Assembly: GCF_964355755.1 (NCBI RefSeq)
Contig: NC_092674.1
Location: forward strand, 62,001-126,000
Origin: Antedon mediterranea
Lineage: Eukaryota; Animalia; Echinodermata
Length of the DNA stretch: 64,000 nt
Direction: 5' to 3'
The notes under the pieces were generated by a model. That model saw only the letters and a program-made list of their open reading frames with translations. It was not told the DNA's origin and ran no database searches. Below, piece after piece: positions 1-64,000 of this stretch. A program made the position numbers and the translations under genes. The first letter of the stretch is position 1. The number at the start of each line of letters is the position of its first letter.

Positions 1-234
1 AATTATTATTTTAGAGTAGTTAGGCCCTATCAAAAAAACTATCCAAAAAAGAAACGTTGTTACTATAACAAAATAATATATAATAAACACCAAAATAATC
101 ATCAATAAAATAGCATGATATCTGAAATTTTAAATCACAAAATAATGTTTTTTCATTTATTATTTGTTTTTTACCTACTGTTCACTTAAGTATGAATACC
201 ACCATATCTGCAGAAGCATCTTTTACCAACACTT

Positions 235-1029
235 TTATGTAGATGGTTCAAGATTTTGTGAGTACTAAAGTTTACTAACAATACAGAGACGATGAATCAA
301 TTCAATTACCTATTTCTGTAGATGGTTTAAGATTTTGTGAGTACTAAGGTTTGCTAACATTAACAGAGACTATGATCAATTCAATTACCTGTTTCTGTAG
401 ATGGTTTAAGATTTTGTGAATATTAAGGTTTGCTAACAATAAAGAGACTATGATCAATTCAATTACCTGTTTCTGTAGATGGTTCATGATTTTGTGAGTA
501 TTAAGGTTTGCTAACAATACAGAGACTATGATCAATTCAATTACCTGTTTCTGTAGATGGTTTAAGATTTTGTGAGTATTAAGGTTTGCTAACAATAAAG
601 AGACTATGATCAATTCAATTACCTGTTTCTGTAGATGGTTCATGATTTTGTGAGTATTAAGGTTTGCTAACAATAAAGAGACTATGATCAATTCGATTAC
701 CTATTTCTGTAGATGGTTCAATATTTTGTGAGTATTAAGGTTTGCTAACAATAAAGAGACTATGAATCAATTCAATTACCTGTTTCTGTAGATGGTTCAT
801 GATTTTGTGAGTACTAAGGTTTGCTAACAATAAAGAGACTATGAATCAATTCAATTACCGTACCTATTTCTGTAGATGGTTTAGGATTTTGTGAGTATTA
901 AGGTTTGCTAACAATAAAGAGACTATGAATCAATTCAATTACCTATTTCTGTACATGGTTCAAGATTTTGTGAGTACTAAGGTTTGCTAACAATACAGAG
1001 ACTATGATCAATTCAATTACCTGTTTCTG
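235..1029. repeat. 78-bp minisatellite, about 10 copies
   Basis: Unit GAGACTATGATCAATTCAATTACCTGTTTCTGTAGATGG...TAACAATA recurs every 78-79 bp; it explains the 26-aa repeat ORF 344-691. Confidence 0.95.
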
Positions 1030-1212
1030 CATTACCCAGAAGCAGCAGCTCTGCTGGTCAATTTTAAAGTAATAAAAAATAATTCATATTTATTTGTTCA
1101 TATCATAAATGAAAGAAATAAAAAAAAGCTAAATCAATTTCATGCAAGCGATAATTTAGTCTAAAAAAATATTGAAATCCTATAATATTTTAACTCTAAC
1201 CACAATCGGGAA

Positions 1213-2351
1213 CCAAGCCAACACATTCAGCTTTACTCCCTAGCATCTTTAACTCTAACCCAAGCCAACACATTCAGCTTCACTCCCTAGCATCTTTTAA
1301 CTCAAACCCAAGCCAACACATTCAGCTTCACTCCCTAGCATCTTTTACCTCTAACCCAAGCCAACACATTCAGCTTCACTCCCTAGCATCTTTTAACTAT
1401 AACCCAAGCCAACACATTCAGCTTCACTCCCTAGCAACTTTTAACTCTAACCCAAGCCAACACATTCAGCTTTACTCCCTAGCATCTTTTAACTCTAACC
1501 CAAGCCAACACATTCAGCTTCACTCCCTAGCATCTTTTAACTCTAACCCAAGCCAACACATTCAGCTTCACTCCCTAGCATCTTTTAACTCTAACCCAAG
1601 CCAACACATTCAGCTTCACTCCCTAGCATCTTTTAACTCTAACCCAAGCCAACACATTCAGCTTCACTCCCTAGCATCTTTTAACTCTAACCCAAGCCAA
1701 CACATTCAGCTTCACTCCTTAGCATCTTTTAACTCTAACCCAAGCCAACACATTCAGCTTCACTCCCTAGCATCTTTTAACTCTAACCCAAGCCAACACA
1801 CATTCAGCTTTACTCCCTAGCATCTTTTAACTCTAACCCAAGCCAACACATTTAGCTTCACTCCCTAGCATCTTTTAACTCTAACCCAAGCCAACACATT
1901 CAGCTTCACTCCCTAGCATCTTTTAACTCTAACCCAAGCCAACACATTCAGCTTCACTCCCTAGCATCTTTTAACTCTAACCCAAGCCAACACATTCAGC
2001 TTCACTCCCTAGCATCTTTTAACTCTAACCCAAGCCAACACATTCAGCTTCACTCCCTAGCATCTTTTAACTCTAACCCAAGCCAACACATTCAGCTTCA
2101 CTCCCTAGCATCTTTTAACTCTAACCCAAGTCAACACATTCAGCTTCACTCCCTAGCATCTTTTAACTCTAACCCAAGCCAACACATTCAGCACTCCCTA
2201 GCATCTTTTAACTCTAACCCAAGCCAACACATTCAGCTTCACTCCCTAGCATCTTTTAACTCTAACCCAAGCCAACACATTCAGCTTCACTCCCTAGCAT
2301 CTTTTAACTCTAACCCAAGTCAACACATTTAGCTTCACTCCCTAGCATCTT
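1213..2351. repeat. 48-bp minisatellite, about 24 near-identical copies
   Basis: Unit TTTTAACTCTAACCCAAGCCAACACATTCAGCTTCACTCCCTAGCATC. Confidence 0.97.
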
Positions 2352-2508
2352 AGGGCTAGAGGGCAATAACATCATAAGACTCAGCAAGCCTAATATTCTC
2401 TAGAATTTTTTTAATATAAAATAATAATTTTTAAAAGACTTGCAAAAAAATCGGTCAATGGAAAAATAGAACAATAAAACTAGATTGTACTAAAAAAAAA
2501 CAAAATCG

Positions 2509-3281
2509 ATATTTTCTATTGCAATATCATGTACTATTTTCTATTGCAATATCATGTACTATTTTCTATTGCAATATCATGTATTATATAACACCTATAT
2601 AAATTCCTGTCATTTGATTGGATGAATGTGGGTCACATGGCATGCAATAGTACGCACTATTCAACGATCGTTAAATAGTACTTTTTGAAACATTTTTGTG
2701 TACGAAAAAAAAACGTCTAGATGTTATATAAAACAAATAATGAATGTTTTGTATTCGTGTAATGGTACAAATAATGGCACTTGGTGAATGATGAAAGGTT
2801 ATATCAACTCGGCTTTGCCTCGTTGATATAACCTTTCATCATTCACCTCGTGCCATTATTTGTACCATTGCACTCATAAACATTCATTATTTGTATACTA
2901 TTTTCTATTGCAATATCATGTACTATTTTCTATTGCAATATCATGTACTATTTTCTATTGCAATATCATGTACTATTTTCAATTGCAATATCATGTACTA
3001 TTTTCTATTGCAATATCATGTACTATTTTCTATTGCAATATCATGTACTATTTTCTATTGCAATATCATGTACTATTTTCTATTGCAATATCATGTACTA
3101 TTTTCTATTGCAATATCATGTACTATTTTCTATTGCAATATCATGTACTATTTTCTATTGCAATATCATGTACTATTTTCTATTGCAATATCATGTACTA
3201 TTTTTTATTGCAATATCATGTACTATTTTCTATTGCAATATCATGTACTATTTTCTATTGCAATATCATGTACTATTTTCT
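2509..3281. repeat. 25-bp minisatellite interrupted by a ~310-bp insertion
   Basis: Unit TACTATTTTCTATTGCAATATCATG at 2509-2584 and 2897-3281. Confidence 0.95.
2585..2897. mobile_element. Non-autonomous hairpin element (Crypton-like, family tentative)
   Basis: Terminal ~160-bp imperfect palindrome 2734-2893 centred on CTCGGCTTTGCCTCG; inserted into the 25-bp array. Confidence 0.5.
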
Positions 3282-4114
3282 AAAATGTAATAAGTAACAG
3301 ATAGTAGAACAAACATGAAGTGGGAGAAATTTTTTGGATTATTAAAATAAACTGTTAAAATGTTAATATTCACTGAATGTTGAAAAGTGCGATGCATATT
3401 ACTGTATACAAATTTACTTTTCACTCTTCAACAATTCACAAAATCACATAATAATATTGAAAAAAACAAAACAAAAACGGATTAATATTGCATGCATTAA
3501 TAATTAATAAAATATTGTAATTCAGCAGCGAAAGTGCACAATTAATTAAAGTACGAATTAGATATCTATAAACAATCTACAGAGGGTGCTGTTTAGTTTT
3601 ACAATGATGACAAATTGTTGTATTAGTCTTTTATATTGAGTTTTTCCGGTGGGTAAAACTTAATCATTGATGTACAATTTTGTCAACAAAATAAAACTCA
3701 AAAGCATGTCCTGCTTTCTTCCATGATACCATTTAAATAATTAAAATAAACACAATTTAAAATAATGTGTTTTCGTGCAAAATAAATAAAACAAACCTCT
3801 GCATGTTCTCGCTGTGCCTGCTTACTCTAAAATTAAAAACCAGAGTGAATATGAGGTGAAAGACGTTTTGTGTCTGGGACATATCCAGTACATGCAATTG
3901 ATTATAACTATGTACACTAATAACAAGCTTACTAAGCAAAAACTAAAGAAGTTATTATGATTGATTTAATTAACATTTTCTTGGCCCATGCATACTATGA
4001 GTATGAGGAGGTGGAACCATGAGCTACAACATGCACTAGAAGTAGAGAATAATAATGACAATTATTAAGCCAAACATATATAGGATGAATGAGGGTACGT
4101 TTATTGTAAATACA

Positions 4115-5342
4115 TAATATAAAAATAACGCTTAAAAAAGAACGACGTTTCGACTCCATCATGGGGTCATTATCAAGTCCAATGAATAAAATTTAAAACA
4201 ACAACTAATTAAATAGCACAAGCCAAGGGTCAAAGTTTAAATAACAAAAGACCTATTGTCTTACATCCTGTCAAATGAAAAGCTTAGCTTTTACAGAGTC
4301 ACTTTTGTTTATTCAGACTAGGTTTTAATAAGTCTGATATATTTTATTTTGTTATTTTTTATTTTATTCAATCGAAACCAACAGCGATAATTACCGCCAC
4401 TAACAGGTTTGATACAAACAAAGCCAGGACTGTTTAAAGCACCTTGATTGGTCCTAACATTGATCAAGGGCTTCTCTCGTCCAGTGCCCACCTTGGCAAG
4501 AGGTCTGAGGCAGATACTAGATGCAGGGGCTGCCATAAGAGTCAGCAGTGCTGATTTCAAATGCCTAACGGGACCCCAGCTCCGTATACAGCACCCGTTA
4601 TTCCCAGATGGTCTCCCATCCAAGCTCTAACCAGGCACAACGTCGCTTAACTTCGCTGATCTGACGAGAACCGGTGTTTGAACGTGGTAAAGCCACATTT
4701 CATAGATAAGACATTCATGTTTTTGCATTTCCTAAGTATACTAAAAACATGAATTAATTTTACTTGGATTACCAATCATGTTATGATCCTTTAAATGCTG
4801 TCCTATTAAGCATCTACTATGTTCAACAATACGTTGGTAGGTGTCGACATGTACATCCAACATAACTTGCATCACACAAGTCACATTTAAATTTAAACAC
4901 AACACATTGTTGACTTATAATAGTTGGTTTCTTTTTCGACTTTCCTAATGTTATCTTTAACTTTTTTTAATTTTTTACCTCTATTGTTGAACATAGTAGA
5001 TGCTTAATAGGACAGCATTTAAAGGATCATAACATGATTGTTAATCCAAGTAAAATTAATTCATGTTTTAGTATACTTAGGAAATGCAAAAACAAATTTA
5101 TCTATGAAATGTTGTATATCAGACAATTAAAACCTAGTCTTAATAAAAAAAGTGACTCTGTAAAAGCTAAGCTTTTCACTTGACAGGATGTAAAGACAAT
5201 AGGTCTTTTGTTATTTAAACTTTGACCCTTGGCTTGTGCTATTTAATTAGTTGTTGTTTTAAATGTTATTCATTGGACTTGATAATGACTCCATGATGGA
5301 GTCGAAACGTCGTTCTTTTTTAAGCGTTATTTTTATATTATA
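4115..5342. mobile_element. Penelope-like retroelement 3' remnant with inverted pseudo-LTR (GIY-YIG endonuclease end + hammerhead-like motif)
   Basis: Minus strand about 4940-4830 encodes KPTIISQQCVVFKFKCDLCDASYVGCTCRHL. Plus arm 4983-5183 encodes IVEHSRCLIGQHLKDH...FSILRKCKNK..YEMLYIRQLKPSLNKKSDSVKAKLFT*. Segment 4982-5342 is the inverted copy of 4115-4341 + 4695-4831. Confidence 0.85.
4342..4694 (-). mobile_element. 5S rRNA-derived SINE (SINE3-type)
   Basis: Minus strand 4694-4585 reads GGCTTTACCACGTTCAAACACCGGTTCTCGTCAGATCAGCGAAGTTAAGCG...TTGGATGGGAGACCATCTGGGAATAACGGGTGCTGTA (5S with A and C boxes), followed by a ~215-nt unrelated body and an A-rich tail. Confidence 0.85.
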
Positions 5343-5484
5343 TATAATATTATAGGATGATGATGTTTTTTGATGATCATCATGATTATAATGGTGATAG
5401 CAATAACATGGTCATAATCAATTCCAAATTGAAAGATATGGATGATATGATTAAATTTCCATAAAAAAATTATTATATAGTTAC

Positions 5485-8400
5485 CGATAATTCTGAGTTA
5501 AGGATGTCCGAGAACATTGTGTGGAATTCTTTAGGATTGCTGAGTTTGAGTTCCTTACAGTTTTCAAGGTATGCATCAATGTTTTTTAACCCCTGGTCAA
5601 CCCCTTCCTTTGTCTGACATGTGTCAATGTCTTGTGAGGCTAGTACTTCCATTCCTTTTGAACACCATTGTTGGGCCTATAATTGAGTAAACATTAAATT
5701 ACTGAATATGTACATGAAGAGGAAAAATTGGATTCAACAAATGACAACATGTGTGCATATTATGTGTTTGTTAAACAGAAGATAGAAAATGATATATTCT
5801 AGGGAATAGCTCAAACTACTAACTGAATAAGTACCTTATGTATCCTTTGATGTAATTCTAATGATTTGCTTAACACAATTGTTCTTGTAAGTGTTTTCCT
5901 TTCAATTTCTTCAATTAATTCTGAAATGTCTTCACACTTTGGTCGGATACAATCTCCAGCATAGTTTTCCTGAGTTATCAGCTCTATACCCTCACTACGA
6001 AGTTTTTCTGCAGATTCAAATGCAGGCTGAAAAACAAAAACAAAAATTATAAAAAAATTACTCAAAAACTGAATGAAGTACTGTACTTGGCAAAATATAT
6101 CAATCATTAAACATTACTAGAGGCTGAGCTCGCTTCGCTCGCTCCCCCTCTAGGAAGTGTAGACGATGGTTCTCGGAATGATAATGTTCTCATTATACGT
6201 TTTCTGTCGGTTACCATTATTGAAAATGCTTGACATTCGTAAAACTAAACTACTTTGTTTCACAGTGTTTTAGATGATTAATAACATTTTAAAGTATAGT
6301 TTTTATTGTTTGGTAGGGCCCTTTGGGGAGGCGGAGGTCATTTGAGGGAGGTGCTTATTCGAGGGATATATGTTAAATTTTTTAGTTTCAATAATATGGT
6401 AACATTTATAATCAAATGAAATCTTCTAATAGATATGAAAACTGGTAAAAAAGAATAACAAATTCTAGGTAAATTGTAGATAACAGTGCGATGAATTCCA
6501 CTACAAATAGTATAATTGTTGTGTTATTATAAATATGTGGATGGACGTTTATTAGATAGTTGGGTTGGGGGGGGGGGGGTTATTATTCAAAGTGATGTTT
6601 TATTGGAGAGGCGTTTATTTAAATGAATACCATCCTAATAATTATTAATACATTATTTAATTTAATCATCTTTTGAAACTAACTGCCGTGACAGAGTGGG
6701 CCCAAGAAGAAGACATTACGGCTTGCAACATGGGCAGACATCTCGGTCCTAACGGGACACAGGAAGATAGCCTACAGTTATTCCTGCAAGCTTACTCAAT
6801 AAAACTCAGCTATCGGGATTTCACTCGAAAAATGTCTTATCATCAAATCTCCCTATGTAATTTTATAATACTATTCCCCACAATATATTCTGATTCTTTT
6901 AATATTTAATTTGATCTTTATTAATTTGCAGTATAATTTCTATTATTTAACTACTGTACCTTCACACATGCGCGATATGTTTTAAAATAAACAAAAAACT
7001 GAAATGGCTATGACTAATGGCCAACTTAAGCTCCAGTCCTACTATCTGATTTTTTTTTGTCTTCCAAAGGGACACTGTATTGATTGATGGAAAGTGCCTT
7101 TTTCCAGTCACCTTTAGGGTCAAATCTATTATTTTAACTGCTCCCTTGTGTATAAAAGAGAGAAAATATTTGAAACCAGGTTGTTGCAAGGTGAACTTAT
7201 CTTAAACCCGGAAATTACTTTGACCGGAAAGAATTGAAATTGAGATGAAAATCTAATGTTGAAATCATAAATTTTGTTAAAAAACTCTTTATAATATCTT
7301 CCTAAGATAGAAATATGGAACAATAGCGTCGATGTAAACACTAATGTTATCAAATCTACGTTTCGCGGTACATCTCAGATAGATAAGGTAGGTATCCAAG
7401 GCGGAGATTTGTACCGAAGTTTTTGCATTGTGCTCGCCTATGTCAGAATTAACCATAATTTATATATAGATTCGGAGAGAGAGGGCTCACTACTTCATAT
7501 TTTGTTAGGGTAAAATGGGGGAGGGATAACCTGCAACTTGCAGCCTACTGGGCTGAATTGCGCAAAGTGGTGTTCAAGACACATACCACAACTTTCTTCT
7601 CCTTTAAGGGTCCCCTCATGTCGACTGCTGCCCTCAAATGGCGTGTTATTTAATATTTCGTAGGAAAGATACAGGTTAGTTAAAAGAATACAAATTTTCC
7701 CTTTTTTTATTTGTGAAGTTATTAATGAACCGATTTTGGTATATTTACACTGAAAAATTCAGAATGGTAACTTCAAAATTGTAGGCGTTATCGTGCTAAC
7801 ATACAAACAAAGCACGTACTATAAATTTAATATACTAAATGACAATTTGTTTCTGGTTTAAGGAGGACCAAATGCGTACTTCATTTTAATTACAAATTAA
7901 TCAAATATAGAGGTGGCTAAATTGGAATGTTTTAATAAACTGTAAAATTAACTGAATCAGAAAGTGAACTTACGTGTGTATTTCCTTCAAATTCATTGTG
8001 TAATGTTGATAATCTCTCAACTGAAGCAACTGAGTCTCCAAGCTCATTAGCATCATTGATTTTGTATAGGTAATTATCAAGAACTAATTTCACCTATAAA
8101 CATCAAACATTGTCATATGAAATATGGTAAGTTTATCATAAATTGTTTTTAGTTTCCTATATTCAACCTCATATTATAATTCCATTATACTACACAGTTA
8201 TTTCACAAACCTGTTTAAATTGATAATCAAACCTTCTGTAGTCAACACACTGCATCAGCTTAATCTTGTGTCCATCCCAAAACACATCAAATGATTTCTC
8301 CGTTTCTTCTAATTGCACTAATAATCTTTAAGAAAAAATACATAACTTCTTGAACAAATATTAATGATAATAAATCAACAAACCTGAATGCATAAATAAT

Positions 8401-11400
8401 AGGCATAAATTAACTAACTACTGAAACTAAAACTTAACTAAATAATTGAGTTCAGATAATTATAATACCAAATGGAAATGGCATTTTTATAAATGCTGCA
8501 TGCATTACATAGTATTAACACAGTATACATATATATATAATATACACATTTTAAAAACACATTTGAAGCTTTCATAATTATTCATATCTTATATCACAAA
8601 ACAATACCAAAGAACAACAAAGAAGAATTTATTATTAATTTAAAATCACAAACAAAATACCACTGTAAACAAAAATTAAAAGCCCTATTTTTGCATAAAG
8701 TATAATAGTATGTCCACTGTTTGTATTTTTGAGTCTCAAAACCATCATCTGCAATTAGCAGAATATGAAATCAAGAAATACCAGACTTTGCAAGTTAACA
8801 TCAGGTAATAATGCCAATAAATCACTTTATAGAAGCTGATGACAAAATTGGTAATTGTAAAAAGTTTGTAAAATGTTGTAATAATGAGGCTTTTAACATT
8901 AGCATTATGAGTACTTTTAAAACTGTACTGCCCTCGCATTCTTAGTCTACAAAATAACTTTTAAGTTTTTTAACTTGGATAAAATGTAAAACATAATAAA
9001 ATGGCATGAATTTCTGCAACTAAATGAATGAAACTGTATAAAATAATAGCATGCAAAGATTAACACTAAACATATTGTTACATTCACTAATACTTACTTA
9101 TTCTGAATATCTCCAGCACTTTCAGATTTAAAAATTAAAATAAATAATGTAACATTAACATTGAAGTATCAAGCAGATAGTTAATTATAACCAAAAAAAA
9201 TAGCCTCCTTAATAAAGCAGGCAAAAAACCTTATATAGTCATTATGGGTTAGAAAACTCTTGACATGTTGGAACTGACAAATAACACTTTTTACCTATAA
9301 AACTAGTATATAGTTTTCTAGATCTAATAATTAAAAAACAACTTACATACATAAAAATGTAATAATAATACCTTTCAACAGCACAGACATTGGAGAGTTT
9401 ATCTGGGTTGAGTTTAAAGGAAGCTGTGTCTTTGGAAGGCTTGCGTATACAACCAAGTAACGTTTCACCATGGCGCCTTGTACTTAGGATATCTTCTTTC
9501 ATCTCATTATGTTTTACCGTGTGATCGTGTAACATCAACTTAGCTGCATCAAGATCATTTGGAAGCTCATGTTGGTTCATTTCATCAGATATTGCTTGCA
9601 CAATTTTTGAAGTCTCATTGCAATTTGCTGCAAATCTCTCAATAGCCTTACATGAATAAAATAAACCAGGTGAAATTAAATGGTATATACAATCTAAATA
9701 AATTGCTTAGCACCTATACACACATCTATACATTAACTATTTATTTTTTTTTTTTTATATTTCTGGATAATGAATACACTACTGTATCTTGATAAAACTC
9801 TTGAAAAACATACCTGGTATGCAACTTATTATATTTTACTATTAAATTAGTTCTATTTCAATTAATGCACTGTACTTAAATATACAGCATATAAACATAC
9901 TGTAATTTCTATTTTATGAAGAATACATGAAGGAAATTGTTACCATTCGATCCTCAATCCAAAGTTGTAGATTGAATCTTATTGTGCCTTTGAAATCAGT
10001 TGTTAGCTGTGAAGGGTCTATGTGTGAATGTAACTCTTCAACCGTATCAAGTAAAACCGTCTGAAGAAGTAATAACTTGTTACAGTAAATATAATATCAT
10101 TTTCATAACATATGGTAATACTACAATCATGGTGTGTCACTACTATCAGAAATTTACATCCTAAATTGATTTTGAGCAGACTCTTTTAATTCAATTTAAA
10201 AAACTTTACAATTCCTTTGGTCATGGCAGGCTCACAAAAGTAGACAAATATCAGTAAAATAGAACATACAGTTGCACAACAACAAACATTGATATGATGA
10301 ATGTGCAGTTATCAGTACCATTACTACAGTAATTAAAAAAAGATGAATTTTCAGGCTACAGTTAATAAGTATTAAGAGTATACCTTAAAGTTAAAATCAT
10401 CTTTAACAAGACTATATCCGAAATCAGAGAATTTCCTTGCAAACCATCCACAAGGCTTGATGATATAGATGCACTGCATACTACCTGGAAATAAACCCTG
10501 AAATGGAAATAATGGAATAATGATTGAATACATCCATTATTTAGTGATTCTTCTGATTTGTTCTATGTTGTTTTTTGTTTAAAGTACAAGTATCTCTATA
10601 TATTCTTTTTTAATTAGATTGATTACCTTAGGGTTTATTACTATGATACCTGTTATCATTGTTTCACTTTACTTGTACTATTTTTGAAGTGTGAAAAATT
10701 CAATAAAAGAAGAAGAAGAAAGAAAGCCTGTTGGTGAAATCTCTAAATTAGTTTAAACCATCTAGCATTAGTTGATTAGAATTTAAAAAAAAATAGTTTG
10801 ACTCTTTCAATGGGAAAAATATAGAGAGATCATCAAAATACTGAATTCACTAATTTCTGGTTCCTGTACACACATCATGCTATGCGATAATATTCATTTC
10901 CTTGTTATAGTATTGAGTGTAAGAGAGGAGGTGTAGTGAAGCTATTGCTATTAATTGATAGCTTTCAGGGAAGCTGTAAGAAACATAATTAATCATGATA
11001 GAAGCATTCTAAAGAAGTAGTAACATACCGATATCCTGTACAGAAGTGTCTTAACACTACTCCATGACTCATTCCGACGATCAGCTATTATTGCAAATCC
11101 TCTGTCAGCTTCAATCATACTATTAGACATTATCAGAAATGGAAAAAAGTGATAAGATTAGTGAACGCATTACGATGATGATCATGCCAGACATAATTTT
11201 GTGAATTTTTATTAAACTTACTCGCCAACACATTTGTTTGCAAAAGAAAGTTTGAAATTGGCCTACCAAGCTTTTCTTTTATGCAAAAGTTTACAGTATG
11301 CTATAAATCTGTTTTCTGCAATGCATATTTTGGAAGAGAAAGGGTCTGCTTGGATTTGGAAAGAAAGTTTTACTAATATTACAGAAACACTCCTTGCACA

Positions 11401-13080
11401 ATTGCTTATATGAGTAAAACAGCTATTCTAAATACCCAACTGTAATGATACCAAATTAATCAAATGAGAAAAAAAGATTGTGTTATAATGATGATTATCT
11501 TATTGTGATGAAAGAATTTGAATAATTTGTTAATTGTGATTTTATTTTGATATCATCTGTTAGCACTGCGCTGCTTGCCTATGAAATTATGTGTTAAATT
11601 ACTTCCTCTCAGGGCATGGCCACAACAAATATAGTGAGCTTTTATGGCTATTGCTAACGCCGCAAATGATGTTTTATCCAAAAAATAGTTTTTGTTTTTT
11701 AATTTAGCAGACCAATGAGTGGTACACATTAATAATGTTGGTATTCGTTCAATATGGTTTGCAGGTTTTAGCAATAACTACCTACAGACTATCTTCACTA
11801 TGTCATGCAATTTGCTGTTAAAACAAGGTGATAGAATGAAAATATGCTCTCTTGAATATAAATAACCTATATGGTGAACAAGTAAGTGAACAGCATTAAT
11901 CATGAATTCAGTATCGCAAGGGCTTGAGATGATTTTGTGTAAAAAAAGAAATAAGAATACAAAATAAATAAAACTGAACTCAGTATAAAGGGGAAAAAAT
12001 GAAATATGAATGTTTTAAGGTATAAGAGTAAGTACTGTAGATTCAATGACTGTGAACAAGAAACAAAAATAAAACATGCACCAGAAAGATATAAAGATAA
12101 AGATTTTGTAAAGTAACTAAAATCACTAAAGATGAAAGTCAACCAATAAAAACAATAATAAATAAATTTCATGCAAGTACCTCTCCTCATAATTTCGAAG
12201 GAAGCTGCGATGTAATAGTCGACAAAATAACACAGAACTGCATGTTTATTTACTGAATGTATTTTAATATTAGTACAAATGAATTATTTCCAGAGTGAAC
12301 AACCTGGTAATAGTTTGGAATGAAAAGATTTATTCATAAATTGAAATTAATATTTACATATTGATTTGGTCGTTAATTATTAAAGCATTTTAAGTTTAGT
12401 ATCCTACTTAGTATATTAGATTAGTTTGTTTCCTTGTGTTCAAATACATCATGATGGCAGGCCTACATACCTGGGCACCCTTGTTAAATACATCATTAGT
12501 TGAACAAATCCATCATCAGAGAGAGCAGTAAACTTCTCTGTGTCTGGTAATGTGATGATTGGAAGACCTGCTGATGTTCGTCCTCCTGAAGTTTGACAGA
12601 AATTCATACATTATTATGGGTTTGTTTCAATTGAAATTTATCCATGCTTTTTAATGTGATTTCCCATAGTGTAATTGAATTGAAAGTATTGAATTTATTA
12701 AAAGGAAGAACTATTCTATTAAAAGTCATTTCAAAATAAACATCATTTCATTTGGTTTATTCAATAACAATGAAATGAAGCAGAAAATGACTTTATGGGG
12801 AAATGATAGAACAAATGCTTACTCCAATTCCAACAGATTGATTGATTGTTTACTGTTGTTACTGCTGTACCTGACAGGTACTGTAGGGCCAAACTATCCT
12901 TGATTGATTGATTGTTTACTGTTGTTATTACTGTACCTGACAGGTACTGTAGGGCCAAACTATCCTTTGATTGATTGATTAATTTCTTACCTGACAGATA
13001 CCCAACTCCATCTTGCATAATCTGTGCCACATGTTTTATGCTCACCTCCATCTCCATTAATTTCTTTAGGTGATCATCGT
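5485..13080 (-). CDS. MCF2L: Dbl-family Rho GEF (MCF2L/Dbs-like), N-terminal SEC14/CRAL-TRIO and spectrin-repeat exons; 3' part (DH-PH) lies outside the window
   Basis: Ten GT-AG exons splice in frame: 13080-12991, 12585-12471, 11119-11029, 10497-10384, 10060-9944, 9646-9372, 8325-8211, 8093-7974, 6026-5835, 5676-5485. Peptides YLSGGRTSAGLPIITLPD, IADRRNESWSSVKTLL, LHSHIDPSQLTTDFKG, ELPNDLDAAK, LLVQLEETEKSFDVFW, DCIRPKCED, LSKSLELHQR and QWCSKGMEVLASQDID match recalled vertebrate MCF2L. Confidence 0.92.
6114..7472 (+). mobile_element. Possible Helentron-associated non-autonomous element (HINE/DINE-like)
   Basis: Starts TTACTAG..CTCGCTTCGCTCG and ends TTTATATATAGATT, termini I associate with HINE-type elements. 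No coding capacity. Confidence 0.35.
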
Positions 13081-14331
13081 CTACAAAAAGAAAAAAAAAA
13101 TTAAACATTTTTAAAATTTCATTTCCAAATCAGATAGTAAAATAGTAAGCAAATAAACAATGTCAACAAGTAAAGTTGTTGTAACATCACAAAGTGATGT
13201 AAAACAAATTGGTCAAATGTTTGCCCTACTCTGATGTAATGTATTTAAGTACATTAGTAATACTTGAGGTTGTGCGTTAGAGTCCCACCCGAGTATTACT
13301 ATTTTATATAATATGTACTTATATTACTTGTTATTATGTACTTATTATTAGTATAGTACAAATTACATTAGGGCAAACATCTGACCAACTCAACACCCTC
13401 ACACAAGGCTACTTCACAGTACAGTAGGTACAAACATGTAAAATCAAAATATAAACAATTCTCATTATTTAATATTAATCAATAATTCGCGTCATTTGAC
13501 ATATAAATACTTTTTAGGATCGCAGCTGGGTTTCTGTCCTTTATGAAGACACTTGTTTACAAAATACAAATTGCAAAATGAGTCATGTCTAGTACAGTAT
13601 TCCTTGGCAATTAGATGTTGTATACAGTAGATACTATGTTAAATCTCAAATGTGGGAACAATCCTTTATTTTATATATTATAATTAATTAACTCAGGTAC
13701 TGTACAACTATAAGGAAATGTAACAGGAAGTTTGGGATTGGCAAACACAAACAGTGAATTCCGCACAATTAATTTGTATTTCTACAAGTCCTATACAGTA
13801 CAGTAGTAATTTCAATTATTATATACAACTCTTAGTGTAGAAAATTGTACAATTTAAATCAGGATAATATTTGAAAGAGTTGAAAGATGATGTAGGCCTA
13901 CTGTTAACGAGACATTAAGGCCAAGTTGAAGGCATTAAAATGATGAAAAAAAGGATTTTCCCCATTCAAATACAAAACATTCATTTTTGTTTTATTGGTT
14001 TCATATTGCACAATATGCCTATTCAGGCCCCAATTTACAAAAAAGTGAATGATCTAATTCAATCATTGAAATGGGAAAATAACCAAAATTAACCAATCCA
14101 ATTAATTTGTGACATCACAACAACTGTTTAAGATTAACTTGACTATGTGACGGTTAGGTACAGTATATCCAATCTAACATAATGACTTAAAACAGATATT
14201 TCTATGATGCTAATTTTAAAAACAAAATCTATTTAACTTACAAAATAAATAAAGATGTTCCACCATTTTCAATTTATCAAACTGTTTTAATAAAATTAAA
14301 AATCAAATTTGATATTTGATACCAAACTTAC

Positions 14332-14443
14332 TAATCCTTTTAGAGTATGAGCTTATCTCCTGTAAGGTGTTCCACTGGAAGAGGAAGCTAGCTAATGCTA
14401 ATGTCCGGCTTAAAATATCTTGGAATAGAAACACGGGCACCAT
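14332..14443 (-). CDS. Candidate alternative first coding exon C of the MCF2L-like gene
   Basis: ATG-initiated, 112 nt (MVPVFLFQDILSRTLALASFLFQWNTLQEISSYSKRI), ends at a GTAAGT donor in phase 1, matching the phase-1 acceptor at 13080. Confidence 0.55.
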
Positions 14444-15539
14444 AATTATCCAAAATATTATATTCATTAAATTAGACAATACTATAAAAATTAATGCTTG
14501 TCAAATAATTCTGCATTTTATTAAGGCAGACATTTTTCTTTGAAGTAGATGGTGTACTTTCAATCCAGTACCTCAACTGTTGCTGTCATTTCTAACATAG
14601 ATACAATATCATCTTCATGATCTAATTCCAGGATCTCAATCTTCAGATTAGTAATTCCAACAATGTTTTAATTAGCTCAATTCCTTTGAAACAAAATTGT
14701 ACAAAAAGTGAAGATAATCTCAATTAGAATGAACCGTGAATAGAGAGAGTGTGCCTTATGTGTGGTTCTACTGTCTAATAAATCAACTATGATGGATCAC
14801 TGACTAGCTACAGGAAGCTCACTAAATTCCTTCTCTTAGCAACAGACTTGGCAAGATCAGGGGTATCCATAAGACGTAATACAATTATTTCAATTACGAA
14901 ATTACTTACAATACAGAATTATAATTTAAACAATTTCCTAAAATGGAATAACTTAAATAAAATAAATGTTCTGTAAATACAACTAATTAATATAACAAGA
15001 TGTTATAAAGATTAACTCATAAATGAAATCACATCTACTGTATATGCCATATGCCTACAAATGTTATCAATTCAATCACCTGCCATAATTTAATATAGAC
15101 ATAATTAGAACAAAACGTAGAATAATGTTGGTTGAATAGAATCATTTTAATGTTGAACTACATGCATTGAGAATGCCCACGTTGTGAACATCTGTGTAAA
15201 CAAAAGATTTGCAGCTAGTTTTGAAGGAACAAAATGATTTATGTTTGAAATGCCATAAACTGGTAGTAATGATTACCTTATTCTAACTAATTGTAATTTT
15301 TTAATATAAGACATACTGTCCTAAAAATAAAATATTGGACAAAATAATGACAATAAGATTGTATTATTATCATATACAGTATTCGTAAACCAACATAGTG
15401 TAAATTCTCAACTTTGCAGTGTAAAAGCATGGAGAAATTGGTCTACAACCTAAAGTACCAGTAAAATAATTCAGTATAATTCCTAAAGTCATAAACAGAA
15501 ATACTGTAGTTGGAACAACAAGGTTAACTTATGACTGTG

Positions 15540-17137
15540 TTCTCCATTTTAACTAATTTATTCAAAAGATCTTATGCAAATGATCACATACAGTATGGTG
15601 TATGTCACAGCCCATTTTAACTAATTTATTCAAAAGATCTTATGCAGATGATCACATACAGTATGGTGTATAGTCACAGCCCATTTTAACTAATTTATTC
15701 AAAAGATCTTATGCAAATGATCACATACAGTATGGTGTATGTCACAGCCCATCCACCAAAGAGTGCACTACTAGATCTTATGCAAATAATCACATACAGT
15801 ATGGTGTATGTCACATTGCTAAGGGGTGTCACGAAAGCTCAGACCACGAAAGCTCAGACCCCCTAAGACCTAAGATCACGAAAGCTAAGACCCAACACCT
15901 AAGATTACAAATATTTATCTTTCGCACCTGCCTTGTATTTTAACTCCCAACATTTATTCTGAATACCACACCTTAGAATTGGCACTTTCATGAAAAAGAA
16001 TCACATAAAAAGTAACAAATACATTTTTAAATTGATGATTTTACAGACGTTTTTCTCGCACACAAAATGACTAGCCTACAGTACAGTAGGCCTACCCCAT
16101 GGGCCATGTTCAATGTTTTTGTTTCTATGGAACGTCAAAAGAGCAAAAATTATATAGAGGGCTGAAAACTCTGTGGAGTCCATCTACAGTGTGGATGGAA
16201 CAATGTAAAATTAAAATTGTAATGATAATAGTATAATCATGCAAGTACGAAGAAATAAATACTGGCAAATAAATGTTAACTTAAAAGTTTTTTTGTTTCG
16301 TTTTCTTTCTGTTTTTATACTTGTACTATTATTGTTGCTCTTTTGGCGCTCCATAGAAACAAAAACATTGAGCGGGGAGCTCGAGGAGTTACATTACAGT
16401 ATACAAAGAAACACGCCTGTAAAATCATCAATTTAAAAGATTTATTTATTTGTTATTATGTGTTTCTCCTTCTGAAAGTACTTATAAGTCCTAATTTTAA
16501 AGTGTGGTGTTCAGGATAAAGTTAGTCAACAAATTTGGAGTCAAAATACAAGAAAGGCAGGTGCGTAAGAAAAACATCCTCTGAAGCAACACAATGGAGT
16601 AAATATATACCAACAAACAACCCGTCAAGTTTGTTTGTTGTAAAGAAAAAATATACATTTACTCAACGGGCGAAAATAATGTGAGTTTATCTATGTTTTG
16701 CGGTAGTATTAAATTATATTTATGGTAATAAATGAAACCTACTGTGTTTAAAATTATGTATGGATAAACAAGTATTGTTTTTAAGCTGTAGTATATCTTA
16801 GTATTTGTAATCTTAGGTGTTGGGTCTTAGCTTTCGTGATCTTAGGTCTTAGACTTAGGGGGTCTGAGCTTTCGTGGTCTGAGCTTTCGTGACACCCCAT
16901 TGCTAAGCCCATCCACCAAAGAGTGCACTACTAGATCTTATGCAAATGATCACATACAGTATGGTGTATGTCACAGCCCATCCACCAAAGAGTGCACTAC
17001 TAGATCTTATGCAAATGATCACATACAGTATGGTGTATGTCACAGCCCATCCACCAAAGAGTGCACTACTAGATCTTATGCAGATGATCACATACAGTAT
17101 GGTGTATGTCACAGCCCATCCACCAAAGAGTGCACTA
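15540..17137. repeat. 69-bp minisatellite split by a MITE
   Basis: Unit GATCTTATGCAAATGATCACATACAGTATGGTGTATGTCACAGCCCATCCACCAAAGAGTGCACTACTA on both sides of 15824-16897. Confidence 0.9.
15824..16897 (+). mobile_element. MULE-like MITE family A, copy 1 (~1.07 kb)
   Basis: ~90-bp TIRs starting GGGTGTCACGAAA with TAAGACC sub-repeats; 10-bp TSD CATTGCTAAG. Confidence 0.9.
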
Positions 17138-19593
17138 TACACATTTGAATGTGAAGAATAACAGTTTTTTTTTTACTATCCTAAAACAAATACAAATCAA
17201 ACTGTATCAAAGGCTTAATAAGAGGCATATTATAAACAAATTGGATGGATGTCATAAAGTTCAAGTCTACCTTTGCTCTCTTTTTACAATTCCTGTATCA
17301 TCAGAAATCAAAGTATTGGTGGAAAGCTACTTCAAATGGAACTGTAAACTTAAAAATAACAAAACAACTAATACAACAATACTGTTGTTATTTTCAAGGT
17401 TTATAATCAAGCAGGACATCAATAGGCACCTATTTTAATATGGCTCCAAGAATATTTTGAGAAACAATTAAAAAGAAACAGTTTCAATACTATGAAATGA
17501 TGATTATACTATCAATAATCTATTAAATTGATCAGTGAAAACGTACACATTTACAAATTATACCAGAATGCAGTTATACAAACTCACTGTATTACAAATT
17601 TTTCATTGAAGTTTTATGCTGGTGGTGTACAGGAGTCAATCAAATTATCACTCAAATTAACTACTAGTGATAATATTTGCTGAAGGAGGGAAAACTAGTT
17701 GGCAAATGGGTAGATTAAAACAGAGAGGTATACAAATATAATATTATTTATATATACAGTATTATTTTATACTTCCCTGATTAAAAACTGGAACTTAAAA
17801 TTTACGCCTACCGTTTATCCAATTCAATATAAACAAATTGTATGCAAGAATATTGCTGGTAACAAAAATTTTAAAGGCTAAAGCTGTATTATAAAATTAT
17901 TTCAATATTGAAATAATTTTTCAAAATGGGTTTAGGATGAGAAATAAACAATTTATTTTATATTTAGCAAATCAGAAACTATCTATAATCAATAGATTCC
18001 AAATCAATTGAAATAAGATTTTAAAAAATGAACATTGGCACTGATATAATTAAACACTACACAGAAACAATATATTACCTCATTAGAACCAAAAACATTC
18101 CAGTACTACTAATATCCTTGTTATAATATTCCAATTCTAAAATGTCACACCATCTACATGTATTGATATTTGGCATATAAACCAAAAACATTAAACTGTT
18201 TAAAGTATACTGTCGTATAATAATAGGTAAAGTGATATTGACAATAGGCGTGTATACTATGATCAGTGAAGCATGAAGACTGAATCATTCAATGAAGTCC
18301 TTTTATTATTAACGCCAACATGCCGAGTATTAACTATAATCAATACAATAGCACTATATTGCAACATGTGGTAGTTGAATAAAAAAACAATATTGTCAGA
18401 TTTGATAGATATTACTTTGACGACAATAATTCCACTAAATGAAATAACAACACAGTCTGACAACTCATCTAAACATTTTGAAAAATGGTCTCTACAGTGG
18501 CAGAAAATGATATAATTGATGAATGATTGTCATGCTGGAAAAATAAAGCATTTAACTAATTGTACTTTTATATTTGCATCCTATAGGCTACCAATGTTAT
18601 AGCTAGGATTGTAGTATTTATATTGGCATCCTATAGGCTACCAATGTTATATAGCTAGGATTGTAGTATTTATATTTGCATCCTATAGGCTATCAATGTT
18701 ATAGCTAGGATTGTAGTATTTATATTTGCATCCTATAGGCTTCCAATGTTATAGCTAGGATTGTAGTATTTATATTTGCATCCTATAGGCTTCCAATGTT
18801 ATAGCTAGGTTTGTAGTATTTATATTTGCATCCTATAGGCTACCAATGTTATAGCTAGGATTGTAGTATTTATATTTACATCCTATAGGCCATCAATGTT
18901 ATAGCTAGGATTGTAGTATTCATATTTGCATCCTATAGGCTTCCAATGTTATAGCTAGGATTGTAGTATTTATATTTGCATCCTATAGGCTACCAATGTT
19001 ATAGCTAGGATTGTAGTATTTATATTTGCATCCTATAGGCTACCAATGTTATAGCTAGGATTGTAGTATTTATATTTGCATCCTATAGGCTACCAATGTT
19101 ATAGCTAGGATTGTAGTATTTATATTTGCATCCTATAGGCTACCAATGTTATAGCTAGGATTGTAGTATTTATATTTACATCCTATAGGCTTCCAATGTT
19201 ATAGCTAGGATTGTAGTATTTATATTTGCATCCTATAGGCTACCAATGTTATAGCTAGGATTGTAGTATTTATATTTACATCCTATAGGCTATCAATGTT
19301 ATAGCTAGGATTGTAGTATTTATATTTGCATCCTATAGGCTTCCAATGTTATAGCTAGGATTGTAGTATTTATATTTGCATCCTATAGGCTTCCAATGTT
19401 ATAGCTAGGATTGTAGTATTTATATTTGCATCCTATAGGCTACCAATGTTATAGCTAGGATTGTAGTATTTATATTTGCATCCTATAGGCTTCCAATGTT
19501 ATAGCTAGGATTGTAGTATTTATATTTGCATCCTATAGGCTACCAATGTTATAGCTAGGATTGTAGTATTTATATTTGCATCCTATAGCTTCC

Positions 19594-19991
19594 AATTTTA
19601 AAGTGTGGTGTTCAGGATAAAGTTAGTCAACAAATTTGGAGTCAAAATACAAGAAAGGCAGGTGCGTAAGAAAAACATCCTCTGAACCAACACAATGGAG
19701 TAAATATATACCAACAAACAACCCGTCAAGTTTGTTTGTTGTAAAGAAAAAATATACATTTACTCAACGGGCGAAAATAATGTGAGTTTATCTATGTTTT
19801 GCGGTAGTATTAAATTATATTTATGGTAATAAATTAAACCTACTGTGTTTAAAATTATGTATGGATAAACAAGTATTGTCTTTAAGCTGTAGTATATCTT
19901 AGTATTTGTAATCTTAGGTGTTGGGTCTTAGCTTTCGTGATCTTAGGTCTTAGGGGGTCTGGCTTTCGTGGTCTTAGGTTTCGTGACACCC
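19594..19991 (+). mobile_element. MITE family A, copy 2 (left part deleted)
   Basis: Near-identical to 16493-16897; retains the right TIR ...TTTCGTGACACCC. Confidence 0.88.
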
Positions 19992-20082
19992 GCTACAAAT
20001 GTTATATAGCTAGGATTGTAGTATTTATATTTGCATCCTATAGGCTACCAATGTTATAGCTAGGATTGTAATATTTATATTT

Positions 20083-21156
20083 GGGTGTCACGAAACCTAA
20101 GACCACGAAAGCTAAGACCCCCTAAGACCTAAGATCACGAAAGCTAAGACCCAACACCTAAGATTACAAATATTTATCTTTCGCACCTGCCTTGTATTTT
20201 AACTCCCAACATTTATTCTGAATACCGCACCTTAGAATTGGCACTTTCATGAAAAAGAATCACATAAAAAGTAACAAATACATTTTTAAATTGATGATTT
20301 TACAGACGTTTTTCTCGCACACAAAATGACTAGCCTACAGTACAGTAGGCCTACCCCATGTTCAATGTTTTTGTTTCTATGGAACGTCAAAAGAGCAAAA
20401 ATTATATAGAGAGCTGAAAACTCTGTGGAGTCCATCTACAGTGTGGATGGAACAATGTAAAATTAAAATTGTAATGATAATAGTATAATCATGCAAGTAC
20501 AAAGAAATAAATACTGGCAAATAAATTTTAATTTAAAAATCATGATAAGTTTTTTTGTTTCGTTTTCTTTCTGTTTTTATACTTGTACTATTATTGTTGC
20601 TCTTTTGGCGCTCCATAGAAACAAAAACATTGAGCATGGGGAGCTCGAGGAGTTACATTACATGTATACAAAGAAACACATCTGTAAAATCATCACTTTA
20701 AAGGATTTATTTATTTGTTATTATGTGTTTCTCCTTCTGAAAGTACTTATAAGTCCTAATTTTAAAGTGTGGTGTTCAGGATAATGTTAGTCAACAAATT
20801 TGGAGTCAAAATACAAGAAAGGCAGGTGCGTAAGAAAAACATCCTCTGAACCAACACAATGGAGTAAATATATACCAACAAACAACCCGTCAAGTTTGTT
20901 TGTTGTAAAGAAAAAATATACATTTACTCAACGGGCGAAAATAATGTGAGTTTATCTATGTTTTGCGGTAGTATTAAATTATATTTATGGTAATAAATGA
21001 AACCTAATGTGTTTAAAATTATGTATGGATAAACAAGTATTGTTTTTAAGCTGTAGTATATCTTAGTATTTGTAATCTTAGGTGTTGGGTCTTAGCTTTC
21101 GTGATCTTAGGTCTTAGGGGGTCTTAGCTTTCGTGGTCTTAGGTTTCGTGACACCC
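20083..21156 (+). mobile_element. MITE family A, copy 3
   Basis: Same TIRs; 10-bp TSD ATTTATATTT. Confidence 0.9.
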
Positions 21157-22934
21157 ATTTATATTTGCATCCTATAGGCTTCCCATGTTATAGCTAGGAT
21201 TGTAGTATTTATATTTACATCCTATAGGCTTCCAATGTTATAGCTAGGATTGTAGTATTTATATTTACATCCTATAGGCTATCAATGTTATATAGCTAGG
21301 ATTGTAGTATTTATATTTGCATCCTATAGGCTACCAATGTTATAGCTAGGATTGTAGTATTTATATTTGCATCCTATAGGCTTCCAATGTTATAGCTAGG
21401 ATTGTAGTATTTATATTTACATCCTATAGGCTTCCAATGTTATAGCTAGGATTGTAGTATTTATATTTGCATCCTATAGGCTACCAATGTTATAGTTAGG
21501 ATTGTAGTATAATATGCTAATTACAAATGTATGATATATGCTTCAATAATTGAATCGTTTTTTATTTTTTTAGAATTTAAAATTGTATTCACAAAATGAA
21601 ACAAATTTGTTGACAAAAACTGAACTCAATGTGAACTTGTACAAAACCTAGCTTTGTCTAACCATTATGATCAGTGGTATAGAAAACCAAGGTTTAATAC
21701 AATTCAAATCTTTATCTGAATACTGTTTACAACAATATAGTCTGGATTATGGCACTGTATCTAAATTCAAGAGCAAGTAAGGAATTCAAGTGTTCAAAAC
21801 CAGCTGAATATTACTTTTATTTTTACTGCACTTCAGCACAATGAACCTAATTGGCCTTCATAAATATTAATAACATTTAATGTACTGAACTGTATAATAT
21901 TAAATGTACTGTACTAATAATTAATAGTGACTGATGAATATATTGCTTTTAGGAGGCAATGACAAATTGCAGCCTCTCTTAAAACTTTGACTACCAAAAA
22001 TATTACTGTGTTTTAAATAAACATATAATATCTCTATTATCTATAATATGTCACTAGCATAGCCTGCACATTGAATTTAAAATATAAAATATTACTGTGG
22101 TTTAAATAAACATATAATGTCTCTGTTACTAGCATAGCCTGCACATTGAATTTAAAATTGTATGTTTATTGATTCAATATTATTATTGAAATGTTGTTTA
22201 GGCTTAAAGATTAAGATATTGTCCAAAGAAGAACCTTAAAGGAGACATCTGCATCATTCCACCAATTCATCAGCTTTTAATTTGTCAGGAGTAATATCAT
22301 AAAATAACTGCCCTATTCTGATTTAATTTAGGCCCCTGGAAAATTACAAATTTTAAAGCACAAAATGTCCAAAGTGTAGCAGGTGTTGATTCCCATGTGA
22401 GTCACTGACTGGATTCATTACATTATGGGGTTTGTCCGGTTGATAAAGGGTTTTAAAATGTGAATGCGTATAGATATGGAGGTGCCATGGATTGTGTGAC
22501 CAGTACTACCTAGAACTAAGGGTGTTAGGGTTGTAAGTGAACAAGTTCCATTATGTATATCACATCTGATTATTGACATCAGTTTGAATAATCATGTGAG
22601 ATGTATTTGGTAAATTAATGACAGCTTATTTAATACAAAAAACTATTTTAAAATTAAATATTCATGATAAAAATCAATTTTACAAACAAATCAAATAAAA
22701 CTCACCCATAAACAAATGATTTTGACTTTCCATAGCAAATGGCAATATTTAAAATCAATGAGCTTTTATTTATAGTTTAAAATTAAATTTGTAACTTATA
22801 TACTATATCAACACGTATAAAGTGCATTATTAAGTTTAAGGATATTTGGTGAATCACTTCATGTACAGGAAGATAGACAATCACAAGTCTTAATTTCATA
22901 TTTGGTGAAGAAGACTATATTAGTCAAAAAGTAC

Positions 22935-23145
22935 AATAATTAGTTTGTGTGACAAACTGTTTTCATACTGAAGAAGGGGTTATTCAATAATTAGTTTGTG
23001 TGACAAACTGTTTTCATACTGAAGAAGGGATTATTCAATAATTAGTTTGTGTGACAAACTGTTTTCATACTGAAGAAGGGTTATTCAATAATTTTAGTTT
23101 GTGTAACAAACTGTTTTCATACCGAAGAAGGGTTATTCAATAATT
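22935..23145. repeat. ~51-bp tandem repeat, 4 copies
   Basis: Unit AATAATTAGTTTGTGTGACAAACTGTTTTCATACTGAAGAAGGGTTATTC. Confidence 0.9.
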
Positions 23146-24646
23146 CTATCAATATTTCAGGATACTTGATGATGTTTTATCATTTTATAAATAGGCCTAC
23201 TACAGTACTAGCATTTCACTATATTTCTGTACTTGGTATAAGTTATGTTCTGATTATCCTACAGGAAATAGAACATTGTTGAAATTAATTAATCTTATAT
23301 TATACAAATATGATTAAGAATTAGAGACTGGAAAATCTACCTTTTGTTATCAGTGCTGTAGTTCCACTTGACCTAGATAAAGACAGGCCTACTCAATTCG
23401 TAGATTATCAATAATTAGTACTATCATCTACAAATGCCATGAAAAATACCATGTTTGAGTAACAGAATTTATAGTTTTAAATATACAAATTGTGGAAATT
23501 AGCCTGTAAACAAAATGTAATACAAACTCAAGCATTGAACTCTAACCCATATATTAATTTGTATAGGTCACAATGATTGTAGAATCAGGTGTGCTGCTAC
23601 AGAAGCCCAACTCATCATCAACCCATTATTTATTTATTTGTTCTTTCTTTAAACTGAAATACACTTTCAATACAAATGTACTGATTTCCAAAGTGGTTCA
23701 GAATCAGGTGGGCTGCTACAGAAGCCCAACTCATCAACTCATTAGTATCTATAGTGTTTATTAGTAGTTGTCTGTATTACAGTACTGTATATCCAATTGC
23801 TTTCTAAAAGTTAAATGGTTTGTTCTACTGAACAAGAATGTAAAGTTTTCAAAAACACAGTCCCAATCGAACCCACAGTGTACTTGATTGAGAAGGAACA
23901 CATCTTGAATGCATCTGTCAGTTTATAGATCTGTTTAACATTTTAACAAATCAATAGAATAAAATATGAATAAGAATAACATAATTGACATTGACTTTCC
24001 TCACCTTCTTGCAGACTGAATAATCTATAGATTATCCCTCTATATAATCCCATGGTTACTAAACCATCCTTTTTAATCTGGCCTTTTTTAATCAATGTTT
24101 TGCACTCCATTTCTATTCATGTCAAACGTCTGTATTTTGAATAAGCCAATCTAACCAAGCATAATCATTACTCACTAATTCACAGTGCAATTATGAATGC
24201 CATAGTAACAGCCTGTGGTAAGATTGGATTTGTTGAACTGCAGTCTATGATTATATTCAATTAAAGTGCATACTGAATGATGGAATAGACTAAATGTATA
24301 CATTGGGGTAAAACTTAATATAAATTATTGACCAATACACTGCAAATTACAACAGGTCTAGTACATGATTTAGAATACATACAAGAAATCATGCAGAAAT
24401 ATAGCTGTTATAGAAAGTTTGTTTTGTGTTCATCATATATTTTTATAGGCCTAATTGAAGAAAAAAAATGATTGATGGAGGAAGGAATTGTTATCAAGAA
24501 AGGCATATTAACACGATGGTACAACAGCTTTTCTAACAAGACTCACTACTACAAACAAGATGGAAGAGACTCACTACTACAAACAATTATGACAAAAAAT
24601 TGTTTGTGAAAAAACAAACAATTACAAAATTACATCAGAAACTTAC

Positions 24647-24734
24647 TCATTAAAGACCATTCTTCACCATCGATAGTTATCTGCTCAAATGGACTCTTGG
24701 CCCTACTGACTGGACGACTAGGAGGCCATTCCAT
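24647..24734 (-). CDS. Candidate alternative first coding exon B of the MCF2L-like gene
   Basis: ATG-initiated, 88 nt (MEWPPSRPVSRAKSPFEQITIDGEEWSLM), GTAAGT donor, phase 1. Confidence 0.55.
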
Positions 24735-25299
24735 AATCCATGGGATAAAATGTACAGTACTGTATGCCTAAACCATCAAAGAAATACTGTAACTAATAGC
24801 TAACATGGTCACTATAATCTGATAATCAATAATTAACAATACAATGTTGGAATGATATTGATAACCTATAGAGATCAGACAATTCAGTATTACACTGATA
24901 GAGGAACAACTATCAAGGTAAAGTGAATGATTGAATGACACTACTGAACAAAAACAAATCCCAAATATGACTGTTAAACGAACTTCTCCTAAATAAACCA
25001 ATTAGTTTATCAACTATATAACATTATATGTAGGACTAAAACTTTATATTAACATCAATAACCAGGTAACAAGATTAATATGTCAGATGATTGAATCATG
25101 GAATAGTAAAAATGTAAAACTGAATATTACAATTGACCTACTACAATACAAACAAAACAATTGAGCACAATCACGCAGTATCAACAAGGTCTCAATCCTT
25201 ATATTACCAGACTAACAGACTTAATAATTATTATAATAGTACACAGCGCTCTTCATCAAGTCACATCCGTGGATGTTAATGTGTTGTTAACCATGGTAT

Positions 25300-25510
25300 A
25301 TAACTCTAATAGTAATGGTCAGAGGTACTTGAATATAGCTAACTCTAATAGTAATGGTCAGAGGCACTTGAATATAGCTAACTCTAACTAATACTAATGG
25401 TCAGAGGTACTTGAATATAGCTAACTCTAATAGTAATGGTCAGAGGCACTTGAATATAGCTAACTCTAATACTAATAGTAATGGTCAAAGGTATTTGAAT
25501 ATAGCTAACT
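25300..25510. repeat. ~39-bp tandem repeat, 5 copies
   Basis: Unit TAGTAATGGTCAGAGGTACTTGAATATAGCTAACTCTAA. Confidence 0.9.
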
Positions 25511-25551
25511 CAAATTGGTTTCAAATGTAAAATAGACAGATACAGTAGTGC

Positions 25552-26630
25552 GGGTGTCACGAAACCTAAGACCACAAAAGCTCAGACCCCCTAAGACCTA
25601 AGATCACGAAAGCTAAGACCCAACACCTAAGATTACAAATACTAAGATATACTACAGCTTAAAAACAATACTTGTTTATCCATACATAATTTTAAACACA
25701 GTAGGTTTCATTTATTACCATAAATATAATTAAATACTACCGCAAAACATAGATAAACTCACATTATTTTCGCCCGTTGAGTAAATGTATATTTTTTCCT
25801 TACAACAAACAAACTTGACAGGTTGTTTGTTGGTATATATTTACTCCATTGTGTTGCTTCAGAGGATGTTTTTCTTACGCACCTGCCTTTCTTGTATTTT
25901 GACTCCAAATTTGTTGACTAACTTTATCCTGAACACCACACTTTAAAATTAGGACTTATAAGTACTTTCAGAAGGAGAAACACATAATAACAAATAAATA
26001 AATCCTTTAAATTGATGATTTTACAGATGTGTTTCTTTGTATACTGTAATGTAACTCCTCGAGCTCCCCATGCTCAATGTTTTTGTTTCTATGGAGCGCC
26101 AAAAGAGCAACATAATAGTACAAGTATAAAAACAGAAAGAAAACGAAACAAAAAAACTTATCATGATTTTTAAATTAAAATTTATTTGCCAGTATTTATT
26201 TCTTCGTACTTGCATGATTATACTATTATCATTACAATTTTAATTTTACATTGTTCCATCCACACTGTAGATGGACTCCACAGAGTTTTCAGCCCTCTAT
26301 ATAATTTTTGCTCCTTTGACGTTCCATAGAAACAAAAACATTGAACATGGCCCATGGGGTAGGCCTACTGTACTGTAGGCTAGTCATTTTGTGTGCGAGA
26401 AAAACGTCTGTAAAATCATCAATTTAAAAATGTATTTGTTACTTTTTATGTGATTCTTTTTCATGAAAGTGCCAATTCTAAGGTGTGGTATTCAGAATAA
26501 ATGTTGGGAGTTAAAATACAAGGCAGGTGCGAAAGATAAATATTTGTAATCTTAGGTCTTGGGTATTAGCTTTCGTGATCTTAGGTCTTAGGGGGTCTTC
26601 GCTTTCGTGGTCTTAGGTTTCGTGACACCC
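25552..26630 (-). mobile_element. MITE family A, copy 4 (inverted orientation)
   Basis: Same TIRs; 10-bp TSD ACAGTAGTGC. Confidence 0.9.
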
Positions 26631-26749
26631 ACAGTAGTGCCGCATCATATGTTTTTTGCATTGAAGGAAAAACAAGCTACAACCGCATTTGTAATTCTGA
26701 AAAAGAGAAAACAGAAACAAACCAAAAATCCAAAATAAGTTCAACTTAC

Positions 26750-26855
26750 GTAGTCTGTAGCTGATAACTTGATCTTCATTATTTGTAGAATGTCTTCTGG
26801 AAAAACAGAGAGAATCAAACTCACTGAACGATGAACCAAAAAATGAAAGACTCAT
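26750..26855 (-). CDS. Candidate alternative first coding exon A of the MCF2L-like gene
   Basis: ATG-initiated, 106 nt (MSLSFFGSSFSEFDSLCFSRRHSTNNEDQVISYRL), GTAAGT donor, phase 1. Confidence 0.55.
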
Positions 26856-28261
26856 TTTGAACAAATAAATACCATGTGAAAATAAGAAATCATCTTCTGA
26901 AATTAAAAGCTTTAATCTCACAAGTTGTTTGCTGCATCTGAAGTCTCTTACTTCTATACAACACACTCAATATACACACAGTAAGTTTGGTCTATTAGTC
27001 TAACCTCACACAACATTAAAAAGCGAAATTGAGCTGTGGAAATACAGCTAGTTGAATTAATATAAAATATTCATCAATATTGCAATTGTTTATTATCAAC
27101 AGAAACAACAAACAGTATTATGATAAACGTAGTTCATGAATTTCAAATTCTTCTCAATAGATGATCAAGGGCTGGTATTAATTCACTAGTAGCTAGGAAG
27201 GTCAAAAAAGTATTTGCAAACAGTTAATTGACACAGTTTTGAACAGAACACATACTTTTTTGATTACAAACAACACTATAGCAAAATATCTCAATACGAC
27301 AGTAGAAGAATCCTAATATTATTAAGGGGACACATTAAGGGACCCGAAAAATTGTACCCTTGAAAGAGTTGGGTACAAATCCGAAATTGTCCTCATAATA
27401 ATAGTGTTTTTGCAGGAAAAAACAAAAAAACATACCATGGATGTAATTATCAGGACTATCAAGAAATTAAGAGCTTGGTGGAGGGGGGCTGTTGGTGGTG
27501 GTTAGGTTGGTTGGCCGTAAGTTACAACATAATTATTACCTCTTGTTTCGCAAGAAATTGTGCTCTTAATTAATAGGGGTGGTAGGTGTAGAAAAGGGGG
27601 GTTCCACTACTGTCAATGTGTTTATAATAAAATAAAACAAATAAAAAAAAAACCAATAAAATAAAGGTGAAACAAAAGATAATAATTTTATTTAAACGAA
27701 ACCACCCCGGTGGCCTTACGTCACTGATGACGATGTCACTTCAATGAATGCTAATTTAGTAATAATGAACTCTTTACTGGCTATCATACAATATTGAAAT
27801 TCAAGGATTAATACAGGCCTACACAGACAGGTGGAACAATCAGCCGCGGCCGCTAGGCTTCTCAAAACAGTCCATTTTATCAGGGTGGCCACCGATGAAA
27901 ACAAAATTACTACTACTACTACTAGGAGTAGTAGGTGGCAGCACAAAATTATGCCAGATTATGATATATATAAAAGTAGAACTTTTACTGTAGGTCCCCG
28001 GAACGTGCACCTTATTGAAATATGAAATTAAATATTAAGTCTCCAGCTAGCCCACCATGGTTGGGACAGGGCTAAGAATGAAAATAGAGCTTAATAGTCC
28101 CCGGAAATGCACTGCAATGAAATATAAGTCTTCGTCAGGACCAACTGAGTGCGAGCCAGTGAGGCATGCAATGCAAAATTTTAAACAGCGCGAGCATACA
28201 ATACAAAAGCCTATTACCAATTGTAATATTTGTATAATTAATAAAACAATTACAATAATCA

Positions 28262-30294
28262 AGTTTTTATTTCGACTTCCTTTTGACTCCAAACTTGTTA
28301 CTTATTGTGAATACCACACCTTAACCGATTCACCACGATAAGCGCTTAAAGCGCTCAAAAGGTTAAAAGTCAAGGTCATTGTAAACAAATTTTCAACAAA
28401 AAAAAAGTAAATCGAATTTACATGCGCAGTTTGCTGTGCATGAATCGTAACAACAAATTATACAAAATACTCACAACTTTTTTTTAAAAAATATGCTTCT
28501 AAATATATAAAAACAATTGTTGAAGTTAGTTTGAAAATAAAATTCGAAAATATAACCGTTTTTCGAAGCACGCTGTTCGAAACGCGACAGGCGCGTTGAA
28601 TGAATCTAGGCCTAGACATACAACGTAAAATCGTCTAAAATCCATCTTTATTTCTAATAATCACTATTTTGAAGCTTGTATACAATAAATGTATAATAAA
28701 TAAAGATTATGTATCAGTTACAGTGTCTAAATCGTCATATTTCCATGTAAAAATGTGATTTTTCTACCGGAGAAAAGTCGTGAAGATGTCCTCACAAGGG
28801 CCGCGCCATATTGTTTACCTTTGATTGTAATATGAACCCTGACATGTCAGATGCATTATGGGCATGAAATATTTGTTCAAACTCTGCGCAAAGGTCAGTT
28901 TATTGAAGCATAACTTTTGACAAACATTTTGATACCAAACTTGTTTTAATTTCATAAGTTTTCGACGCATTTTCGTCAAATTTTCTGCAAGCTACACGTC
29001 TAAAACAGCGGACTAAGCTCCCGAGGGATGCCGGTGCGCGTGGGAATCGCGAATTCCAAGTCGCTTTCGGGATGTTTTTTTTAACATTCCCGGTGAACAA
29101 ACAGCGGCGAGGACGCTCTCGGGGCGGCTCCCGATAGGCCTAGGCCCCATATGGTCATCGTCGGATGAGTCAGTCTACTAATTTCTTCATAATTTCGAAA
29201 CCGGTCATTCATAATGGTCAAGTTTGGTCTTATTTTGAAGAGAAGAAATAGGTTCTGATGAAGAGATGAGTTTTATTATGAAATATTTATTAATTTTTGT
29301 GCATTTGGTAGTCAAAGATAAATTACAAATTTTTAATAATTTTCCTAAAATATTTCTAAAATTTGCATAATCCATACTCCGCCAAAATAAGTTGTAACAC
29401 AAATTTGATAACATATTTGGAAATAAAATGTCCTTTGCATTATTTTTGTTTTTTAATTTTTTTAATGTCTGTGTTTAGAAAAAAAGTTAGGGTTAATTAT
29501 ATGACATATGCTTTTTGGGTCCCAGGGGAGCAAAATAAACTTAGGGGTCAATGGGTTAAAATTGGGCCTCATAAGTACTTTTATGAAGAAGAATCGCATA
29601 AATAATCCTTTAAATTGATGATTTTACAGACATGTTTGTTTCTCGCATACCGTTTGCGAATTTAGCATACTCGAAGTTCAATATTTTCGTTTATGGAGCG
29701 CCAAAAGAGCAACAACAATAGATGGTTAAAAACTCAGGGGATATGCGTCTGCATCGAAATACACGTTTAATTTTAATATATAATAAAAATGCTGTAACAT
29801 TTTACTGTTAATAATGTGCTGTTTTCAAATAGCAACCAACCCTAAATCAGCATCACTACCTAGCCTAGGCCTAAGACTAAGAGGAATATTATTTAGATCA
29901 TTATAAGGTATAACCAATTATTACATGTAATATGATGAATTTGTCGATTTTCATTCCTAAAAGTTAAAGAAAACTACGAAAACCATGTACAGTATCAACA
30001 GTAACAGTTTTGTTGCATTGACATTGACAAAATATGTTAAAATTGAACGTAATTTTGACCAATAAATGCATTACATATACTGAGTTTTTATCCCTCTATT
30101 ATGATTGCTCTTTTGGCGCTCCATAGAAACAACAACATTGAACATGGAGTATGCGAAATTCACGAACCGATGAGCGAGAAACACGTCTGTAAAGTCATCA
30201 ATTTAAAGGATTTATTTGTAATTTCTGTGTGATCTCCTGATCTGATAAAGTTTTGAGTCGAAATAAACGACAGGTGCGAAACGGAAATAGCGCC
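28262..30294 (-). mobile_element. MITE family B (Merlin-like), inverted copy interrupted by a TTAA insertion
   Basis: Homologous in reverse to 43376-44279; ends CAGGTGCGAAACGGAAATAGCGCC. Confidence 0.8.
28325..29555. mobile_element. TTAA-target (piggyBac-like) non-autonomous insertion
   Basis: The intact family B copy reads CACACC-TTAA-AATTGGGCC. Here TTAA is duplicated (28321-28324, 29556-29559) around 1.23 kb with CC...GGG ends. Confidence 0.7.
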
Positions 30295-33200
30295 CAAAAG
30301 TTTCTACTCGACTTGACTTCAGACTATATTACTGTATGCCTAAAAGGCCTAACTACAATTCCGAAGTTGGTCTAGACATCGGCATTCTTTACAATGTTCT
30401 ATATTTGATAGCATCAGTCCCAATTAACCCCTTTAAGTGTTTATAAAAGTAAAGTCAGACATAGACTAGGACTTGTTAAAAAATGTTCATGTTTAATGTT
30501 CACTGCTGAGTTATAATCAATTGTGAGTTTTTAATAAATAAGGAAAAGGCAAAAAAAATGTGGTCAGATCCCAGTGGGCACAGAACATAATTTCAACGTT
30601 GAATCAACGTTGAAATATAGTTTATTTGTTGAAATCATGTTGTCAGCGTTTTTCAAATGTTGAATCAACGTTGAAATAACATTTTTTCCCTAACTATTTT
30701 TTTTACGTTTAGTAATAAACATTGAATCAACGTTGAAATAACATTTTCTTTTTAACTAGTAATTTATGTTAATTAATAAATGTTGGTTTAACGTTGAAAT
30801 AACATTGTCTTTCTAACAAATGTTTTACGTTAATTTATCAATGTTGATCCAACGTTGAAATAACATTGTTTTTAAAACAAATGTTTTACGTTAATTTATA
30901 AATGTTGATTCAACGTTGAAATAACATTGTATTTTTAACTAGAAATTTACGTTAATTTATCAATGTTGATCCAACGTTAAAATAACATTGTCCTTCTAAC
31001 TAGTAATTTACGTTAATTTATCAATGTTGATTTAACGTTGAAATAACATTGTCTTTCTAACTAGTAATTTACGTTAATTTGTCAATGTTGATCCAACGTT
31101 GAAATAACATTGTATTTTTAACTAGAAATTTACGTTAATTTATCAATGTTGATCCAACGTTAAAATCACATTGTATTTTTAACTCGAAATTTACGTTAAT
31201 TTATCAATGTTGATCCAAAGTTGAAATAACATTGTATTTTTAACTAGTAATTTACGTTAATTTATCAATGTTGATCCAACGTTGAAATAACATTGTATTT
31301 TTAACTAGTAATTTACGTTAATTTATCAATGTTGATCCAACGTTGAAATAACAATGTATTTTAAAGTAGAAATTTACGTTAATTTATTAATGTTGATCCA
31401 ACGTTGAAATAACATTGTATTTTTAACTAGAAATTTACGTTACTTTATGAATGTTAATCCAACGTTGAAATAACATTGTCTTTTTAACTAGTAATTTAAG
31501 TTAATTTATCATTGTTGATCCAACGTTGAAATAACATTGTCTTTCTAACTAGTAATTTACGTTAATTTATCAATGTTGATCCAACGTTAAAATCACATAG
31601 TATTTTTAACTAGAAATTTACGTTAATTTATCAATGTTGATCCAACGTTGAAATAACATTGTATTTTTAACTAGTAATTTACGTTAATTTATCAATGTTG
31701 ATCCAACGTTAAAATCACATAGTATTTTTAACTAGAAATTTACGTTAATTTATCAATGTTGATCCAACGTTGAAATAAAATTGTATTTTAACTAGTAATT
31801 TACGTTAATTTATCAATGTTGATCCAACCTTGAAATAACATTGTATTTTTAATTAATAATTTACGTTAATTTATCAATGTTGATCCAACGTTGAAATAAC
31901 ATTGTATTTTTAACTAGAAATTTACGTGAATTTATTAATGTTGATCCAACGTTGAAATAACATTGTATTTTTAACTAGAAATTTACGTTAATTTATTAAT
32001 GTTGATCCAACGTTGAAATAACATTGTCTTTCTAACTAGTAATTTACGTTAATTTATCAATGTTGATACAACGTTGAAATAACATTGTCTTTATATCTAG
32101 AAATTTACGTTAATTTATCAATGTTGATCCAACGTTGAAATAACATTGTATTTTTAACAAGAAATTTACATTAATTTATCAATGTTGATCCAACGTTGCA
32201 ATAACATTGTATTTTTAACTAGAAATTTACGTTAATTTATCAATGTTGATCCAACGTTGAAATAACATTGTCTTTCTAACTAGTAATTTACGTTAATTTA
32301 TCAATGTTGATCCAACGTTGAAATAACATTGTATTTCTAACTAGTAATTTTTTTCAAACAGTTATTATTTTTGTTTTTCAATGTTATTCCAACGTTATTT
32401 TAACGTTGAAATCCAGTTGTCATTTTCAAATGACATGTTTTCAACGTTGAAAAACTCTTGAAATTATGTTGTTTTTTCAAACAATTATTATTTTTTTTTT
32501 CAATGTTAATTAAACGTTAAATTAAAGATAAATTCTATTTAATACTTTGGTTAAAATGACATGTTTTTAACGTTTAATATTAAATAATTGTTTAAGTGCA
32601 TTGCCATTGATGTTTCAACGTTAAATTAACATTAGATTTCAGTTGGCGGTTTATTTTATCATCCTTTATTGTAAAACAAATGATTATTGGTTATTTAGGA
32701 ATTTTAGATTGGCAAATTGTCTCTGTATAATACAAAAATGTTCTAAGAAGTTGTTGAAAATTGAATGATCCTTTCATGCAAGATCAAATTTCATAAGATA
32801 CGTGCTTGTCATTGGTTAGTTTCGTTTTGATAAAATTTTGAAACTGGTGTCAGTAATTTCAGTTACTTCGACATAGGCTAGGCTAGGCCTACAGTAGTAG
32901 TGGTGTGTAGAAAAAAAAGGCTCATCATTGAAATTGTCAAATAAGTATGTTTTGAGGTAGGAAAACAATCTTTTTTATTTGTAATCTACTAATTTATAAG
33001 CTTTGAGCTTGACTATTTTACCCTTATCAAACAATAGCTAGCCTCTAGTCTAGGCCACACATGCATAGCTAGGCTATAGCCTGGTAGGCTAGGCCTAGGC
33101 CTATATAGGCTAGGCTAGTAGGCTAGGCAGGCTGCCAAACTGATGAACTGAATTCACTCACTAGGCCTAGTGGAAGCATTTAGTATTATGCATGTCAAGT

Positions 33201-33682
33201 GCAAACATTTGCCTTGCCAAGGATAACTACAGTTCTGTACTTATTATGGTTATAAAATGGTATGTATTAGGCCTAGGCTAGGCCTTTTAGTTCAATAATA
33301 CTTTCTTTATTTATCCAAAAGTATACATAAATATAACATTATAATATTTAATTAGTTGGCCTAGCCTAGCTAGCTTTCTGCTAGGCTGTCTACAGTAGCT
33401 GCTAATGCTATTATTAGTGTTAATAGTATACAAACACATGTTGCTTGCCTAGCCTAGGACGGCTATTTGTTAAACTTACTCGCTTTCTTTATTTCAGATT
33501 GTAGGCCTAGCTAAGGCCCTTAGGCCTATGCCTAGCTAGAGTACAAAATAATGAAGTACATGTAGGCCTATAATCTTTTCTATGTGAATCAAACGAGAAA
33601 AATCTAATGGATGATCAATATTTTTATATACAAAAGGTTGGTATTTATAGTTCTTAACTTTAATATTGAATTGAATAAATAT

Positions 33683-34672
33683 TACGCCGTGGTTAGGATT
33701 CCGGCACCGCAACTCAACTTCCCATCGTTAGGGAATCCGACACGCTATTGCGCATGCCCAGAGCGAAGTAATTATAGCTTGCACTAGTGCCACAGACCGC
33801 GCACCACATTACCCGAGAGTCGGAGTGTTAACTAGGGATGTACTGTGTAGCCAAAGATATCTTTGCTGTGGCCTAGTTAGTCGTCGCGCGGGGGAGAGAG
33901 CGATGGATGAAACTTGGCCTAGGCCATACATGAATTAATAATTATGCCACGCGTTAAAATAATTATTATGATATTGATAAGAATCAGCTTGCATATTTCA
34001 AGAAATTTACGAAAATGAATAGCGTAGCGTTGCGACACCGACTTCTCCCGAATAGGTCTGTTTTATTTTTTCACATCCGCACGGCGGCTGCTGTCAACAA
34101 ATCAACTTGTATACGATTGCATGATGTTATGTACAGTATAAATGCGTTATATGAAATCTTTTATTTTGTACTTGAAAAATCATAAAAATTAAAACTAGTC
34201 ATGCAATTATAATTCATAAATATATAAAGTTTATATATGAATGAAGCAAATTTAATTACGAAATAAATAGGCCCAATGGTCACATCTAGCTGGTAGGCCT
34301 ACTAGTATTAGTAGGCATGTAGGCCGGCTAGTTCGCCGTGGCGCAGCTATTAAAATGATCCATCGCTGTAAAGCTTGGTTCCCACTAGAACGTAACGCAA
34401 GGACGTAAACGCAACGCAAGCGTTTTAACCAATGACAAGCGAAGTTATAGACAGTTAGCAATCACAAGCGAATAAGCCATCGCTTGTGATTGGTCAATTT
34501 ACTTGCGTTGCGTTACGTCCTTGTGTTGCGTCGCTAGTGGGAACCACGCTTTGGTCTGTTGTAGACAAAAATAGAGTCGCCGAATACCTCGCTCTGGGCA
34601 TGCGAAATAGCGTGTCGGATTCCCTAACGCTGGGCAGTTGAGTTTCGTTGCCGGAATCCTAACCACGGCGTA
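33683..34672. mobile_element. Nested MITE with ~85-bp TIRs and 5-bp TSD
   Basis: TACGCCGTGGTTAGGATTCCGGCA... / ...TGCCGGAATCCTAACCACGGCGTA; AATAT on both sides. Confidence 0.85.
34370..34552. mobile_element. Small palindromic Harbinger-like MITE nested in the previous element
   Basis: AAAGCTTGGTTCCCACTAG... / ...CTAGTGGGAACCACGCTTT with ACGCA repeats. Confidence 0.75.
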
Positions 34673-37254
34673 AATATTAATACAGTGTTGCAATATTATT
34701 TACATAAATTGAATTGATTGCATAGTTTACGAGTAAGTGTGAAATGATGTTCTGAATTGAATTTTTGTTTATGTACAGTATGATTTTTGAACAATGTGTT
34801 AAAGATATAATTGAACTGAACAATTTTTTTTAAATGTTTTGTTGAATATGCCGTCACTATAGAGTTGTTCACTTTGACCAAAAATTAGATTTTAAAAAAT
34901 GCATTTGTACCTTAAAAGGGGGACAATTTAAACAAACAATTGGTTTTTGGTTAAATGTACTGTTTATTTTGTATTTTTGTTAAGTGAAATCTTTATTGTT
35001 TTTGTTTATTTTCTACGGCAAGTGAATATCTAAATTGTTAAAATTGCAAAATGGCAAGGTATTCAAAGTATGATTGTATTAATCTTCATTGTTCATGTTT
35101 TTTGGGGACAATAAATCTTTCAACAATTAATTTTTTACTGTATTATTTTTGTTTAAAACTACAGTAACGTGATTGAATTTGTTTCAGGTTTGGAAAAATA
35201 ATATTGCCACACTTTTGGAAAGCATAGGACAATGTCAACACAGGAATCGAGGCAACTGTTTATTGACTAATCGGAACAATGCAATTACAGTATTGTGTTA
35301 TTACCATCATTTGGACTTCTGCAACATTAGCACAAGGCACCTGTGACGTGTGTTGTATTTATTGTGTTTTACTGTAATCAGCCAATATTTATAGTTATTC
35401 AATCATGTTAGTTGGCAAACATATTACAAACTGGTTATTAGTATATTTTTTATACTTAACATTGGTACCTGAGAACTGTCAGTGAGGATGTACATTATTT
35501 GATTGTTGCTTGGATTTTGCCTGATGATTTGATAACACCTGATTAAATGTTATTTTATGTTTTTATAGAAATTAAAGATTAGTAAGATATACAGTATTTA
35601 TAAAATGTCTCTATTGATGGATTCTGCGATGTAACAGTAACTTTACTACTAACTACTTTAAAACCGTTGATTCAAATTGGATATAGTAATTCAACAAATC
35701 AAATTTCAACGTTAAATCTATGTTTAAATTTACGTTGATGCAAATTTTCATTTCAACTTAATTATTACGTTGTTTCAACGTTAATAATGTCAACATTGAA
35801 TCAACATTGATAATTTCAACGTAGACATTTTTACGTTGTTTCAACGTTGATAATCTATGTTGAATCAACGTTGACATTTTTGTTGAGGCAAACTTTCATT
35901 TTCAACGTTATTTCAACGTTACCTATTTTAACGTTGTTTCAACGTTGATAATTTCTATGTTGATTCAACGTTGACATTTACGTTGAGGCAAACTTTCATT
36001 TTCAACCATTTTTTCAACGTTATTTCAACGTTACCTATTTTAACGTTGTTTCAACGTTGATAATTTCTATGTTGATTCAACGTTGACATTTAAGTTGAGG
36101 CAAACTTTCATTTTCAACCATTTTTTCAACGTTATTTCAACGTTACTTATTTTAACGTTGTTTCAACGTTGATAGTTTCTATGTTGATTCAACGTTGACA
36201 TTTACGTTGAGGCAAACTTTCATTTTCAACCATTTTTTCAACGTTATTTCAACGTTACTTATTATAACGTTGTTTCAACGTTGATAATTTCTATGTTGAT
36301 TCAACGTTGACATTTACGTTGAGGCAAACTTTCATTTTCAACCACTTTTTCAACGTTATTTCAACGTTTGCAGATAACGTTGAATTAACGTTAATTCAAC
36401 CAATTTTTGCCCACTGGGATTGGACCGCAATTTAGCAAGGTATTATAAAATTGATATTTAGGTAAAGTATAACTTTTTTTGATTGCCTGAAAGAGATAAA
36501 AAGAGTTATAAAATAAAGAAGTATGTGGTAAATTATACGTACATTGCATGTTAAGGATTGAAAAACGTGTAAGAGTGTATACATAGAAAATATTTTGTTT
36601 TCTTCTTTTCCTTACTATTATATATAAAACGCAATGGTAGGAGTAAGATATCAGATGTACTGAAAGTTATTTAATGTCAGTTATATTGTATTGTATCATT
36701 ACATTACTCAATGCATTGTAAACGAACATTTTATTGATGAAGAAATAAAAGTGGGTCGATCCTACATAAGACAAAAAAAAACCTTCAAGAACGGAGACAA
36801 ACTTTACTACTATTTAAAACACATTTATTCTGGGGCGGTTCGGCCAACACAGCAGGCCAACCACCATAAATTTGTATTCATAACATTATTAGTACAATAC
36901 AATATCTTGCATGAAACGGATATTTCAAAATACAGTATAGTGGTACGGTAGAATAATAATCTTCTAATATAAACGATTAACAAAATCAAATTTAACAGTG
37001 CAATGTGTTGACCGCGATAATGACTAAAAATACCATTTTCCCCACTGCACATGCTCAAACTCATTTTCACAACAACGCAAGACATACCAAACTACGATGA
37101 GATATAAATTCTCTTCTAAACACGTAACAAGAGAATGAATTCCCTTTTTTACATTAAATTAAATTGAGGGCGCTAAACATAAAATTTTAAACATCAAAGA
37201 TACAGGTGGCTAAAGCCAAACAAAAAATGTCCTCTTCCTGCCTCAGCACCGTAA

Positions 37255-37907
37255 GGCCCTATCACAGGCTTTTATGGTCGTTTCCAGCACCTCACCAGAT
37301 GCATTGATGTTGTCGCCTCATGATGATGTGTGGTGGAAAGGGGGACTTATAATTCTGTGAACCCCGAACACAGTTGCTCGCATAGCTTTAACTCTATTTC
37401 ACCAGTGTGGGAATCGAACCCACGACTACATACGTGTTGTTAACACAACGACTGAGCTAACTAAACTAAAACTAAAACTAAACTGGTCATTTTGGTTTTA
37501 AAAAGGTTAATAGGATATTTATGACGTAATGGTGAATTGCGTAATAAACGTATAAATAGACTGTTGATCAGTCATGTACTACTTTGTGGCGTAATGCTCA
37601 TTTGAGTGCTCTCAACTCTAGATTGAGTTCGAACCTCAACGGAGATTTGATTTTTTTTGAATGGAAAATAATGAATATTGATTTTTCTTTTATTTTGAAA
37701 GAGAGATATTTTGAGGGTTGTAAATGTCAGGCCTAAACAAGTGGATCTTTTTAAAAATCAGAAACAAAGTTGTATGGCATTATTTTCCATTAAATAGGCC
37801 ATAAAACCACAAAAAGAAGCCCATGTGCTCCTTCATCATCAACGTTCACAACATCAATGCATCTGGTGATGATGCTGGAAACGACCTCAAAAGGCTGTGG
37901 CAGGGCC
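37255..37907. mobile_element. Harbinger-like MITE carrying a tRNA-SINE fragment
   Basis: ~70-bp imperfect TIRs GGCCCT... / ...AGGGCC flanked by TAA/TTA. Internal minus-strand A box TTAGCTCAGTCG and B box GGTTCGATTCC at about 37409-37460. Confidence 0.65.
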
Positions 37908-38799
37908 TTATATTTTGCCTTTTTCCTAAATTACATTACACTTTGATTATGATCTTGTAAAACTTACTGAACTTCAAAACATAGGGATCAGAGAGATTGA
38001 TCTTAAGTGAAAGCTTTTGAATATTTTAATGTGCGTATTCGTCAGCCGTTGTTTGACATTAAACGAGAATCGATAACGCTCCAAATTATCTTAAAACGTA
38101 TTCCAATCTTGAAAAATAAAGGGGTGGGCTTATTTATTCTTTCGTGACATGAAGATGCCGTATAGAAATCTTGGAACATACACCAGTCAATCGAAAATCA
38201 TATTAAAAAAACTTAGTTTTTATATCATCCCCTTAATATCGATAAAATTGGCCCGATTTTCTTTTCTTTCACAAAGACCGTATTAAGAGCTATATGTTAT
38301 GCTGTTTAGACATTATACGTTTACTGCAAATATGATTGGTTTGGCTGTTACTACTAATTCATATAAGAACTTTAATTGATTGTCGGGTGATTTGATTGTC
38401 TCAGAGGTGGTAGTTGTCAGACCCCTATGAGCACATTATGCATAATTAGGCTACTCAACGTATTTACAAAACTTTTTATATACAGTACTATAATAAACAA
38501 TAAAACTATACTATTAGCTAGAATAATATAAGCGCCCCGTGCGTGCTTCTGGCCATGTTAATTGCAATTCATTTAATCCAGCACGCACAAAGTGTCAACT
38601 GAATCAAGGTTCAAGAAATTGTATTGCTCCATAATTAAGAAAATAATAAAACTACAAAGAAAAATACATCAAATATAGCAATCATATCGCATGCCTCGCT
38701 GGCTTGCAGTCTGTCAATACCCGATCTGCTTGTCTGGACGTGACACGACGGTTGCACAAAAAACGCTGAACGAGATCGAATGAATGGGAATTCTTAATG

Positions 38800-38910
38800 T
38801 GACGTCACTGTCAAACAGACTTGTTTAGACCTCTCTTTGAGCTATTTGTGGCGCTGACTTTGTCTTTAGTTTCGCTATATATACAGCGGGAGCTTCATGA
38901 AGCTTCAATT
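38800..38910 (+). promoter_or_regulatory. Putative Pol II promoter of the ligase gene (CRE + TATA-like box)
   Basis: Perfect TGACGTCA at 38800-38807, TATATATA at 38876-38883, and a pyrimidine-rich Inr-like TCAATTT about 30 bp downstream, in a locally CpG-richer segment. Confidence 0.45.
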
Positions 38911-39141
38911 TTCTTTTGTAGTTTGTTTTCTAGTTTTCATCATAATATTAATATACAAGGTGTTTTATCATACCAGGTGGATACTGAAGTCTGATTTCAC
39001 GTACTACCATACATATAGGTAGGCTCTGGACTGTTCTCTGTAGAGGCCTACTAACACACACAAGTACAGCAGTACTAACTACGTTGATTACTTACTACCC
39101 GTACTAAGTTATCGATTCACTGGCCTAAAATCGTCTAAAAT

Positions 39142-41747
39142 ATGCCGAGAAAACAAACAACAAAACGCACTAAAACTGCGGCTAATAAAGGAAAAGGTGA
39201 TGAGAGCCAGAATGATTCAGCCAAGAAGATGAAATCAGATGAAGGTTAGTTAGTAAAATAAACAAATTATATGTGGTTAGTAATAATAATATTTTGAATT
39301 GATTCTTCAGTTGCTTTTATTTTAATACAAACAATGGCATGATACTGGATCTAGGCAAAAGTTAGACTAACTATTATTGCTCCATGATCTTGGAAAATAG
39401 GCGGGTGGCGCATAAAAAAACATACCGATATAATATATAACTCTACGAGAGAGATACGTACTGTAAGAGATACTATTTTTCTGTTTATATAATAATGTAT
39501 GTATTTATATTGAAATATTGAGTTGCCACTGCATTTCCACCTTTCGCATGCCACCACATAAACCCATGTTTAATATTTTAGATTCAGTTTTGGAAGCTCA
39601 GGATGAATCCCAAGATACACAATCTACTAATTCCTTTACAAGTGCTGTCCAGATCACTGAAAACGATACAAAAATACCTGGTGGGGAAAACAAGGTTTCT
39701 TATGAAGACCAAACGTACTTAAAGAGAACTGGTAAACCTGGAACACTTGTCATGCTGGCTCAAAAATACACAGATGAGTAAGTATTGATAATAATAACGC
39801 TTTTATTCTCTAGGAAGAAATGCAATTTACTATAATGGCAATCACAATTAGTCTGTTAAGTGAGTAAGAGTCTTCATTACAAGTCAGTACCTCAACACAA
39901 CACTATATTACACTATAATGGCAATCACAATTAGTCTGTTAAGCGAGTAAGAGTCTTCATTACAAGTCAGTACCTCAACACAACACTATATTACACTATA
40001 ATGGCAATCACAATTAGTCTGTTTTGATATAGAATGAATTAAATAAGGGTAATAATACAAGTTTTTCATAAATGGCAACTTTTAAAATAATGAATTGGGG
40101 TAATATTGGGTTATCTAAAGTTTCCAACAAATTCCTAGAATTTTAATATAGGGGTATTGCCACTAAGGTTTTTAATTCCACAATTTCACCACCAAAAATC
40201 AGGTGCCTTATTGGCCTTATTTCTTTTTATTTAGTACTGAACCTAAGGGCTGGTGGATGAGTGAGAAGTTGGATGGATTACGTGCATTCTGGAATGGAAA
40301 TAATTTTTACTCCAGACTTGGAAATAAATTTGATGCTCCTAAGTATTTCACAAAAGTAAGATAAATGTATTTTACAATAAACTCAAATATTAGTTAAAAT
40401 TTAACATATTTTTTTCTTGACCTAAAAATACAGCTCACAATAACATTGATATGTCTACTCTTTCTTTCCTAGAATTTTCCAAAAGACATACAACTTGATG
40501 GAGAGCTGTTTCTGGATAGAGGACAATTTCCCAAGGCAGTCAGTATTGTAAAAACTCATGGTGTTGACAAAGGATGGAAAAATCTCAAATTTGAGGTACA
40601 AATATAAAATATACATATACAAGAACTGTCAATTGTCAAAAAAAATCTGATTGTAATATTACTAGTTTGATTGTTCGATCCTATTTAATAAAAACTGTAT
40701 TATACGTAACTTGTAGATCTTTGATGCACCTAATATTGAAGCCGCGTTTGAAGACAGAATTGAAGCTATAGCAGATTACTTTGACAAAAACAGGTTTGTA
40801 TTAGTTTCAATGTGGTGGTCAAAAGTTTCTTTTTCCGTAATTATTTATACTGGTATTTTGATACTTTGTATGTTTATTTTCAGCAATCCATATGTTCATG
40901 TTTTGGAACATGTTTTGTGCAAAGGCAAAGAACATGTTGATGAGCAACTGAAGCTGGTTGAGGCAGTGAACGGAGAAGGCCTTATGATACGAGAAGCCGG
41001 CTCAGAGTATGAATTTGGGGTCCGCTCAAGTACTTTGTTGAAAATAAAATCCTTCTATGATGCCGAGGTAAAGCAACTTTACATAATTAAAATCAATCCT
41101 ACCATAATAATCCATTAATTAAATAACAAAACAACAAATGTTGACTTTTTTTAACAATCTAATAATGACTTTATTCTATTTAGGCCATTGTTATTGGCTA
41201 TGAACCTGGGAAAGGCCGTAACACAGGTGTAGTGGGCGCTCTTCGGTGTAAAATGGAAAGTGGAATTGAATTTTCTGTTGGGTCAGGGTAAGTTCATTTT
41301 GAGTTAGTCAGAATACTTTAATTAATACGTCTAGTATAATTATGTAATATTATCGTAATGCTTGATTTCCACAATGCCAAATAATCCATCCACTATTTCA
41401 CCAATGTTGAATTTTTATCTCAATTTAGATTAAATGATGCTGATCGCCGCAAACCACCAAAGAAAGGAAGTATTATAACTTACAGATTCCAAGAATTGAC
41501 AAAATCGAAAAAACCAAGATTTCCAACATTTGTAGGTCAGTATATTAAATATCGAATTTCTTTCAGTGTCTTGATTTAGAAACAAAATGATTTGACAGTA
41601 TACTTTCTGAATTATGAGTGGTTATTGAATTTTGTAAAATAAAATTGATTAATAGGTAATTTTTAAAATGTTTTATTAATTGCAGGTGTTCGTATTGATG
41701 CTGACAAACCTAAGGATGCTGTACTGCCAACTGGCAAGACTGTATAA
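39142..41747 (+). CDS. Minimal ATP-dependent DNA ligase (Lig E / Chlorella virus / kinetoplast-ligase-like; NTase + OB domains), 358 aa, 9 exons
   Basis: Exons 39142-39244, 39582-39777, 40235-40355, 40473-40595, 40717-40793, 40884-41067, 41184-41287, 41429-41535, 41686-41747. All are GT-AG, total 1077 nt, no internal stop. Motifs: I GWWMSEKLDGLRA, Ia YSRLGN, III LDGELF, IIIa FEIFDAP, IV GEGLMIR, V LLKIK, OB-fold GKGRNTGVVGAL and FSVGSG, VI KPRFPTFVGVR. AATAAA at about 41985. Confidence 0.95.
39828..40023. repeat. ~83-bp tandem duplication in ligase intron 2
   Basis: ACTATAATGGCAATCACAATTAGTCTGTT... repeated about 2.3 times. Confidence 0.85.
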
Positions 41748-42589
41748 AGACTAGCAAAGCCATAGTTTTGAGGATCAAGTATTAATTTATAAACAACATT
41801 GTAATGGAGTATGTAACAACTATTTAAACGTACAATTTTTAATTACTTGCATGTGTTATTATGATTCTAAATTATGTTATACTCGAGCCAAATGATTGCA
41901 ATGAAATAGACATTCATTAATGTTTTGGAAATGTATATGTTTTGAATTGATGGTTTTTACTTTTTATATTTCATGATAATTCATAATAAATGCATGATAG
42001 ATTACTGTATTATTTATCTTTATTAGATGTTACTAAAAGATGTCTGAATTGGGACCTAATTTACAAGATGAATAGAGTAGACATTAGATAAACATTTTCT
42101 GTTTATTCACTTAATAAATCTTTTAATATTTGCATTTTAATGAAATGTCAAACATTGATATTTATCTGTATTTATTTGTAAGACAATTTTAGGTGTAGCT
42201 CAATAATCGACTAAGACAGCAATAAAGAATATATCAATTAAATTCTTAGCCTATAATGTTCAATAGAAAATTAGTGCAATTTCCTTATATGGAGTGTTTT
42301 AGAATGTGTAATTGCAAGCAATTGAAGTATCAAATATTTGTATAATTTAAATTTGTTTTAAACTGTAGACAGCTGGAATGGTGGTTGAATCATGTTTTAT
42401 TTTTTAGTGCGGGTGTAATAAATCTAGATTATCAGAAATGTTGTTTTAGATTTATTTTTAATTAAATACTATACAATGTATTGAGAAATACTGTATTTGT
42501 TATTGGTTGCTCAGTAAGTTAAGAAGCAGGGAGTTGTAAAATAACTCCCTGGTTAAAGTGTGTGTAACTCTGTCGTAGTTGTTGTACAG

Positions 42590-42730
42590 ATCGGCCGCGG
42601 GGGAAAAAAACATGTAAAAGAAATAATGGCCCTCTAGCGGGCGGGCGTGAACGAGTAGGCCGCCGCCACCGACCGGTGGGGAAACGAGTCGTTTTAACGC
42701 GACGTGTGTTCATCGTGTGTGGCATGGTGT
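42590..42730 (+). promoter_or_regulatory. GC/CpG-rich promoter region of SPCS2 with a CTCF-like motif
   Basis: GC-rich island just upstream of the first exon. GCCCTCTAGCGG (42629-42640) is the reverse complement of CCGCTAGAGGGC, a CTCF core match. Confidence 0.5.
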
Positions 42731-42807
42731 ACACAGCTGCTGCTAGCCTCATCTATCTTGTGTAGGCCTCCTCTTCCTACTACAATTTGTATTTATTTTT
42801 TTGTAAA

Positions 42808-45800
42808 ATGGTGTATAATACAGTGGATAAGACTGGATTTAAGGTAAATATAAGTATGATTTTATGTGGACATCTGCCAAGCTATCTACTGGGCTAGTTT
42901 GGCCTTTCTGTTCTAGTCTAATACAACAACTACTACTAGGCCCTAGGCCTACTACATTCTAGGCCTAGGCCCCTAGTAGTAGTACTAGCTATATGGGGCC
43001 TACAGGTATTATAGACGTTTCGCCCCAGGGATGGTTATGCCCGGGACGTTTCGGCCCAGGTTTATTATTATTAATAATAATTTCCATGATAGCAGATAGA
43101 AATTCCGTAAAAACAATTTAATATGCAAACAACAGCAGTAACCAAACAGCATTACCTCAGTCAGTCACAGTTTTATAAATGAATTAAATATTATTAATAA
43201 ACAAGAAGAGAATGAATAATGTCGAAATGAATGATGATGATGAATGATAATTCTAATTTAAATATTTAACTGTTTTATACAGTAATACTTGGCCATTTAT
43301 TTGCACTTTATTAACGTACTGTACTTGATTTAAACACAGTAAAGTTACAGTACGTTAGTATTTAGAAAGAAAAGGGGCGCTAGTTCCGTTTCGCACCTGT
43401 CGTATATTTCGACTCAAAATTGGTTAAGTAACTTCATCGTGAGTACCACACCTTAGAATTAGGCCTCAAAAATACTTTTACGAAGGAGATCACACAAAAA
43501 GTAAAAAATAAATCCTTTAAATTGATGAATTTACAGACGTGTTTCTCGCACATCGGTTCGTGAATTTCGCATACTCCATGTTCAATGTTGTTGTTTCTAT
43601 GGAGCGCCAAAAGAGCAATCATAATAGAGGGCTATATACTCAGTAAATTACGTATATTTAATGCATTTATTGATGAAAATTACGTTAAATTTTATCATAT
43701 TTTGTCAATGTCAATGCAACAAAACTATTACTGTTGATACTGTACATGGTTTTTGCAGGAACTTTTAGGAATGAAAATCGACAAATTCATCATCATATTA
43801 CATGTACTGTAGGGAGGGGTATACCTGATCTAAATAATAATAATATTCCTCTTAGTCTTAGTCTCAGGCATAGGCCTAGGGTTGGTTGCTATTTGAAAAC
43901 AGCAAATTATTAGCAGTAAAATGTTACAGCATTTTTATTGACAAAATATATTAAATTTAAACGTGTATTTCAATAATAAAAGCATTAAAAGAAGACGCAT
44001 TCCACTGAGTTTTTAACCATCTGTTGTTGTTGCTCTTTTGGCGCTCCATAGAAACGAAAATATTGAACTTCGAGTATGCTAAATTCGCGAACGGTATGCG
44101 AGAAACATGTCTGTAAAATCATCAATTTAAGGGTTTATTTGTTACTTTTTATGTGATTATTCTTCATAAAAGTACTTATGAGGCCCAATTTTAAGGTGTG
44201 GTATTCACAATAAGTTGCTTAACAATTTGGAGTCAAAAGGAAGTCGAAATAAAAACAGGTACGAAACGGAACTAGTGCCAGAAAAGGGTTGATGTATTAC
44301 AAACATTTAAAATATTTAATAAGTATGAGAAAATAAATGATGAGAAGCTCTTTGCAAAATCTAATTATAAACAAACTAGAGGACACAGTTTCAAGGTCTC
44401 TAAACCCAAGATAAAATTAAACGTTAGAAAGAGTGCATATTCGGTAAGAGTGGTAGATGATTGGAACTCATTACCCAGTCATGTAGTAGAGGCACAATCG
44501 GTCAATGAGTTCAAATCGGGCATTGCTAAATATTGTTCTGACCACCACATCAAGTTTCGCCCGTACGTTAATGAAGAGTTTGCAGTTATGACGATGGAGG
44601 GACAAATGAGCTAGTTCTCAATGTCCGAAGTTCAAGGTAAATTCAAGTAGGCCTAATCTATATATTTGATGTTTTTTTAGTGGTCTATTGAAGATAAACC
44701 AGTAACCATAGCAAAATGGGATGGAGCAGCAGTAAAGAATTCTCTAGATGATGCTGTTAGAAAGGTATATTTTCAAAATTGATCTGTCCACATTTTAAGC
44801 ATACTCTCTGTTTATTTTGTATGTAAAAATTAAGTTTGGTTTCTATCTATTGCAGATTATGAATGAGAAATATAAGTATGAAGAGAACTTTAAAATGATG
44901 GATACACGGTTGTGGATATGTTCCATCTCATGTTTATTTGCAATGTTTGCACTTGGATGGGATTTTTTTTACCCATTTCCAGCATCTAGGAGTGTACTAT
45001 TCTTATGTGTTGTATCATATCCTTTCTAATGTAACAGGAATTAATGTATTTTGTATTTAATTAGTATACTCAAATATACAGTATGAAACAAACTTAGTTG
45101 GATAAACAACAACAACACATTCCCATTACAATTTTCATCACACATTCCCAACACATAACAATTTTGATTACACATTTTGATTGATTGATTGATTGAATTT
45201 ATTTGATGCTCAACATTAAAATAACAAACAGACAAAAGACAAAATAACGAGCATCAGGAACACCCATTAGGCCGGAAAAACCAGCCCATTTCCAATGGGG
45301 TCCAAATTGCACATAACAAACAAGAGAAAATACAACATTAATAAAACTATAAATATATAAATATACATTAAAATAAAGCCCAGTAAAACAGAAAAATTAA
45401 AATGAGAAAAATTGCACGTAATCAAGACCATTATAGTTATCAAAATTATTCTAAATATAAAAAATTGCGTTCAAAATGTTTTTTAATATGAGATTTGAAG
45501 GTAGTTAAGTTGGAAATTAATTTTAAGTTTGATGGAAGAGCGTTCCAGTCTTTGATAGCAGAGAAGAAAAAAGTAGAATGAGACTGTTTATTTCCTTTAA
45601 GTAGAGGTAAAACCAGATTAACATTACGTTGGCGTGTGTTATGTGTGTGGATTGTGGATGTCCGTGAGAAATGTTCAGATAGATATGGAGCTGCATTGTT
45701 ATTGACAATTTTATGAACATTACAAAGCCTGAACAAATTCTATCACACATTTTCTACTGCTTGTTTCCTTAACTATTTGCTTACCTATTTTATAATGATG

Positions 45801-46249
45801 GGCATATTAACCCTGTATACAACATACATAGAGAGGAGTCATTTCTTGGTGTCACATGAGAAAGATCAAGCTGGTATTGATCCTGATAATGTCTGGATTA
45901 TTGATTCAAGCTTAAAAAGGTAACCCTTTTTTTTAATTATCCATAGAATAGAAGGATTAATTTTAAAATAGCTACAAGTTTCATACACAATTATTATTAT
46001 GCTATACATTATATACAACAAATTTGAAATATATCATTTAATTTATCATCTAATATTAGGTTTGATGATTTGTACACACTAGTGTTTCACTACACGAATG
46101 GAACAACTTGTGCACAACGTGAGTCCTCTCTTACCAAATCTGTCAGCTCATGGTTTGATGAAGATGGCACACTTCAGCTGCAACTATTTGAAAAAGATGT
46201 ACAAAGTCTTCATGATGAAATTTCATCTAGTGAAAAGAAAGATAAATGA
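42808..46249 (+). CDS. SPCS2: Signal peptidase complex subunit 2 (SPC25), 201 aa, 5 coding exons
   Basis: Exons 42808-42843, 44681-44764, 44856-45016, 45785-45919, 46060-46249 (606 nt). Peptides [60 protein letters not shown] and [14 protein letters not shown] match recalled SPCS2. Confidence 0.95.
43376..44279 (+). mobile_element. MITE family B (Merlin-like) in SPCS2 intron 1
   Basis: Ends GGCGCTAGTTCCGTTTCG / CGAAACGGAACTAGTGCC, long imperfect inverted arms, 8-bp TSD AGAAAAGG. Confidence 0.85.
44280..44647 (+). mobile_element. CR1-group LINE 3' fragment
   Basis: Encodes DVLQTFKIF...QTRGHSFKV...[31 protein letters not shown], the typical CR1 ORF2 C-terminus. Confidence 0.85.
45017..45784 (+). 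other. U12-type (minor spliceosome) AT-AC intron of SPCS2
   Basis: 5' ATATCCTTT, branch point TTCCTTAAC at 45765-45773, 3' TTAC. Removing it restores the conserved CVVS-YFIMMG frame. Confidence 0.93.
45179..45744 (-). mobile_element. L2/CR1-group LINE 3' fragment inside the U12 intron
   Basis: ORF 45446-45736 ([34 protein letters not shown]), a (CAAT)n tail, and probable TSD ACACATTTT. Confidence 0.85.
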
Positions 46250-47047
46250 ATTGTTCAAATGTAAAAATAACTCAAACAATTTGATTAATATTTATCAATA
46301 TTAAAAATCGTTACAAACCATATTAAATATTGGACCATCATTTATAATAAAACTGATATGTCCTGGTTTAATATTACTGTAGTTTGTTGCAATGCTTTTT
46401 ATTATGTTTGCCTAAGCATTTTTTGTAAAGAAGTTCTTTGTTATTTGTAAGACTGGTTTCCTTACTTTCTATCTGTTTTCAGCATTCGTGTGTTTAAAAC
46501 AATAAACACTGTAATTCTAAATAGTACACTTTGTTAATACAGTATTTAATAAAAGAATTCGGCTAATCTTCCATGAATCAGAAAATAGTGTCATTCTGTG
46601 TTGCCTATACATTATTAGACTTGCCCCAAGTCTGTATTATCTTTTTTTTTTATTTATTTGTTTTTATTTCGACCGCGATTTTTGTCTGAAAATACAGACT
46701 TGTGAAACACGTATAGAAATCGATTTGCAGACCGCAAACATACGATAAGAATGACGTAGGTTATCATACCGTATTTGGCTATATGGGGCGGGCGGTATGT
46801 AAATATGGATTTCGAATCAACCAATGATCATTTTGTTTCAAAATGAAAGAGATCGAGTACGTATGCCTACCAGTGCTTAATGTACGATCGAGACTGTTGA
46901 AATATAAAATAGTAATGCCAAGTTGTTTTGTTTATTAATTGTTTAGTCCTTGGCCTAGGCCTCTTTCGTAGGTCCTACTCAACTCGCACGTATGACCTGC
47001 CAAATAAAACGCCAATGAAGTAGGCCTACATACCACCGGCACACAAC

Positions 47048-49031
47048 GGTTTACGATGAAATCGGTCGCGTGTGAAATCGGTCGCGTTTGAAATCGGTCG
47101 CGATAAAATCAACTTCCGGTATTTTGTATGGCGCGCCGCTAGAGCTATACGTTTGAAATCGGTCGCCCTTGAAATCGGTCGCGCTATTTTGTATGGAGCG
47201 AGATGCATGCTAGCGGGATTTACATTTTCTTCGTTTATATAGTCTAGATTTAATTGATATTTTTTAGGAACCAGATTATTTATGTGGATATTTTTTATTT
47301 TGGTTAATAATATTTATTATCAATCATTTTTTTTTATTTCACAGGTCTCGAAGAAAGACCGTGTCTTTTCAAAATGGCCATTTCTAAACACGTTTAAATA
47401 TTTTATTAGGCATATAATAATTTACCTCTATTTTATTATATGTACTGTAATTAATATATTATACTGTATAGAGAATATACGTCTGTGTCTTTTAGTAATA
47501 CAGTATTATGCAAACAATTACGTAAAAGAGAACAATTTATTTAAAAACAATAAACGTTACAATGTATAACCCGTAAAGCCAGCGTATCCATTTTTATACT
47601 TATGCATAATGTGGCAGATATATCATATATTGGACCACCTTATTTTAATTTCTATTTTATTTATGTCCGTACGTTATGTAGGATTAAGTAGAGGCCTATA
47701 ATGATTATTGTTGAGGAAAATCACGTGTATATTTTTATTTCTAATGTTTAGGCCTAAAATAGTTTCTAGTAAAAATGATTATTATATGCGGGTCGTTAAA
47801 AGACGAGTTACTGAAATAAACCCCGAAATAGGCCATAACGTGGATGCGCCTTCTATGATCGTGCAGACGACGTTAACTGCACGTTATTTTGCTGACGGGG
47901 ATTCCCCTTAAAAAAAACACGCACTAGTGTGTCAAATCATGGACAAAACACGTACTACGATCGTTGTCCATGGCCATGTAAAGATGACGTATAGGCCTAT
48001 TACTAACCATACGTTTGAAACATCTATATATAGGCCTCTGCACTGCACGTGTATTTGTGAAACATAGTTCCATGGTGAAACGATGTATATAATTTACGTA
48101 TATAGGCCTACGTCGGCGATACTATAGTTTTTAATTTGAATATTTCTTCATTTATAATAATCACTTTAATGTAAATAATATAAGTACCACTCAGTGTCTC
48201 ACATCCGTACGCCGTTCGTACATCTAAATGTTTAAAATATCAGTGCAAGATTACCTCTTTGAGAATCGTGCCCACCTTTTAATATCCATCCATTATTATT
48301 ATCACATATAGGCCTATCATTGTACAGCATACTGCATAGTCATAGTATAGGCCCTGTAGATTGATTTATAACGGCATATTATTTTATTAGTATTATCCTA
48401 AAACCATGCTCACGTAAGAGTGGCGGAAATCGAACGTAAAAATCATCATCATACATCATCTTCCTTTATTGCATAAACCTCATTGAGCTGGTATCCACTT
48501 GCAGATATAAAACTAGTTTCGTAATTAACTGCGATTAAAAAATACGCAATAGGCGCGTCTAATTGTTTAATATTAAATTATTTCAACATTATTAAAACTT
48601 TAAACAGTGGCATGTTAATCTTTTCAAAAACTTAAACAATATTCAATAACACTTTTTAAAACGATTTTCTAAACACATTACAATTATTCATTGACACCTG
48701 ACGTAAGATAAAATGAAAACACAAATTATTTATAAATAATGAGATAATATTTATATTTACTGTACTAAAAAAATAATAACGATCGAGGTAAAACAATTGT
48801 TAATAGTATTAGAAATTCTATATTCAAAATTAACTAAAAACATAATTAGCGTTTACATTTAAAATGTATCTAGTGCGTCCCATGCAAAATAGCGCGACCG
48901 ATTTCAAACGCGACCGATATCATTAAACGTATAGCTCTAGCGGCGCGCCATACAAAATGCCGGAAGTTGATTTTATCGCGACCGATTTCAAACGCGACCG
49001 ATTTCAGACGCGACCGATTTCATCTGACACC
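47048..49031. mobile_element. ~2-kb non-autonomous DNA transposon with GAAATCGGTCGCG sub-repeats
   Basis: ~140-bp inverted arms; 8-bp TSD CACACAAC. Appears to be inserted in an older element spanning about 46612-49310. Confidence 0.8.
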
Positions 49032-49791
49032 CACACAACAGGGCTACACCACCACACAGAACAGGACAGGGTCTGGGTGGGAATTAAATCAAAATTATCT
49101 CCGCGTAATAAATGATCCATTCAATGTTTGATTTGCGGAGAAGCTAGCCTATCATATATCAAGACGAGTTTTCATGTTTCAAAGATCCCATCAAATGTTT
49201 ACCAGACTACTAGGCATATAAAATAATTTCTAGCCTTCAGAACTTTCATAAATGTACCCAAGTACACATTGTCTAAACGTAACATAGCGCATGCGCATCA
49301 TCTTAGTTGTTGAGTCTTTGAAATTCTTAAATATGAATATTTAAACGGTGTACGAGAGAGTAGCCAATCGCATGCAGCTGAAACTAGTCAACCGGATAAT
49401 CGTATGCACCAAGAATTCTTGGTGTCAAACCACGTGACTTTTGCGTGTTTCCCCAGACGGAGTATCCAAAATCAAGTAGTATACGTATGAAACGCCATAT
49501 GTGCCAAAATATTTATCTTTTAACTAATATTAAGACAAAACTCCGTCTGGAACCCAGACTAATACATTATATGAACTGTATGTTTATCTTCCAACAAGCA
49601 TCGCAGTTGCACTACGGCGAGTGGATGAAGCAGAGGTCAGTGTGACACAATTAGATAATCATTTAAACTGCCAACCACACCCACATTAACAATAGATTGA
49701 CTCATGTGCCAGATGATTTCAAGGAAACTAAATACCAATTTTAAACAAAGCCTGCATACAGTAATTATAGCAGATTATAGTACTCTAGTAC

Positions 49792-51784
49792 CGTATCCGG
49801 ATATTCACCCCCTGGACATTTACCCCCTGGAAAACTACCCCCCGGACAACAACCACCTGGACCACTACCCCCTTAGGACAACTACCCCTTTAGGACAACT
49901 ACCCCCTTAGGACAACTACCCCCCCCCCCGGACAATTACCCCCTAGGAACAATTATCCCCCCCCCCCCCTCCCCGGGTAATTACCCCGCGGACAACTACC
50001 TCTGACACAATACTCCCCGTAGGACAACTACTTCCTGGAAAATACTCCGAGGGTAAATAATCTTTTAGGACAACTACCTCCGTAGGACAACTAACCCCTG
50101 GACAACTACCCCCGGACAATTACCCCTTGACAATTACCCCCGGACAATTACCCCCCCCCCCCCCTGGGTAATTACCCCGCGGACAACTGCCTCTGACACA
50201 ATACTCCCCGTAGGACAACTACCTCCTGGACCTGGACAATACTCCGAAGGCAAATAATCTTTTAGGACAACTACCTCCGTAGGACAACTAACCCCTGGAC
50301 AACTACCACCCAGAAAACTATACCTTTAGAACAACTACCCCCCGGACGGACAACTACCACCCAGACCATTCAACAACCTGACTCTGCAACAGCGTATAAT
50401 AAGAATTAATAACTATATTTTAATTCGTTACTTTGACGAATTACTATTCATTATTGTAAACAAAAGTAAAAGATTGAACATAAATATAGCCTGGTATAAA
50501 CTGAAGATTGTCACACATGATCATAGGATAGTCGAACGTATTATATAGTACTCCCTGTATTTACTGTAAAGACTGGGTTCGCTAATAATAATAATAATTT
50601 TTGCGTCAGGACAATGCTTCGATAACCACTGGTCTTAAAAGAATTAATTTTTGTCTCAAATTTGTCATTTGTATTTTTGTACACTTGAAGAATAATATCA
50701 CTTTTGATATTTGACCTCAATGTTCACTCACCGAATAAACGGCGATCTTTAAATAAATTCTCCTCAAATAAACGGTGACCGTACCATGTCACTCCCATGA
50801 CACATCATATGGAATAATCGGCGTCTATTTCCATTAGATTATACCCCCTCCCATTGAATAAACAACTTTCTTCCAATAAATGTCCACCTAAAAACCACCT
50901 AAACAATAAACAGCCCAGGCCGTTTTTTTCAATAAATACGGTACTTTAAATCTAGCACATCTAGGGTCTAGCGTGCTGTTAAACAGAATAATCGGTTAAA
51001 AACGGGTGTTTCGAAACTAGAGACCCGAGACCAGAGACCAGAGACCCGAGACCCAATACGAAAAGGGAGACCTAAATATACGAAAAGGGAGACCCACGTA
51101 CGAAAAGGGAGACCCCACTATACGAAAAGGGAGACCCCACTATACGAAAAGGGAGACCCCACTATACGAAAAGGGAGACCCTAATATACGAAAAGGGAGA
51201 CCTAAATATACGAAAAGGGAGACCAAATATACGAAAAGGGAGACCCAAATATACGAAATGGGAGACCCAAATATACGAAAAGGGATACCCACTATAAGAA
51301 AAGGGAGACCCCCCTATACGAAAAGAGAGACCACACTATACGAAAAGGGAGACCCTAATATACGAAAAGGGAGACCCAAATATAGGTCTCCCTTTTCATA
51401 TTGGGTCTCGTGTCAGGTCTCTGGTCTCGGGTCTCTAGTTTCGAAACACCCGTTAAAAACAGATGATTTCATTTTTACAGAAACCGGTCCTATATAAGCC
51501 TATTTGTCTACTTTTAGATTGGGGGAGGGGGGGGGGTAGTTGACCGGGGGGTAGTTGACCGGGGGGTAGTTGTCCTAAGGGGGTGGTTGTCCGGGGGGTA
51601 GTTGTCCGGGGGGTTGTTATCCTAAGGGGGTAGTTGTCCTAAGGGGGTAGTTGTCCGGGGGGTAGTTGTCCGGGGGGTAGTTGTCCGGGGGTAGTTGTCC
51701 GGGGGGTAGTTGTCCTAAGGGGGTAGTTGTCCGGGTGGTAAACATCCGGGGGGTAACTGTCTAGGGGGTAGGTGTCCTAGAACC
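49792..51784. mobile_element. MULE-like element with (GGACAACTACCCCC)n arms
   Basis: C-rich left arm and complementary G-rich right arm; 9-bp TSD CTCTAGTAC. Confidence 0.85.
51004..51451. mobile_element. Nested MULE-like MITE with internal ~21-bp tandem array
   Basis: TIR GGGTGTTTCGAAACTAGAGACCCGAGACC; 9-bp TSD GTTAAAAAC; internal ATACGAAAAGGGAGACC repeats. Confidence 0.88.
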
Positions 51785-53517
51785 CTCTAGTACATAACAC
51801 AGGGTTTCATGTGTGAGCATCTTGGATAATTATTTAAAGCAGGGAGTTGTTGTTATTTTAACAACTCCCTGTTTAAAGCATTACGTAATAAAAAATAACA
51901 CATGTATTGACACTATAACCAGGGAGTTGTTATTAATAACAACTCCCTGCTATAACATAGCTTGTGCAACCTATCCACTCTATTGTGTATTTTCCATGTA
52001 TACCTATTTTCGAATTTCGCCATAATCTTCCTTAATAAAGTTATGTAAAATGTAAGAATAAATCCCAACATTTTTTAGAGCCGACCGACTTCATAATTTC
52101 CTGATGCTCGTTTTAGATAATAATTATAATGTTTCCTTTAAACGTCGGAAACTAATGTTAATAGTGCGCATGATCAGTCTGGAACAAAGGCTATTATCTA
52201 CGACCTTACGTTTTTCTGGTGTATAAATCCTAATCAACATAATCAACGCAGTAACGGGAATTCAATGCGTAGATATTAATTACAGTATGCTACGGATGAA
52301 ACCATTATACGATCTAATAAACAACAAGTTACTGGCATCGTACTCCTAAAACATCGTAAAACCGAAGATTGTTCACATTTAAAGACGAGGAGCATATGCA
52401 TATTATTGTATCAATATAATATAATATCCAAAAAAGCGGTAAGAAAAAGAATTTGTATTTACTTAATTTGAATATTATCTATCATTAATTACCAATAGAA
52501 CTGCAGTGCCGCTTGACGGAATTGATAAGACGGTTTTAGCGTTATGTCTCGTGTCTTAGACCAAATAACGTTACTAAAAATATCAAGTTGAATAGGAATT
52601 AAACAGTACGTCAAATTTTCTGCTGGCAGCCTGGTCAGTTTTGGTCCCCGACTACATAATTACACATCTTAACATAATCGTTGATACAATTATGTTAATC
52701 AGTTTTTCCGATTTTAATGTAATTTTTTGTTTTCTTTGTACTATTTTTAAGTTACAATGATTTTCAAATAATGTTCATACGTATCGGAAAGTGATCCTGG
52801 TGGTATATATAATTGATTTTAAAATTGTAGATCACGTCAGGTTAGTAGTATAGAGGCCTGCCGTGAGCCGATCGAAGGGAATCGATGACAACAGCAGTGT
52901 ATTTGAAAATAAACATGAGAAAACAATGGTTCGACAGATGTTTCAACATGAAACTAAGTTCACAAACAATAATGGAAGGTAATCCTATTATCAATATTAT
53001 TAATTATTATGTCAATACATTCGGTAACATGCTGCAGATTGATACAAGTCAAGTCAATTTTCAAAATTAATTCCGATTATGTTTGTACATCTTTATATCA
53101 GTCGCGAGGTGGTAACTTTTTAATCATGGATAAGAAGTTAAAATATTTACATTTATTTACCGTTAATAATATACATTATGTAAGCCTATCAATAACGTGA
53201 GACGACTGTAAAAAGCTATAGGCCTATATTTTTCAAATGAGTAAGAGAGTCCTAACTCAACACACATTAGAGGTAAGATATTAATAATTATTAACATCAC
53301 CTGAAACAACAGGTTTCACGTACGTATCAATTGATAAATAATGCAGGTAAAGACAAGTTAATATTTAATTATTAAAAATAATATATCCTGACTCGTGAGC
53401 ACATCATTGAGTTTATTGAGATATAAACATTTATAATCTTTTGTATTGTTATGAAATAATAATCACATGGTGAGATTGACTGTAAAAGTCAATAGGAATG
53501 TGTAGGGTGATGCTGTT

Positions 53518-55325
53518 GTATAATATTCAGCCTCAGTATAGTATTCAGTCGAAGTATAATATTCAGCCTCAGTATAGTATTCAGTCGAAGTATAATATTC
53601 AGCCTCAGTATAGTATTCAGATCAGTCGAAGTATAATATTCAGCCTCAGTATAGTATTCAGTCGAAGTATAATATTCAGCCTCAGTATAGTATTCAGTCG
53701 AAGTATAATATTCAGCCTCAGTATAGTATTCAGTCGAAGTATAATATTCAGCCTCAGTATAGTATTCAGATCAGTCGAAGTATAATATTCAGCCTCAGTA
53801 TAGTATTCAGTCGAAGTATAATATTCAGCCTCAGTATAGTATTCAGTCGAAGTATAATATTCAGCCTCAGTATAGTATTCAGTCGAAGTATAATATTCAG
53901 CCTCAGTATAGTATTCAGTCGAAGTATAATATTCAGCCTCAGTATAGTATTCAGTCGAAGTATAATATTCAGCCTCAGTATAGTATTCAGTCGAAGTATA
54001 ATATTCAGCCTCAGTATAGTATTCAGTCGAAGTATAATATTCAGCCTCAGTATAGTATTCAGTCGAAGTATAATATTCAGCCTCAGTATAGTATTCAGTC
54101 GAAGTATAATATTCAGCCTCAGTATAGTATTCAGTCGAAGTATAATATTCAGCCTCAGTATAGTATTCAGTCGAAGTATAATATTCAGCCTCAGTATAGT
54201 ATTCAGTCGAAGTATAATATTCAGCCTCAGTATAGTATTCAGTCGAAGTATAATATTCAGCCTCAGTATAGTATTCAGTCGAAGTATAATATTCAGCCTC
54301 AGTATAGTATTCAGATCAGTCGAAGTATAATATTCAGTCTCAGTATAGTATTCAGTCGAAGTATAATATTCAGCCTCAGTATAGTATTCAGTCGAAGTAT
54401 AATATTCAGCCTCAGTATAGTATTCAGTCGAAGTATAATATTCAGCCTCAGTATAGTATTCAGTCGAAGTATAATATTCAGCCTCAGTATAGTATTCAGT
54501 CGAAGTATAATATTCAGCCTCAGTATAGTATTCAGTCGAAGTATAATATTCAGCCTCAGTATAGTATTCAGTCGAAGTATAATATTCAGTCTCAGTATAG
54601 TATTCAGTCGAAGTATAATATTCAGCCTCAGTATAGTATTCAGTCGAAGTATAATATTCAGCCTCAGTATAGTATTCAGTCGAAGTATAATATTCAGCCT
54701 CAGTATAGTATTCAGTCGAAGTATAATATTCAGCCTCAGTATAGTATTCAGTCGAAGTATAATATTCAGCCTCAGTATAGTATTCAGTCGAAGTATAATA
54801 TTCAGCCTCAGTATAGTATTCAGTCGAAGTATAATATTCAGCCTCAGTATAGTATTCAGTCGAAGTATAATATTCAGCCTCAGTATAGTATTCAGATCAG
54901 TCGAAGTATAATATTCAGTCTCAGTATAGTATTCAGTCGAAGTATAATATTCAGCCTCAGTATAGTATTCAGTCGAAGTATAATATTCAGCCTCAGTATA
55001 GTATTCAGTCGAAGTATAATATTCAGCCTCAGTATAGTATTCAGTCGAAGTATAATATTCAGCCTCAGTATAGTATTCAGTCGAAGTATAATATTCAGCC
55101 TCAGTATAGTATTCAGTCGAAGTATAATATTCAGCCTCAGTATAGTATTCAGTCGAAGTATAATATTCAGCCTCAGTATAGTATTCAGTCGAAGTATAAT
55201 ATTCAGCCTCAGTATAGTATTCAGATCAGTCGAAGTATAATATTCAGCCTCAGTATAGTATTCAGTCGAAGTATAATATTCAGTCTCAGTATAGTATTCA
55301 GTCTCAGTATAGTATTCAGTCGAAG
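53518..55325. repeat. 36-bp satellite (dimer of two related 18-mers), about 50 copies
   Basis: Unit GTCGAAGTATAATATTCA-GCCTCAGTATAGTATTCA. Confidence 0.97.
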
Positions 55326-55557
55326 TTCTCAATGGAAGTTATGAGATCCGCAGGTTAGTATCATTTTGGTTGATTCACTATATTTTACGATGTTAGGTTT
55401 AATATCATTAAATGAATGTTCAGATTTCAGAATTGTTTTAATTTTGTGCAAATATTAAGACAATACCATATTTTCAACATACCATAGCTAAAAGTATAAA
55501 CAAAATTATAGATCGTTTTCGTCAAAATCATTTCTAAAGAAATGAAGGTATAATAAT

Positions 55558-56444
55558 ATGATCTTACACCTAGTCTGTTGTGTTGATAACACGAAGAAGA
55601 AACCCACATTTAGGGAGCACGATGTACATGAGTTAAATAAATTAAGGAGTTGGTTATTTACTAGTCTGATAATCAATTTAATTGCACACATTTTCTTTCC
55701 GCTCAAACAGAACTGGAAAACATTAAACCACCATCCCTGGCAAGAAACTTATCCAAACTACAGGAATCGTTAAATATTCTTAAAATTTCAAACAAATCAC
55801 TTTCTGGAGAAGTTGAAGACAAGTTAGAAGAAGGAAAAGTTACTCTAGCAACCTTAGCTCGCATTCATAACTTAAGTCAAGTTATCAAAGTGATAACAAT
55901 GATTGTGAAACTTAGTGACCATTTGGCCGCATGTAAAACTGATGTTTTGTCGACAAAGCAATCATGTTTTAAGATGGAGTTACGGAATATATATTACAGT
56001 ATAAGTGATGTAAGTCAAGTTGATAAAAACAAAATCTACCGTAGGCCTACTACATAAGAAATAGTGTATGTAGGCCTATTTACTACTTAGAAAAGTTTGT
56101 ATAATCAATGTCAACCAATTTGAAATCACTAAACCCCTACAAAAAAACTATCCATAAATACACTCTTTTTTTTTCAGAATATTAAGAAAATAACAAATGT
56201 ATGCGAACTGTTTCCGAATGACAACCCGCGAATAATGGAAGAAAATGTAAATCAAATTCGAGCCTTACTTCTTTGCATTCTTACGTTGTGTGAGAAATTT
56301 GCAAAAGCAGACACAAAATCATGGTTCAATAATAAAATGTTCTTCTGGTCTCGATCTGTACTCAATCAAGTTTATGAGGCACGAGTTCAACTTCCTTACG
56401 AATTTGGTTACATAAATGAGATGTATCTGATTGAAGATGAATGA
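55558..56444 (+). CDS. Orphan spliced protein-coding candidate, predicted alpha-helical
   Basis: Exon 55711-56009 (299 nt, open, pyrimidine-rich CAG acceptor, GTAAGT donor) splices in phase 0 to 56178-56444 (poly-T CAG acceptor, open for 88 codons to TGA). AATAAA at 56561. A possible upstream exon is 55558/55574-55648; the 5' end is uncertain. Confidence 0.55.
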
Positions 56445-56834
56445 GGAAAATCATACAAAACTATCAAATTGGTAAAGTACTGTCTTTCGCGCATGTCTGT
56501 GAAGGAGCTTCACGTCACGTCACACCAACACACATCATACAAGGAAGTATAGGCTACTATAATAAATGTTTGCTGCATACTCCAGTTAGTCGTTCAGTTA
56601 GTTGTTTAACAAGGTTAAATAATCCAAAGATTTATTATACAGTAATTTTAGTATTAAGACTCATGTAACATTTTCTTTCCAAGACAGACACATGCGTTTA
56701 TTTATTGCATAATTGTTAATACCACCATTGTACAGTATCATATTAATTAATAATCCGAATTAAATCTATTATAGGCCTATTTCGTTTTATTATTTATTTG
56801 TTTGGAATCAACCAAGTGTCTTAAAGTGAACTTA

Positions 56835-58747
56835 AAATCTACTTCATGAGTTTTCACTGTTACATACAAGAGATAGGTACCTGTCATTTCAATTGCTAAT
56901 TTTTTTAACTGCATTATGCTTAAATTTGCCAAAATGTTTAGTCTGTTATTTTGAAGAAACACTTCAATATCCATATAGGCAAAAGAAACAATAAAACAAG
57001 TCAACATTTATATTTTTTACGATTTATTCAAAAAGTGTGTTTCTATAAATGTTCGCGCTTTGCGAGACTTGTCTATTGACCCACGAGGTAGCTAGAAGCC
57101 ACTGCGCAAGATAGATAACTGAGTGTTGCTAAGTCCCATTTATTCTATAAGACTACTCCATTCGAGCGGACATTGGTAAAAACTATTGTTGTTTACTCTT
57201 CGGGTGATTTTAAATATTGTATATAATAATTTATTTTGTAAACTTTATTATTTTAATACAAATTATTATTAATTACAATTTAATTATCTTTCAGTTACTT
57301 AAAAAATTGTGTAAATTTACCACAATTATCCAGGTATTGAATGGCGTTCAATCTTTGCTAGAAATATGCAATGATATTATATATAGCCGAAGGCTATTAC
57401 ATCTCTCTTCTGCGTTGGAATCACTTTTCAGCCTGGAGTACGCCCTCTCTGACGCGTTGGAATCACTCACTCTCTCGCTATCGCGCACTCAAAACTTTTC
57501 TGTCTCTCTACTAGCTGTGTGGTGGTGGTGTATATGTGACGACGACACGCGACGAAGATATCACAAGAATGAGTATTCCGCGATTTTTGCATGAGAAATT
57601 TGTAACAGAGAGCTCCAGTGAGTGATGCCCGCCCTCATAAGGGCGGATGTATACATACTAAATAAGACTTGATTTAATAGATATTATACATGTCACATTA
57701 AATAGAATTATGATAATAGTTTTTGCAATTGTAAACTATTTTATAATACATATTTATTAACAAACTAGTGTACATTCACTTTTACAGAAAATTATTTACT
57801 AACATGCTAAGTTAGTTCACAAAAAAGGCCTAACACAGCAAGACCAAAAATCAATGAATCGTTACTCAGCACGGCCTATTCTTTACCATTGCCGTGTACT
57901 ACTCTACGCCCGGTAAATTAAGTATTGTTTTTATGATATAAATTAGTATAAAATACATGTTATTAATAGGAAAAAATGTTAAATGTTATTAACATTTATT
58001 TGTTTTACCAGAAACAAGTTAAATATAGGAATATTATTAAACAATCCTTCACGTATCCGTTTTCGTTATCGTATTCGTAAGATTGCGAAACCTCCCTAAT
58101 ATAGAAAAAATGACGTAGATGCTCTCGAATCATTATTATTATTTTAGACAGGTACATGTTGCTTGGTGCTTGGCTGCCTAGGCCTAGCATAACATCAATG
58201 CGAGTGAGGACTTTAAAAACTGCTATTTATCAAAATTGACCTGGCATTTTAGTAAATTACTTTAGTAAATTACTTTCAATAAATCTATAATTATATTATA
58301 GTCATGAATCATTCCTGATTCAAATGCAAAATGTGCAAAATAGATCAAAAACTATACTCGTTTTGTAGTTACGAATATGACTGATGATATTCGTCAACAT
58401 GAATACGCTTTACGAATATGAAATGGGGATCAGCTCAAAAGTTTCACAAATGTATGACGTATCCGTTTTCGTTATCGTATTCGTAAGGTTGCGAAAACTC
58501 CCTAGTACTACACTCTAGACAAGTCTGGCAAAGCGCGAACATTTCTAGTAAACACACGTAAAAAATATAATTGTTGAATTTTGTTATTGTTTCTTTTGCA
58601 TATCTGCTGGATATTGAAGTGTTTCCTCAAAATGATAGACTTAAACATTTTAGCAAATGTAAGCCTAATGCAGGTAAAATTAACAATTAAAATTAAGGAT
58701 ACCTGTCTCTTGTATGTTAACAACAGTGACAACTCATGAGGTAGATT
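56835..58747. mobile_element. Degenerate foldback/MITE with ~240-bp inverted arms
   Basis: 56835-57075 is an imperfect reverse complement of 58515-58747 (e.g. AAATGTTCGCGCTTTGCGAGACTTGTCTA / TAGACAAGTCTGGCAAAGCGCGAACATTT). Termini not resolved. Confidence 0.6.
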
Positions 58748-58979
58748 CTGCTAAGCACACCTGACGTCACAGCAATTTACGGCGACGGCTGTATGGCGAG
58801 CGCGTGCGTGTTTCTAAGTTATTTTTAGTACACATTTTAATAGTATTATTTTCTAGAACTTATTTTTGATAATATTATAATTTATATAATACCCAATCAG
58901 CTCATGGAAGGACTAAATCTTAAAAGTTATGTAAACAACAAATATCTTAAAACATGCTATCAACTTACCGATTGGAAAT

Positions 58980-59336
58980 GTCAAATGGCCGAGCGGTTAA
59001 ATAAGGCAGGGGCGCCGTTTACCGTACCTAAAGAGCCAACAACATCGGCAAGGGTTCGAGGCCGACTCGCTCCTAGTTCTGGTGGTGGAACAAGTTTTCT
59101 CGGATAAGGACTATAAACCGTAGGTCCAGTGTACACAGTTATAACCTGTGTGCACTTTAAAGAACCCAGTTCATTATTCGAAAAGAGTAGGGGTTACCCC
59201 GGTGAACTGGTTCACAAAATAGCCCCTGTATCAGTGGGATTACCACCTATCTGATAGGACAGTGATTAATTCACTATTGGTAATCCTTGGCCACATTGCC
59301 TAAAGACATAAAATAAAATAAAATAAATAAATAAAT
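58980..59336 (+). mobile_element. tRNA-derived SINE with Nin/Deu-type conserved core
   Basis: A box TGGCCGAGCGG, B box GGTTCGAGGCC, core TCTCGGATAAGGACTATAAACCGTAGGTCC...TAAAGAACCC...TTCGAAAAGAGTAGGGG, and a (TAAA)n tail. Confidence 0.82.
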
Positions 59337-62099
59337 CAGCTATAATTATTTTAAGTAGATTTTCTTTTGGATCATCCAAAAGAAAATTTACTTAAAATAC
59401 TATACAGTGATCCAGATGAACCTTTTTACAGCTATAATTAGCTGTTGAGATGAACAGAACAGGAAAGAAAGAAAGTAAATTGGATTAAATCATGGATGGC
59501 GGCAGCAATGGCAAGAAACCAGGCGAGATGGCGAGAACATTTTATGCCTTTATGTGTCACGAACGAAACATACTGACACCATTACGGAGTTGAAGAAATT
59601 GTTGTCGCGTTTTTTCATTTATTATTTTAGTTCCATATAATCTGGGTTGATTCCGAAAATCGAATACTACCGTACGTCATCGCATGGTTATTACCCCATA
59701 TCTCATCTAAAGTTCTAAAGTTCACCTTCTTTTTTCACAGATTTGAAAAATGTGGTAGTTTTTAACTCTTTGCCTAAGGTTTCTTTCATTTCAGTTAGAA
59801 ATTGGACTTTTATTCCGCATGCTGATTCATCTTTAATCATGATTGCGTTCATTCTTTGTGGCTTAAAATGTAAACCATACGTCCGAATGCTTAAAAATAA
59901 TTAAAGGGCATATAAAAGCAGTTTTATGATTTTGCAAGATTGGAAAAATAAAACACTAATCATCATCTACAGGCTATTTTAAAGTTTTCCTGAATATTAG
60001 TAAACGTTCAAATCTGTATTTATCGATTAATCAAGCATAATTTTACGAGACATCAATTGAAAGTGCAGGCTGACATTTTGGGTTTTTGATTTTTTAGGCC
60101 TATAATAGACCGAGGAAAATGAGATCCATGCATGAAAAACACAATATTTGACAGACGATTTGAATGTATGTATAAATGCTTACATTTTGGCGTAGTTTAC
60201 ATTTTTTGTCAACACTAGGACGATCATGAACATAATAGTCTAATTTGATAATACAGGAGACGGTACTCAATCTCCTTTTATAGCAATTCATAATTCGTTT
60301 TGTTATAAAATCTAGATAGATATAATATAAACTTTTTATTTTTTTTATTGTACTTTTTTTATTTTACCTTTTTAACATTTTATATGTGATTTTTTATTGT
60401 CTTTCACATTTCCATATGCTTTTCTTATGATCCTTGTTCACCTTCACATCTCCGATTTCTCTTGCAATGAACCTCATTGGAAATATGGTTTTATGGGTTG
60501 ACCTTGCATCCATTCACTTTGGTTTTACCCAATTTTAATATTCCAATTGTTGTATTTTTTCTTTGTTATGTATTTTAAATCTATTGTTGAATGGATGCTA
60601 AATGAATGAATGAAAAAAAGCCTGGGCCTAATCATAATAGTTGGGTGGTGGAGAGAATATGTTTTACCTGCAGGGGGAGAACCCTTGCATAATAAAATAC
60701 ACAACTCCAATTGTAAGTCAAGTCCTTAACTGGCATTCCAAATGATCCGACAGAAAACAAGATAACACTACGAATTTCATATCAGTATCAGAGTGACACT
60801 ACATTTCTCAACATAGGAAGTTAAGATTTTGTATGGAACCGTGCATTATAATAGACGCAATATGTAACTTCTCCGTATGACGTCATAGACGTAAAAGCAA
60901 GTTCTACATGCTTCTTTTAATTTCCATGTTCCTGCTTCAGACAATTTACCTTTAAAATTATTATCCTCGTTATCTGCATGGTTTGCAATCAACTAATAGA
61001 CCATCCATTCACTAAGTGAAAACTTAAGCCAATGAACTTTCTACACCTGGCATTAGGTTAATTAAAATTGTAACTCCTAATTATTGTGAGTTTTGTGTCT
61101 CATTTGTTAATAAATATTTGTTGAAAATTATCGCCCGGAATTGAAAAGAACTTGTCAAATTAATGAATGACTGTTGTCACAAAATGTTAATAAAAGTTGT
61201 CATAATTGAAACTCTTTACTTCTAGATTTAGTCTTAATTATATTTATACGGATAGGCCTATAAGGTTTGAGAAGGAAACGGTCATACTTATCTGCGCCAG
61301 GTATAGTATCGCGTTCATGTTTTTAGCATATTTCAGTGGTAAATTTAACTTATATAATATATATAATAATAAATAATTTAAAATCAGTCACAGTATTGTT
61401 AAATTGTTCATTCTAAAATGTGTCGAAAACACTGACAAACATTTGCATTATTTAAAGATAGATGCAAACAAATGTTTGCTGAATATGAAATGTTAGGCCT
61501 AATGTCACATAGTTATTCATTTTGATCGAAAAATATGATTACATTAAAACTGTAATTAAAAAAAATTAGTAAAATTGAGTTTTGGTTGAATATAACCTTT
61601 TTTTTATAAGTGAAGACATTATTGATTTCGTTTTTTTTCTACGGAAGTGATTAACTTTTTTAGAACTATACAAACAATTAATACTAAAGTCTTATTTTAT
61701 TAGTCTTTATTTTTTATGTTTCTTCGAAACAATACATCTTAAAATTAGAATCATTTTATTTTAGAATTATTTCTCAACGTTGAGTGAACAAAAAGGATTA
61801 ATTTTAAACGATCATGGACTGGGGGTTATCGCCGAGAAGCGGCTCCTATAATAATCTGCTACTGTATCAGTGCACTAGGAAATCTTTCTTTTCTACACAT
61901 ATCAGCTGCAAGTGCATCTGGTAGCAAAGTTAAAAAACAGAATGTTAATGTTTTACTGCCCTCACTAGCAATTTCGAATGAAACCCTCAATACGTGACTG
62001 AAACTATTATTCCTACAATATTATAGCAGAGGAATTTCAGACAGTTTAATTAACTTAGCTTTCTCCATGATAAATACTACAACAGAGTAATCAAATCCA

Positions 62100-62765
62100 C
62101 TTTATTTGTTTCTTTTGTGGAACTTTGTGCAAGTAACCAAGGTTGCGTTTACGCCTATCAGAAACAGGATCACAACGTACCGACCTGAATAGTTTATTTG
62201 TTTCGTTGTGGAACTTTGTGCACGTAACCAAGATTGCGTTTACGCCTATCAGAAACAGGATCACAACGTACCGACCCGAATAGTTTATTTGTTTCGTTGT
62301 GGAACTTTGTGCAAGTAACCAATGTTGCGTTTACGCCTATCAGAAACAAGACCACAACGTACCGACCTGAGTAGTTTATTTGTTTCGTTGTGGAACTTTG
62401 TGCACGTAACCAAGATTGCGTTTACGCCTATCAGAAACAGGATCACAACGTACCGACCTGAATAGTTTATTTGTTTCGTTGTTGAACTTTGTGCACGTAA
62501 CCAAGATTGCGTTTACGCCTATCAGAAACAGGATCACAACGTACCGACCTGAGTAGTTTATTTGATTCTTTCTGGAACTTTGTGAACGTAAAATTCGTTG
62601 TGGAACTTTGTGCACGTCACCAAGATTGCGTTTACGCCTATCAGAAACAGGATCACAGCGTACCGACTTGAATAGTTTATTTGATTCGTTGTGGAACTTT
62701 TTGCACGTAATCAAGATTGCGTTTACGCCTATCAGAAACAGAATCACAACGTACCGACCTGAATT
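62100..62765. repeat. 91-bp minisatellite, about 7 copies
   Basis: GTAACCAAGATTGCGTTTACGCCTATCAGAAACAGGATCACAACGTACCGACCTG... recurs at 91-bp spacing. Confidence 0.93.
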
Positions 62766-64000
62766 TTATAGACAATCATGGTAAGATACTACTAATATGT
62801 GTGCACTAGGACTAAAAGGCAATAATTAATCGAATACATGTCACCCCGGACAATAAAACAGTTATTGCTAAATTAGGCCTATATAGAAATTATATGGAAT
62901 ATCATACGAAACATCATAAGAGGCGATTATGATTTTATATAATTTTTATTACACTTATAAAGCGAGTATCATTCACAAAAAAATAAAAAGTATTATCATG
63001 GTTGAGCACAAGATTTTAAAATGTAACTGTGGATGTACTAACTATATTAATATACTGACGTATAGTTGTATTAGTCACAAGAAAAGTGTTTTGAACAAAC
63101 TACTATATCATGCATTATTTTGTACATAACCTCGCAATTTAACCATTTCTGTTTTAAATCACATTTTGATGATGTTTGTGGTACTTTAGGCTGTACTTAT
63201 TTTTGTAATAACCTCTCAGAGGTAGCTATTTCCGATCCAAATGTCTTTTAAACAAACATAGTGATTTCAATTTATATTCCCCTTATACGGGATGGAAGAA
63301 AAATATATTTTGTTTTATTGAAAAATGCATTTCTAGAGATTGACAGAAACCACATTTACTTACAGTAACGACGAAATAATTTCTTTTGGAGGAGGAGAAT
63401 GAAGTTTATTTAAATCTTCAATTTGAATGGAGAAATTAAAAAGTATCAACTTTGTTTTTCTAACCCCCACCCTCTTGCTCTCTCTCCCACGCCCTCCTGT
63501 AATGTACTAGCAATACCATAACTTACACCATTCATAATGTCTAATAATAGGGATTTAATATAGTTTGAATTTCTTACAGTGTATTACAGATCAAATTAAA
63601 TGTTTTGATTAACTGTATAAGAATTGATGAATTATGAGGAACACTAATTTTTAGATAGATTCTCGTAAATCCATAATCAAAAACTAACCAAGCAACTAAC
63701 GAAGCATACGATCGTAAATCGTTCCATTAGATTTATAAATAATCTCATAAATTAAGATAATTGCAAACAATTCATCATGGGATAGTGAATGACGGTAAAT
63801 ATGAGAACCTCTTGTAGTAAGATAGCATCCAGACTCCTTTTATTTAACTGTTTTCATAATTTGTTCACAATTGAAATATTCGTTGGATAACCGAGTAAAA
63901 ATACACCATTTCTACATTACCATAGAAACATTAGGCCTATAGCGAATATGCCTATATCTATCATATTCTTTTGGCAATCTTGTGAATTATTATTTGTATA

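What the first reader, a model, noticed from the sequence alone, without database searches (positions are those of the whole stretch)
39142..41747. A fourth, non-canonical DNA ligase in an animal genome: intron-rich Lig E/Chlorella-virus-type minimal ATP-dependent ligase
Seen: nine GT-AG exons splice into an intact 358-aa ORF with all nucleotidyltransferase motifs (KxDGxR as SEKLDGLR, SR, DGEL, FD, EGLM, LLKIK, PRFP). It has only NTase + OB domains and sits between two ordinary animal genes. Established: metazoan LIG1/3/4 carry a large N-terminal DNA-binding domain, plus BRCT/ZnF in LIG3/4. The SEKLDG-x-RA-x-W-x-G / GSG / PRFP pattern is that of the minimal nick-sealing ligases of proteobacteria (Lig E), large DNA viruses and kinetoplasts. 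Inference: this is a domesticated, anciently transferred or patchily retained gene that gives this lineage an uncharacterised ligation or repair route. Chlorella-virus ligase also seals DNA nicks splinted by RNA, so that activity is worth testing. Similar genes may already be auto-annotated in other invertebrates; I cannot check this.
Basis: partly seen in the sequence, partly recalled or inferred. Interest (0 to 1): 0.9.

Follow-up and report, generated by a model that had tools for sequence, protein, structure and literature searches.

The report
Stripped-down Ligase E in a crinoid
This is a real, spliced feather-star gene for Ligase E, an extra DNA-joining enzyme already reported in molluscs, acorn worms and rotifers; it likely seals DNA nicks, was likely inherited from early animals rather than recently borrowed from microbes, and lacks the zinc fingers that its mollusc and acorn-worm relatives carry.

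Summary
Nine GT-AG exons give an intact 358-aa protein, identical to NCBI's 'DNA ligase-like' of the crinoid Antedon mediterranea, and one assembled contig skips all eight introns. It is Lig E type (PRK09125, PF14743, lysine-fork motif, no latch), not Chlorella-virus type and not LIG1/3/4.

The headline is in print: animal Lig E/'LigK' was reported in 2018 and 2023 (bdelloids, Lottia, Biomphalaria, Aplysia, Capitella, Saccoglossus), and the bdelloid enzyme seals nicks.

Two additions here. (1) The animal copies look vertically inherited: they group together, echinoderms sit with hemichordates, and 6 of 7 core introns match an unnamed intron-rich relative in position and phase. Their nearest kin are fungal, choanoflagellate and amoebozoan proteins; trees joining animals to the sampled bacteria or viruses were rejected (p 0.044, 0.015, 0.0003). 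(2) 'Minimal' is likely secondary: 3 of 3 echinoderm proteins lack the PBZ and SWIM-type fingers found in 45 and 44 of 46 other animal proteins.

Deep branches are weak, and activity is untested. Verdict: a new variant of a known kind, of moderate interest.

The parts
38816..39141 (+). 5' untranslated leader, with an in-frame TAA two codons before the ATG
   Evidence: X1 contig begins at 38816 and runs unbroken into exon 1; stop at 39136-39138. A contig cannot show the true start.
39142..39244 (+). coding exon 1 (aa 1-34): basic, disordered; possible nuclear localisation signal (inferred); no signal peptide
   Evidence: pLDDT under 50 for aa 1-51; hydropathy maximum -0.71
39582..39777 (+). coding exon 2 (aa 35-100): acidic linker, a stretch shared with the other crinoid, start of the nucleotidyltransferase domain
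   Evidence: 59% over 39 aa with Anneissia
39829..40023 (.). 83-nt tandem repeat inside intron 2 (multi-copy in the genome)
40235..40355 (+). coding exon 3 (aa 100-140): motif I KxDGxR, adenylated lysine predicted at K111 (40266-40268), motif Ia SR
40473..40595 (+). coding exon 4 (aa 141-181): motif III DGEL
40717..40793 (+). coding exon 5 (aa 182-207): motif IIIa FD
40884..41067 (+). coding exon 6 (aa 207-268): motif IV EGLM, motif V LLKIK
41184..41287 (+). coding exon 7 (aa 269-303): OB-2 domain, Lig E lysine-fork motif (G277-K-G-R280) and GSG motif
41429..41535 (+). coding exon 8 (aa 303-339): OB-2 domain, PRFP
41686..41747 (+). coding exon 9 (aa 339-358 and stop)
41748..42220 (+). 3' untranslated region as far as the X1 contig reaches
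42808..44764 (+). neighbour, not part of the ligase: first two coding exons of SPCS2 (42808-42843, 44681-44764)

Best explanation
This is a spliced, intact crinoid gene for a Lig E-family two-domain ligase that likely seals DNA nicks with ATP in the nucleus, was likely inherited from at least the common ancestor of molluscs and echinoderms, and has likely lost the PBZ and SWIM-type zinc fingers that its orthologues keep. Shown: gene structure, splicing, family membership, intact catalytic motifs, and absence of the fingers. Inferred mechanism: K111 is adenylated by ATP, AMP passes to the 5' phosphate of a nick, and the 3' OH attacks. The NTase and OB-2 domains form an open C-shaped clamp held by the K278/R280 fork, with no DNA-binding domain or latch. 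Inferred role: a back-up to LIG3/LIG1 in single-strand-break and base-excision repair. The mollusc and hemichordate forms would be recruited to damage by poly(ADP-ribose) through PBZ; the echinoderm form would reach nicks without it, guided by a basic tail.
For: Family: PRK09125 307 bits against a cut-off of 200. PF14743 OB domain. The best solved relatives are the three Lig E entries by sequence and by fold (6gdr, TM 0.90 of target, rmsd 2.1 A, 37% identity; Chlorella ligase 22-24%, human LIG1/3/4 15-20%). Catalytic residues K111, D113, G114, R116, R127, D149, E151, F183, D184, E238, K260 and K262 are invariant in 49 of 49 animal-clade proteins. Inheritance: animal clade 100/95 in the careful tree, echinoderms 97/93, echinoderms + hemichordates + one unnamed protein 95/91; 49 rows at 99 in the 500-row FastTree. 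The animals lie in a 35-row, bacteria-free group with fungi, choanoflagellates, amoebozoans, euglenozoans, an oomycete and a rhizarian (95/96). AU tests reject animals + SWIM-type bacteria (p 0.015), marginally animals + canonical Lig E (p 0.044) and animals + viral contigs (p 0.0003); they do not reject animals + choanoflagellates (p 0.35). Of the crinoid's 7 core introns, 6 are shared in position and phase with unnamed contig L196, a 62% identical relative (hypergeometric P 1.6e-13, or 1.9e-7 if only a tenth of sites can take introns). Loss: PBZ and SWIM-type in 0 of 3 echinoderms, but in 45 and 44 of 46 other animal proteins, 3 and 4 of 4 choanoflagellates, 5 and 5 of 5 amoebozoans. Neither domain is found in six frames of the window, and an in-frame stop precedes the ATG in the spliced contig. 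Function by analogy: bdelloid Lig E is nuclear, damage-induced and seals nicks (PMC10665377).
Against: No activity, localisation or induction data exist for this protein. Under the mixture model (quick search, 44 rows) the animal clade is not resolved and the eukaryote group has only 83; the careful tree's bootstrap had not settled. Inside the eukaryote group the tree does not follow the species tree (fungi need 4 changes, amoebozoans 4). Other eukaryote proteins (Actinomortierella, Hondaea) fall outside the group, and Luapelamoeba fell among bacteria in FastTree. Animals + the Mortierella-type group is not rejected (p 0.29). No bdelloid, kinetoplastid or LIG1/3/4 sequence was in my trees, and bacteria were only the best 80 of 585 scored loci plus 30 of 34 Pseudomonadota matches. 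The named animal hits in two top-120 lists are only molluscs, hemichordates, crinoids and an ophiuroid, so the depth of origin in animals rests on unnamed rows. By my count on the alignment, two residues that matter for DNA binding in Psychromonas Lig E (K176, K212; PMC6144786) are serine here (S263, S299); they also vary in canonical Lig E (K in 5 and 10 of 30). The Anneissia and Amphiura N-termini rest on database gene models only. The splicing evidence is one contig of one study.
Confidence: 0.75

Rival explanations
1. The gene entered animals by one old transfer from a microbial eukaryote (fungus or amoeba) into the stem of bilaterians, or of all animals, gained introns there and was then inherited. 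It was not inherited from the unicellular ancestors of animals.
For: In the careful tree the animals' sister is a fungal group (91/94), not the choanoflagellates. No cnidarian, sponge or chordate is named among the listed hits. PMC6264785 reports none in vertebrates, arthropods or nematodes.
Against: Animals + choanoflagellates is not rejected. Choanoflagellate proteins have the same PBZ + SWIM-type + ligase order. The published list includes Salpingoeca, Capsaspora and Thecamonas. L196 branches at the base of the animal rows.
Confidence: 0.2
2. Separate transfers from bacteria or viruses into different animal groups, the crinoid copy coming from a short Lig E or viral ligase.
For: It has only two domains, like bacterial Lig E, and passes the bacterial PRK09125 cut-off. 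Relatives of 40-53% identity are common in Myxococcota, Planctomycetota and viral contigs. PMC10665377 proposes independent transfers among eukaryotes.
Against: It nests with hemichordate and mollusc copies. AU tests reject union with bacteria or viruses, although these tested all animals together. Six introns are shared with L196. It is closer to animals (55-81%) than to any prokaryote locus (at most 53%).
Confidence: 0.03
3. The protein has changed job after losing its fingers: it acts outside nuclear repair, for example in mitochondria as kinetoplastid ligases do, or on RNA-containing nicks.
For: Both recruitment modules are gone in 3 of 3 echinoderms. Hemichordate homologues give weak RNA_ligase Pfam hits. 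Kinetoplastid ligase K shares the two core domains (PMC10665377).
Against: The N-terminus is basic then acidic, with no hydrophobic or obvious targeting stretch. The crinoid protein has no RNA_ligase hit. The DNA-binding OB-2 domain is intact, and there is no Chlorella-type latch.
Confidence: 0.12
4. A contaminant contig, or a decaying pseudogene.
For: It lost N-terminal domains, and its end branch is somewhat longer under the mixture model.
Against: Eight spliced introns; GC like its flanks; single-copy DNA contigs run on into SPCS2; a second crinoid has an 81% identical core; all catalytic residues are intact.
Confidence: 0.02

Closest known systems
Animal Lig E ('LigK') of Lottia, Biomphalaria, Aplysia, Capitella and Saccoglossus (PMC6264785; PMC10665377)
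   Same: Same PF01068 + PF14743 core at 55-62% identity; same branch of the tree for the mollusc and hemichordate proteins I held.
   Different: Those I held carry N-terminal PBZ fingers and a SWIM-type finger, in a chiton also BRCT; the crinoid and ophiuroid proteins have none. Capitella was not among my named hits.
Bdelloid AvLigE and Mortierella MvLigE (PMC10665377)
   Same: Eukaryotic Lig E core; the only animal member shown to ligate nicks and to be damage-induced.
   Different: Core at the N-terminus with C-terminal PBZ. Reported as distinct from other animal copies (PMC6264785). My proxy group (Actinomortierella and two unnamed proteins) lies apart in the trees, but union with animals is not rejected. 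Bdelloid sequences were not in my set.
Canonical proteobacterial Lig E (8u6x, 4d05, 6gdr; PRK09125)
   Same: Two-domain fold, OB-2, lysine-fork and GSG motifs, 37-42% identity.
   Different: Most have a periplasmic signal peptide (PMC6144786, PMC8455567); the crinoid protein has a charged, disordered N-terminus, introns and no leader.
Leaderless NT-OB2 ligases of Myxococcota/Planctomycetota, often with WGR (PMC7470946, PMC8455567)
   Same: Closest prokaryote relatives, up to 53% identity; they share the SWIM-type finger with most eukaryote members (77 of 80 loci).
   Different: No PBZ (0 of 80); the crinoid protein has neither WGR nor SWIM; union with animals is rejected (p 0.015).
Chlorella virus DNA ligase (1fvi, 2q2t)
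   Same: Minimal NTase + OB-2 layout.
   Different: Only 22-24% identity, E about 1e-9. It has a 29-residue latch where this protein has the short fork motif.
Eukaryotic LIG1, LIG3, LIG4
   Same: Nucleotidyltransferase motifs and predicted three-step chemistry.
   Different: No helical DNA-binding domain, BRCT or PARP-type finger; a different OB family; 15-20% identity in fold alignments; no chain named as human ligase I, III or IV among the 17 sequence hits.

Membership tests
Lig E family in the broad sense (PMC10665377: PF01068 + PF14743) | ATP-dependent ligase domain PF01068 | tested here: met
   40 bits, cut-off 26.2, aa 92-262
Lig E family in the broad sense (PMC10665377: PF01068 + PF14743) | OB-2 domain PF14743 | tested here: met
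   97.9 bits, cut-off 28, aa 276-341
Lig E family in the broad sense (PMC10665377: PF01068 + PF14743) | Passes NCBIfam PRK09125; closest solved structures are Lig E | tested here: met
   307 bits against 200
Lig E family in the broad sense (PMC10665377: PF01068 + PF14743) | [quoted passage not shown] | tested here: met
   G277-K278-G279-R280 aligns without insertion; G301-S302-G303 kept, but the lysine before it is S299
Lig E family in the broad sense (PMC10665377: PF01068 + PF14743) | ATP-dependent nick sealing | not testable with these tools
   All catalytic residues present; no assay
Canonical periplasmic Lig E of proteobacteria | N-terminal signal peptide | tested here: not met
   Maximum hydropathy of the first 40 aa is -0.71; no signal-peptide predictor was run
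Canonical periplasmic Lig E of proteobacteria | Groups with proteobacterial Lig E | tested here: not met
   Separate in all trees; union of animals with them p-AU 0.044, marginal
Animal Lig E/'LigK' orthologue group (molluscs, hemichordates) | Branches with the mollusc and hemichordate proteins | tested here: met
   100/95, 99; unresolved under the mixture model
Animal Lig E/'LigK' orthologue group (molluscs, hemichordates) | Shared intron positions | tested here: met
   6 of 7 core introns shared with unnamed contig L196; for bivalves only inferred, from where exon-sized fragments end
Animal Lig E/'LigK' orthologue group (molluscs, hemichordates) | N-terminal PBZ fingers (typical of the group, not part of the published family definition) and SWIM-type finger | tested here: not met
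   Absent from the protein and from six frames of the window; this is the variant feature
Chlorella-virus-type ligase | DNA-encircling latch in the OB domain | tested here: not met
   No insertion at that loop
Chlorella-virus-type ligase | Seals DNA nicks splinted by RNA (property recalled, not from a call) | not testable with these tools
   Needs an assay
LIG1/LIG3/LIG4 | N-terminal helical DNA-binding domain and PF04679-type OB | tested here: not met
   Neither found; residues 1-51 predicted disordered
Kinetoplastid ligase K | Groups with trypanosomatid kDNA ligases; mitochondrial targeting | not tested
   No kinetoplastid sequence was in my set; PMC10665377 finds ligase K more divergent and possibly the kinetoplastid Lig E

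The most novel reading that the evidence does not exclude
Lig E is not a string of stress-driven gene transfers but an ancient fourth eukaryotic DNA ligase. It would be ancestrally wired to poly(ADP-ribose) signalling (PBZ, BRCT, FHA, plus a SWIM-type finger shared with Myxococcota/Planctomycetota), inherited by animals from their unicellular ancestors and lost in vertebrates, arthropods, nematodes and model yeasts. Echinoderms would then have stripped it back to a bare, PAR-independent nick sealer: a natural deletion experiment on how a repair ligase finds damage.
Probability: 0.4. Interest if true: 0.62.

Novelty: new variant of a known kind. Interest (0 to 1): 0.36.

Why it matters
The textbook count of three animal DNA ligases comes from model species. 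Lig E in some invertebrates is known, but it has been read mainly as horizontal transfer for stress tolerance. Shared introns and a species-like tree among animals argue instead for old inheritance with many losses, so molluscs, hemichordates and some echinoderms would have a repair ligase that humans, flies and worms lack. The echinoderm form without PBZ and SWIM fingers gives a direct test of what those modules do. As a small eukaryotic ligase it is easy to express and assay. The gene itself is already annotated and the family is in print, so the surprise is moderate.

Tried and rejected
Whole genome: none is held for this window, so I could not check for LIG1/3/4, PARP partners or a second copy in this species.

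My first exon boundaries were off by one or two bases and gave a broken frame; they were corrected from the splice sites.

Hidden upstream PBZ/SWIM exon: tblastn with 11 homologous N-termini gave no hit under E 0.3 except the Anneissia stretch in exon 2, and two purpose-built HMMs gave 0 hits at E under 1 in six frames.

Vestige of the SWIM region in aa 50-90: best E 0.12, so not supported.

Cultured phages: 407 records match, one at 42% (uncultured phage), the other listed ones at about 30%; no close phage donor.

Microsynteny: SPCS2 and the spectrin exon have no hit in L196 or L197.

MCF2L identity: the PDB search was blank and the ESM Atlas gave no answer. The VIA structure search also gave no answer.

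The careful 116-row tree did not finish; only its quick version is cited.

No holder run is on record as RNA; X1 is treated as RNA only because its contig skips the introns. dN/dS was not computed, as no second crinoid coding sequence could be fetched.

Rfam finds only a 5S rRNA in the window. Earlier scan findings: none by sequence or by words.
Full report
1. The observation. A search with exon 6 returned a 358-aa protein that is letter for letter this product, named by NCBI 'DNA ligase-like [Antedon mediterranea]', and a close relative in Anneissia japonica. The window is therefore from a crinoid, and the gene is already auto-annotated. One contig of run X1 skips 8 of 8 introns at the predicted sites and extends from 38816 to 42220; two DNA-like runs of one other sample show no such joints. 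DNA contigs at single-copy depth run from upstream of the gene into the first exon of SPCS2, broken at a tandem repeat in intron 2. SPCS2 is confirmed by Pfam and splicing. The upstream gene's name was not confirmed.

2. Family. Pfam gives PF01068 and PF14743 only. Of 13 NCBIfam hits only PRK09125 passes its cut-off. Of 17 PDB sequence matches the three best are Lig E (E 1e-58, 7e-56, 2e-49); Chlorella virus ligase follows at 1e-9. An AlphaFold2 model (mean pLDDT 79; aa 1-51 under 50) matches DNA-bound Lig E 6gdr at TM 0.90 and rmsd 2.1 A. In Lig E a short lysine-bearing motif replaces the 29-residue latch of the Chlorella enzyme (PMC6144786, passages); the crinoid protein has that motif and no insertion. 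It is Lig E type, not Chlorella type, and has no signal peptide.

3. What is in print. [quoted passage not shown] They name Capitella, Lottia, Aplysia and Salpingoeca, and find the bdelloid copies distinct from other animals'. Nicolas et al. 2023 (PMC10665377; parts 1-5 of 9 of the text, part 2 of 3 of supplement 1, and a term search of 4 supplementary files; figures not seen) rename it LigE. They show that the bdelloid enzyme is nuclear, radiation-induced, seals nicks and protects human cells. They list copies in Saccoglossus, Lottia, Biomphalaria, Capitella, Salpingoeca, Capsaspora, Thecamonas, Acanthamoeba, ciliates, oomycetes and fungi, and favour horizontal transfers. PMC8455567 and PMC7470946 (passages) note that leaderless Myxococcales/Planctomycetia ligases, many with WGR, cluster with fungal ones. 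A 2026 preprint (10.64898/2026.04.30.722046; passages; supplements closed) places bdelloid Ligase E expression in somatic tissue after radiation. I found no paper on echinoderm Lig E or on an ancestral eukaryotic origin: 'echinoderm', 'vertical' and 'intron' have 0 hits in the 2023 supplements, and searches showed none in the listings I saw (15 of 38, 30 of 78). The library lacks most subscription journals, and the trees in the supplements are pictures I could not see.

4. Distribution. A search with the core found 2601 proteins (best 120 listed). An animal profile found 5553 at E 1e-20 (best 120 listed). The 50% representative library holds 1032 at E 1e-30 (best 150 listed, unnamed). Named members are two crinoids, an ophiuroid, three hemichordates, many gastropods and bivalves, a chiton, four choanoflagellates, five amoebozoans, two euglenozoans, an oomycete, a labyrinthulid, a chlorarachniophyte and many fungi. 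The closest prokaryote loci are mostly Myxococcota and Planctomycetota at up to 53% (best 80 of 585). Canonical short Lig E was found in 34 of 251 genomes of a gammaproteobacterium's phylum, and viral contigs reach 48% (best 80 of 288). These lists are top hits, so missing animal groups are not shown absent.

5. Trees. Of 558 sequences, 19 were dropped for short coverage and 39 more as near-duplicates. In the 500-row FastTree, 49 animal or animal-like rows form one branch (99) inside a 224-row branch (96) that holds no prokaryote-genome locus and one viral contig. In a 61-row IQ-TREE run (LG+G4; bootstrap not fully settled) animals have 100/95, echinoderms 97/93, echinoderms with hemichordates and one unnamed protein 95/91, and a 35-row eukaryote-only group 95/96. 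AU tests on that set gave: animals + choanoflagellates p 0.35; + canonical Lig E 0.044 and + SWIM-type bacteria 0.015; + viral contigs 0.0003 and + Mortierella-type proteins 0.29. Against this reading, a quick mixture-model tree of 44 rows leaves the animals unresolved and gives the eukaryote group 83. The eukaryote group is also not species-like inside, and a second set of eukaryote proteins lies outside it. Inheritance within animals is therefore well supported; an origin at the root of eukaryotes is plausible but not shown.

6. Introns. A metagenome scan with an unnamed bivalve-like homologue confirmed 2 of 37 candidate stretches. L196 is an unnamed, intron-rich gene whose exons match PBZ, BRCT, SWIM-type and ligase regions. 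Its spliced core is 62% identical to the crinoid's and branches at the base of the animal rows (SH-aLRT 89). Six of the crinoid's seven core introns recur in it at the same codon and phase; the seventh is two codons away, and L196 has one extra. Exon-sized fragments in two bivalve-like clusters end where crinoid introns 2 and 6 lie (inferred from the fragments, not from DNA). Independent transfers from intronless donors would not give this.

7. The variant feature. With profiles built from 21 animal proteins, PBZ is found in 45 of 46 and the SWIM-type finger in 44 of 46 non-echinoderm animal-clade proteins, and neither in 3 of 3 echinoderm proteins (21 of the 46 built the profiles). The exceptions are a second, short Mactra copy and one unnamed protein. 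The label 'SWIM-type' comes from UniRef names, not from a Pfam hit. Choanoflagellates (3 and 4 of 4), amoebozoans (5 and 5 of 5), fungi (21 and 79 of 86) and the closest bacteria (0 and 77 of 80) show that both modules are older than echinoderms. In Antedon the absence is real: the spliced contig has a stop before the ATG, and the window holds no trace of either domain. One loss in early echinoderms is the simplest account (inference).

8. How it likely works. From established ligase chemistry and the conserved residues: adenylation of K111, transfer of AMP to the nick's 5' phosphate, then sealing, with partial encirclement of DNA as in 6gdr. By analogy with the bdelloid enzyme and the PBZ/BRCT/WGR company that the family keeps, its job would be single-strand-break and base-excision repair beside LIG3 and LIG1. 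PBZ binds poly(ADP-ribose) (PMC10665377), so the echinoderm enzyme would have to find nicks without that signal. Its basic N-terminus may serve for nuclear import (inferred; no predictor run). None of this is tested for the crinoid protein.

9. Verdict. Real, and correctly spotted from raw sequence, but a member of a family already reported in animals. New here are the echinoderm members, their loss of both finger types, and the intron and tree evidence for inheritance rather than repeated transfer. Novelty: new variant of a known kind. Interest 0.36; 0.62 if the 'ancient fourth eukaryotic ligase' reading (probability 0.4) holds.

Noticed in passing
window 32900-35300, + strand: Run X1 has spliced contigs here (GT-AG joints 32954-33496 and 33634-35186) with no long open frame seen; the DNA is multi-copy by depth. 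Possibly a non-coding or repeat-derived transcript lying between the ligase and the upstream gene.
   Followed up: partly
window 33682-34673: An element with 89-nt terminal inverted repeats (93% complementary), holding a smaller inverted-repeat element at 34408-34514 of very high copy depth; looks like nested non-autonomous DNA transposons.
   Followed up: partly
window 4583-4700, - strand: A lone 5S rRNA match (60 bits), among the exon-like frames of the upstream minus-strand gene.
   Followed up: no
window 44276-44614 (+) and 45446-45739 (-): Frames in SPCS2 introns that resemble the C-terminal end of LINE-type reverse-transcriptase proteins (recalled resemblance; no significant Pfam hit).
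   Followed up: partly
window 53486-55344: A long, low-complexity tandem array with open frames on both strands.
   Followed up: no
proteins P0082, P0131, P0178: P0082 has this ligase core fused to X-family DNA polymerase (pol beta) domains, and P0131 branches with it; P0178 has a C-terminus that looks similar by eye. A polymerase-ligase fusion would be a one-protein gap-filling and sealing enzyme.
   Followed up: no
proteins P0005, P0126, P0154: Fungal homologues with duplicated modules: two OB-2 domains in P0005, two SWIM-type fingers in P0126 and P0154.
   Followed up: no
viral contigs L100, L112, L116, L119 and others: 14 of 80 viral-contig homologues carry the SWIM-type finger, several on contigs of 190-530 kb; L082, from a giant-virus bin, branches among eukaryote proteins.
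   Followed up: partly
G005 (genome of locus L018): Labilithrix luteola holds three matches to this ligase, two of them shorter and more distant.
   Followed up: no
protein P0246: A UniRef entry filed under an amphipod and named '3-ketoacyl-CoA synthase 17' is a ligase with C-terminal PBZ that branches with the Mortierella-type group; likely mis-named, and perhaps from a contaminant.
   Followed up: partly
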